From: Gekko japonicus
Taxonomy: Eukaryota
Assembly: GCF_001447785.1 (NCBI RefSeq)
Contig: NW_015167536.1
Span: 372,001-436,000 of the forward strand
Direction of reading: 5' to 3'
DNA: 64,000 nucleotides
In this document: piece after piece, positions 1 through 64,000 of the stretch
Numbering within the stretch: the stretch's first letter is position 1
Layout of the letters: each line of letters starts with the position of its first letter
The notes under the pieces: generated by a model
Database searches by the model: none
The model's input: only the letters and a program-made list of their open reading frames with translations
Told to the model about the DNA's origin: nothing
Made by a program: the position numbers and the translations under genes

Positions 1-231
1 AAAAGTCCCTTTCATTAATATCATGAATAAGACAACAAGTGGCATCTGTTAATTCCATCCTTTGGCCAGATTTACAGTTCAAAGACGTTGGAGCTAGGGA
101 GAGAGACTCAAAACTCTGGAGACTGACAGGGATCCTTTCCAATCATCAATTAAAAGATTTTGTAATAGAAGCAAACAGCTGATATGTCTTTCTTTCCTCA
201 GTGTTCCCACCAACTTCAGGTGGGTGCTTTT

Positions 232-576
232 TAGGGATGCCAAGTCCCCCCAGGGGGCGGGGAACCCCCCGCCCGGGAGGCCCGTTCCCCGCCGCCGCCA
301 GATCAGGCCCCCGGGGGGAACCCCACCCCCAAAGCAAGTCACACGGAAGTGACGCAAGCATGTCGGGGATGTTGGGGGCGGGGCCACAATCATCCAAAGG
401 AAAACTCTATGGTTTCCCCTCGGATGATTCTGGCCCCGCCGCCAACGTCCCCGACGTGCTTGCGTCACTTCTGTGTGACGTGCTTGCGGCGTGCACGCGC
501 TTTGCGCGTGTGCAAAAACTCCCAGAGCAAGGCTGGACTCCCCCGCTCCGGAACAGGTAAGCACTTGGCAACCCTA
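232..576. mobile_element. Non-autonomous hAT-type DNA transposon (MITE) with TAGGG(T/A)TGCCAA termini
   Basis: Starts TAGGGATGCCAAGT and ends ACTTGGCAACCCTA (inverted termini). Perfect 8-bp TSD GTGCTTTT at 224-231 and 577-584. GC/CpG-rich and internally palindromic. Confidence 0.9.
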
Positions 577-1633
577 GTGCTTTTATATACATGATGCTCC
601 TGTTCACCTACGCCCCTCTAGTGATTGCAGCTGCCACTTCTATAGAATGAAGGGTTCCACTGTTTCCTTTCCCTTGTGGCTAAGCACTAGTTTTAGCAGC
701 CCCAGAGGCAGATTCACAGGGGGCACAGATACAAATATGACTGCTTCTTCAGATGCTAGGCAGAACTGCAGGCAAGGGTGGGGGAGAGACTGAACTAAGT
801 GTTGTGCTTGCATGCCCTGAAAGCCAGACAGAGCTACGGACTGAGGAGGGTGGGACAAGCATTATACTCCTTCCCCAACAATTGCTGCCAGAAGGTAGGC
901 AGGTTAAGGAGAAAAACATTTTGCTTGCAACCCCAGAATGCCAGGCAGTACTGCCTTTGTATATTGTCCCAGGACACTCATTCCTTGCCACGTCCTCCAA
1001 AAAGCCCTGCACTAAACCTTTGGGAAGGAGGCTGACACCAGCAGTGCCAGCAAGATAACCTCCATGCTCAATACACCCTCTCTTGAGCCTAACACCCCCC
1101 TTTGCCTATGGTGCTACTCTGTCTGGACTTTGCCTGCAAAATAGCAGTATCCTGCCTTGGGAAACCTGCTGCATCCAAGGGATCGTTTTGATCAGAAAAA
1201 GGGATGTGGGGAACTTGGAGATGTACATCAAGAAAATCACAGCCAGGATTTGTCTTTTAGAGTCCTTGTCTTTCTTGGTATGTGAAACACTGCCCCCCCT
1301 CAAAACTCTACCTTTGGGGTGCCAAATGCAAGCCTCAGTTTCATATTGCCTCTTTTTTATTTTAAAATGGGTTCAAAATATACGGATTTGTTATTTTCCG
1401 ATAGTGCTCTGTGTACTGGACGTGTTGGGTTGCTTGAAAATTAATGATATACTTGAGTTACATTTGGGTTTGCTTGGTTTGTTGTAATTGTCACTGTATT
1501 GATCGTTTGCATCAATCAAAAGTTGAAAAGAGGGCGGAATGGGATTAACCCCGTGTATGCCACACTGAGTTATTTGGAGGAGCGATAGGATATAGATGCA
1601 GTAACCAAATACTCTCCAAAAGGCACTGCTAGG

Positions 1634-1932
1634 CAGAGCTGGCCCAAGGGTCTTTGATACCCTAGGCAAGCAGGAACTCAGGCCATGGATGGGACTCTAG
1701 GAGCTGGCAAGGTGGGCGGGTAGGTGGCAAGGTCAGTAGTGATGGCAGAGCTGGCTCTTCCTTCCTGTTTTCTGCCCTCACGATGATGTGGATGGCGACT
1801 GAGCAGGCAGGACCCCAGTCTCAGCATGGGCCAGGGGTGGTGCTCAGGATTGCTGCTTGCCACCCCCGGCTCCCCTTGCCTCTCTGGCACCTGAGGCTAT
1901 TGCCTAGTGTATTTAGTGGGTAAACCACTTCT
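1634..1932. mobile_element. Degraded hAT-like MITE (CAGGGCCGGCCC-type termini)
   Basis: 5' end cagagctggcccaagg...ccctaggcaa and 3' end ggcacctgaggctattgcctagt...gtgggtaaacc resemble old amniote hAT MITE ends. No TSD recognised. Confidence 0.4.
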
Positions 1933-2024
1933 TCCACTAGGTGATTTTTCAAAGTATTTAGAGAGATAATAGGTTGTATCATCTAACCAATGATCAGGCA
2001 ATAAGTTCATTTCACACATGCACT

Positions 2025-2510
2025 ATGTAGAAAAGAGTAACAGTCCAGGAGCACCTTAAAGACTTTTAAAAAACTGTGGTAGGGTATGAGCTTTTGTGAG
2101 TCACTGCTCACTTCCTCAGAGGCCGATAGATCAAGATGGGTAGGGTTCTTTTTGTAGCAGGAACTCCTTTGCATATTAGGTGACACACCCGTAACGTAGC
2201 CAATCCTCCAAGAGCTTACAGAGCTCTTCTTACAGGGGCTACGGTAAACTCTTGGAGGATTGGCTACATTAGGGGTGTGTCGCCTAATATACAAAGGAGT
2301 TCCTGTTATAGCTGTGTTAGTCTGTCTGTAGCAGTAGAAAAGAGTAAGATTCCAGTAGTACCTTAGACTAACAAAATTTGTGGTATCTGAAGTGAGCAGT
2401 GACTCATGAAAGCTCATATCCTACTACAAATTTTCTTAGTCTTTAAGGTGCTACTGGACTCTTGCTCTTTTCTACTGCTACAGACTAACACGACTACACA
2501 TCTTGAGCTA
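2025..2510. mobile_element. Penelope-like retroelement terminal fragments in inverted arrangement, with hammerhead-like motifs
   Basis: ctgtgttagtctgtctgtagcagtagaaaagag...tccagtagtacctt at ~2312-2365 is the inverse of aaggtgctactggactcttgctcttttctactgctacagactaacac at ~2445-2491. CTGA..stem..GAAAGCTC cores at 2387-2415 (+) and 2119-2088 (-). Confidence 0.75.
2143..2310 (+). mobile_element. Palindromic MITE (CAGGGCTTTTTTTGTAGCAGGAACTCC family) nested between Penelope fragments
   Basis: gcaggaactcctttgcatattaggtgacacaccc...tagccaatcctccaagag pairs with ctcttggaggattggctac...ggtgtgtcgcctaatatacaaaggagttcctg. The same head occurs at 2745. Confidence 0.75.
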
Positions 2511-2532
2511 CATGCACTATGTATTAGACATC

Positions 2533-2928
2533 CAGGGCTCTTTTTGTAGAAAAAGCCCAGCAGGAACTCATTAGCAAAATAGGCCACACCCGACAGCAGA
2601 AACTCATTAGCATATTAGGCCATACCCCTGCCAGCACAGCTCATTAGCACATTAGGCCACGCCCCCATGTTACCAGAAGTGTGGTCATAGAGCCACACCC
2701 ACCTTTTGCTTCTCATTCTGTTTACCTTGTTTGTTGTCAAAACTCAGGGCTTTTTTTGTAGCAGGAACTCCTTTGCATGTTAGGCCACACACCCCTAATG
2801 TAGCCAATCCTAATGAGTTTCTGCTGTTGGCTGTGGCCTGTTATGCTAATGAGCTCCTGCTGGGCATGGCCAACTCGGGAGCCAGCCGGAACTCCGTCCC
2901 TGTGCATTCCTGCCCAAAAATAGCCCTG
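2533..2928 (+). mobile_element. Two adjacent copies of the CAGGGCT-terminated MITE family
   Basis: Heads cagggctctttttgtag (2533) and cagggctttttttgtagcaggaactcc (2745), terminal aaaaatagccctg (2928), and internal repeated aactcattagca..taggccacaccc units. Confidence 0.7.
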
Positions 2929-3584
2929 CTTCTAATAATGCTCAGGGTAAAAGAACACAGAAGTACACCGGGAGGCAAAAAAGCAGGGCACCCTCTAAGT
3001 AGAGACAAAACAAAATACAGGCCACTAAAAATGTTTTAACTATTAAATCACAATGCTCGGACAGGGGGTTAAGTCCCCTTTCCCCTATCATGTGGGAGAC
3101 AATCAAGACAAAGCATACTTCTAAAAGAAGAGCTTTAGCCAAACACAGAAAAACTTGAGGTATATGTTAGCAAAGATCATAGGCAACTGAAAGGCCTATG
3201 GAAGAAGTCAGAGAAAACTTCAGCAGTCCATTCTGACCTTCCAGTCACTGCTTCTTCCAAGAAGGCTTACAGCAGATTTAACTTTCAATGTACACATTGC
3301 TGTGTTTCCAAGTAGTTGCCTCCAACTGCTTCTAAACAGAAAGTTTGCACATCTGTTGAGAGATGATACCCAGATGCAAATTTTGAGCATTGGCCAAAAA
3401 AAAAAAAAATCCCCAAGAAGAATCATCGTCCTTAGTTGTTTTGGAAGTGTGCAGAACTTTATTGCTTGGTCTCTATATGTCATCATCATCGTTTGAGTCA
3501 TCTTAATTGTTTGCAGGGCCTTTATCCCACTTACGTATTGGCAGACTGTGCATAATAAAAAAGATGCAGCACTTCTAAAGTAGT

Positions 3585-3800
3585 TTGCAGTTTCCCAAGC
3601 TCATTTTCTCAGTAATCCTTACAAACTCCCTGGAAGGTAGGTCACTGGTGTTCTCACCGTACTGCAGATTGGGGGGTGGGCCTGAAGCTGAGGAGCAACG
3701 GACTGCCTAATAAAGTCACCTGGGGAGTTCATGGTGGAGACTGACTTTGAATCAAGATTTCCTGGTTACTGCTCAGCTGTTCAGAACATGATCCTACATT
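3585..3800 (-). mobile_element. Old MIR/CORE-type tRNA SINE fragment
   Basis: taatccttacaaactccctggaaggtagg...tgcagat...ctgagg...gtcacctggggagttcatgg...gactttgaatc matches the reverse orientation of a CORE-SINE layout. Confidence 0.55.
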
Positions 3801-4109
3801 AACTGTCATTGCACATGGCGATGACACTCTGGAAATTTAGGAGTGCATCTCTCTTTAGAATAACGGGCAAGAATTTCCACTGATTCCTCCTCCTATGCAG
3901 ACCTTCACTTTGCTCTGTGTTGTTTCTGAGGAACTGTTGACTTGCAGGAACAAAATTGGAGGTGGGGATTGCTCAGGCTTGCAGTATGAGAAGGAAGTGG
4001 GAAAATGCTCCTCCATGATGTCCCTTCCATGAACAGATCTCATTGGGAAAAGCACCCGTGGTCAGTACAAACATCCTGGAAAAGCAGTTCTTTAGAGTAT
4101 TAGACATAT

Positions 4110-4543
4110 CAAAGGTGTCAAATATAAGGCTTGGGGGCCAGAACTGACCTGTCTAGGGTTCTTATGCGGCCCATGAGCAACTAGTGCAAGCGAGGGAACA
4201 GGAGACTGCTCAGGGAGGAGTGGGTGGAGCCACTGCAATTGTGGCTTCAGCATGGCGGAACAACCTCATCTGCAGCAGTCAAGCAGTGTGGGAGCATCTG
4301 CCCAGTGCTGCACTATTGGCTCTCCAATCTGCCCATATGGGTTTTCCTTTGCACCCCCCTTCCCAGTCCGTGGGGCCTTGCAATGAGAATACAAGAACTC
4401 GGAGCTTACCAGCTGCTGTCCTTTTTACAGTTTATATATCTGGTGGTACCTGGCATTAGGTTTTATGGCACACATGCCCCCAGCCAGCAAAGTGACATTT
4501 ATGCCAGATCCAGCCCTTGAAACAAATGAGTTCAGCACCTCTG
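4110..4543. mobile_element. Degraded hAT-Charlie-like MITE
   Basis: Ends caaaggtgtcaaat... and ...gagttcagcacctctg resemble CAGGGGTGTCAAAC / GTTTGACACCCCTG termini. Internal tgcggccc motif. Confidence 0.55.
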
Positions 4544-5056
4544 AGATGATTCTCAGAGTGTAGGATTGAAGTTGACTGTTACTTGCGTATTCGCAATACA
4601 GCTTATCTGTATCTTCTCTCCTCACCTCAGAAAGACATTCACACAGTGCACAAAGTATGAATCTGCTACATACATCTTTAATCAGCAGCCGGACAAACAC
4701 TTGTAAGGGATGCCCTAGGCCTGTATTGCCCCTTCCAACTGTGTAATTTGGTGCTTCTGTGATATGCAATACATAGATGGGTGGCAACCTAAGAAAGGGC
4801 CTTCTCAGTTGTGGCACTCAAAGTATGGAATTCCTTTCCCTAGATCATTGTGTCCCACCGCTGGGTAAAGACTTATCTGTTTCATTTGGTCTTCCCTCAC
4901 TGACCCCCCCACCTTTCTGTTCATGTGCTTTGTTAAGTGTATATACACACACACACACACACACATATATTGCATTTTAAAAGGTTTTTTTAATGGTTCT
5001 GATTGATTGCTGCCTTGGGGACACTATGTTGGGTGGAAACATGGTATTAAAAGGTG

Positions 5057-5073
5057 ATAGATAGGTAGATAGG

Positions 5074-5142
<69 letters not shown>
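5057..5142. repeat. (GATA)n microsatellite
   Basis: Direct reading of tandem GATA/GGTA units. Confidence 0.97.
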
Positions 5143-5359
5143 GTTCACCGCACAGAACAACAAATGCTAAATATATAGACATGGGAACTTTAAAAACATC
5201 AAGATGGTCTTGCTGGATCAGATAAAGGCCTACGAAGTTAGCATCGAGTTTCCATGAGGATCCAGCCTGATGCCCCCAGAATGCTCACAATTGAGCCTGA
5301 AGGGTACAGATCATCTCCTACTCTTTGCCTCTAACATTCAGCATTCTAATCCTCTGATG

Positions 5360-5635
5360 AGCCAGTTTGGTGTCATGGTTAGGAGTGTGGACTCCAATCC
5401 AGAAGAGCCAGGTTTGATTCCCTGCTCCTCCACAGGCAGCTGTTGGCGTGACCTTGGGTCAGTTACAAGTTCTTTCAGAGCTGTTCTCTCAAGTACAGTT
5501 CTTGAAAGAGCTCTCTCAACCCTACCTACCTCACAGGGTGTCTGTTGTGGGGAGGGGGAGGGAAAGGAGATTGTGAGCCATTCTGAGACTCCTTCGGGTA
5601 GTGAACGGTGGGGTATAAATCCAAACTCTTTTCTC
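5360..5635 (+). mobile_element. tRNA-derived SINE, Squam3-like
   Basis: Box A-like tggtgtcatggttagg, box B-like ggtttgattcc, body gaccttgggtcag...cctacctcacagggtgtctgttgtgggg, and tail gggtataaatccaaactcttttct. Confidence 0.8.
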
Positions 5636-7459
5636 ATCTCTTCTCTAACATCTAGTTTACCATCCATCTGCATTAGGGCTTTAGTTAGAGATTTTGCAGC
5701 TATGAATCTGCTTAATTCTCTTTTCAGTCTATCAAATGTGGTTGTTACCATGTTTTGCAGTGGTGAATTTCCTTGGTTGGATCCAACCAGCTTTTACACT
5801 GGTGAACAAAGGCTATGTTGGGGATTCTGGGATCTGTGTGGGGGAAAAGTCATGTGGAATGGAGGCTGTAATAAGATTGGTGAAAAAGGGATGAAGCCCC
5901 TCCATTAAAAGGCTATGTTGGGGATTCTGGGACCTGTGTGGGGAAAAAGTCATGTGGAATGGAGGCTGTAATAAGAAGGGGAACTGGCTGAGACTGACTG
6001 GCCAAGCTGGATCCAACCCAAGCTGGATCCAACCCCTAGAGTTTACTAGGTGTTATATGGATTCACTGAGATGTTTTCAAATATTTGTTCGCTTTTGTGA
6101 GCATAATCCTCTGTGGAATACTGAGGTAAAAATCCTCCTTAATGAATAAGAAAGAACACATGTAGTTATAGCACACATAGTTGCATTTTGTCTGAAAGGT
6201 TCTTCCATTCAAAGCACAAACCTGCAGTTCAAACTTCTGACTTTGGAAGCACAAGGTTCTGTAAATGAAGCAAGAGACGGTGCTTCTGTGATGAAAAAAT
6301 ACCACACCACTTTCTATTTGAAAGTAGTATTGTGTCACTAGCAATCACCTTTCCCACCTATATCCCTACTAAAGATGCAGGGGCCATTATGTGACAGACT
6401 GTTTTTACCTGTGTTTGGTACAATGTGCCCAACACTAATAGTTTTTTATAATTATCTATATTACATTTATATCCTGTTGCATCCCATGGGCTCAGAGACC
6501 CTGAAAGCAGTTTTCTGCAAATGCAGATGTTTCTGTCGCCTCTGCCCTTCTGGTTCTGTATGGCTCAACCTTGAGACACCTGGGAGGGTACATGCATGCA
6601 ACAAATACACACTGTCTTTGAGCTATATCTTCTGGGCATAGGCACTCCCCGCTGGGCCCCTTCACACTGCAGGTGGAGAATTCTGTTTTGGAATTCTTCA
6701 TTGTGTTAAAAACTCCCTGCCAGTAGAAAACCAGCACAGCAAGCAACGGGGGGAAAGTGGCAGGGAAAGAATCTTTCTGCCTGTAGTGCTTCTTTTCTGC
6801 GTGCAGGGATTTTTTTAACACAAATAAATATGCAAAACTGAGATCTACCACCTGTAGTCTGAAGGCAGAATGGACTGCATCACATCACATGGTTTTACCA
6901 CCTCATTCTACAGCACATGTAATTCATTAACTTGTTGATTCAGTTTCTGGGTGAAGCTGGACACCTAGCTTTCCTCCCTCTAGTGAGCACTGAATTTGGC
7001 TGCCATCAGATAATGGGAATGAAGTGGAACCAGGTTGTCTGGACAGATCCAATGAACACTGGACATGACAACCTGTAAGCACTGGACAAGTTAGATGGCT
7101 CAGTGAATGGTACATATGTATTGTCTGTCATTCTTCAAGAGCACCTACCTGACATTGTCTAGAAAACTGATAATTCACACTTTCTCTAGACAGCTCAGAA
7201 CTTATCTACCCACTGATATCTCAGTTTCAGTGCACTGTCCCCACCACAACACTGTGTTTCTGATATCCTTCCTGCCTAGACCAATAGCTGTCAAACCAGG
7301 TTCTGAAGAAGCCTTGCGGGTGTTTCTTAGTTAAATGTCCAGCAATGGCAGACAAAAGGGCAACTTGTGGTGCAGAGCCCTAGGCAATTGTTGGCTCTGC
7401 CCTAGGGTGCACTAGGCAGGACAACAGCAGGACCCAATAAGCCTGGTTGATACTGCAGA

Positions 7460-7676
7460 TAGGGATACCAGCTCCGGGTTGGGAAATACCTGGAGATTTT
7501 GGGGGTGGAGCCTGAGAAGTGCAAAGTTTGGGTAGCGGAGGGATGTCCATAGGGTACAAATGCCATAAAGTCCACCTTCCACAGCAGCCATTTTTTGCAG
7601 GTAAACTGATCTCTGACGCCTGAAGATCAGTTGTAATCCCAGATCTCCAGTTGCCACAGGGAGGTTGGCAACCCTA
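7460..7676 (+). mobile_element. hAT MITE, TAGGGTTGCCA family
   Basis: tagggataccagctccgggttgggaaatacctggagatttt ... ggaggttggcaacccta. Homologous to the copies at 8684 and 12932. Confidence 0.85.
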
Positions 7677-8683
7677 ACTTGCAAATGAACTGAGAAAGCC
7701 CCCCCCCAACTTGCCACAGAACCTTTAGGAAGGCACCCCGTTATGTGACAGGTACATCATAGGAAGACAAATCAATGTGGAATGGGGTTCATGAGATCAT
7801 GAAGTTAGAGCACTCTGTTAATACAGTATTCCCCCCCCCCCAACTTTGGTTGTCCGCTCCTTTGAATCAGAGCCTGTCTTTTAGCTCTGCAAACACCATA
7901 CACAGAGAGGTACCTTCCCTCTCCAAATAAACAGAATTGGTAGTGCAGCAAAATCCCACCTACGCTTCTTTGGGAGATATTACTCACTGGGTTCAAAAGG
8001 TACAGGTGACCCTCTGCTGAGCCATATACTTGAAGCACCACTCCAATATGAGCCGTATACCATATCTTTGCCTCTGCTTGCCCTCACAGAGACCAGCCAG
8101 GCTCACACCACACAGAAGCAAGTACCTTTCTCCTATCTGTTATAACAACCGTAATAAATAAATCACCCTCTGAAGTACGGAATGCCTATGGTAATTCTGC
8201 TTCTTATGCTCACCAGGCTATGGGTGCTTGCTGTGGTTCTCGTGGGCTGGGAATGCAGCCATTGCTCCCTGCTCATATGACAGGAGGCTCACTCTTCGCA
8301 CAAAGAATCCATCAGAACAGAAAAGGGTCTTATCTAGCTGGAGCCTTGCATCATAGCATGCTTTAGCCTAATGGGAAATGCCGCTCCTGTCATTAATAAG
8401 CACCATGCTAGTTGCCGTGAAGACTGTGACAAAAATAAAATAGGCTGTCTATGTGTTTTTAATTGAGTTATTTGACAATAACTGTGTTTTAATTGCTTAA
8501 ATGATTTAATGTTTTTTTATGTTCTGCCGCCTTGTAAATCCTGATCGGGTGTAAAGTTGGCATAAAAATGTTTTTAAATAAAAAGAACAAATAAAAACCT
8601 GACCAACTACAGAGGGACCAGCTTTTCATATTTGTTATGAATCAGTTGCATGGGTTTGGGGATTGTCCAAAGATCCTTTCAAC

Positions 8684-8980
8684 AAGGGTTGCCAGCTCTG
8701 TGTTGGGAAATACCTGGAGATTTTGAGGGTGGAGCCTGAGAAGTGCAAAGTTTGGGTAGCGGAGGGATGTCCATAGGGTACAAATGCCATAAAGTCCACC
8801 TTCCACAGCAGCCCAGATTTTTGTCTTCGCTCAGGAAGATTGACTCTAGAGCCAACTAATTTATGCAGTAGCCAAATCGCTCGCTCACAAATTTCATGCC
8901 AGTAGCTCACAGAGTAGAATTTTTGCTCACAAGATTACACAGCTTAGAGGGAACATTGCCTGTTACAGTTGGCAACCCTG
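8684..8980 (+). mobile_element. Chimeric MITE: TAGGGTTGCCA-family element with a nested 3' part of the CAGTGTTCCCTCT family
   Basis: 8702-8813 matches the 7460 copy. 8812-8958 matches the 3' half of the 17898 element (...cagcttagagggaacattg). Ends ttggcaaccctg. Confidence 0.8.
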
Positions 8981-9619
8981 CCTGTCACAGAACTATTCTT
9001 AATTACCCAATTGCATTAAAATCAAAGTTCTCTGTGTGTGTGTTTATTTATGGCAAAATTGCTACCTTTTGTAGCGAGGTCCCTATGCATGACAAGCAGC
9101 AACATTCATATACCACTTTCATGAATGGTGATTCCTTCAAAGTGGCTGTCAAGAATAAAACCACAATGAAAGCACACATCAAATACAATAATATATGAGT
9201 GAAAATGATTTAAAAGGCACAAGCCCAGGCATGGACCTGGGTATGGTTTGAATGTCCATGATACAGTGACCTTGCTTAAGCTAATCTGGTCAGTGCCTGC
9301 AGAAGAGACATCCTTGAACCTTATGCACCTCTCCAAAATGGAAGAACAGTGTGATATGAAGGTCATGAATAAACACAAACTTTCCAATAGTAACTATAAT
9401 CAGTAATCGGAGAAATCTTGGCAACCGGAGAAATGCATCCTACCTTTCAGAACAAGGTCTTAATTGGCTGCCAACAGCATGGCCACCCTACAAGTCCCAA
9501 TGGGGACAGAAATGTCAGAGTATGGGCACCATGGCACAAATTAATCTGCTCCATGGCCTTGCAGAGAGACTTCAAGTTCTGAGTACTGAGCAAGACCTCT
9601 CAAATCTTATTTAAAAGGG

Positions 9620-9862
9620 AGAAAGTGTTCTCTGAGAAGGACCAGATCTAGCATGTTCATGGGCATGAAAGGGAATTGCAAGAACCTTGAACTGGACCCA
9701 GAACCTGAGGAACAGCCAGTGCGGCTGAGGTAGGTAAGGTGGTGCAATCTGGGCCCTGATGGCTCATTCGGGTCTACAGACAAGTTGCTGGGTTTTGCAC
9801 AAGCCGTAGCTTCAAAGCGGTCTTCAAGGGCAGCCTCGTACAGAGCTAATTACAACATTCTT
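9620..9862 (-). mobile_element. L2 LINE ORF2 C-terminal fragment (pseudogenised)
   Basis: Minus strand tgttgtaattagctctgtacgaggctgcccttgaagaccgctttgaagctacggcttgtgcaaaacccagca resembles the L2 motif DYCNxLxxGLPLKxxxKLQLVQNAAA, with frameshifts. Confidence 0.7.
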
Positions 9863-12800
9863 TAATGCCGCTATTAAAAGCACAAATGCCCTGTTTAGAA
9901 AATAATGGCCGCAATCTTCATCGGGGGAGTGAAATGAATAGAACACACACTTCCCGATGTAATCGCTTTCATCGGCAAAGTTTTATTTGCTGGATACAGG
10001 CGAGGAGAGCTGCTGACAGGCACCACAGACTCCTATGCAAAGATTCTATGCCCTTTCCCAGATGCAACACAAACATTACATGAAACTAAATGACATGACT
10101 TGTCTGGCTGCACCTCCCGCCAGGATGACTGCAGGCCCTGGAGTTTTAGTCTCTCAAATACCCCATCATGGTGGCCCTGCAGCTGAGTTATTTCTGTTGC
10201 CAAGACCTTTTCCATAAGGCTTCCATAAAACCTACGAAGAAGTATGGGATCTCTGAGAAGCAGGAAAATGTTGAGGGTGTACGCGCTATAGAATGTCCAT
10301 AAACATTTTTAAACCTTTCTAACCTCTCCCCTTTCAATGTTTTTTCACTTTAATATGTTCTGAGGGTAGCCATGTTGTTCTACTGATACATACTTGATGG
10401 AGGGGGCTTTCTCTCATGAATGCTTATGCTACAATGAATGTTGTACTCTTTAAGGTCCCCCCAGGACTCACCCTTGTAGGACTCCTGTTCCTCCATAGCA
10501 TGCCACGAATATTACAGTACTCACAGTAACCAATTCCTTGGTCTCATAATGTCTACAGCAACCAATAATCCACTCCTGAACCTTCCCCAAATTTACAAAC
10601 AAAAATAAGAAAACCAGATGTGTTTCTACCTTGGGGTCTTCATCCATACTCTTTCTAAGTATAAACTGTTACTAAAAGTCTGCATCGAACACATTTAATC
10701 AATGTACAGGACTCATATGATTAAAAGGAACCATTCACATGTTCCAACATGCATGAAGCTACCACCACAGTGGCATCCCTGAAGAGCATGGAATCATTCT
10801 GGATCTCTCAATAGGCCCATATTTGGCTTTTCTGTTAGAGCCTTGTTTGCAATAATGATTTTTTGGCAAATCAGTATCATTATGAAAAGTAAGTACTGCA
10901 AAAGCTTACCATAAATACCACGTAGCAAAACTTCAACACAGACAGGGGAGGAAAGGCCATTCAGAAATTCTTTCACAGCAAAATTTTACTGGAATGGATT
11001 CTAAAAAGCACAGCCCAGCCCCAAGATGGTGTCACCTTTCCAATGGCCCAGCAAAAAGCTAATTCTTAAGTAAGTATGCATAGGATTGCAGCCCTAGCCT
11101 ACCGTAGCAAAAATAAACAGTTGTCTCAAGGCACTTTAAAGAATGACTTTTTAAAGATGCTAACATAAACTTTTGTGGACTAGACCCCACTTTTTGGGAA
11201 CAGAGGCTCAAGCATCAGTTTATGGTGAGGAAGCTGTTTCTGTTCCACATAATAAAAAAACCAGTGCTGGTCTTTAAAATGCCACAAGACTCCTGTTGGC
11301 TTTAGTGCCTATAAAGCACTGCTGCTTTTATTATTGGAAACAGAGGCTCAAGCATCAGTTTATGGAGGTGAGGAAGCTGTTTCTGTTCCACATAAAAAAA
11401 CCAGTGCTGGTCTTTAAAGTCCCACAAGACTCTTGTGCCTATAAAGCACTGCTGCTTTTATTATACCTATGATCTTGTTTATTTATTTTACTTACTGCAT
11501 TTATATCCTGCCTTTTGGTTTAAAAAACACCCAGGACATTCCACAATCAACACTGAAATACCACAATAATCAGTAAAATCAGATACAACATAATTAAAAA
11601 TTTAACAATATTGAAACTTCACAGGGCAATGAAAACCAATCAGGTATCCTCAAAGGTCTCCTGGAACCAGCGTGTTTTTGGATTATGAGGCAAGGGCTAC
11701 AGAGATTGTGACAGTTATACTTCCCGAGTGAGGAAGTTTGACACCCTGGGAGTGGCTGTTGAAAGAACCCATCTATGAATCCCCACCAATTACAGGTTTT
11801 TAAATTAACAAAGTTAACTGGAAATTAGTAACAAGCAACAATTCTATGTTTTCCTAAACTGCTCCATAGAAATTTAACTTAAAAAATCTTGATTATTCTC
11901 AGCAAGGCCTTGGAGGCACATAGATGTGTGCTTAGAGTTCTCACATTATGCAGTCAAAAAAGAGATAGATTGAGAGAAGATGTGGGATAAAGGAGGACTA
12001 GAAAGAAAAGTAAGCAAAGAGACAAAGAAAATAAGCAGGATGCAGGCTATGGAGATTCAGGACAGGGAGAAGAATAGGGAGATATTAATCATATGTTTGG
12101 CCCACTGCTTGATGAAGAGATCTTGCATGTATGAATGGGCCATCACAGATATGATGCTACAGAACTTGCAGGTAGCTTCGAATACAGGGCTCTGGAGACA
12201 GAGTCCACACCTCCATCTGCCAATCATCATTCAGGGTTAATCAAGTACCTGTGTCTGTGAACTAGGCCTCAGCCAAATGAAAAGAATGTGGCAGAGAAGG
12301 CAACACCTGCGGGTGACATCACATGTCAGGCAGCACCCACCCTTGTCAGAGTGATGAAACTCTGCTTCCTGTTCCCCTGCCTTATAACGTGTGGCATACT
12401 TTATGCATTAGCTCATTGCAAACAAAGAGTGCCTGATCAATCAGTCTTGTAAAGAATACAGTTTGGGATTCCCTGGTGCTGGTGGGGTGGGTGGGGAGAC
12501 CTGCTCCCCTGCCTTTCAGAGCAGCCTGACAGCCAGAAATTTTGCAGATGAGTATTTTTTTTTCTTCCCTTGCCTGGAGGGAATTGGTGAAAACAGAGCC
12601 TGATCTGTTTAATTTGTGTGTGTATAACAGGGTCCTGTTAAAGACACAGGAGCAGGGAGAGCAAACACATTGGCAACTCTATATACACACACACACACGC
12701 ATGCACACCCCTTCTAACAGCATACTGGCCAAAGCACCTTTCCAGGCATAAATCAAAACGCAAACTCAGTCTGAGATGGTCTCTCCTCTGCAGCATTCAG

Positions 12801-12931
12801 GAGAGCTTTCCCAGTGCTGAATTAAGAACTAACTTGAACTGCCCTGTGTGTCACCATCCCATCCCCCATTGGTGGATTGCTTTGGCCAGATCTTGAGATA
12901 CTTCTTGCATGTTTATGTTTCATGGAAGGCA

Positions 12932-13227
12932 TAGGGTTGCCAACTCTGGGTTGAGAAATTCCTGGAGATTTGGGGATGATGCCTGGGGAGGGTGGAGTTT
13001 GAGTAAGGACCTCAGCAGAGTATAATGCTGCAGAGTCAGTCCTCGAAACCAGCCAGTTTCTCCAAGGGAATGGATCTCTCGGTGGAGTTTGGGTAAGGAC
13101 CTCAGCAGAGTATAATGCTGCAGAGTCAGTCCTCGAAACCAGCCAGTTTCTCCAAGGGAATGGATCTCTGTAGATCTGTTGTAATTCTGAGAGAGCGCCA
13201 GGCCTCACCTGGAGGCTGGCAACCCTA
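12932..13227 (+). mobile_element. hAT MITE, TAGGGTTGCCA family, with internal 90-bp tandem duplication
   Basis: Termini tagggttgccaac and gctggcaacccta. 12991-13079 is repeated at 13081-13169. Confidence 0.85.
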
Positions 13228-13569
13228 AACACAGAAACTCCCCCCCCATTGTGGTGGGAAAAAATCGAACTGGTACCATTTTGCTTTCTGTGACACTTTC
13301 AAAGGTACAGAATCCATTTTAGTGGCCTGACTTTGACAACTCTGGCTCAGGATGGAAGGACAGGAATTTTTTTTGGGGGGGGGGGGGCAGATTTAAGAGA
13401 GGTTTCTTCCCTCCAGGGGTCTGTACTACTGAGAGATGAGCCTGGGATTTCTAACAAAGAAATCTTAGTATCCACTGGCATCAAACAACATTTCTCAGAG
13501 TTCTTCTGAATAAACTACACCGACTGTTAGTGACATTAAAAAAAAAGAATCTATATCAGTAGTGTGTGG

Positions 13570-13777
13570 CCCTGGGCTAGTCTGATCTTCTCAGGTCTCA
13601 GACGCTAAGTAGGGTTGGCCCTAGATAGTATTTGGATGGGAGACCTCCAAAGAATACCAGGGTGATGTTGACCACAGAGGCAGGCAAAGGCAGAAACCTC
13701 CTCTGAATATCTCTTGCCTCGAAAACCCTACTGAGTTGCCATAGGTCAGCTGTGACTTGATGGCACTTTCTACCACT
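13570..13777 (+). mobile_element. 5S rRNA-derived SINE with Sauria/RTE-type tail
   Basis: 5S-like head (gctaagtagggttggccc..agtatttggatgggagacc..gaatacc), followed by gcaggcaaaggcagaaacctcctctgaa...gccataggtcagctgtgacttgatggcactttc. Confidence 0.8.
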
Positions 13778-16700
13778 TACTGCCAGTCTAGATTCAGTCT
13801 GGAGGGAGCTGCGCTGCACTCTAGGAGGGAAAGGGAACTGCAATCTTCACATGCGCTGCACATTTCTAGAAGCGTGCCAGGGATGGGGCCTGAAAAGAGG
13901 CCACTGGTCTTGCGAACTCACTCAACGCCTTCTTGCCCTTTAAGCCAACCCTGTTCTCAGGATATTATCCACAGGCTGAGCTCCGCCGAGCTCCTTCCAT
14001 CTGCCTCCCACAGGGGTGGGGGAAACCGGCCAATGTAGCTGCAGGGTCAATCCATAAGGAAGGGCTGGAGCTCTCTCACTGGTGGAAATTGAATTGCTTC
14101 GGGGAGCAGAGTGAAGGGGAGGGGGGGCGTTGAGAGGAGAGGCGACTCCTCTAGCCAGTGACCTCCGCGTGGCCTCGCTTAATGAATTCATGGAGACAAA
14201 GCCACAGACTTGGTGGGAGAGGATGGCAGGAGAGCAGCTCTGACCCCGATATGCAACAGCGAAGGATTCGGGCCGCCGTGGGGCTTTTACGGGAGGAAGC
14301 CCAGCACAGAGCTGGCAAAAAAAAACACACAGAGGGAGACCTTGCAGAAAGTGGAGCCCAAGGAAGACATGATGCTTCTGGAGGAACGCCTCCCCCTTGG
14401 AGCCGCAGCACTGCGAGGTCCTCTTCCCCCCTGGCCTGCCTCCAAGGCGTCGCTCATCCTCAACCTTTGTCCTACCACAAATCGGCAGGCCTTACTAATC
14501 AAATCCCGATTACACCCATCTCCACCATAAATATTCGGCGGAGAAGGGGTGGGAAACGGGGGGAGCCGTTTGAAGTACGCCCCCCCCCAACTTCCTCGGT
14601 GAAGGCGATCTCGGTTGCTTGAAACGACCACGGTGTTTGCTTTCCCTCTAAACCGCCTTCGCCTGCCGCCCTGATCAGTGGGGTTGATCCTAAACACGCT
14701 CACTCGGGAGTAAATCGATGGGATTTGCTCCTAAGTGTCCATGCTTAATATCGCAGTGTAGACTGTGTAAAAAGAGAATCCCAAGGAAATCCTTCTTCCA
14801 GATGTATTCCTTTGTCTGTCTACAGCTTCATCTTTAGTATAACCCAACTGCGGGGCTCCTTCGCTTAGAATCGTCTCTCCCTTTCTCTCCCCCCTTCCAC
14901 CATACCCTTGGCAGAAAGGACAGAGATTTCAAAAGGAGGGCAAGCCTTGCATGCCTTTATCCAAGCCAACAAATTCAAATACTCTAAATCATAAACCTCC
15001 AGTTGGATACAATGGAGGGGGGGAGTCAAGGGGCTTCTTTCTCCTCTTTGCTGTGAGGTTCGGGGGAAAGAAAGGTGGCCTCTCCAGACAAGAAGTCATC
15101 AGACTGGAACGTCGCCTGCAGGTAAAAGGAGGCCGCCCGCTCCCCCCCCCCCTTTAAAGAGGCCTTTGGGTATGGAGTTACTCCCGAGATGAGTGTGGAG
15201 TGCTGGAGCTGAACTTCAACAGACTAAAAGCCTTGGAGTTCCAAAGATTTTTAGGTAATGACTCATGTCGTATAATGGAGCTCCAAATCGGTTTGGAGGC
15301 TCCGTTTTCTGGCCTGAAAAGTCTGTACACTCCGTAATCTCATCCACATTTGAGACTATGGATTACCCAGTAGTGAAGGGGATAATACTCTGCACATGCT
15401 CAGATACAATTCCCTCCAGGACTGAGTTTTATCACTGAAAGTGTTTTCTGGGGCTAACCTCTCAAATCAATTCTGGCATAAAGCCATAGGAGGGAGATGA
15501 TCAAGGTAACTGGGTTACAGTCCAGTTTCCGGAACAATTGCTTGTCTGTCTGTCTGTCTGCCCATCCCTCTATCCAGCCAAGCGACTTGGCTTCGTTTGC
15601 AGAGCGTCCATTGAGCCTTCATGCAAACTACAACGTCAGTTTCAGCTTTCATGGGCGGGCTCCGTGGAATCGACCTGAGCAGGGTTCTGAGTAGACCTGC
15701 TTAGGGAGGCACATTCAAGATGCAATCGTAAAAGACACTTTCCTGGAAGTAACCCCATTGAATTAATGGAGACTTGCTTCCGAGTTAGCCCTTCTTAGGC
15801 TTCCTCGCAAGAGTTCCCATCGCCATTGTCCACTGGTCACATCCCTGGTGTCGAAGCCTCCTTAGAAAAGGTTAGGGATCTAACCGTTCAGTCCTAATCA
15901 GAGGTACAACACCCAAAAATCCTCTGACGTCGAAAGTCTCAGAAAGTTGGAACTCTGTTTAAGATTGCAGCGTCAACTTCTCTAAGGTTAACCATTTATT
16001 TATAACGTCGCGGTGACTGGACTTCAAAGACTTCGCCTCTCTTCCCCCACCCTCCCCTCCCCTCCTCCAACAATGTATAGATTATCTTTGAGGAGTCGTT
16101 TGAGCTTGTAGCTGCTTTGGTAAACAATGTTCTCTTCATTGTTGGCACCTGAAACAGCCAGGGCCTGACAGATTTATGGATATGAGAAGAGGGGAAATAA
16201 TCTAAATTAAGTATTCGAGCCGCTGATCTGTAAATATAAGGGATGTTATCGTCTTGCTTATCTGGGGAGAGGGAAAAAAGAAAAATTGACACTGGAAACC
16301 GAGACCGCATTTTATTGTGAATGGGCGCCGGAAATCAATGTAGTCATTTTTATGTTGGGTTTGAGTATCCAGCAAGTCTTTCTACAGGAGGAGAAAACAA
16401 ACAAACAGACAAACCGATCGCGCTCTTTCTTTCCGGGTCCGAATAAATTTACAGCAGCACTTCCTCCCGCAAGGCGCGTACAGGTTTGCAGAATATTCCC
16501 GCAGGCGCGGCCGAGCGCGCTCCCGCACCACTGTTCCGGACGTCCTTAAGGCCTGCTGCGACCACAAGAAATGGCAGGGGAACCCGGGCCAGTTTGCAAC
16601 CTGCCACGTGCGTCCGTTTAACACCCTTTTTTGAGCTTTCCGAATCCGGGGTGAGATGCGGGCCTCTTCCAGATGCTGGAAAATAAGCTTCTGGGCTGGC

Positions 16701-16995
16701 GAAGAAAGAAAGAGCTGGACTCTCGGCCCTTGGCGAGTCGCTGAAGATTACTGGCCGAAGCCTTGACTTCAGAGCTGGGGGAGCCCCGGTGCCCCTAGCC
16801 GCACGCTCCGGTTGCCTCCGAGACTTCCGAGGAGATGCGGAGGAGCCACGTTAGGCTTCCAGGACGGAATGGCGTCTCCAGCTCTCAGGTGACCTTGGAC
16901 GAGTCCTTCTCGGCCTCTCATTCGCCCGAAAGCAGGAAGCTGGAGACGGATTCGAACTCCACCGTCTTGGGCTGGTGCGTGGGTCATCAGCTGCT

Positions 16996-17195
16996 CCGGT
17001 TGCCAAGCGCCTGGAGGAAACAAAGGGCCCCCTTCCCTGAAAGAGAGGCTTAATGTGTGGGAACGCCGGGCAGCTGGAGGTCTCCGTGGCAGGGAGGTCG
17101 AGGACAGCTCCTGGTAAACAACATCCCCCGTTAAGTTTCCGATAAAGGGATGGGGCTTCTTTCTCCTCCTCCTCCTCCTGGCAGTTGGCAACCCC
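16996..17195. mobile_element. Old palindromic GTTGCCAA-terminated MITE inside a CpG island
   Basis: ggttgccaagcgcctggagg...ccctgaaagagaggcttaa pairs imperfectly with ttaagtttccgataaaggg...cctcctggcagttggcaacc. Confidence 0.6.
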
Positions 17196-17897
17196 AGGCC
17201 TGGTGACTGCCGCATGCGCGTGTGAATGAGCCATCCACGAATCGGACTTCGATCTCCCGGCAAAGCTTCCCAGTGGAGTTTATCCACACGTTCGGGCGGC
17301 TAGTAATCCAGCACGATGCTAAACCCGCGTATGCCTCTGCCAGTTTAATAATACTAGTACCTCTACCCAGGGGGACCCCGGCACGGAAAACCCTTGCGAA
17401 GGCTAGTGACACACATTCCCCGTAATTCACACAAAAACCAGAGAGTCTGAGGGCTCTTTGGAGGAATCCAGGGCCGTTAAATCGCTTTCAACAGGGTTTT
17501 AAACGGCTGGGTTGACATGCTCGGTCTCCCAGCGGAGGCCGAGTTCTTGAACGCCTTGGCCGAGGCAGTGAAAACCTCACCGCTGGCAGCCGAAAGCACC
17601 TCCGAGCGGGCTCCCGCTCGGCACCTAAGGGACGATCAAGGCAAAGTTGAGCACTTTCAAGACCCATTGACTTCAGCAGAAGAGTTAAGCACCTGCTGAC
17701 ATCTCTGTCACTGAAATCAATGGCCCTCCTAAAAGGGACCTGGTTAAAAGCTTAACTCCTCTGCTTTGTATCTCATGACGCAAACAGCAGACTAATTCAT
17801 GCCGACCACTGATTTCAGTGGGCTTAAACTGGAATAAGCCTGCATGAGACGGCACTGGCAGCCTGCCTATTTGTTTACTTCATTTACACCCCCACTT

Positions 17898-18099
17898 CAG
17901 TGTTCCCTCTAAACTGAGTTAGTGTGAGCTAGCTCACAGGTTTTTAGCCTCCGGCTCACACATTTTTGTCTTGGCTCAGGAAGGATGGCTCCAGAGCAGA
18001 TTTATGGAGCAGCCAAATTGCTCATTCACAACTTGAATGCCAGTAGCTCACAAAGTAGATTTTTTGCTCACAAAACCCCACAGCTTAGAGGGAGCATTG
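17898..18099 (+). mobile_element. hAT-type MITE, CAGTGTTCCCTCTAAGCTG family
   Basis: Termini cagtgttccctctaaactg and cagcttagagggagcattg. Inserted into the tail of a reverse-oriented SINE (~17870-18305). Confidence 0.85.
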
Positions 18100-18667
18100 G
18101 CACCCCACCTTTCTCCCTAACAGAGACCCCAAAGCAGCGTACACCCTTCTGCTTTCCTCCATTTTATCCTCACGACACCCCTATGAGGAAGGTGAGGCTG
18201 AGACTTGGTGAGGGAGCCCGAGGTCACCCAGGGGGCTTTCATGTCAGAGTGGGAATTCCAGCAGTCTGGGTCCCCCAGGATCCCTGGTCCAGCCGCTGCA
18301 TCAGACTAAGTGCGATCCTAAACACCTGTACCTGGGAGGAAGCCCCTCGAATGGTCCTGAGCAGGAGACTAAACAGACCTGCTTAGCTTTGCACCCTGTA
18401 TCCCATAAAAATCTGGTATACTTAAGTCTTAACACAGCAGTCCTGAAGGCATCGTTTGGACTCCGGTCCCATTATCTCAAGAGCATGCCTTCCCATGGCG
18501 GACAAAGCCATCTAGAAATGTAGAACCCATTGGGTTCAGAAGGATGTAAAGGTTGCAACCCAGACTTGGTCCGTGGCTTGCCTTTGCTATACAGACCACC
18601 ACCACGCCTCCTTAAATAAACACACAAGACAGGTGATCTTCTGTCATGGGGCTTTGTAATATCAACA

Positions 18668-18767
18668 ATGCAGTGGCAAACCACCTCTGAAGCTCTCTGG
18701 CCTTGAAGACCCGTCGGGGTCACTGTAAGTTGGCTGCGACCTGACGGCCTTTGCCACCCCCACCACT
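18668..18767 (+). mobile_element. 3' fragment of the Sauria/5S-SINE tail
   Basis: tggcaaaccacctctgaa..tggccttgaagaccc..ggggtcactgtaagttggctgcgacctgacggc is homologous to 13685-13777. Confidence 0.6.
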
Positions 18768-19392
18768 GTCGACAGGGCTTACTAAGCAATAAATCCTCCC
18801 GGGTTGGACTGGGCTGCTTGAAAGGCCAGGTGAAAGGAGGACAGCGCTGGCCGGCTAACCTAATGGTGAGTTGAGCCCACCAACCGTGATACGGCATCTC
18901 TTCTCTAGATACAGTAATCAGATGGACCCAAGCGGAGATCAGCGCCCCAAAGTCTTGGGAACAAGGATTTCTGGGCTGGGCAACACCCACTTCCTCGAGT
19001 CACAGCCTTGGGGGAGATCTCTCACCAGCTGCCAGCCCTAATAGCCAAGTCTGACACGGGGAAACAACCGACCCAAACTCTGGGAGATCTTCCACAGAGG
19101 CAGCCAGAACTGAAAAGTCAGCTGGAAGTGTGTGCTCCTACAAGCACAACACAAGACTGCTGGAAAATTGGGGGGGGGGGGGGCTGTGTACACACGCGAG
19201 CACTGGCAGGCCCTTAGGCAGATCTCCGCCAGTTCTCTGCTGGAAGTCTAACTGTTCTACTGGAAGTCTAACTGTTCTACTGCAGACCAAGGAGGCTACT
19301 CTATGAAACGATCCCCGCAGACTGAAACCGAAGCCCACGAAATCCAAAAGAGAGCAAAGGAGGAGGCTATTTTTAAAGAATGGCCATGCTGA

Positions 19393-19422
19393 GCGCGCGC
19401 GCGCGCGCGCGCGTGTGTGTGT
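19393..19422. repeat. (GC)10(GT)5 alternating purine-pyrimidine tract
   Basis: Direct reading. Confidence 0.95.
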
Positions 19423-20594
19423 AGGGCAAACAGTTAACACTGTGGAAGCCACAACGGGGCCAGTGGTACCTCCAGGATGACGGCAGGGTTTCTGCTTCCC
19501 TCTGCACCCTGGCTAGAAGTCGGGGAGATGCAGCCAGGGCCGAAGAAGGATGAATGGCTTTTGAAGGATCCAGGGAGAACAGGGACAAGATGCTTTCTAG
19601 CAAACGTCAGACGGGGCTGCTTGTCCCGGTAGAGACTAATGGGAATTTAGGAATGAAGGGAGAGAGCGACTGCGAGCGAGAGAGCGTATTTCAGGAATGC
19701 CCTTGTTTCTTCAAGACATGCCCGGCCAGTCTGACCCGATAACTCCCTCTCCACGCCTGTGTGTGGAAGTCCCCCTCCTCAAACTAACAAGGAAGGGTAT
19801 GTGTATGTGTGTGGGGGTGTGACAGATCCTCACTAACCCAGTGCTTTAGAACCGGGGAGGTTAAACAGCAACAAAAGACGGTCTGGCGACTCCAAGGGGC
19901 CAAAATTTTCCCAAAATGCCCTTAATAACTACCGTAAACACGGGAAACAGGTAAGACCGCAGGCCCCGAGCTGTGCTTGATCAAGTGTACTGCGGGGACT
20001 GTGGGGGGGGGGGGGAAGAGACCTCTTGAAAACAGCTGCAGCCGGGGTTATAAAACAGGGGATTTCTGGAGCTGGACTCGGCCAGCCTTTCCATGACGAG
20101 TCGTTGCAAGGAATTCCCTCCGCACCAGACTTGGGCCAAGACTTTGCAACTTTCCGGGATCCTTCCAAAGAGCCTCAGAGGCACATTCGTGCACGTGATA
20201 AAGCTCCGGCTGAAGTCAAGGGACTCCTTGAGAGTAAGTGACTAAACAATTAACGACTGAAGGAGGCGATGAACCTGCGCTTTGAAGTCAGTGGGGCAGT
20301 CCTTGCCCCCAAAGCCACTCAAAGCTCGGAAAGGTGCCCGGGGGCACACTGTTGGGAGGAACCTCTAGGGTGCTTCTAAACAATACTGCTCTGCTGGGTG
20401 TCCTTTTGGAGTTTGCTTCCCGACAGTATTTTGAGTATCTGGAGGTAGCGTCAGGTAAGCAGGCAGGTAGAAGGGAGCCTCTTTAACATACATGAAAATT
20501 TTTACCCTGGATATTAATGAGGTGATGAGGCAGCTGGATGCAAAAAGGCGGGGGGGGGACACCTCTGAGCAAAACAAACCAGCCGTGATCGAAG

Positions 20595-20608
20595 GGGTCA
20601 CAGGTTCA
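20595..20608 (+). promoter_or_regulatory. Candidate DR2 nuclear-receptor element (possible RARE)
   Basis: GGGTCA-ca-GGTTCA: two perfect RGKTCA half-sites spaced by 2. No conservation evidence available. Confidence 0.35.
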
Positions 20609-22895
20609 CACGTGCATTTCCCATCTAGATGCAAAATCCCGTGACGACCAGTTAGACAGAACCCGGCAGACAGAATTTCCTGATCTACTCACAGCACCTC
20701 GATAGAGAGCCAATGCACGCCTTCATCTGCCAGTCACCGAAAATGCACAGTAATCAAGCGATGGGACTCATGCACGTGGGAAAGAGGCCTGATCGCCAAA
20801 TACGGGATAACAGTGACGGCTGCAAGGTAATCCCGTTGCAACCTAAAGGATAGGATGTAATACCAAACTGAACTGTGTCGAGTTCAGATGACAGGCGGGC
20901 ATCTAGCCCTGACTATCATGGGCAGGCAGGTGTCTAAGGCATAGATGCCCAGCGGGTGCTCAGACAAGTCTCAGAGGCACCGACACAGAGAATAACTAGG
21001 ATCACCCTGGCCAATGCAGAAAGAGCGTTGACAGGATAGAGTACTCGTCACAGAAAACAGCCTCCTTGATTTTAAATGGGGACAGACTTGCACCCTCAGT
21101 GGTTCACCTAGACCAACGTGCATAATGGATCTTCCACAGACACACTCACATCCCTAGAGGTCCTATTATAAATCAGTCACAGGTAAATGCACCCTCTGAA
21201 CTACAGATATAAATTACAAGCACACCGACCCTCTTCATGGCATGGAACCTATATCATCAATCACACGGGGAGCTATACATACCAACGCCTATATATCCGT
21301 GTAGATATATTTGAAACTCAGGAATATGTAAACAGACACAGAGGGACTGAGTCACCATCTGTTTAAACAGAATTGACTGGATTAGCCGATTACACATAAT
21401 GAGTAAGTCGAGTTGACCAGAGCCAGATATTGTGGTGCTGTAGAAGAAATTGCTGCCAATTTTTTTAAAAGCTGCACGAACACGCACAGGCACACACACT
21501 TTTGCTGGCATCCCCCCTGTACGGCCAAATTTAAGAATGTAAGGAATGATGCAGCTAAAGAGAGCAACTTTAACAACGACAACAATTTAAATTTGTGAAG
21601 CGTTAACATCGAATTTACAGTGCAGTCCTAACCCCTTTTAAGTCTGTTGGGTTTAGAAGGGCCTGTTTAGACTCACTGCACGGTCGGTGTGCTTAAAATT
21701 TGGATGGATGGTGTCCCCAGTGGAGTGTCCAGCAGGCACACATGGGGTTAAGCATCAACCCGGAATGTGTCGCCCCGATCCANNNNNNNNNNNNNNNNNN
21801 NNNNNNNNNNNNNNNNNNNNNNNNNNNNNNNNNNNNNNTAGATTCCTGTCGGTTTCAGTGCAATGTGATGCCACGGGTAGGATCTGAAGTCCCAGTTCTA
21901 TTGAAGTCAAGAGCTGCAGTCTGGCTCCATTGAAATCAACGTTAGTTTTGAAGATTCAGTAGAAGGAGGATTGCACCCAATGAGCAAGATCTCTTAGCTT
22001 TAAAGACTTCCCTGTTTGGAAGTATGCCTCACAGAAAAGGAAGAGAATGGCTTTCCAAGGGACCGGGTTTAAGATCTAGGGGTGACTACCCACCCTTCCT
22101 GGGAAGTTAAGTCCTACGGACAAATAAATGGGGCTTACCCCCAATTTAACTAGTTTGGGAGGACTGAAGTGCAAATCCTGCTTTCCTCTCCCTGAGTTGA
22201 GCTTGGGAGGGATAAACGGTGACTATACTCCCCCGTTTGCATCCATGGATACAGACAGGTAAACACACACACACAAGCACACACCCACGGCCCCGCTCAG
22301 ATAAACAGGCCTCTTGTGATTTATCTCCCCCCCCCCGAAAGTTTTCCCTAACACTGATCCCCAGATACATATCTTTTCTTCTACCCATTTTAGGAAGAAG
22401 TTCTCTGGTGTCCAGCAAGATGGTTTCCAGATAGAGAACTGCTTATGTTTCCGAACGCACCTCTGTGTGTTTTTGCCTTGAGAGAATAAACATTCTTCAC
22501 GCATACGCACACCCCACCCCACCAACAGGGCAGTATTTCTTCGGGTGTGGTTGGGTAACGTCTGGGGAAAGGAACCCACAAGGCGCTTAAGAAGGCGCTT
22601 CCAATGGGTCTGGGGAGCACCGAGACCTCCCAGAGAAAGGGTCCCCCTCGGTCCGATCCATTTCTTTACAAAGCAGTTCGGCAAAGGGCCATGCCTGCCT
22701 CTTGTGCATACCTGCGTTGTAAAAAGCGAAGCCTATATTGACAGGTGAGGGTGGAAGAAAGAGGGATCGAACATTTCCTTCATCCCCGGCTCTGCTGGGG
22801 TTAGGGGTGTCCAGGTTAGATGGGGTTGATGGCCGATCGCACATCTAACCACGCGATCCACCACCCAGTTAAGCTTCAACACGAGGATTTATAAC

Positions 22896-23104
22896 CAATG
22901 CTTCCTCTAAGCTGTAGAGTATTGTGAGTAAAAATTCTACTTTGTGAGCCACTGGCATGAAAGTTGTGAGCAAACGATTTGGCTGCTGCATAAATCAGTT
23001 TGCTCTGGAGCCATTCTTCCTGAGCTAAGACAAAAATGTGCGAGCCAGAGGCCGCTAAAAAACTGTGAGGTAGCTCACACTAACTCAGCTTAGAGGGAAC
23101 TCTG
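22896..23104 (-). mobile_element. hAT-type MITE, CAGTGTTCCCTCTAAGCTG family
   Basis: Reverse copy of the 17898 element. Perfect 8-bp TSD TTTATAAC at 22888-22895 and 23105-23112. Confidence 0.92.
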
Positions 23105-26065
23105 TTTATAACCCTATTTATTTACCTTAGTTAAGATATCCGTCAAGCTTTACCGAGTTGGGGGGTTCTTAGGACGCCATTCGGAAAATGAGAAGCGTTT
23201 GAGGCTTAAAATTCGCGAGGCTGCGGACCCGTTTGCCAAAGAGCTGCCCTTCCCCAAAATCTGATAACTTTACCACCTAGTCCAACCCAGGAACATCTTA
23301 GACCCGTGTCGTCCCCGTGGGACAAACTGAGGCTTCCTTTTCCCAATGAACTCAGCCGGGGGACTACTTCCGAGTAAACAGGCACAGGATTGGGACTGCA
23401 CTTTCGACTGGGAGGGGTGGCCCTTTAAAAGGGGCCCTTTCCCTTGGAAATGACATCAATAGGTCGCGATTTCCACCAAAAGGTGGATTGGCTTCGCGAA
23501 TTGCTAGCAACTTTCTTCCCCCTACACTTCGCTTCTGACTGACTGGTTGGTTCGGCTTCTTTCTGCGGGTTTCTTTCATCCCCTTCTTATCAGCTCTTCC
23601 TCTGGCGATAAAACACCGCCCGTCCTTTTAACTTGTGCAAACGGAGCCCTCCTTTCAACTCCGGGGCTTGGGACGCGTCGCGGGTTTCCCAGCGGCTCTC
23701 CCCAAGCTACCGCGCCCTCGATGCCAACCCGCGGAGGCAGAGCAGAGGCCCCGTGCAAAACTTTGCCCTCGGAGGTGCTACATAAGGTCCCTTTTGGGGT
23801 CTGGCGGAAGATTCCATCCCAAGTAGAACCCCCAAAGCAAAGTCAAAACCGCATTGACAATAACAGCGCTTTAGCAAATGCCGTTTTATCTCCGCGATGC
23901 CGCCATGGAAATAGACAAAGGCTGCATTCCTAAAATTGTTTTTTCCTGGGAGTAAGCTCCGTTGAATAAAATCAGACTTACTTTTGAGTAGACCTGCTTT
24001 AGGCTTGCTCCCCAAATCGCCTGGTAGATGCTATTATCTACCCTTGCCTACAAGTTGGGAGATGGCTGTCCATGGCACACGGAAAGATTAAGCATGTGGT
24101 TTTTATTTAGGGTTCGGTTTCAATCATTTCTCACCACATTGTCTGTTATGCTACCGAGTGCGCTTAAAAGGTACTGCTGGAGCTGGCGGTGTGGAGAAGA
24201 GCAGAACTGGCCGGTCTACAATCCCGAAAATCCTGGCTGGAGTTTAAAAGGAGCTGCCACCCTTTTGCTTCGAAGCTTATAGCCCTGTTAATGTCAGGGG
24301 AGTCAACCTCCAAGGATAGGCTGAGAGAAATGCGGCTCCGTCCTTGGAAGGGTTACTCGGAAGTAAGTCCCACTGAGTTCCAAAGGATTTACTCCCGAGT
24401 AAGCGCGTTCAGCGTGACAGCCTTGGAAGGAAAGAGAAATTCAGTGGGAGACGGATCGCGACGAGCCAACTTTGAAAGGGGACTAGTGATTGTGGGAAAA
24501 CGTAAGGAGATTTAGGGAGAAGCAATCCTCCACTGCGGGGCTTTCTCCTTGCCACCGGTCAATAAATTATGGGTTGCATTTCCCTATCGCATGTCCATGG
24601 AAGTAAGCGTCGGCCGGAACACTGACCGGAACAACTCGATCCTGTGCCATCCTATCCAGAAGTTAATTCCCACGGAGCGCTATCTGGTAAAGGTCTGCAG
24701 AGGACTGCAGTTCTATTCCTACCAAGACTGTGTTGAGGACCGAATCGACAACGCCTGAAATCGACACGTGTTAGGGGAGACGTGGGGTAGACAGACCCTA
24801 AATCTGGCGGCTACAATATTTGGTCCTTTTTGCAGAGCTGGACTCTGCAGCCCTCCACAGACTTGCACGAGAGCAGATCCAGTCAGAGCAAAGTGTCTGC
24901 TGCAGCAAGCCAGAGGAGACGGGACCGATCTGCACACCTCGATTCTCCAGCTAAAATCTAAAATACTCCCCACTCCTCTCTTAATATATGGTTACTTAGA
25001 AGTAACCCCCATTCATGGAGACCGCTTTTAGACATACCGTGTATATATGCCGGTTATACAGTGTATATGCTCGGTAGTGAGTCCTATGGAACTCAATGGA
25101 ATTTACATGTATTTACTGCTAAATAACAATGTCTTCCTAATAAGGTCTTCTTAGAATCCTGCTTAAGTCTACTCAGTAGGGTTTGCTTTCAGAAAAGTGT
25201 TCCTAGGATTGCATTGTTAGTTCTCACCCCCCAAGTAAAGTATGTATATGACCACAAGTAAGAATCGGACTGCCGAGAATAGGCAGACTGTTGGTATGCC
25301 GATCCTAAACACTACTGACTTGTGGTATCCCTTAGTCTAGCTGACTTTACCGAAAGAATATAAGATCAAAGTATCCATAGACAAAAATGTGACATAGAAC
25401 AGTTTCTAGGTGATTTGCTTAGAGTTTCATTCCAATATTTATTTCTCTCTCTATCTCTCTCTCTCTCTCTCATTTAACCTCTTCTCACCTCTTCTGTATT
25501 AGGTCTCCTCTACACACTTATAGACTAGGACAGAAGAAGTCTCAATCGCGCGCTTCTCCCCTGTGGTAGGTACGGAGGTCTTTCGGGCACCACTCCACCA
25601 CCACGGACCCGGCTAAAGCCCTGTCTCCAGACTTCACAGCTCTTTGCCAAACAAGTAAATTAACCTGCTGCTCCAAACAATTGCCCCGAGATGATGTCTC
25701 TCCCCCAACAACAAGACTTCGCGTTCCCCAGTCAACTCTCCCTTTGTTCTGCTGTCCAAATCCGGGGTCGTGACCTAGGCGAGCGCAAAGCAAACCAGCG
25801 AGTAAACATTTTAGTGGGGATTCTTTCAATATTTATTAGAAGTGCTCCAAGTTAAACCAGGTTGGGGTGGGATTTGGTGGGTGGGTGGGGGTGGACCAGG
25901 CAAGTCTCTGAAAGATCTGGCCCTTGGCGGCTCCAGCAAACTGGGTTGGTGTTGTGCTCCTGCATGAATGCTCCTTTCAGTTTCTAGAGGGTTTGGTCAG
26001 GAGGGTGAAAAGATGGAGGATCTGCATCTAGTTACATGCCAGAGTTTAGGTGCTCTGCCGCAGCG

Positions 26066-26069
26066 ATAG

Positions 26070-26145
<76 letters not shown>
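26066..26145. repeat. (GATA)n microsatellite
   Basis: Direct reading. Confidence 0.97.
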
Positions 26146-26465
26146 CAACCTTCATGGAAAGATTACGTCCTACCATACAGTGTATACACTCCACAGATAG
26201 ATAGACAGATGCAATCTACAGAAGGCATGATTCCTTGCTCATCTATATAAGGGCCGAGGGCAGATATACCTAAGCACACACTCCCACGCTACATGTAGGT
26301 AGGTATGCATTAAGGCAGAGTGTTCTAACTTGTGTTTAGACTGGGCACATCTACCGTTTTATACATCTTTTCTTCTCTCTCTCTTCTTCCCCCTCTCCCT
26401 CTGCCTCTCTGTGTGCTCTTTTATTTCTTGGCATTCGTGCCAGAATGGGAAAGTGGTTTTATTGT

Positions 26466-26467
<2 letters not shown>

Positions 26468-26510
<43 letters not shown>
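26468..26510. repeat. (GT)n microsatellite
   Basis: Direct reading. Confidence 0.97.
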
Positions 26511-26512
<2 letters not shown>

Positions 26513-28306
26513 AATCCGGTAGTGTTTTCCAGGTTTGTTTTTTCTTCTTCTCCAGGCCTGGCATTTCCTTGTACGGAGGAGATCGGAAGGAAGACAAGGA
26601 GCCTTCAGGAATTTGGGGAGAGGGAGGCACCTGGAGGTAGACGAGCCTGGGGGGTGGGGAGTGTGTGCAATAGAAATACCTCAGGCTCCCCAACAAAAAA
26701 GGAAAGTGTGTGTCTGTGTGAAAAGAAATGGGAAGAGGAATCCATTGCCTGTACCTGGTGCTATTGGGTTGGAGTGAACGGCTTCTTCCCCGCCACTGTA
26801 GAAAACCCCCCTTTGTTTGTTTCTGCTCTGCGGCTAATGATTTGACATTCAAGTCATTTCCTTCTTTCTATATCTTCTCTATGAGCGAGAGGCATCGGTG
26901 GGGCTCGTCTCAAAGGTCAATTCTTTCCTTTTCTCTTTCCCCCCCCCATGCTTTTGTCCTCCATGATTTCTCCTCCCTCGAAATGCACACCTTTTAGGAA
27001 GTGCCAAACGGTTGTGGGGTTTAGCCTTGGGACCCTCGGCCTGGTTCAGTCCTCTGCTTTGATTTGCAGGTTCCTCTTTGTCACACAGGCACCCGATCCC
27101 CGAACTCACTTACATGGAAGTCAAAAGTGCCCTTTCCGGATCGGTCTGCTAGTGCCTAGAATACTTCCCCATAACTGGGAGGGAAAAGATATGCAGCGCC
27201 TTGTTTCTTTCGGCCACAGTATGCTATTGTTTTCAGCAGCTGGAAGCCAGTCAAATGTATGTGGATGCTCACGAGCAAGGTGAGACCTTCCCCGGTGAGG
27301 GAAAGGTGCCAGCTAGGAGAGTCTGGCAGGAGACATCAAGATCAGTAAGTGCCCTCACCACAACACTGGCATTTCACGAAAATGTGGAGAGCCCTGGACA
27401 GAGAGGAGACGGTCGCCAAGGGGTTCTCAGTACTAAAAGAGGGGTGGGGGAAGAGATGTTAAAGGAGCTGTTAAACTAATCCCTCTTGTCTTCTCTTTCT
27501 CCCTAGCTTCATCTCCTTATAGAAGGTATTCCATGCTGACGATGGAAATAAAGGCAAAGGTGTTGAGTGTGGTGATTTTTAACTGCTTGGAAAATATCTG
27601 GGATTTTACTGTGGCTCGTGTCCAAATGCATGTTGGAGAAGGACCCCTACGTGTAAAACTGATCTTGGATCCACCCCTTCCCTTGTTGCTTGTGTCAGGA
27701 GAACAAAAAAAAAAAAACCCACACTGTCCATAATATGCCATTTCTATAAGAAGGTACCCAGAGAGAAATTATTCTCCATCTAACATTAGGACTTTGAAAC
27801 TGGTTGGCCTGGGTTCAGAACAAGCAAAAGGAAACTCTTCTTTAAACAGTGTTGTTATTATCTACCTGGTTTCACCATCACAAGATATGGGGAGGCCACT
27901 CGCTTTTTAGAAAGACGGGGCAAATTTGGCTCAGACGACCCCTGTAAGCCCTGATATGGGTCTGAAAGGACAAGGGACAACCCATCAACTCCATGCCCTC
28001 TTTGTGAACTTCTTGCTGATGGCTCTGTCTAGCTGTAGGTAGCTTTGACGTTCTACAAGGTCTTCACTTGGACCCATTGGTTGCACCTGGATCTAGAAGC
28101 AATTCTAGCACTGTGAGTCTTGTCCCTTTCTCTGCTGCCTTTGAGGACCATGTGAAACCTGGAGAGGCCAAACTCTGTGTATTAGACTGTTTAACAAGTC
28201 TAATATCTGTGCTTGAGGTTTTTGTACCTGTCACACAGCAGCTGAACTGGGTGGTCTCCTGGTTCTTTCAAGGCACATAACTCTGATTCTCTAGGCTTCT
28301 GTGCAT

Positions 28307-28500
28307 TGGTGGTGGAAAGTGCCCTCAAGTCACAGCTGACTTATGGCGACCCCATAGGATTTTCAAGACAAGAGATGTTTAGAGACTGTTTGCCATTGCC
28401 TGCCTTGGAGTCACGACCCTGGTATTCCTTGGAGGTCTCCCATCCAAATACTAGCCCTTCCTAGCTTCGAGATCTGACAAGATTGGGCTAGCCTGGGCTT
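28307..28500 (-). mobile_element. 5S rRNA-derived SINE, reverse copy
   Basis: Reverse-complement homology to 13570-13777: ggtctcccatccaaatactag (5S box C region) and gtgccctcaagtcacagctgacttatggcgacccc (tail). Confidence 0.82.
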
Positions 28501-30769
28501 TACCACGACCTATAAGGGTAATATAAACACTGCTGAGTCTTGGTGTTAAATACTAGGGCTGGCTAATAATACATGGGTGCAACACATACCGGTTTAAATG
28601 AGGATGACTTTGTTCTTTAACTTCCAGTAGATGTCAATGGAACCCTACATGTGTCCTTGCTAGCATTTTTTTTTAAAGCACACAGATTACCGAGGATATT
28701 TGGCATCAAAATAGCAAACAGAACCCTAAAGGATAAAGAAAAGGGGGTATCTTGAGAGTAAAGGGGGGGGGAATGGAAAGGGGTGGCGTATCAAACAGAA
28801 TATAACTCATCAGAATGCCATGGAGGGGAGATGATAGCTGTTGTAAAAACTAAATCACACATATGAATGGTCAGATAAAAACAGTGGGTAAGAAAGAGAA
28901 TTGTCCCTTTTTGTAAGACAGCTCTCCTGTTCTGCTTGGTTTAAATCTGTCTAGGTCCAGAGACTTTCTAACCTACGGCAAAGCCTCCCTATACTTTTCT
29001 GCGAAGGAAACCCATCTCTACTGCGAAATGAACATATAGAAAGAAAGAAAAGAGGGCAACCTTGGCTAGAAATCGCGAACACCGTTCGCATAAGGGCTGC
29101 TGGCTGTTGGTAAGGAAATACAGAGTCTTTCAACTAAAGTCCCCAAATGTTTGGCTTGGTCCCTTGCCCATCAAAATAAATCAAGGCGACAGATTAGGAA
29201 GTACATAAAACTATATCTCTTGGATAATGATATACGAGACCACAATAAATATAAGTTACATGTTGAAGCTGCTGGCAGATATGGCTGGGAACCCCCGTAA
29301 CTCATTCATTTAGCACTGGCGGGGTGTTTGTCTTTTAATTACTATTAAACCGTGGAGTTGAACACACACACACCCCACACACCCTCCAATGAATGGGGTG
29401 AGGGGGGGGAAGAGGGGAACGCGAGAAGCTATGGCCAGATCGGAGACGTCTAGGGGCAGATGCTGTTAACAATTTAGGAAACAAGGTTAGGCTACCCTAT
29501 ACTAGGGGAGAGGGGAGAGTTTCTTTTGACCGTGTCCAGTTCACAGTCTTTTCAAGATGGAAGTCGCGCCTTGCAAGTTCCACGACTGCTTCTTTCTGCG
29601 GGGTCTTGCCTAGCAAACCTAGAATACCGAAGGCAGGTTCCTTCGGAAATGACCTTTTTGAAACAGAGTTTCTATGGCCCATTTTGATCGCCTTGTGTAC
29701 CAGGGCTTTCCTAACAGCCTCCTTTTCTGGCCATCTAAGTCCCCGCTAAGTGTTCCCGGCAGGACCGTTAGAAGAAGCCTTCCTTTTCAGCAAGACACTT
29801 GTCAACATCATAATAATAACTCTAACCGAGAACAAGAAAGTACCCACAACTCCTCAAGCAACTTCGAACAGACTGGACTATAACACACGCGGGCTTTCAA
29901 ACAGCTCCCTGGCCTCCCTTTTATCCTCCTGAAACACTCTCACCTGGCTTAACTTTTGGAAGGTAAATAGGTCAAAGTCCATCACCGAGGAACGGGTAGG
30001 AGTGAGAAGCTTTGGTACCAGCCATGGCGTAGAAGACAGACATGTGAAACAAGAAGAGATCCAACCATTCCACACAGCTGTGGACCATGTTTCACGGAAG
30101 TCATCGCCAGGCTTCTGGTCCCTGAACTGCACAGGAGATACTGAAGCTCTGACATGAGGTGGCATAGAGATCCAAGGGCTTGGTCATACTGATTCATCGG
30201 CGGCGGCTGGTGGTGGCCACAGGGTTCCATGGACTGAACTTTTCACAAGTTTGCCGAGTTCCAAACGTGGACCAGTCAACACCAGAGAATCTGGTCCTCC
30301 CTCCCCCTGTTCTCCCACCCCCATGCCTGAATTTTGGTTACAACAAGATTCTTATTCATCTGTTGCCGAGACTTATGGCACCTTAAAGACCCACCTATTT
30401 CCAGACGGCACCCCTTTGGCTAAAGAATTGCACATTTCAAAAAACAAAAAACTGCACATATTTTTTTGTTCACGTTGCGTTCTGGTTTTTTTTATATAAA
30501 AAAGGCAAGATACTTACTTGGCGTAGGAAACTTTGCTCTTACCATAGGATAGCCAGCTGGGAAATCTTCCAAAGTATGGGAAGGCGGGAAAATGAGATGG
30601 GAGGCTTGGCCGAGACTTCACCCTTCCTTCTTTTCTCTGGGGTTATTTTGGTGACAGCACAATGCGATAACACGCATTGAATGAGCGCAGAAGGTACACG
30701 TTGGGAGACTCGCTCGGGTCAGAGGGGGCTTGGAGGTCAGTCGGAGTGGCGAGAATAAAACTGCTGGCG

Positions 30770-30795
30770 TAGAAAAGTTGCCCTCTGCGTGAACC
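30770..30795 (-). promoter_or_regulatory. Hox4-type 3' DR5 retinoic acid response element
   Basis: Minus strand GGTTCA-CGCAG-AGGGCA followed by ACTTTTCT, ~3.7 kb 3' of the HoxC4 stop. Matches the GGTTCA-n5-AGG(A/C)CA plus TTTTCT-flank pattern I recall for paralog-4 3' neural RAREs. Confidence 0.75.
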
Positions 30796-30897
30796 CTCTC
30801 TCTCTCTCTCTCTCTCTCTCTTTTTGCCTTTTACCCGAACTTCAATAAAGTACCTCTGAGGCTCTCAACATGGAGGCGTCAAAAAACAGAGAGAGAG

Positions 30898-30936
<39 letters not shown>

Positions 30937-31269
30937 ACAAAGTTTGGTTTATCTCATGCCATTCTTCCTTTTTTTTTCCCCTCTCCCTTCCCCCCCCCTC
31001 TCCCTTTCTAAGTCATTCTAATCTCTCTGCCCAGCTAAGAATTGTTTCATGGCCAAGTCTAAAGGTTAAAGCATATGAAATATTTTAAAAAAGGAAAAGA
31101 AAGATCAGAAAAGATTGCAGGAGATAAACACTGAAGTCCGCCCCAAGGAGAAAATAGGGGGTGGGGGTGGGGTGCAAGATACAGATCCGATGTCGAACCA
31201 TGCTGTTCCCGAAAAGTGTCTCCTTTTTTTAAAAAAATAAATCTGAATATGCAGACTATACAGTTGCAA

Positions 31270-31288
31270 AAGTGATTGATGCTTTTCT
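31270..31288 (-). promoter_or_regulatory. CR3-like Hox/Pbx-responsive element 3' of HoxC4
   Basis: Minus strand AGAAAAGCATCAATCACTT closely resembles the Hoxb4 CR3 core as I recall it (AGAAAACCATTAATCACTT). Contains TGATTGAT on the plus strand. Confidence 0.55.
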
Positions 31289-32839
31289 TTTTCCTCCCTC
31301 CGGGTCTCCTAGGCAGACAACAGAGAATACACACGCATACACACACACACACACATACAAAAAGGGCCCATCGCTTTCAGGCTGATCCCCTTGCAGACAC
31401 TTCGTTAAGTATTCATCAAGTTCTGAAAGCGGCGTGTGAAATTCAGAAACAAAACACGACAAAGCCAAACGCTCCCGAGCACAGATACAGGCTCATCCAT
31501 ACAGTTTCCCAGGGTCACTTGCTGGAGAACTTCTGGTAAGTTTCCCTTTAAAAGGGGAGGGGAGACGCCGAGTGTGTCCCTAGGTGGGTGTACTGGAGCT
31601 CCGAGACCCGCTTTGCAACATGTGGCTCGTGCAGCAGGCGGTACCATCCCTGGCAAGTTAGGGACTCTTGCCGATTCTTTGCTTACAACTCCTCCTGGAA
31701 AGACTGGTCCTTTCCCACCCATCCCCACTATCTCTTTTGGCAGTGGATTTGCTGATTTATTTGGAAACACACACACACAAACACAAAACAGAGAGAGAGA
31801 GAGATCCTTTCTAGATAGATCGATGGATTCAGCTTGAAGCCCCATCCCCTGCCTACTTGCACAGAAGTAAGTCTAACAGAGTTCAGGGATGCTTGCTTCC
31901 AAGTAAGTGTGCCTCTACTTACTTGCTACCCCCCCACACACACCCACACACACAAACACACACACTAGACTAAACAGGATGAACCAACAGGCCTGACCAT
32001 GAGAAGGAAAGACTGGTTACCAGCAACACTTCTTAATTTATCCCATTTTTGATCACCCGGAACTGTGCAAATGCAGCCCTAGGTTCATGCTTACCATCAC
32101 AAGAATGCCTTTTCTGGGTTCTTTGACTATGCCAAGCAAAGTACAGGAAGCAAGGCAACTAACAGGCTATATTGCCTCTAATCCATCGATTTGGAGGCTT
32201 CCTGGACCACTGGCTTCCCCAAGCGGGTCTGGATTACAGCCACCGAGTGTGTAATTCTGACCCATTTAAAATCAATACCAGTTCTGCTTTGACTTGAATG
32301 AGATGTAGATTACTCCCCTAATCTGTATCCCCTTGTCAATTACTTTCTCCTTCCCTGCCTCCCCCCCACCCCCATCATAGATGCTGAAACCATTTACTTA
32401 ATGGATATCAAGGATCATTGGGGTTGGGGGGGGAGGAAGGGAGGGAAAGGTCCCCTTTGAATCCCCCTCCTCGACCCAGCCCTCCAGAACTCCTGAATTA
32501 AATAGTTCCTTGGCTATCGAACCATACTAGCACTGAAAAGAGCAGGAAACGCAGACATTAATATGACCACTGCAAAGTACTGGCATGGCTAAGAACTCAG
32601 GCCACAACACTGAAGGGCATATGATTCAAGACGGTTGAAACACCATTGAAATCAACAGGGCTAAACTGGATCAAATCCCTTTACTTCAGAGGAAATCAGT
32701 TTTGGAGGGGCCCTTATGATATCTACAGGCTACAACCACAGGCCTCTTGAAACAAGCTTCTATGGGAGAGGTACACTTCAAACACAATCCTTTCTACTAG
32801 CAAATAGGGACAGATTTGGTTCTAGAAAGGCATTTGCTG

Positions 32840-32892
<53 letters not shown>
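32840..32892. repeat. (TATC)n microsatellite
   Basis: Direct reading. Confidence 0.97.
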
Positions 32893-33605
32893 CTACCTAC
32901 CCACCCACCTATACATTAATCCACCAAGTCCCCTATGTACACAGAGAGACACACACGTGCATGGCCTCTTTGCAAACACTTCTATACACTCCTCCCAGCC
33001 ACCCTTCCTGCTTCCCCAGGGAAGTAAACAAATCCTGATTTGCTACAATTTCTTCCCATCATATCTACAGCAGTGTCAATGTTAGCAATGCATTCAAAGC
33101 TCAGGACTGGGGAGGGGGGGACACTTCAGCTAAAGCTTGCTTAAGTTTATGGAGAATGAAAGACAGGGGAGTAAAGGAAACCTCCATTAAAAAAATTACT
33201 ACTGAGTTGATTGGTATGCAAGGGGAAAGCATTAAAAAGGCACCCTGGATTTACATGGAAGAAGATACAAAGACAGGGTTATATTCTTTAAAGGCCACAC
33301 ACATCTGATGCTCCCAAGGCCTCCTAGCAGAATCAGACGGCTGGAGCATCTTTCCCCCCATCTTGTGATGTCACAGGGTACAAAGGACACAATCCCTAAA
33401 CTCAGTGACAAACTGGTCACTGATTCAGTGACATATAGGATGTCTTTAGAAGGCTTCTTAAATTTAACTGATAACCTGCCCATTTTTTAGGAAACCAGTG
33501 CCTTGGCATAACCCCCTCTTCCCAGGCCCAGGACAAAGCACACACACAAAAAGTAAAAGAACTCACCAGGCATTCCAAAGTCAATCTGTGTTCACACTCA
33601 CTGGT

Positions 33606-33659
33606 TTTATTGAACAAGGGGACTTTTTCACAGATAACACTAAAACTCTTTTTTTTATT
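33606..33659 (-). terminator. HoxC4 polyadenylation signals (two AATAAA)
   Basis: Plus-strand TTTATT at 33606-33611 and 33654-33659, with GU/U-rich sequence downstream on the minus strand; ~0.8 kb after the stop codon. Confidence 0.65.
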
Positions 33660-34462
33660 GCAAGTTTACAATGATCATGTAAAATCAGTCCAAAAAACAC
33701 AAGAACCACGACGAAAAAAAACCAATAAAAATCTAGCTATTGACTTTTTTCCCTTGCAACTTTCTCCTTCACATTTTCCCTTCCTCTCTCTCTTTTTGCT
33801 GCTCACATTTAAATAAACCTTAAGTTTCTCTGCTACTTCTAGCTCCTGTGCTGTTTGCCCCCCCCTTATTGTTTTGGAAAACCTTGCCCCACATTTATTA
33901 AAAAAGAAAGAAAAGAAAGAAAGAAAGAAAAAGGGCCCATTCCCCTTTTTTGTTTTGTTCTCCATTTGTAAACGCACAGGGCAAAATAGCTACATTCTTT
34001 CCTTGCCTGTGTAATTATTAGCATATGCCCCGAATATTCATCTAAAACAGAACATTTAAGCTTTCCCCCCAACACAACACCCACGCACACTCACACATAC
34101 ACACATGTCCATTCCATCCCTCCTCTCCTTCCCTTTAAAAAATAAATAAGACCCTGAAAATGGCGGTTTTTAAAAAAAAGAAAATACCAGCAGGTACTTC
34201 ACCTGGCCTCTCATGCTAAGAATACATGCACCGTAAGCCTGAGATCTTGAAGAAGACCTCCTTCTTTTGTGTGTGTTCCCCCCCCCCCTCTTTTTTAATA
34301 TATATACGCACGGGAGGAAAAAACCCTACGAGGAAAAAAAAAGAACCAAAATATATAGATATATATTAGATTCTATAAATAATCAGAGTCAATTTTTGTC
34401 GGGGGTTGGTTGGTTGGTTGGTTTCTGGTTTGTTTGTTTCTCTGTTTTTGTTTCTGTTTTGT

Positions 34463-34824
34463 TTATAACCTCGTAATATCCTCTGCTCGTTGGTCCTGAG
34501 ATGAGCTTTGCGAGTGCTCTTCGCTGGCCCCCGGGTTGGAAGAAGCAGCCGCCGCGGCCATGGAGCCGGTGGAAGAATTGCTCGGCGCCGTCGACCGCAC
34601 TTTGGTATTGGGCAGCCGGTGGTCTTTTTTCCATTTCATCCGCCGGTTCTGAAACCAGATCTTGATCTGTCTCTCCGAGAGACACAAGGAATGGGCGATC
34701 TCGATGCGCCTCCGCCTCGTCAGGTATCTGTTATAGTGGAACTCTTTCTCTAATTCCAAGACCTGCTGTCTGGTGTAGGCAGTCCTGGATCGCTTGGGCT
34801 CGCCTCCATTGTAATTGGGGTTCA
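34463..34824 (-). CDS. HOXC4: Homeobox protein Hox-C4, exon 2 (homeodomain)
   Basis: Acceptor ttcccctccccag|TG. Encodes [77 protein letters not shown]...QRAEDITRL*. The C-terminus is diagnostic of HoxC4. Confidence 0.98.
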
Positions 34825-35192
34825 CTGGGGAGGGGAAGAAAAACACACAGACCCCAGAGATTCGCATGAATACAGGCAAGCCGGAGAAAGAGGCGAGGCG
34901 AGGCAGAGACCCCGAGCCCGAGAGATGCACGCCGAGAGAAAGAGAGCTCTCCAGTGGCTCAAGGGAAACGGGGAGAGCGAGCCGGAGAGGGGAGGAAGGA
35001 GAAAAGAGAGAGAGAGAGAAGTCATCAGCTAAATGGGTTATAAAGAACCCGAGACTTTCTCTTCTAATAAGAAGGGGTTTCCCTGGCTTGGAAAGATCCT
35101 GAATTATTTATGCACCCCTCGCAAAGCCTTCGGAGTTTCACACATACATAACAGAGAGCGAACCACATGGCTGGGGCTGCCCAGACTAGCTC

Positions 35193-35252
35193 GGCTATAA
35201 AATTTATGGTGGGTGTAATTACCCACTCGGAGTCGTAAATCCCGCTCAATTG
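35193..35252 (-). promoter_or_regulatory. HB-1-type conserved Hox4 intron element (homeodomain/Cdx sites)
   Basis: Minus strand ATTTACGAC...GGTAATTACACCCACCATAAATTTTATAGCC within the 657-bp HoxC4 intron (34825-35481). Confidence 0.75.
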
Positions 35253-35481
35253 TGCTAACCCGGGAGCCTCTCGTTGAAGGCAAAGGAGGAGAGACGGGGG
35301 GAAAAAAGGGAGCGAGCGAGGGAGTGTGTGAGTGAGAAGGAGCGAGCGAGGGAGCGAGTGTGGTGTGCGAGAGAGCTGGGGAGCATGGGTGCTGCTTGGG
35401 GGGGGAAGGGGGGGAAGGGAGCGGAGAAAGAGACCCGCGAGGGGAGAGCGAGAGCGAGAGAAGGGGGGAAAAGTTGCCTAC

Positions 35482-35953
35482 CCGTACTGACGTGGATTTT
35501 TTTCATCCAGGGGTAGACTATGGGCTGCTTGGTGGCCGTGCCGCTGGGATGCTCGGGGGTTTGCTGGTTGCACGCCGGCGGGGCCGGGGCCGGGGAGGCG
35601 GCCGCGCTGGAGAGAGCCGTTTGGTCACAGAGCTGCGGGGGTTTCTCGGGGAGGTGGTGGCCTCCGGGCGGCGGTCCATGGCCCCTCTGGTGCGCCGGGG
35701 GGTTGCCGGGACCTTGGAGGCTGGCGCAGCTGTACTGGCGCTCGGGGTAGCTGGGTCGCGGTGGCGGAGGAGGAGGAGGAGGAGGTGGCGGAGGGTACAG
35801 GTCCTGGTGGTGATGCTGGAAACTGGACTCCCTGGTCCGGCTGTAATATTCCGGACTGTGNNNNNNNNNNNNNNNNNNNNNNNNNNNNNNNNNNNNNNNN
35901 NNNNNNNNNNNNNNNNNNNNNNNNNNNNNNNNNNNNNNNNNNNNNNNNNNNNN
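35482..35953 (-). CDS. HOXC4: Homeobox protein Hox-C4, exon 1 (start codon inside N gap; position inferred)
   Basis: HSPEYYSRTRESSFQHHHQDLY(P12)RPSYPERQYSC...KQPIVYPWMKKIHVST, then donor G|gtaggc. ATG inferred at ~35953 by assuming 31 residues before HSPEYY, as in mammalian HOXC4. Confidence 0.93.
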
Positions 35954-36016
35954 NNNNNNNNNNNNNNNNNNNNNNNNNNNNNNNNNNNNNNNNNNNNNNN
36001 NNNNNNNNNNNNNNNN

Positions 36017-36082
36017 TACTAGCTGGCGACCCCGTAAAGTTAGTTTCACCATGTGACTCGGTGCGCCAATCACGCCCGCCGA
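36017..36082 (-). promoter_or_regulatory. HoxC4 proximal promoter/5' UTR (CCAAT box plus E-box)
   Basis: Minus strand GTGATTGGCGCACCGAGTCACATGGTGAAACTAACTTTACGGGGTCGCCAGCTAGTA, the conserved Hox4 promoter layout. Confidence 0.75.
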
Positions 36083-36752
36083 GCGAGTCCCCGGATAAGG
36101 AACCAAAAGCTTATTCAAAATGTATCCAATTTGTGTGTGTGTGAGAGAGAGAGCGAGAGAGAGCGCACGGGTGTGGGGGGGCAGAGAGAGGGAGGGAGAG
36201 AGGGAAGATGTGTGTATGTGTGTCCTGATTGTTGTTTGTGAGAACCCTTGGAAGTGGGAGCCAAAGAGCTGGGGGGAAGGGAAGGAGAGCAAGATCCTTT
36301 CTCCCCCCCCCCCTTTGATCAAAAGCACACAACAGAGCATCGTGCAAGGACACCAGAGGCAGTGGGGAGAACCAGAGGCAGGATGAGCCTCCCCGCCCCC
36401 ACCCCCTTCCAGGTACACAGGAACTCCTCTGGTATAGAGAGACCCAAGAGTTAACTGATCCCTGCTCAGGAAGATCATTGGACGCCACAGAGGAGGAAGC
36501 AGAGGTGTTTTTTTTAAATACACATTTCTGCTTGTTTCACCTTAAAGAAAAGCTGGTGGGGAAGAAAGATGCTTCCCCCCCTTCCTCCCCCACACAGGGC
36601 AGGATTAGTAGTACTGTCTGCAGAACACACAACACCCACCCCCACACACACACACTAGAAGAGAGTTCAATATTTGTGATGCAGTGGCTTCTAGGAGGGG
36701 AGACAAAGGAGACAGGTTACCTGGGAGGAGGGAAGGAGGGAGGGAAGGGGAT

Positions 36753-36773
36753 ATGCAAATCACCTTGGCGTCA
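36753..36773. promoter_or_regulatory. Octamer plus CRE-like motif upstream of HoxC4
   Basis: ATGCAAAT (36753-60) and TGGCGTCA (36766-73). A minus-strand donor-like CAG|GTAACC lies at ~36720. Confidence 0.4.
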
Positions 36774-38030
36774 TTTGGAGTTCTCTGCGAAAAAGCTCAT
36801 CAGCCTTTGCTTAAGGGCGAGCTGATTTGGTAGAGAGGAGCTGGTATAGTTGTGAATGAAAGCAAGACAACTCCTTACCCGGACAGATGGCAGGATCCCC
36901 ATCCTCCCTCCCTGTTCACCATTTGGGATGGGGGGTTATTGAGAAGAAAGGTGAGCATGTGAGTGAAACTGGGAGATGAGCCATTAAAAAAAAAGATCTG
37001 CTAGGTTTCAGTAGCTGGAAGTTCCTGCTGTCCTTTAGCCAGGCAGAGAAAAACCACACGCAGGTGCCCAGTCCTGTTTGAAGGTAGAGAGGGAAGGAAG
37101 ACGGTCCCCCTACAACCACCACTTCCCTAGGAGAGGCAGATCTGACCCCCCCCCACTCTCCCTGGCAACCACAGATTCTTGGAGAGGTATGTTAAAAATG
37201 CATTCCAGAGCATCTGACTTCCTGGTGGAATCAGGGGTGGTGGGCAGAAGAAATGCCAGGGCAAAGTAAAATAATAATAAATAATAAAAATAATAATAAT
37301 AATCCCCCAACCACCATGTGCCAGGATAAACAGACCCCTGGGTAAGTTAAGGAAGCTGAGCTACGAGGCAAACCTTTTAAAAGAGCGCCGGGATGGCAAG
37401 TTGCAGGGGCTTTTTTTATCTATCGCTTACATTAAGGAGATGGGGCACTGGGAGTCGGATTAATCCCTCGTACGGCTTGATAACAATTATAGTTGAAAAT
37501 CATAGCTTGCAGGGCATTGCCATATTTTACTTGATAACAATAAAAGTGACACATAAAGTTAACTGTTTATGTTTTATTTATTAGACTAAATGTGCCAGCG
37601 GTGTCGGAGGCTCTGGGCTGGTTGTAACAGTTTTTATGGGGCTGTAAAACGCCATAAATCAGTCACTTGGAATGGTTAGGTCTCTCTCGCTCGCTCGCTC
37701 TCCCTCTCCTTCCTCCTCTCTGGCAAAGGCTTGTGTGAGCTTGCGTTTGCGGTTGCTCCTCTTCCTTCTTTCCAAGAAAAGTCATAATTATGATTTTTTT
37801 TTAATGATCAGGAGGAGCACCCTCTGCCTCCCCCCTTTAAAAAACCCAACTCCTTAGTCTAAGGTGGAACAGAGTGGATCTGTCCTGCTTTTTAAGACTT
37901 TTTTTAATTCAAAAGAAAACAACACATAACACCCCCCAGCTCAGATATTTGTAACTTTAATTACAACATCTGCAACTAAGGGGGGGGGGGTGAAAGAGAG
38001 CGGGAGGCTAGCAAGGCTCTGGCGTCATCC

Positions 38031-38100
38031 ATATACTCCCCTAGAGACGAATCTGTGATTGAGGCGGGCACACAAATTCGATTCTACAGGGTATATATAG
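38031..38100 (-). ncRNA. mir-10c: microRNA miR-10 family precursor (miR-10c by position in HoxC)
   Basis: Mature 5p UACCCUGUAGAAUCGAAUUUGUG at 38093-38071 and star arm ACAGAUUCGUCUCUAGGGGAGU at 38056-38035. The arms are complementary, and the locus lies between Hox5 and Hox4 on the Hox strand. Confidence 0.95.
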
Positions 38101-41100
38101 ACGACTGGAGAATCTGGCTTTTGTGGAGCCGAGAGGAGGGGAATAGCCCTTCCCCCCTCCCCAAAGTGATGTCCTCCAGATTCCCCACCCCCAACCCGAG
38201 GATGTTCTGGAAGGGGAGGGGGATTCTCTTTTTAAAAAAAGTCGTCCAGCCAGTTCAGCTCTTTCCAGGGAGGGCACGCTTTGCATATTTCTGATTGGAC
38301 CCAGTCTTTCCTGTTTGGGAACTGGGCCATGGAAGACAACCTCCCTTTCGAAAGGATGGGCTTGGCGTGTGTTCCTCCTATTGGCCTTTTTGTTGAAGGC
38401 TGGATTACCCCCTGCTAAATTCTTGGCTAACTTTACACCTTGCTCCCTCATTGGGGGAGGGGGGTGTTCTCAATCTCGCATTCTAAGGCAATAAGGTTGG
38501 GATCTATCGGCCCAGCCAGCTCGCTACTGATCGATCGATCGATCCAAGAGGAGGGAAAGAATGAGGAGGAGGGGCTCAGCCCAACAAGAACAGAAATTAT
38601 CTCATAGCCCAGACGTAGGTGGGAAGTGAGATCCCCCCGCCCCTCCCACTTCATAACTTCTGCTTGCAGTAGCTGCACACCTCTCTCTCCCAGTTCAACT
38701 CATTTTACAGGGTTTTTTTCCTTTTCGTCATTTCGCACGTGTTAATGAAGCAGTTTTATTGAATGAAGCAGCTTCCTTTTGCAGTTTCGTCTTAAAAAGC
38801 AATGCTATTAACATATCCATCCATATTTAAGCACATGTCTCATTGTTTCTAATGGGGGAGAGAGAGAGTTTGCAATTGCCACTACTGTTACTGCCTCCGC
38901 TGAGATTACCCTTGCTGCTGCTGTGACTACTACAGCTATTGCTACTACGGCTCCTGCGATCTGGCCCATTTGTAGCTGTTTTTATGGAGATGTAAAATGC
39001 CATGAATCAGTCATTAGCCTGGAACGGTTAAGTCTTCCCCTCCCCCGCCCCCACTCTCACTGAACTAGCTTTCTCAAAGTGTGTTTATGCTTGAGTTGGA
39101 AGCCCCCCCCCCCTTCTACAACGAATTGTGGGGTTAGGATCAGCAGCACCTTCTCCAACGCTGTAACTGCTTCCTACTTGTATAGCGCTTTTTCTCGCTT
39201 GCTTAAAGAGCTCAGAAATCTCATCATCCCAGCTGGGCACACGCTACACCCTTCCCCTCCCCCCAGTCTTCCCCATAAGATGTCCTAGCACGATTTTCCT
39301 CCACATGCCGATCTGTGGAATTGGGCTGTGACCCGTCAAAGTTCAAAGTGAAACAAATGCTGTTCCTCTTTAAGGTGCCACTGGACTTCTGTTTTATTTT
39401 AGAAGTGCTTGACCATACATGGATTGAGACCATTTGCAGAAGGAAGGAAGGAAGGAAGGAAGGAAGTTCCTAATGTGTCCTACATAAATCCAAGTAGGAC
39501 TACTTTTGTGAAGGTATGGTCAGAACAGCACTGTAAAACTGAACAATCAGTTGCTGTTGCATAACAATTCCTGGTTTATGAGAGCAATCCTGATAAATAT
39601 TTAGCAATCATTTGTCTACAAGCTGACTACTACTACTACTATTATCATCGTCGTTGTCATCATCATCATGACCATGGAAGGGAATACAGCTTTGTCATCC
39701 TGGAACCCAATTCCTTGGAAGTTGCCCTACTGTCAGTCTCCAGTAACACACATTTACTTCAAAGCCTTTCTCACAAAACTCTGTGAAATTAACTTCTGGT
39801 AAATGTGCATAAGATCAGACTATGGGATGCCAACAGAGACCGAACATGTGCACATTTACTCGAAAGCAAGCACTTCCGAATACAATGTGCCTTACTCCCA
39901 AATAGGAGCATAAAAGGATTGCTTCTTGAACCATGCTCACCCCGTTTGTGTCTGTATTAACACACAGGCTACCCCAAAGGGGTTGAAAATAACCACTTCC
40001 TTGTTAATTTCAATTAAGTCCCATTTTAATGACCCCTTTGGTTTTATTTTTTCTAAAAATATATATCTAAAGCTTTGTTTTTGAAAGTTTAATTTCCATC
40101 AAAAGATCTTTTTTCAAAAAAAAGTCTGGCGTCCTTGAGTGTTTGGAAGGATTTCCTTTTATTGTCTGTATCAAAGAAGGCTCCAAGGACGTGTGAAAAA
40201 AAATTAGGGGGCAGAAATCTCTTTTGTCTCTAAAGCGTCCCTCCTGCCTCTGTCACACTGGCCTCAGTTTCTCCCAACCAGCAGAACAATGTCAGAAAAA
40301 AGGGGGAAAGAAGAATTTGTGTTTGTTGTTGTTGTTGTTTTGTTTCCCTCCTAAGTGACATCAGCAAAGAGAAATATAACACTTCGATCAAATATATTTT
40401 CTGGCCTTTATTTCCTATCCTAGCCAGGAATCCGGTTGCAACCGTGTATATCTATCTGGTTACCATTTTCAGGACCATTTCAGAGTACAAAGCGCCTCCT
40501 TGACAGTACTGAAGAAAAATAAGCGCTCATTGTCCCTGCGGATTCATTGTGAAAGCTATTACCATACTGACCGCTTGGTAACCTACACCTCTAGCCATTT
40601 GCAATCTGTGCATCTTGGTGGAAAAAAAAGAAGTACCTATTCACCGAGGCTTTGCTATTTCAGGGTTTAGGAATCATCATAGTTATAATACTAATAATAA
40701 TGATTATGCAACCTTCCCCACCCCTTTGCCATGTGAACTGTTTCCTAGTTAAGGTTACACACAACCACCCAACAAGGAGAGGAGAAAGGGGGACACACAC
40801 ACAAAACAATCTGTCCTTAATAGCTGAAATACAGGGGCGCCATGTAGGGAGGGCAACCCCCCTCCAGTATTTCAGACCACACGTGATTAGTCCTCAGAAC
40901 TTAGTACCAATACCTTTGACTATTTTTTAAAAAATCAATATATATATATATACAATATACATATATACAATATATATATATACAATATAATGGGGAAGGT
41001 ATTTAATCTTGAATGTATCCAAGAGGAGGACTTTGAACCTTGCAGTGAATCTTGAGCACTTTGAAGGATCTCCTATCCCTCAAATCGTGCTAAAATTTTA

Positions 41101-41237
41101 CCCATTGACTTCAGTGGTTGGATTATATACTTTCTCTGTAAAGATGGCTATAAGTTAACTGAGGAATGGGGGGGGCGGGGGAAAGACAGCTATTTCCCCT
41201 ACAAATAGCAATGCTAATATCATTATACAGATAACAA

Positions 41238-41239
41238 TT

Positions 41240-41294
<55 letters not shown>
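41238..41294. repeat. (TTTC)n microsatellite
   Basis: Direct reading. Confidence 0.97.
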
Positions 41295-41800
41295 AATTTG
41301 TAAGCACCGAGGGCCACCAAAACGTTCTCCCCCCCCCCATTTCTCCCCTTCCTAGTCCTCCACCATGCAAAAGACAGGTCTAATCTATGCAAAGAAATAT
41401 GCAAATGTTTAATTGATTTTTCCTTAAATCTGTTGTCACTAAAAGTAATGAGTCGGCGCAAAACGATTTGAATAACCAAAGCATGTCACCAGAAGTAAGA
41501 CACACACACACACACACACACGCACAAGACACACAGGAACAACACATTTTTCTTTTTTAGCCTCTCCAGAAGCTGAAGTCGTGTAAATATTTATCCCACC
41601 GTTTTAAAGCACCGAAGACTAATTCTTCCTGTTTGTTAAAGAAGGAAACATATATATGCAAACAATTTTCTCTTCCTCTTCGAAGGGTCCCCCCCCAGGC
41701 CGCGTTTACCCCCCCCCCTCCCAGGAATTCAATTTTCTTCAAATCTCGTTGAAAGTGGCTTTTTAAAAAGTGGGCGCATTTTAATATTGCTTAGACGGCG

Positions 41801-41817
41801 TGCCCTGAATTTCACCT
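41801..41817 (-). promoter_or_regulatory. Hox4-type 5' DR5 retinoic acid response element
   Basis: Minus strand AGGTGA-AATTC-AGGGCA upstream of miR-10c/HoxC4. Matches the AGGTGA-n5-AGGTCA RARE class 5' of paralog-4 genes with one substitution. Confidence 0.7.
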
Positions 41818-44800
41818 CAACTGTTTGACTTGATCCAATAGGTCACTGCCAAGGAGTTATTGATGGGGAACCTCCATTGATATTTGTCTCCTCGCAAATG
41901 GCCTTTAGATCTTCTAGCGAGTTCAATAACTAGTTATAATGTAGAAGGGAAAAAATGAAGCCTAAAGGCAAACGAATATGATGTTTCATTTTTATGCTGG
42001 AGAAATTGTTGTTGTTGTTGCCCCCCCTTTCCTGCTTCCCCCCTTTCCTTACCCCCAATCCCACCTTTTTCACCCCCTCAGAACAAACAAATGGGGGGGT
42101 GGAATCTGGTTTGGGTGAAAGAGTTCCCCCGCTCGCCCCCTCCTCTCTCCCCCCCCCCTTTCTCCTGAAGTCACCGCTTTGAATCCATATTGCAAATCTC
42201 CTCCATTTATTTATTTATTTGAGGACTAATCGAGGGACCTCAGTTCATGAACTCTTCAAGACTGATCTAGTCGGGCGTCCAAACAATGATTTTCAGCTGG
42301 GTAGGAATCACGTTGGCTTTACCCTTTTTTTAAAGAAAAGTTATATATATATATCTTTAACTATCAATAGATTGAATACAGCTCTAGTGCTTGATCTGGG
42401 AAGGATGGGGATTGAGTTAAGAGGGCACGGTGGTCTCCCGTCTTTCGCAGATACCACGGAGGTCTGAATTCTTTTTTATTCTTTTTTTTTAAAAGATGAG
42501 CAAAGCATCCAACTCTATTAAAATGCTAATTTGAATGCAAATATTGGGGAGAGGGAATTGAAAGGAAACAAAGAAAACATCCGTTTTCTTTTACTTTCCT
42601 GTGGGTCTGTTTGCATCACTGCCTATACTTAAACTCCCTTTCCTTCTAGTTATTGTATATGTTATATTTTAAACCTTTATTTCTGGGTTCCCTCATATTT
42701 GGATCTGGTGGTTGGTCCCCTAGTCATTGGAGATTGAAAATTTGGGAAGACTCTGTCTTTGAGAAAGTGCTTTTCCAGATATAGCTTTCAAAACCTGCTG
42801 CAGAGAGAGAAGAGGGGGGGGCAACTTCCCCAACCCCCACCTTATATATAGAAGGAATTAGTTGCAAAAACAGCAGCACAGCTTCAGAGGAAAACAGTGT
42901 CTTGGGGCAAGGAAAGATTCGGGGGGGAAATGAGAGGAAAAGAATGTAAAAGGAAATGAAAGAAGGAATAGATAGCTTTCTTAGCTGTCCACTACAACGT
43001 CCATCGAGAAGTTGTTCTAACATGGACTGGAAAGATATGCATATTTTAGAGTGCTTTGAGCAGTCCTCAAGAAAAGTCCTTTGGACTTAGGATGCCTCCT
43101 TCCTAGCCCAGTAGCAACATCCATGGGGGTGGAGGTGGGAGACGAGGACATGAGGTTAGGGGGTCTATGAATTGTCTCTGCATCTTGTTCATTTGTTGAT
43201 TAAAGAAAATATTGGGGGTGTGAGAGAGTAGCCAATGCAATGTTGGTTCAAAACAGCCAGGGGGGGGGGGGGGAGACAGGACTTTGATGATACTGGTAGA
43301 GCAACGCAAGTAGTAGTATAACGTTTCATGTTATTAGTGACGTTGAGAAACGGAAGTGTATTTCTGTGTCTTGCGGCTGATTCCCAAGACTGAGTCACAC
43401 GTGCAGAAACATCCCGTCCTGCATGTGCCTCCCTAAGAAAAAACTGCTGTATTGTTAGACATGCTCGCTGGTTGACGACTTTTGTCTGGGACGTTTGGTT
43501 TGTTCAAGTCACCTCTTGATGTTGGGGTGCTTCAGAGATGAACAGGGAAGTAGGGACACGCCAGGATTTACATGCCAACTACCTCCAAGGCAACTTTTTA
43601 GCATCTCCCCTCCCCCATTCTGACCTAACTTGGTTCCAAAACGATATCTGATTCTCCTTCAACGGCCTGGCTTATTTCGTGAGTTCTATCGATTCAAGAG
43701 GTCTCCATAGTTGTGTAGAACTCATCCACTAAACAGTGTGCCCCCGAAATAACAGGGAAACCCCAAGTTAAATGGCACAGGCTGCTACGTTCTACAGAGG
43801 AGTGTGATGTCGGTGGCCACTGCAGCGCTATCCTATGTAGAGTTAGCCCAGACTAAGGCCACTGAAACCAACGGGCTTGGAGTGGGCGTAGCTCTGCCTA
43901 GGGTTGCACTGTGGAGATGTGAGCCTGGAGAGACCAGTCTTTTATGTTCTCCGTCTTCCATTTTGAAGCCAACGAATCTGCCCAACTATCAATATCCTCT
44001 GTCAGTTTCACCATCACAGTGGAAGGCGAATTGGGGAAGGGAATCACGCGGGAGGAGGGGACAATGGGCGTGGTTCTGCTGCCACCGAAATCACCCTTCG
44101 AGCTTGATGCCCTTTGGAATCAGGTGTACGGAAACACGTGCACTCGAAGCCCCTGAAGAGATCGCTTTTTAAACATTTGCAAAGAACTGTTCTTTTGGGT
44201 GACGCTTTCTGTTTAACCCCTTCTCCTATGGATATGTACAAAAAAAAAAGGACACTGTTTTCAAGGATTTTATTTAGGCGTTTCCCAGAACGTCTATGTG
44301 TACCTATAACATCTGTAAACATTCGCCTATATACGGAATATATCCTCGAACTCTACGAGTATTTTGAGCACTTAATCTGGCTCTCTCTCAGGCACATACA
44401 TATATCTGTGTAAATAAACACTGTTAGATACTGACAAGCCAACAGAATGGGGGGGGGGGGCAGAAATGTGCCTAGATGTGCTTCTTCCAACCCACCCCCA
44501 CCCCAAACACTATATGTCAGATTTTATTGGCTGTATTTAGTTATTCTCATTACTTCTATGGACAGTGGGGGCGGGGCGGTGGAACTGAATGATTTGTGAA
44601 CGCAGCGCCCAGCGTTTTTTAAGGAGCTCCATTCATGTATTGGTGAAGGAGTCCGTTCTACGGAGATCTACCCAAACGGCGAGGTCTTTGGAGGATCTGT
44701 AAGAAGAAGGTGTCCTTGGGCAAGGGGGAGAGCCGGTTGGGTTACCGAAAGATCACTCCCGCATTCTTCTTAGTCCCATAACCCTTCCTCTGTCTTGTAC

Positions 44801-47800
44801 AGGACTGAGATTTTCTACCTAATTTGCTCTTCTGATCTATCCCCCCCCCAAAAAAAAGGCACCTACAAAGAAAAGGTTTTTTTGGGGGGGAACATATCGG
44901 TGGTTGTCTAGGAAGATCTTCCTAATTGCCTTTTAATATCAAATGCGTGTTTGAATCCACTGGGGGGGAGGACCCAAACCATCTAGTGAGTTATGTTTTG
45001 AGTCTGGAAACAATGGTGCGTTGTGCTTAAAGAGGAGCCTCGTTATTTGTAATGTTTATTTTTTCTCCCACCAGGGTACTCTCAGTTTAATCTTTCACAG
45101 TGTAATAAACTATTATCTTAGTTAATCCCAAAGGTGAATCCATCAAAACCTTTTAATAAAACGTTTATTAGTTCCAGCAAGTCTGGGAAGGCGGCAAACT
45201 GTAAGTACAGTGCAGCAGGCGGAACTTAAAGAAACTTGGGCTGATGGGGGGAGGATGTTAAATATAAAAGGGGGGGGCGTGTAAATATCTCCCAGCTGAG
45301 GTTGGGGAGGATAATTCTTCAGCATGTTGTCAATTGCAGTTGTCATTAGTCAAGGCCACGGAAGCCAAAGGAGCTGCAGAGAGGTGGACTAGAGAAATCT
45401 CAGGAATGATACACAGGACAGAACCAGGCCTCTGGTGGGGTCAGTCCGGATAAGAAACCCCATGCCTTGCTTTGGAAATTTTTTTTGGGGGGGGCGTGGA
45501 GGAGATACTCCCCCTTTTCAACGCCAGGTTCCTCACCAATACTTTGGGCTCCCTCCCCCATTCAGTGTCTGAACTAGTGGGGATAGGGAAGTGGACTAGA
45601 ATATCAGAAAGCCTCCATTAGGAGACAACAACCGTGATAGGGTGACACCGGAAGGGGGGGAAATTAGTCGCCCGGGAAGATCACCGGGCAGAAGGACAGT
45701 TATGATTCCTCGAAATCATAACTGTAAACTTCAATCTGTTAGTCTCCTTTTGAGCAATCCGGTTGGAATACGTGTCCACCTAATGCTATCTGGTGTAGAT
45801 CCATCATAAGACAGGTTCAACACACCACACTTTTTCTGCTTACACATGACCCAGTGACTTTGAGCGTGGCCTAGGATCTGTCCGCCTTTGCCTATTTTCT
45901 CATCAGCATGACAAAAGAATTAATTTCGACAGCCCGGCTTCCCTCCCTCCCTCCCACCCAAATGAAAGAACACAGATGTAAACCGCCGGACTGTTCGGAG
46001 CAGGTAAACGTATTGTCTTCCTCGGCGGGCCCTGAGCCTTTGAAGCGTGAACCATGAAGCAAGAGAATCACAACGGAGAAGAGACCCGGTTTGGTTTAAT
46101 GAAAACCACAGGCTCGAAAGGCCTGTTGGTAAGTCATTTCCTACGATTATTGAGGCAGTGGTGTCCCCCCCCCCTTTCAAAATCCATAACCAGTAGCTCT
46201 CCAACACATGTGAGACCCGCACACATATATTTCAGAAAAAGAAGGGTAAGAGAGGACTTCTTTCTTTTGCTAGTTTAGTAGGTAGGTAGATGGGTAGGTA
46301 GATGGGTAGGTAGATGGGTAGATAGANNNNNNNNNNNNNNNNNNNNNNNNNNNNNNNNNNNNNNNNNNNNNNNNNNNNNNNNNNNNNNNNNNNNNNNNNN
46401 NNNNNNNNNNNNNNNNNNNNNNNNNNNNNNNNNNNNNNNNNNNNNNNNNNNNNNNNNNNNNNNNNNNNGTGGTTCAACCTTCATGGAATGACCACGTTCT
46501 ACCATAGGGGGTATACACTCCACCCACTCAGGCCCATAAATCAGTCCTAGGTGGCTGTGTAAAAGAGACCCGTTTCCAATCTCTTTTGTTTTCTCCCTTC
46601 AAACATATTATGATCAGGTGTACATATGATCAACAAACTGCGCTCTTTGCGGTGGGGGTTTGGCTCCCCTCGTTCCGAGACGGGCAGCAGATTTACAGGG
46701 TATGTGTGTATTTCTGTTTTGATAGGAACAAACCTCCCCAGGCGGCATACCTTAAGTGGATTTGAGGGGATTGTTTCTCTCGCTGTCCTGTCGTAGCCTC
46801 ACACCAACTTCCAGAGAAGAGGGGAAAGTTCCCTTTTCCCTTGTTAATCACAGCAAGCTATCTCATAAGCCTCAATCTAGGAAGAGAACTAGAATTCTTC
46901 GCAGCCTCCCCCCCAGGAAGCGGGGGAGCCCCCCCCCCATCTCCCAAGGTTCTGCTCAGAGTCTCTGCTTCAGTCGTCCTGTTTAGTGCGAAATAAAGTT
47001 ACTGTCCGGGGGAGGCAGGCTGGTCCGCCTGGCGCATCCATCTTCGCTACCAAGGGGGCTCTTCCAACCTTATTATTGGTAGCCTCAGAGAAGTCGAAAA
47101 CTGCAAATAAACTCGTCTAGGGAGCCAGGCAGGAGATAGGAAGCGTTTGTTTAAAGCCAAGACGAGCGCAATCTTTCCCCCACCAAAGCACCGAGGGAGT
47201 TTATGGCACCCACCCACCCACTGCCCTCTTCTCTCTCCCCCCCCCCCCTTTCCTTCTCGTTTCATCTTTTCACACAGGCACCTTTGAGGAGAGGAAGGGA
47301 AAGCAAAGGGCTGGCCGAGCGGTGGAATTTACAACCTCCCAGCCCCCCATCTCCCCCAGCCCCCGCTTCCTGTGATTAGACAGATCAAACCGGACACCTA
47401 CCTGCGTTTACGACCCCTTCCCTTTCCTGCCTGGAAAGAGCTCCTGTAATAAAAGTCTAGCCACCCGTCACTTTTATTGGAGAGGTGGGGGGAAGGATTC
47501 TAGGTATGGCAGTATACCACCTGGTGAGACACGATCCGGGAGGGGGGAGACCAGGATAATTGTAGGGAAGGGGGGGTGCGACGTTGTTTTTGAAAGTGGG
47601 GATTCCTGTAATCCTAAAGTTTTTCCCCCCCACTGTCCCTCCCCCTCCCAAGCCAGAAAGAAAGTTTCCTGCCTGGAGGGAGGGCTACAGCAGAGGAGCG
47701 TCTCGGCCTCAGACATACTTAAGAGGCTTCCTAAATCTCTTGCAAATGCCTGTAGATTACATTACAGTTCATGTTACTGTTACTGTTTATGTTACAAACT

Positions 47801-50800
47801 CCTGCAAACGCTGATCCTGCCTGGGACAGAAAATAAATACTAAGGTCAACAGTAGTGACTCGCTTCCCCCACGTGACTGATCCGTCCTTGGGTCAGGCAT
47901 GGGGAGAGATCTGTACTTGTCAGGAAATTCCAGGCACAGCCTTATTAATAGCTATACAGATGTAAGTCTGCAAGCCTCTGTAAGCGTCTATGGAGGGATG
48001 TGCCTGCAGATAGATACTATACTACAGTGTACTATACTACACTATACTACACTATACACTTGAGTGGATACGACAGACAGTGTACAGGAGAAGGGGTAAT
48101 GGACTGGATATAGCTTGTTAGTTTTTGCCTCCCGTAAATTATTTTTTTCCTCATTTTCTAGGCTGCAAAAAAAGCAAGGAGGGATATTAGACATGGATGC
48201 ATGGACAAATAGGGTCTTTCCCCCCCCCTCCCCCAAAGATGACAGTCTGGCAAGTATTTCAGTGTTTATGTTATTATTGTGTCAGAATTGTGCCAGGATT
48301 GTGGGGGCAGAGTTTCGCCATGGAAGTGTAAAGTACCACCAAGAAGGACTGCGGAGGTGGGGGTGGGGAGAAAGCCGGGTGTTTACCACCCTATCGGGGT
48401 AGCTAAGATGGGAATCTGGCAGGAGAGCCAGAAACTGCAAGTCAAGCAAGCCACGATCATACAAAAATCGATAGCTGGGAATTCAACTCTTGACCGAATG
48501 GAAACGCCATTTGATAGAGAAGCTCTTTCAGAACTGGATCATAAATCAATACGACCAACGTATCAGTCAATCAATGCAGTTTGCACAGATGCAAGATATA
48601 CTCCTTTTATTTATCCTCTCCTTAAAGAGAAGGAGATAAAATCTAGTGTATTCAACAACCTTTCCCCACCTTGCCAAGAAAAGGGCAGCTGAGATCTAAC
48701 CGGAACTATTGCACTCGGCGCAAACAGCCAGGCCGGTTTAACCCTTCTGCCTTGCCAACGCGTCCCCCGCTTTTCATCGAGATTACTCAACCCATTGCAG
48801 TATTTTAAAGGAGAATATTTTCAAACACCCTCCCACAGATTCATTAATATTCTCAATGGGTTTCTTGGAGAAGCGGATTCTTCAGCGTTCTAATTTATAA
48901 AGCACCCAGGGGAGACATCCAAACAGAACTCCATTCACAGTATCCTCATATTGGAACGCCGAAGAGGAGGCGGTGTTGCCAATAAAGCGCGTGAGTTAAA
49001 ACGCATCTTGAAACCTGCATTTTCCCCACAATACTTTAAAGGTCTTCTTAGTGATAAGATCCAGAATGTGATCAAACTCCTTGCGCGCACACAAAAAGGA
49101 TGGGGGAGCCGGGGGAAACCCCTTCCAGGAAACGAGATTTGCCTGCATCGTGGGGGATGCAAAGATTTGCGGGGGTTATGCCGACGCCTAACTTTGCGAC
49201 GCCTAAAAGAACAAGGATACTTCGGGCACCCAGATCCTAGATAGATCTACCTAAAAGTGGAAGTGCTGGTTTTGCTGGAACTCCGCTTCCATAACAGTTC
49301 GCATTTCAGCATTTGTTTTTTACAATAGAGTTGCAAAACGGGGAGGGAGGGAAAGAAACCGGGTTGCTGCCAAAAAGTGAAAGTTCCCAGCCTTCTAGAA
49401 TCCCGCCCCCTCGGATTGTTAAAACACTCCTCCACCTTGTCTTGTGGTAAGGTCTGGCAAGGTTCATCAGCTACGGTAGCTTCAAAGGGCCATGCCACCT
49501 ACAGTTCCCCACGTCCTGGGCGATCATTACTTGCAATGCGATTCTCGAATAAGCGTTTAAAGAGCGATTTCTGTACCCTGGCTCTTTGAACACTGGACGC
49601 AGCCTACGGATCGCACTTTGCGACCTTTGCTCAGCTCTTCAGACATCTGCATGGAGCTTCTGCAAGCCAGGTTTGCAGGAAGACTCCAATCTTGTTCCTG
49701 TTTAAGTGTCTATTGCTGATAACGTTACCCGGCTTCAGGCTACAGGACTGGGTGGAAGAACCCTGGATAAATTCATGAGTCTTATACTCTTCTCTCTTTT
49801 GGATCCAATAATGCCTGATGCTAGTCAAGATGCCTACAAAGACTGATTGTCCCATGACAAGGCCTCACCTGGCTTTTCAGAACCTAGAGAGCTGCTATTG
49901 TTTTCGACTGCACCTCCCAGGTCGCTCCGACTTTTCTTTTTAAGTCCCTGTTTTTTCATAAGTCACACAACCGAAGGTTCCCCCCCCCTTTGTACTGAGC
50001 TCCCTTGTTATAGAGACCAATCTCTCTTCCCCCCTCACCAAATCATTCAGAAAGAATTTTAAGGTGAATGCCGATGAATTACAAATATTTCCAATGAAAG
50101 AGCACAAGATGAATAGTTAAGCATGATGATCTATTCCCTCTACCTGTGGTGGAATATGGGCTGTATTTATGGTTCATTTAAAAGGAAAGGGGGGGGTCTT
50201 TCCACAGTGATACAATTTTAAAGTCAAAATAAGATATGAAGCTTCGGCTAATGAAATTTGACTAGATTGCTTGCTGGTGGGGGGTGAGGATGGGAATGTG
50301 GCAGACATGGGTGAATGTCACATTGCCTCTGTCAGTCAAAACATGTTCTCCTCTGTTTGGCTTCTGTGTACATAGATCATCGCCTACATGTGATTTCCTC
50401 TTCTGGAGTGGAGGGCTGGGATCACGTGGTCCCAGTCCGGGCATGCTCCCAGTCATTTCTGGAAACAAGTTTTGATTTCACACCAGGACACAAATCTTCT
50501 AACTACCTTTCCATCTTTCAGGGTAAGAAAGGTCAGTTAAAAAAAAAAAAAAAGTATCGCCCACCCCCAAGTATCCATTATGAGGAAACAAAACAAAAAC
50601 CCAAGAAAGAAATAGAGTGAATTGATGGGGGAAGGAGACTCCAAGCTTGCCGTAATCATAACTCCTCAAAGTAATTGCCCCCATTGTGTAGATGGAATGC
50701 TTTGCGCATAGAGCTTTTCAGTCTATGTGTGCAGAAGTTATCTCCGTGTGTGTCAATAATAAGTGACCTGGAAACCAAACTGAAAGTCTCTGGGTATAGA

Positions 50801-50844
50801 CAGATATGGATATAGATCTATTGATCGTTCTAGCTATCAGCAAG

Positions 50845-51150
50845 GAGGATATCAGAGATCAATAATAACCAGGGTTCATATAGTCCAGCGTTCTGTTTCC
50901 CACTGGATGTTCTAGGACCCACCAGTGGAACACAATGTGAGGGCCATCCCCTGATGCTTGTCATCAGGATCAAGAAGAGAGACACACACTAGCTCTGTCC
51001 ATGGAGGTGCTGCCTAGTTTTCGTGACTAATGACCATTGGTACGTTCTCTCAAAGTGATCTGAGTGGCCTCATTATCACCTTGCGGTGGTGCGTTCCCTC
51101 AGCTGATGATGTGGTACATATGACAAAACTCCATTGCATTTGTTTATCTA
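50845..51150 (-). mobile_element. Old CR1-like LINE 3' fragment
   Basis: agggttcatatagtccagcgttctgtttccc...ccatggaggt...tgactaatgaccattg resembles reverse-oriented reptile CR1 3' ends. Highly decayed. Confidence 0.45.
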
Positions 51151-54100
51151 CTGGAATCAGAGCTGTCAAATGAAAGCCTATTTGAAAAACTGCGAGGAAA
51201 GGAAGCTGCGATGAAGACACTGATTTCTAACCTAAACCTTGATCCGATCTCTTGTGACTCTCATTTCTCCATCTCCTTGGCCACAAAAACTGGACAACTT
51301 TTTATAAGTGCATCTCTCCCCTCGCACCCCATGCATAGATCGCGTGGAATTCTTGAGCACCCTCCGTGAGAGAAACATGGGTGCCCAGCTACGGGACCTT
51401 TTTCCACGTGGAGCCACGCATGTCACCAGGGCGCCAGCAATCCGTATTCAACCTGGCTTCTCCGGGCTCACATCACAAGAGCAATTAGGAGGAACACCCC
51501 GTTCAAGTAACGTTAAAAGAGTTCAGCTGTTGCCTAGTGAAAGCGCCTTGGGGCAAGGCTGGAACTTCTCCCCACCGGAGCACAATGGCTGGGCGCAGAT
51601 TCAGCTGCTACATGTTTGGAACGGTGAAATGCCCACCTTGCCTTTGAAGGAATACCACGTTGTCTAGTTTAACTGAGTCATTACGAGCTACGTTACATCC
51701 CCGTTGTGTTGGCTACAGATCTTCCACTACAATGCTGGAGTTGTATAGGAATAAAAAATATATATGTGGAAAGTGTCACAGGGGTAGGCATCGTGAGTAG
51801 CCTCTTCCGTGGTATGCCTCACAACCAATTCCTTCCAAAGGAACAATACCTGGGGTACGGCCTCCTGCAAATCCAGGTCTCCTTTCCCTCCTCCCTCTCC
51901 TCCATTGTCTACATGTATGGTTCCATTTATTGACTCATTTCAGAAAGACTGTGTGCACAGCTGTCCCCCCCCCCCCACCTCCCCATGAGTGGACTCAAGC
52001 GTGGCTTGGGCTTTCCCCCTGGAAGTATGGCACATGCGGAGAAAAGCAAAAAGACGCCTGCCAATCAGTCCCCCCCTCCTGCCAAGAGTTCAGCTTCTGC
52101 AGAACAGATTGGGGTTCCAAAGGCGTTTTGGGGTGGTCGGCACAATGAGTTCGGTTTCCGTGGTCCAAAAACGGTAAGACCTGGGACCGTGGAAGGCTTT
52201 TGTGTTTGTTTGTTTATTCATTCATTTCCCCGATGATTGAAAGGCGTCTGTGAAAATCTGGAGGAACAAGGTCTTGCCTCGCTTCATTTCACAAGACATT
52301 TCCGGTAAACGAAACAGAGTCGTTGCAATCGCAATGGGTGTTCTGTATGCAATACGGATCGCTGTTGTGTTCCCGGGCGAAATATTGAAACAGGCGAGGA
52401 AAGTGGTCTTACTTTAGGCCCGTGAATATCTGAAATGTTCTAGCATTTAGCCAGCTGAAATTCTGTAGTGATAGAATGTAAAAATTCTCCATTTCCACCA
52501 TAGGCAAAGTTCTGGCCCGCGAAGGTTCCCTGAGACCTACCATACACACAAGGGTGTGCAAACCCTACAGCAGAAGGCAGGTGTGTGTAGCCATGCATAC
52601 ACACATGCCTGCAGCATACACAAAGTAAATGCACAAGTGTACCCTATGGCAACATTCTGAAAACCTGGTTCTTCTAGGTTGGAAGCGAATGAGTGGTTTT
52701 CATTCTTGATCTCTCAGCCAATGCAAATCAAATCAGGCGGAAATAATTGTACATTAGGTTCCAGGAAAGGTGTTTTGTTGTAAGCTAGAAAGTGCAATGC
52801 ATATCAGGTCCCCTTCTTCCTTTTGTATGTGTGTGAACTTTTCTCCAGGGTTCTCTTTCTGCCTTTCCTGCTAACTAAACAGCCCAGTCCACAACTCATT
52901 AGAATTTCAATGGTCGGTGTTGCCCATATTTACGGTCCTCTCTTATATATGTTTTTACTTTAAAATAAGTGTTCTGAAGCTTGCAGCCTTACATACATAC
53001 ACGTACACACACTTCTGAACCAGACGTGATTCAGGCTAGAGTCAAAGCAGTTCTGCATTGCTGATAGGTATCATTTGTAATGCTGTTTTTCAGGAAGTCC
53101 AAGGATAATAAAAAATGTGATGATGGAGGATTCCAAACGTACACCAGTGAACTCTGGAGAGAAGTACGGCCTACAGCAGGAGCGTGGAGTTCCTGGAAAC
53201 CTCAGAATTTTGTTTTAAAATATTGTATATTGTACATGCTTAAATTCAATGGTTCTGGAAGTACTATATATACAATTAGGTCAACTTTCCTTTTCTGCTG
53301 TTCACCAAGGGGACGTGATGTCAGAGACATTCTATCATCAGCACAGAATGTAAGCTAGTCACACACACAAAAAAAAGGGGATACAGGACTTTGGGGGTGA
53401 ACTTGTCTCTTAAGAATCATCCAGAAACTGAACCAAAGAAAGAGTAATCAGAAAAGGTACCACCAGGAAAGGAACATCAGTCATGTTTCCTTAAAGCAGA
53501 ACCTTCTACAAATCTATACTGTCTTTCTCGTGGGCTTTGTAGGCCAACAGAAGGCGTAACTGTGCCTCTTACGGCTTTACAGGGAAAGTTTCACAAACAG
53601 CCTATCAGGTGCCTTCATGAGTGAAATTGGATCCTCACACTTTTCCTAGATCTAAATGGGAAAACTAGAAATGCAGGGGAGGGGGGCAGTCTCCAAACTG
53701 ATATTTCCTCAATGAAGGAACCCTAGACACCCAGCTTTGCACTTACAAGGTGCTTTTTTAAAAAAATGCAAATCTGCCCTAATATTTTTACCCCCTTTGT
53801 TCTAAGACACACTTCTCCCCATTTTCTTGAAGATGGGCAAAGTGCGAAGGACTTTGCCTTCCAGCTGAGGTCCGGCAAGTACTAGACAAACAAACTGCCT
53901 GTCAGGCCTGTCCTTTCTGGCAACACATTTGAACATACTTCACAGCTTCATCTCTTAAGCAAATCTTGCAAAAGGCCGTCCATTTGCCATCCAGGCTCCA
54001 ACCTCCCTCAACCATTGTCAGCTTCTCAGACCAGCTCAAGAGTCTTCCGCTGGTGCACTGAACCACATCAATGAAGCACAACCTTCAAAATTCATGATGC

Positions 54101-54664
54101 CTCCAGGCTATTGCGGAAGTCCCCATATTGCTAGGATAATTTAGCTGACATCTTTGGGAGAGCCAAAGAATACATACCAATGACTACGCAACCCTACTTT
54201 CCCAGTGCTACCTTCCTTGGCAAAGGAAGGAGGGGGTGAAAGAGTTGTTGAATCAACCCGCTGGAAATGATCATATGTAACCATTGCACCTGAATCCTAA
54301 ACTCAACTGTACTTTTAGTCTCTCTACATCTGTCTGTCTGACTCTGGCCTACATAAAGTGCAACGGTCATGGCAATGCCTCTAGTAAAGGCAGCACCAGC
54401 AGGTCTGTCTGCCTGTCTGTCTAAAATACCCTCCTTAGGATGACAAAGAGGGAGCAAGTCTCCAGGTTCTCCAGAGGGAGCAAGTCTCCAGGTGGCACCT
54501 TAGAAATGAACTGGGATATTGTGATAAGATCAGCCCTGGGCACCCGGACTGCTCCATAAGTGGTTCGCATAAAAGTGAATAGAGAAGGTGTGGAGATGAA
54601 GGAATAGTGGAGGGAAGATCAAGGATACACAGCAACATTATCAACACCAGCTTTTGCATAATGC

Positions 54665-54840
54665 TTTTCATAAAGCACTTTACACCCGTCAGGATAGGGC
54701 AGTAAGGCTGCACCATCGTATCACCCTCCCACACTGTATATGAGCTGAAACAGAGAGACGGTGGGTTGCTCAAGGCCATCTAAGTAGGTTATGAAGGAGG
54801 CCAGGCTGGAACCGAGGATGTCCTAGCTTGTGGCTCCTCA
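54665..54840 (-). mobile_element. Old MIR/CORE-type SINE fragment inside the cluster
   Basis: aaagcactttaca...gagctgaaacagagagacggtgggttgctcaaggccatc...ggctggaaccgagg has the same layout as 3585-3800. Confidence 0.45.
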
Positions 54841-57795
54841 GGGAGAGTTTTCTAGGTGGGAAACTGCCTCCTTAGTCTCCACGACAGATCCAAGAGCACA
54901 CACCCTGACCCGTGGTATTCCTGGGGGCGGTGGGAGGACGGGGGTCAAAGCCTCAAAGGGAAGGACTTGAGAAGACCGACGCTGCCTTTGAAATTCTGAT
55001 TCACGCCACACTGATGGAACGTCGCATCTCAACCGGAAAAAAAGGTGTCTTCCAAGTTTCCTTCCCTTCCCTTCCCCTCCATCCATGCTTTCCTCCCGCT
55101 GGGCTCTCCGGCCTAGCTCCTGCCTTTCCGGTGCGTCTTCCTGTACCCCCACCTGCCCACCCTACCAAGAAGCAAACTTTCCAGCCCGAGTGCAATGCGC
55201 ATGCACTTTCCTTCCCACCCCCAGCCCCCACCCTTTCCTTTTAAAGCTACGGCTGTCCTCGCCGAAACTTCTTGACAGGACTTTCTCTTGAGGAACAAAC
55301 GTGGCTCGCAACCCGCGACTCCCCCCCCCCCCCGGCCCGCTCCCCCCCCCGGTACGATCCAAGCCTTGCAGAGAAGTGAAGAGAGGGATGAGAGGAGGAG
55401 GAGAGAAGGGGGGGAGTGAAGCAATCTCAGCCTCACCAGTCCCATAAGCGCTGGCTCCTTATCTAATTTTCCACAAGCCCCCGAGGAAGTGAAGGGTGTG
55501 TGCGGGGGGAAGAGGTCTGATCTTGCTTCCTGACGTTCGGCACAGCAAGGCGGCGGAGTGAGCCCGCTCCCCGACCACCGCCACATGCACCCACCCTGAC
55601 GCACGGCACTTTCGCCCCCTGCCCCGGGCTCAAGGTGCAACTGAGCCTCCCCCCCCCCCCAACAAACCCCGAACCCCCCGGGCAACCGGGGGGAGAGGAG
55701 GGAGGGGGGAAGAGAGGAGGGGTGGGGGTGGAAAACCACCGAAATTAACTTACAGATCTCGCCAGGGATCCATTTGAGGAAGATGTACCTTCCCCAACAG
55801 CCGCCCGAGCCGTCGTAATCCGCACTAACTGCCTTGTCCCACCGTCCCAGCATTAAACAGCTCTAGCAGCTGCGATGGTGGACAGTTAAGATTATATATG
55901 ATGTAAATATATTGTGGGTATGTCAGCTCCCCCAAACCATAAAACTTAGTTTAATGACACCACGTGCTCACCGAGAGCCATTCAGGGCCTTTGCTTTGGG
56001 CTATCCACATAAATAACCTTCAAAAGTTTTAAACTACTAAATTCACTTAGAAGCCACGGGTATTTTCGCCTAATGTTCTGAGGGCAAGAGGGGAAAGGCT
56101 TGGCTTTTTAAAGTCCTGGATTATTATTATTTGTTTTTTCCCCCTCCTCCCCCCCTCCCCCGTGTCTCTTTGAAAGCACACAAACATTGGGACTTCGGGT
56201 CTCCCTCCCTCCCTCTCTCTCCCCTTTTCCCCCCCTTCCCTCTCCCTTCCTTTCTGTTTGGAGGCCTTTTTTTAAAAAGTCCCCACTGTGTTGACACACG
56301 GATGACAGTGAAGGTAAGCGATGTTTCATTTCCTTCTTGACTTTGCAAGAGTTCTTTTCGGGAGGAGGGGGCTGGAAAGCAAGCCAAAAAAAAGGGAGGG
56401 GTCGAGGAGGGGGGCTAGGTAGTGAATGCCGAAAAGCCAACGACAAGCCCAACGACCAAATTATTAATCAGTCCTGAAAAATTACTTTTTAAAAAGACAG
56501 GGATAGAGGCCCAAATAGTCCCACGTTGTTCGCTGGATAAACGAATAATTAATCATAAGGCTCTGTGTGTGTGTGTGTACTCGGCTGGTTCGCGTTATGG
56601 TAATGGAAAAGTTTGGGCTGCTACACGCGAAGGGGCTCGCTCGCTCTCTCCCTCTCTCTTCTCTCCAACCCCCCCCCCCAAAGATAAAACAAAAAGTGCA
56701 TCTGATTTTGTTAACCCTAACCTGTCAAGCCCAATTATTCTTTTGGCAGACTTCCGATTAAAGGGAAAGGCAAGGCCAAGATTTAAAGAAAAAGAAGGGA
56801 GGGCAAGAAAGCCTTAAGACAAAATAGATCAAAACAGATGTTTGAAAAAGAAAAACACCTTTGGGTTTAAGAGCAGAGTTACCTAGACAGGCATCTTTCT
56901 TTTCTGTTCCTGAGTGGGTTATACACAACTCTCATTTTTCGAACACCGGCAAGATTCTATATCTAGAGCGGTTNNNNNNNNNNNNNNNNNNNNNNNNNNN
57001 NNNNNNNNNNNNTCGGAGATTATAAAGACATACAACAAAAAAGACGGCGGGGGGGGGGGGGGCGATAGCCCTGGATCAGACAAGAAAAGCTAGAGGTTTG
57101 AACCGGTTTACCCTGCTTTTATTGAAAGTGGATGCCTAAACAGACGAGCGAACAAACAAATAAATCGACAAGTTGATCCAGAGAAAGGGGGAAAGAGAGA
57201 CTTTCGAGCGGACTGTAAAATTGCCATAAAAGAAATGGCCATCGCCGTTGTGACAGTACTATCTGATCCTGTCGGGGACTACTCCGTCAAGAACGGCAAT
57301 ACTAATATCAGTGGACTACTAGGAAGAGGACAGGGTGTGTGGGTCGGGGGGACGCCATGCCAATTGGGTGATTTTTATTTTTTTTATTTTTTATTTTTTG
57401 GGAGACTGCTCCAGTGGTGCCCTTAGAAGTTTCCCCCTCGTGAAAAGGAAGGCTTATTTCCAGGTTCAGGAAATTGCTCCATTGTTTGGAACGTGTAAAG
57501 GAAATACTACAAAGGTTTTATGGAGCCATTGAGGGTCCCCCATCCCACCCCGAGTTTGTTTCTACTGTAAATAGTTCTCAAGACAGGGCAGGCCTGAGGG
57601 AGGGAGAGAGAAAGAGGGAGGATGTTTGGTGTATATAGTGAATGCGTGTAGGTTTATTGCTGAACAGGAACACGAACTCTCACACACAAAAAAATACATG
57701 GGCAGCCTCCTTCCGAATGTCCATTGGCCTGTTCCCCTAGTTAAGTCAAACTTTTAGATGCATGGGACAATGTTAAATGCATAAGATGATATAAG

Positions 57796-57977
57796 CAGTG
57801 TTCCCTCTAAGCTCTAAGCCTTTGCTTAGCTCTAAGCTCTAAGGCTTTGCTCAGGAAGGATGTCTCCAGAGCAAACTAATTTATACAGCAGCCAAATCGC
57901 TCGCTCACAACTTTAAGGCCAGTACTTCACAAAGTTGAATTTTGCTCTCAAGACTCCACAGCTTAGAGGAAGCACTG
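57796..57977 (+). mobile_element. hAT-type MITE, CAGTGTTCCCTCTAAGCTG family, between HoxC5 and HoxC4
   Basis: Termini cagtgttccctctaagct and agcttagaggaagcactg. Near-perfect TSD GATATAAG / GATAGAAG. Confidence 0.88.
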
Positions 57978-59114
57978 GATAGAAGCTATATTTAATAATT
58001 TAAAAAGACTTAGGAACCCAGGGATGGGAGTCTTCAAGCACCAGGAGAAAGATAAGCAGATTTTCAAGAGCAGAGGTGGTACTTTCTTCTCCTTACAAAA
58101 CATCTGGAACAGCGAAAGTTTCCCAAAGGCCCTCATGATAAAACCATCCATATCAACCTGACCTACCCTGCTGACCAGTCCTACCATTCTCAACTAATCC
58201 AATCGTGTACATTCCTGTGGTAAAACAAGTACCTTCACAAAGTCAATTGAAGTCAATGGAAAGTGATCTGGAGGAAGAGCTGCTTACCCGACCCCAGCGG
58301 TTCTGTTCAGTGGGGGTTTTAAGCAGATGTAGAAATGGGTTCTTTGTCAAGAAGGTCTTGTTTCTATCTGAACCATTAAGATTTGGGGAATGGGAGAAAG
58401 GGGAAAGGAAGAGAAGGAAACGTACCCAGTCCTTTGAAGGTCTGTCGAGGAATTCAAAGCTATGATATACGCACGCTAGGTTGCCTCAAGAACTGTTCAA
58501 CATTTCAGGAAAGGCCCAGCCAAGGAAAAGGAAAAGCTAGTTTGTGAAGACAGTAGAGACAGACAAATGGAATATACACAACTCAAAGTACTTCACACAC
58601 AGACAGACACACACACACACCGGGAAACAAGATTTGCCATTGTTTATACGAAACTATGTCTGCCGCAATCCTGTGCATATTTGTTCCCAAATAAAAGCTT
58701 CCTTACAACCCCAGGGACTCCCTTCCAACTCGAGTTTGAGGACTGATAAGGGAGACCCATTGATCTGAAGAAAACTCAAGAAATCCAGGAACAGTGAAAG
58801 TTTGGACTTAGCATTTTTTTGGCTTCTAAGAATAGTTAGCTCCCCCATTGGACTCAGTGGGATTTCCCAGAGGTTCACTGTGGTTGAATCGTGTCTCAAG
58901 GTTTTTTTTTTTTGGGGGGGGGGGGTTTAGCTTGACAAAGGGAATGGGTTAAAATCAAGGGTTTTCACCCCCTGTACTTGAGATATTTTTGAAACAAACC
59001 AACAGTCGGTTGGGGGCGAAAGTTGGACGAGAATCGCACAAGAAAAAGGCACCTTTGAAAGCTCCTTTCTGCAACGCCAAACCTGGCCTTAATTTGTTGA
59101 AGTATTATTTAACG

Positions 59115-59120
59115 TTTATT
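59115..59120 (-). terminator. Probable HoxC5 polyadenylation signal
   Basis: AATAAA on the minus strand at the end of an AU-rich tract ~1.3 kb past the stop. A proximal AATAAA also occurs at 60184-60189. Confidence 0.55.
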
Positions 59121-60396
59121 CAATATGACAAAATATATATGTTCCATGGTTTTTCCACATATGAAATTACAACCAATAAATATATGGAATACGACATAGC
59201 GGAAAGGAATGGGGGACGTGGCTAGGGTGGTCTACAGGTAAACAAAAGGTGTACATTTGTATGAAAATTCAGCATATTTTGAGTTGTTGTTTTTTTTTGC
59301 AAGGCTACATTAATTACGCGACAAATAAATACACAGGAATATTTAAGTCGAGAGACTTCGCGCTCTTCTCCCCTCCCCCCGCCCACTCCCCAACAGTGCT
59401 TTAATATTTTTGCACAAATATCTCCCTGGGGATACGCTAAAGCAGATTTGTTCATTGTCCATTCACTTTTCTTTCATATGCAAATAATACAAAAATAAGT
59501 CAGTGAGGGGGGGGAGATAATAAAATTAAACACACACACACACAAATACCTCCCCCCCAAACTCGTCTCTTCGCGAGCATGTACCCCCCCACACACACAC
59601 ACAACATTTCAGGTTAAGTGCATCCAGGAAGCCACATTCGTGGCCACTTCCAATCCTCCTCAAAAGTAAAAAACAGGGTCTCTCACACTCGGAGCATGCT
59701 GCTCGACCCCAGGCACGTTTACTCGGAAGTAAGTCTCCACGGAGTCCAGTGGGACTCGCCTGCACTTTCACGTGTGCCCAAAGGACTGTAGTTTTCCATC
59801 CCATTGGACTTGGATGGGCATCTCCAAGGAGACGACTTCCGAGTTCTGGTGCTGTGGAACTGAGTCCTGAGGACTTTCCCAAAGTCCTGAAGATTCTCCC
59901 CCCCCCTCCCCACCCCACTTTTAAAACTCATAACTTGGCCTTCGGGATCCTTTCGTTCGCTTATGATAACGCTGGACTCGTAGTGATGGGGAGGAAGGCT
60001 GGTCGAATGTCACCCAACTCAACTCCGAGATGGGTTGTGGTTTGACCCGGCAGGTTTCCCAAGTTTCCCCACCCTTCGGCAAGTTAGAGACCGCGGCTTG
60101 GTCAGGAGTCCTCCAGAGGAGCTTTAAGAATGGGTTCTACTAGAAGCTAAAGACCTGGGGGGTGGGAGTGGGGTGGGGGAAGCTTTATTTTGCATACTAA
60201 TCAGAAAACGCCTTTGTCTGATAGATCTGCCAGAGTAAAAGAAGCTCAGTCCAGTCCGCAGCCCCCCCCTTCCCCGCCCTTTCCTACTCTTCCCTCCAAA
60301 GGGGGGGAAAATAAAGTTTTGTCAAGGTAGGTTGACCACTCTTGTCACCACGAAGTGACTCCCCCCCCCGCCCCCCGCCCCGTCCCAGGCTTCTAC

Positions 60397-60611
60397 CTAG
60401 AGGGCTTCTTTGCTTTTCATTTTGGAATCTTTCTTCCATTTCATCCGCCGGTTTTGAAACCATATTTTGATCTGCCTTTCATTCAAACACAGGTTGTTGG
60501 CAATCTCTATGCGCCTCCGGCGGGTGAGATATCTGTTAAAATGAAATTCTTTTTCTAGTTCCAGAGTTTGGTAGCGAGTGTAGCTGGTTCTGGAGCGTTT
60601 GCCGTCTGCTT
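60397..60611 (-). CDS. HOXC5: Homeobox protein Hox-C5, exon 2 (homeodomain)
   Basis: Acceptor tttttccag|AA. Encodes [70 protein letters not shown], diagnostic of HoxC5. Confidence 0.98.
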
Positions 60612-61144
60612 CTGGAAAAATAAAAGACACCAGGTTGTTGGTTGGTTGTGTTTTTTTTTAAAGCACAAAACAAACAAACCGTGAAGTTGTTTGTTTGTGT
60701 TTTTTAATTGGGGGGGGGGAGCGTAGGAAAGGCCAAAAAGAATGAGGGAGATTCTTTGGTTTTACATAGTTTTCAAAATGTTTCCTGGTAGATCCGGGGA
60801 AGAGGGTGTATTTTCCAATACATGCTTGCTGAAGTTTGGAGTTCAGCATAAGGTTAACTCCCCCCCCCCCCCGGAAATTATTTTTACTCAGGCCACGAGA
60901 AAAGTCCCTCTGAGAACGGTAATATCACACCTAGCCGTCCATTTCCTGGGCTACGAAAAGTCACGCCTTATGGAATAAACGTGGCAAGGTTTTTTTGAAA
61001 TCCGTAAACTCCCCCCCCTTCAAGAATGCTCAGCCTTTCCATGCTATTTCCCACCCTTAAAAAAAAAAAAAACAACCCTTTCCTTCTTCTCTACCCCACC
61101 CCCCCAAACGGAATATTGCCTTTATACCCGTTTTGTTTCTATGA

Positions 61145-61300
61145 TCCAATTATGCCGTCATAAATTTGGGCGTATATAGCCTCTAAGCCTTTTAGAGGAC
61201 AGTTTTACGAGCAATTGATGCCTTAGTCGTAAAATTTACGACCCCAGGTTTTTTTCCCCCCCTTATTATTTGCCCCGTATGGCCTATAAAACCCAGGCAA
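61145..61300 (-). promoter_or_regulatory. Conserved Hox5 intron element (clustered TTTAT/TTTAC sites)
   Basis: Minus strand GGTTTTATAGGCC..GGTCGTAAATTTTACGAC..CAATTGCTCGTAAAAC..AATTTATGAC. Includes the near-palindrome GTCGTAAAATTTACGAC. Confidence 0.65.
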
Positions 61301-61454
61301 ATCCTGTGAAACNNNNNNNNNNNNNNNNNNNNNNNNNNNNNNNNNNNNNNNNNNNNNNNNNNNNNNNNNNNNNNNNNNNNNNNNNNNNNNNNNNNNNNNN
61401 NNNNNNNNNNNNNNNNNNNNNNNNNNNNNNNNNNNNNNNNNNNNNNNNNNNNNN

Positions 61455-61873
61455 CTATGCTGGGCGGTCTGCCCCGGTTCACTCTTGATTTCCCCATTGC
61501 TCTTAGCTCTATCTTCCATCGGCGTGGAGGAAGAGGAGGAGGTGGTGGTGGTGGTGGTGTTACCAGTTTTCTGGCTGTAAATTCCTGGGTTTAGAGAAGT
61601 CTGGTCGTCTCTCCCTAAAGTGTGCCCTGAAGATCCCATGACTGTACAGGAAGGTCGGTCGGGGTTAGTTCTGGGGGTTGAAGACATGTCCACACCGCTC
61701 AGAGAGTTGGAAGCCCCAGATGAAGGGAATGTAATGCTCAGATCCAGCCCACTGTAGCAATACCTGGATGGCTGAACCTCAGACACTGATCCATAATTCC
61801 CATAACTTTGCATGGCATAAGCTGGAACATTTGGATTTTGCTTATAGAACGAATTGGCTACGTAGGAACTCAT
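61455..61873 (-). CDS. HOXC5: Homeobox protein Hox-C5, exon 1 (3' end, YPWM and donor inside N gap 61313-61454)
   Basis: MSSYVANSFYKQNPNVPAYAMQSYGNYGSVSEVQPSRYCYSGLDLSITFP..., the HoxC5 N-terminus. Confidence 0.96.
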
Positions 61874-61899
61874 GTCAGGAATTATATTCCCCCCACTCC

Positions 61900-61932
<33 letters not shown>

Positions 61933-62099
61933 ACTCACTCTCTCTCTCCCTCTCTCTTTCTCTCACACCCCTTTGATTAGGCTTGATTTGTGGCCCTTTT
62001 GAAGTTCAGGGTTTTTTGTTCTCTAAAGTGCAGAATTTATAGGTGGGGATTCTTCTTTTCTTTATTCTATGTGCGCTGCCCAAATATGGAATGTTTAAA

Positions 62100-62165
62100 T
62101 AGAATCACGTGACGGTGTTGGCCAGTCATAAATTTGGCTTGATGACCCCAGGAGGTTATTGATGG
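62100..62165 (-). promoter_or_regulatory. HoxC5 proximal promoter (E-box plus Hox/Cdx-type site)
   Basis: TCACGTGA E-box and minus-strand AATTTATGAC about 230-270 bp upstream of the ATG. Confidence 0.65.
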
Positions 62166-62252
62166 AAGCCCGTGAAACGTATGTGATATGTTGGCATAGC
62201 GAAGAAGAAGAAAAAAAGGCCCCACACTCAAAACACCGAGACAATGAGACTA

Positions 62253-62271
62253 TAGCGTCACCTGGTGCCGG
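62253..62271 (-). promoter_or_regulatory. Candidate CTCF site at the HoxC5|HoxC6 boundary
   Basis: Minus strand CCGGCACCAGGTGACGCTA differs at 2 positions from the consensus CCACCAGGTGGCGCTA. Position is consistent with the known mammalian C5|6 boundary. Confidence 0.45.
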
Positions 62272-62919
62272 GTCTGGGGTATGACGTTTCATAAAATACT
62301 ACCCCTCCGTTTAACGCTCCAAGGCTTAAGGGTGTGAAACAACTCAATACGCAGAAACGCCCTTAAGCCTTCCTAAGACTGGAAGGCGAGAGCTCGGGTC
62401 CCGTCCGCAGCTATTCGCAGGGATTTTTTTTGCCATTGATGTAGATAATGTGAAATATGGCCGTGAGCAGAAACGCGTGTTATCATATTTCCTCATGTGT
62501 GTAGCCCGGATATGAGAAGAACTGTTTTGTTGTGTACATGTGTTGGGTGTGTGTTGAGCGCGCGCGCATCTCAGCTCCAGATAGGTGCCGTGATTTAGCA
62601 CAGACATCATTCAGCAAGAGAGCTGGGTTCGAATTCTCTTTAGTTGAGGGAGAGGCCATAGGGACCTAGACATGGGCTGTGTCACCGGCAATGCTCTCAG
62701 TAGGCTTTACGTGTGTTCAGATGTGGCTGGTTGTACATGCATGTGCAATGCGGGCTTCACATGCATGCATGTATAATTGATCAACAGATCTGCTTTTTTA
62801 AAAAAAAAACACTCATCCATATGCAGCAGATGGAAACCCGGGCTAGATTAATCTTCTGGTCTCCGTGTGAAGTATCTGTGAGCCGTGTTGATATCTGTGT
62901 GGCTGCGTGTGCGTGTATC

Positions 62920-62990
62920 CAATGGCGGTTGTGAATCAAATTGGCCCGGTCATAAATCAACTTTTGTGCCGTGGGTGAATCAAATAAACA
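62920..62990 (-). promoter_or_regulatory. Pbx/Hox-type site cluster between HoxC6 and HoxC5
   Basis: Minus strand TGATTTATGA plus two TTTGATTCAC copies. Confidence 0.45.
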
Positions 62991-64000
62991 CACACCTTGT
63001 CTCTCCTCTATATGGTCTGTACGCGGGCACGTGAGAAGCCTGTTTATAAAGCTCCCCCCCCCCTTTCTTTTTTGGTAACACAGAAAAGGTATGTGTTCAC
63101 ATTTCCCTTGCCCCTTTCAAACCTGAGAGTGGCTTTACCCGGCAAATTTCGAGAAATCAAATGCCTTCCTTTTGAGTGTTTAGGAAAACGCCTGAAAACA
63201 TAACAGGATTCCCCCCCCCCCTTTAACTGTGGGGTTTTAACCCCTGGAGGGACCGAGTGTAAACCTAGTTCCGCTCACTTCTGCTCCGATTTTTACATAG
63301 CGTTCGAGGTGTGTGTGTGACTTTAAAACCTCCTCTAGCCCTGCATCTGAAATCTCTTGCACTCTTTTAGAGGCCTTTATATAATCTTTAGCTATTTCCC
63401 CCCCTTTTTTTCTTTTTTTAGACAGGCCTGTAGCCCAAACGTTTAACAGGGAGGAAAGGAACGTGTTTTTATGTACCTATATGTATATCTCGATAAAAGA
63501 TATATTTACTGTACATATTAGATAATCTCATTAAAAATTTTAGTTCTCTCTCTTATACACACGCAGGAAATAAGAAAGAAACAGGGACTCTCTCTCTCTC
63601 CCTCTGTCTATGTCTCCCTCTCAGACACACAGACACACAAACACACAGAGAGAGAATACAACATGTCTACTGATACATACACACCCTAAGACAAACTGGA
63701 AGGGGCTGGCGAGGAACAGAGACGAGAAATTAACAAACGACGTGTATGCTAACCGGGCTTTTGTTTAATTCAGTTGGAGCCTCGGTGGTTTACTGCAACA
63801 TATCAAGAGGCAGCCCGGGCTCCCTAGCCAGTGGGTATACTTAGAAACAAGGATTTCGCTTTCCGATTTGTATGTGTTTCTAAGGTGCCTGTGAGCTAAA
63901 CAGAAGGCGCAAGACAATTCCCGACCCAGCGTCACAATGCCACATGAATGGGTGCAATTGCACACTAGGGTATTTATGGCCAACTGAACTTTTTTTTTTA

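What the first reader, a model, noticed from the sequence alone, without database searches (positions are those of the whole stretch)
37622..39035. miR-10c is bracketed by a duplicated Hox/Pbx cis-module
Seen: TTGTAACAGTTTTTATGGGGCTGTAAAACGCCATAAATCAGTCA (37622) and TTGTAGCTGTTTTTATGGAGATGTAAAATGCCATGAATCAGTCA (38970) are 38/44 identical without gaps, followed by TGGAAYGGTTARGTCT (14/16). They are direct repeats 1.35 kb apart with the miRNA hairpin between them. Each has TTTTATGG (Hox/Cdx type), TTTTAC and TGATT(T/C)ATGG (Pbx-Hox) in fixed spacing, and the flanks are unrelated. Inference: an old local duplication where only the binding-site core was kept by selection, giving twin auto/cross-regulatory enhancers around miR-10c and HoxC4.
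Basis: partly seen in the sequence, partly recalled or inferred. Interest (0 to 1): 0.7.

Follow-up and report, generated by a model that had tools for sequence, protein, structure and literature searches.

The report
Twin Hox-binding modules flanking miR-10c
Two near-identical 60-base stretches, found nowhere else in this lizard-type genome, sit on either side of the miR-10c gene in front of HoxC4; they are likely duplicated switches bound by Hox, Pbx and Cdx proteins, but their age and activity are untested.

Summary
The 44-base cores at 37622 and 38970 are 38/44 identical without gaps, the tails are 14/16 identical, and the miR-10 hairpin (38028-38100, minus strand) lies between them, upstream of HoxC4. 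The pair is not a transposon: a genome-wide pattern scan found the two copies plus one stray match. It is not a four-cluster paralogous element: the HoxA, B and D intervals lack it, although the same search found three true paralogous landmarks. It is not a shared RNA hairpin either. All six core differences miss the 20 fixed motif positions (P about 0.02, motifs chosen afterwards). About 100 further bases are weakly alike (57/94), which fits an old duplication with a constrained core. The single change inside the Pbx-Hox site switches between two published variants, TGATTTAT (PBX with posterior Hox) and TGATTCAT (HOXA3-selective). Best reading: twin homeodomain-responsive enhancers for HoxC4/miR-10c (about 60%). 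Conservation in other species, binding and activity were not shown. A second genome-unique 43/50 pair without such motifs lies in the same cluster, so a neutral short duplication remains possible. It is a known kind of element, of moderate interest.

The parts
37622..37665 (-). Copy 1 core (nearer HoxC4): Pbx-Hox site TGATTTATGG 37652-37661, TTTTACA 37643-37649, CCATAAAA (Cdx/posterior-Hox type) 37632-37639
   Evidence: sequence; motif reading from passages of PMC7710020 and PMC5896879
37668..37683 (-). Copy 1 tail, 14/16 with the copy 2 tail; factor not identified
   Evidence: the 16-mer pattern has 4 genome matches against 2 for the reversed control
37684..37783 (.). Weakly similar flank of copy 1 (pyrimidine tract and beyond), possible decayed part of the duplicated unit
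   Evidence: 57/94 with 39036-39135
38028..38100 (-). miR-10 family hairpin (miR-10c by its place between HoxC5 and HoxC4)
   Evidence: Rfam RF00104, 57.6 bits; paralogues in two other clusters; passage of PMC9498476
38970..39013 (-). Copy 2 core (upstream of miR-10c): Pbx-Hox site TGATTCATGG 39000-39009, TTTTACA 38991-38997, CCATAAAA 38980-38987
   Evidence: TGATTCAT variant in passages of PMC7769617
39020..39035 (-). Copy 2 tail
39036..39135 (.). Weakly similar flank of copy 2
34580..34765 (-). Homeobox of HoxC4, the likely target gene (YPWM motif of exon 1 at about 35518); gene name recalled from the homeodomain sequence and cluster order

Best explanation
The two 60-base stretches are copies from one local duplication in the HoxC5-HoxC4 spacer, and they likely act as twin DNA enhancers, predicted to be bound by Pbx-Hox dimers plus Cdx or posterior-Hox monomers, that would help set HoxC4/miR-10c expression along the body axis. 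Shown: the homology, uniqueness in the genome, the motifs in register, the absence from HoxA, B and D, and a core better kept than the flank. Inferred: an old event, selection on the core of both copies, binding, enhancer activity and the target gene. The one change in the Pbx-Hox site may tune the copies to different Hox paralogues.
For: 38/44 plus 14/16 identity. Genome-wide, the 30-letter pattern with up to 2 mismatches gives the two copies plus one stray match (31/44 at best, no tail), and the reversed control gives 0. All 6 core differences fall outside 20 fixed motif positions, P 0.019. Core 52/60 against flank 57/94, Fisher P 5e-4. In about 817 kb of the four clusters only 3 Pbx-Hox-like sites have two or more further TTTAT/TTTAC cores within 30 bases, and 2 of the 3 are these copies. 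TGATT(T/C)ATGG occurs 10 times in the clusters against 3 for the reversed word. Published motifs: TGATTTAT is the PBX plus posterior-Hox motif, TTTAT is HOXC9/10 and TTTAC is HOXC13, and HOXC6 binds at Hoxc4-5 in mouse cells (PMC7710020, passages). TGATTCAT is HOXA3-selective with PBX/MEIS (PMC7769617, passages). Each copy matches 8 of 9 letters of the CDX1 seed GYMRTAAAA (PMC5896879, passage).
Against: No sequence from another species was obtained, so constraint is inferred only from the two copies. The motif set was picked after seeing the sequence. No MEIS site (TGACA) lies within either module; the adjacent word is TGACT. The flank likeness is weak and partly compositional (identity 0.61, random 95th percentile 0.60), so the unit may be only about 65 bases long and recent. 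A second genome-unique pair of like identity without these motifs lies in the same cluster (26145-26194 and 46474-46523, 43/50), and 14 two-copy-only pairs were listed across the four clusters, so such duplicates also arise without this motif content.
Confidence: 0.6

Rival explanations
1. One functional element was copied by a short, fairly recent templated duplication; only one copy works and the other drifts neutrally.
For: A comparable genome-unique 43/50 pair without homeodomain motifs exists in this cluster. Local duplicates are common in these repeat-rich clusters (70 same-strand pairs within 5 kb, mostly multi-copy repeats). Flank homology is borderline. Copy 2 has lost the TTTAT core inside its Pbx-Hox site.
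Against: The differences avoid the fixed motif positions (P 0.019). The change in copy 2 gives a documented HOXA3-type site. If the flank is homologous, its distance (0.56) is nearly four times that of the core (0.15).
Confidence: 0.24
2. The copies are duplicated alternative promoters or promoter-proximal elements, one upstream of miR-10c and one between miR-10c and HoxC4.
For: Both face the direction of transcription and lie within about 3.5 kb of HoxC4 exon 1. Paralogous Hox4 loci use upstream promoters whose transcripts carry miR-10 (PMC3185001, abstract and passages; PMC2148072, passages).
Against: The shared sequence is made of homeodomain sites, and I recognised no core-promoter motif by eye. 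In Hoxd4 the apparent start beside miR-10b is a Drosha cut, not a promoter.
Confidence: 0.08
3. The copies act as RNA structure or short reading frames in the pri-miR-10c/HoxC4 transcript.
For: Copy 1 folds into a hairpin on the transcribed strand (z -2.7). Both copies hold an ATG that opens frames of 24 and 58 codons with similar first residues.
Against: Copy 2 does not fold on that strand (z +0.35), and the change in its Pbx-Hox site breaks the stem. In the first ten codons three of five changes alter the residue (read from the sequence). Direct repeats cannot pair into one long stem around the microRNA.
Confidence: 0.04
4. The module is a fragment of a dispersed transposon.
For: The spacer holds transposon-like pieces, one about 330 bases from copy 2 (39338-39399).
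Against: Only two full copies were found in 2.49 Gb (a DNA search found only the query). Each copy has a single partner among the four clusters.
Confidence: 0.02

Closest known systems
Hox-Pbx(-Meis) response elements in Hox clusters (Hoxb1 autoregulatory element type; reviewed in PMC8788451, passages)
   Same: Bipartite TGATNNAT site inside a Hox cluster next to a Hox gene
   Different: One Pbx-Hox site per copy joined to two TTTAT/TTTAC monomer sites; no TGACA MEIS site within the module; the whole module is duplicated 1.35 kb apart
Cdx-binding elements between Hox5 and Hox4, e.g. the 164-bp CDX-bound part of the Hoxa5 mesodermal enhancer (PMC5831783, passage)
   Same: TTTATGG-type sites in a Hox5-Hox4 spacer
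   Different: No sequence match between this module and the HoxA5-A4 spacer of this genome
Paralogous conserved elements of the four Hox clusters (upstream-of-Hox4 DR5 element; element 3' of Hox5)
   Same: Short conserved cores with decayed flanks in the same spacer
   Different: Those are one per cluster and collinear; this pair is two copies within HoxC only
Redundant or duplicated ('shadow') enhancers (concept recalled)
   Same: Two similar modules near one developmental gene
   Different: Activity is not shown; here the two share descent and still align base by base

Membership tests
Hox-Pbx(-Meis) response element | Bipartite TGATNNAT site | tested here: met
   TGATTTATGG at 37652-37661 and TGATTCATGG at 39000-39009; motif as in PMC7769617
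Hox-Pbx(-Meis) response element | MEIS/PREP site TGACA within about 20 bases (common, not universal) | tested here: not met
   Read from the sequence: the adjacent word is TGACT in both copies
Hox-Pbx(-Meis) response element | Conservation across vertebrates | tested here: inconclusive
   No orthologous sequence could be obtained with these tools
Hox-Pbx(-Meis) response element | Cooperative binding and site-dependent enhancer activity | not testable with these tools
   Needs gel shift, ChIP and reporter assays
Cdx/posterior-Hox response element | Clustered TTTAT/TTTAC sites near the GYMRTAAAA seed | tested here: met
   Outer site 8 of 9 in both copies; middle site 8 of 9 and 7 of 9 (sequence against the seed)
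Four-cluster paralogous conserved element | Collinear counterpart in HoxA, B or D | tested here: not met
   None by ungapped scan, blastn or nhmmer, while three true landmarks were found; a 17-base match in HoxB is not collinear
Transposable element | Many dispersed copies | tested here: not met
Structured RNA element | Same fold in both copies on the transcribed strand | tested here: not met
   z -2.7 against +0.35; no Rfam hit other than mir-10

The most novel reading that the evidence does not exclude
An old duplicated Hox-response module whose two copies split the Hox code by one base: the upstream copy (TGATTCAT) reads group-3 proteins such as HoxC3, which lizards keep and mammals lost, and the downstream copy (TGATTTAT) reads Hox6-10/Cdx, together setting the anterior and posterior limits of HoxC4/miR-10c. 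A 17-base match in the HoxB5-B4 spacer would be a relic of the same element.
Probability: 0.12. Interest if true: 0.68.

Novelty: new member of a known kind. Interest (0 to 1): 0.38.

Why it matters
HoxC4 regulation is less well mapped than that of its paralogues (my recollection), and the upstream retinoic-acid element looks degenerate in this cluster, so Hox, Pbx and Cdx inputs may matter more here. If both copies work, they are a ready-made natural pair that differs by one base in the Pbx-Hox site. That gives a compact test of how enhancer duplicates divide paralogue-specific input in a native Hox cluster. If only one works, it is an ordinary Hox conserved element with a stray copy.

Tried and rejected
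Cross-species conservation could not be settled. The run search limited to ChIP libraries listed 2 runs of one study at shares of 0.06-0.07, with no RNA holder listed. Laying them on 37612-39200 gave no laid contig, which is no proof of absence. Metagenome scans: 0 matches for the 30-letter pattern and 16 for a 23-letter pattern. All 16 lack likeness beyond the pattern (at most 29/44), and many lie in long open frames, so they were rejected as chance. Six look-ups of earlier findings gave nothing. Papers: six sequence words gave 0 papers; the other nine searches listed no title or abstract on this pair. The one readable supplement of PMC2080641 held coding alignments only; its two .doc files could not be read. 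Six recalled papers were not held; they include surveys of conserved elements around Hox4 genes that may already list one or both copies. A duplication including the microRNA was rejected: local scores along the diagonal are 14-24 against 93 at the module. An origin in the whole-genome duplications is not supported. The HoxB 17-mer is kept only as a lead (nhmmer E 5.1, not collinear).

Full report
Setting. The window is part of a HoxC cluster read on the minus strand. It holds a group-4 homeobox at about 34.6 kb and a group-5 homeobox at about 60.5 kb. The same contig holds a group-3 homeobox further 3' and groups 6-13 further 5'. Gene and cluster names are my reading of the homeodomain sequences and their order, not an annotation. 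A retained HoxC3 and a miR-10 between HoxC5 and HoxC4 fit a lizard (PMC9498476, passages). Rfam finds one mir-10 hairpin at 38028-38100. A genome search finds miR-10 paralogues before the group-4 genes of two other clusters.

Observation. The two cores are 38/44 identical without gaps, 1348 bases apart, followed after 2 and 6 bases by tails that are 14/16 identical. Self-blastn gives E 5.9e-10. Over 1,633,282 positions of the four clusters (about 817 kb fetched plus the window) no other place exceeds 27/44 for copy 1 or 28/44 for copy 2. The similarity is far beyond chance and includes bases outside the motifs, so shared descent is much more likely than convergence.

Extent and age. To the left of the cores the likeness fades within ten bases (6/10). 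To the right, 100 bases align at 57/94. The score beats dinucleotide shuffles (P 0.002) and was reached by 3 of 3943 and 0 of 3943 real cluster segments. But part is a pyrimidine tract, the first 40 bases alone are not significant (P 0.29), and the identity equals the 95th percentile of random pairs. If the flank is homologous, it has diverged about four times as far as the core (0.56 against 0.15, Fisher P 5e-4), which means an old event and a constrained core. If it is not, the unit is about 65 bases and could be recent. Nothing else aligns on the 1348-base diagonal, so the microRNA was not part of a surviving tandem unit.

Not a transposon. A 30-letter pattern with up to 2 mismatches gives 3 matches in 2.49 Gb: the two copies and a stray one with no tail. 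The tool notes that counts of repeats are lower bounds. Within the clusters each copy has one partner only.

Not a four-cluster element. Ungapped scans, blastn and a two-copy profile found no counterpart in HoxA, B or D (best outside E 2.2). The same comparisons did recover three true paralogous landmarks in this spacer: an element 3' of Hox5 (window 55883-56049), the upstream DR5 element (41774-41866, degenerate in HoxC) and miR-10. One lead remains. The 17-mer TGATTYATGGCRTTTTA has 4 matches in the genome (control 0, about 1.3 expected): the two copies, one site in the HoxB5-B4 spacer in the same orientation (28/44 with copy 2), and one elsewhere (23/44). The pattern was chosen after seeing the HoxB site, its profile E-value is 5.1, and the site lies on the other side of the DR5 landmark. 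I treat it as unproven.

Anatomy. In the direction of transcription each copy reads: 16-base tail, TGAC, a Pbx-Hox site TGATT(T/C)ATGG, two bases, TTTTACA, three bases, and CCATAAAA facing the other way. All six differences miss the 20 fixed motif positions (P 0.019; motifs chosen afterwards). Only 3 places in the four clusters join a Pbx-Hox-like site to two more such cores within 30 bases, and two of them are these copies. From passages of PMC7710020: TGATTTAT is the PBX plus posterior-Hox motif, TTTAT is bound by HOXC9/10, TTTAC by HOXC13, and HOXC6 binds the Hoxc4-5 region. From passages of PMC7769617: TGATTCAT is enriched in HOXA3 peaks and nearly absent from HOXA2 peaks. From a passage of PMC5896879: the CDX1 seed is GYMRTAAAA, which each outer site matches at 8 of 9. 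No TGACA MEIS site lies within either module. The tail has no factor assigned.

Mechanism. Most likely both copies are DNA elements through which Pbx-Hox dimers and Cdx or posterior-Hox monomers act on the HoxC4/miR-10c transcription unit. Binding, sign of effect and target are all inferred. The site variants point more to cross-regulation by other groups than to auto-regulation by Hox4. An RNA reading fails because only copy 1 folds on the transcribed strand (z -2.7 against +0.35). A promoter reading is possible, since Hox4 and miR-10 share upstream promoters at other loci (PMC3185001, abstract and passages; PMC2148072, passages), but I saw nothing promoter-like in the shared bases.

Against my reading. 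A second pair unique in the genome, 43/50 identical, lies at 26145-26194 and 46474-46523 and has no such motifs. One search lists 14 two-copy-only pairs across the clusters, several of them simple or low-copy repeats. Short duplicates of this identity therefore arise here without this motif content.

Literature. Ten searches of the held library showed no paper on this pair, and sequence words gave 0 hits. I also saw passages of PMC4470032, PMC2080641 (supplement search), PMC8788451 and PMC5831783. The main surveys of conserved elements around Hox4 genes, which I know only from recall, were not held, and their tables may already list these copies as conserved elements.

Verdict. This is a real, locus-specific duplication of a motif-dense module. 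It is probably a twin Hox-response enhancer (0.6) and a new member of a known kind. Interest is 0.38, and would be higher if the one-base split of Hox input proves true.

Noticed in passing
window 41774-41866 (-): HoxC counterpart of the upstream-of-Hox4 DR5 element seen in HoxA, B and D (profile E 3.4e-7); its second half-site reads AGGGCA instead of AGGTCA, so it may have lost or changed retinoic-acid response.
   Followed up: partly
window 55883-56049 (-): Element 3' of HoxC5 with counterparts in all four clusters, holding CACGTG and TTTTATGG.
   Followed up: partly
window 26145-26194 and 46474-46523: Second direct repeat pair, 43/50 identical, 20.3 kb apart on either side of HoxC4, with only these two matches in the genome; one copy abuts a GATA microsatellite.
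   Followed up: partly
window 46534-46549: Third GACTGATTTATGG Pbx-Hox site in the same spacer and orientation; the 13-letter word occurs 3 times in the four clusters, all in this spacer, against 0 for the reversed control.
   Followed up: partly
G000:C8362:280326-280369 (L046): HoxB5-B4 site matching 17 bases of the module and 28/44 of copy 2, same orientation but not collinear.
   Followed up: partly
G000:C7826:438768-438790 (L076): Near-palindromic pair of TTTTATGG sites about 1 kb 5' of the HoxC6 homeobox, sharing 13 bases with copy 1.
   Followed up: no
window 39794-39864: 31-base inverted repeat with a 9-base loop, 74% complementary, possibly a small transposon remnant.
   Followed up: no
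G000:C5592 near 138600 (L016) and G000:C7826 near 540300 (L086): The frames of the HoxD3-position and HoxC13-position homeoboxes look odd at their start (a central-type stretch; an off-frame stretch), possibly assembly errors.
   Followed up: no
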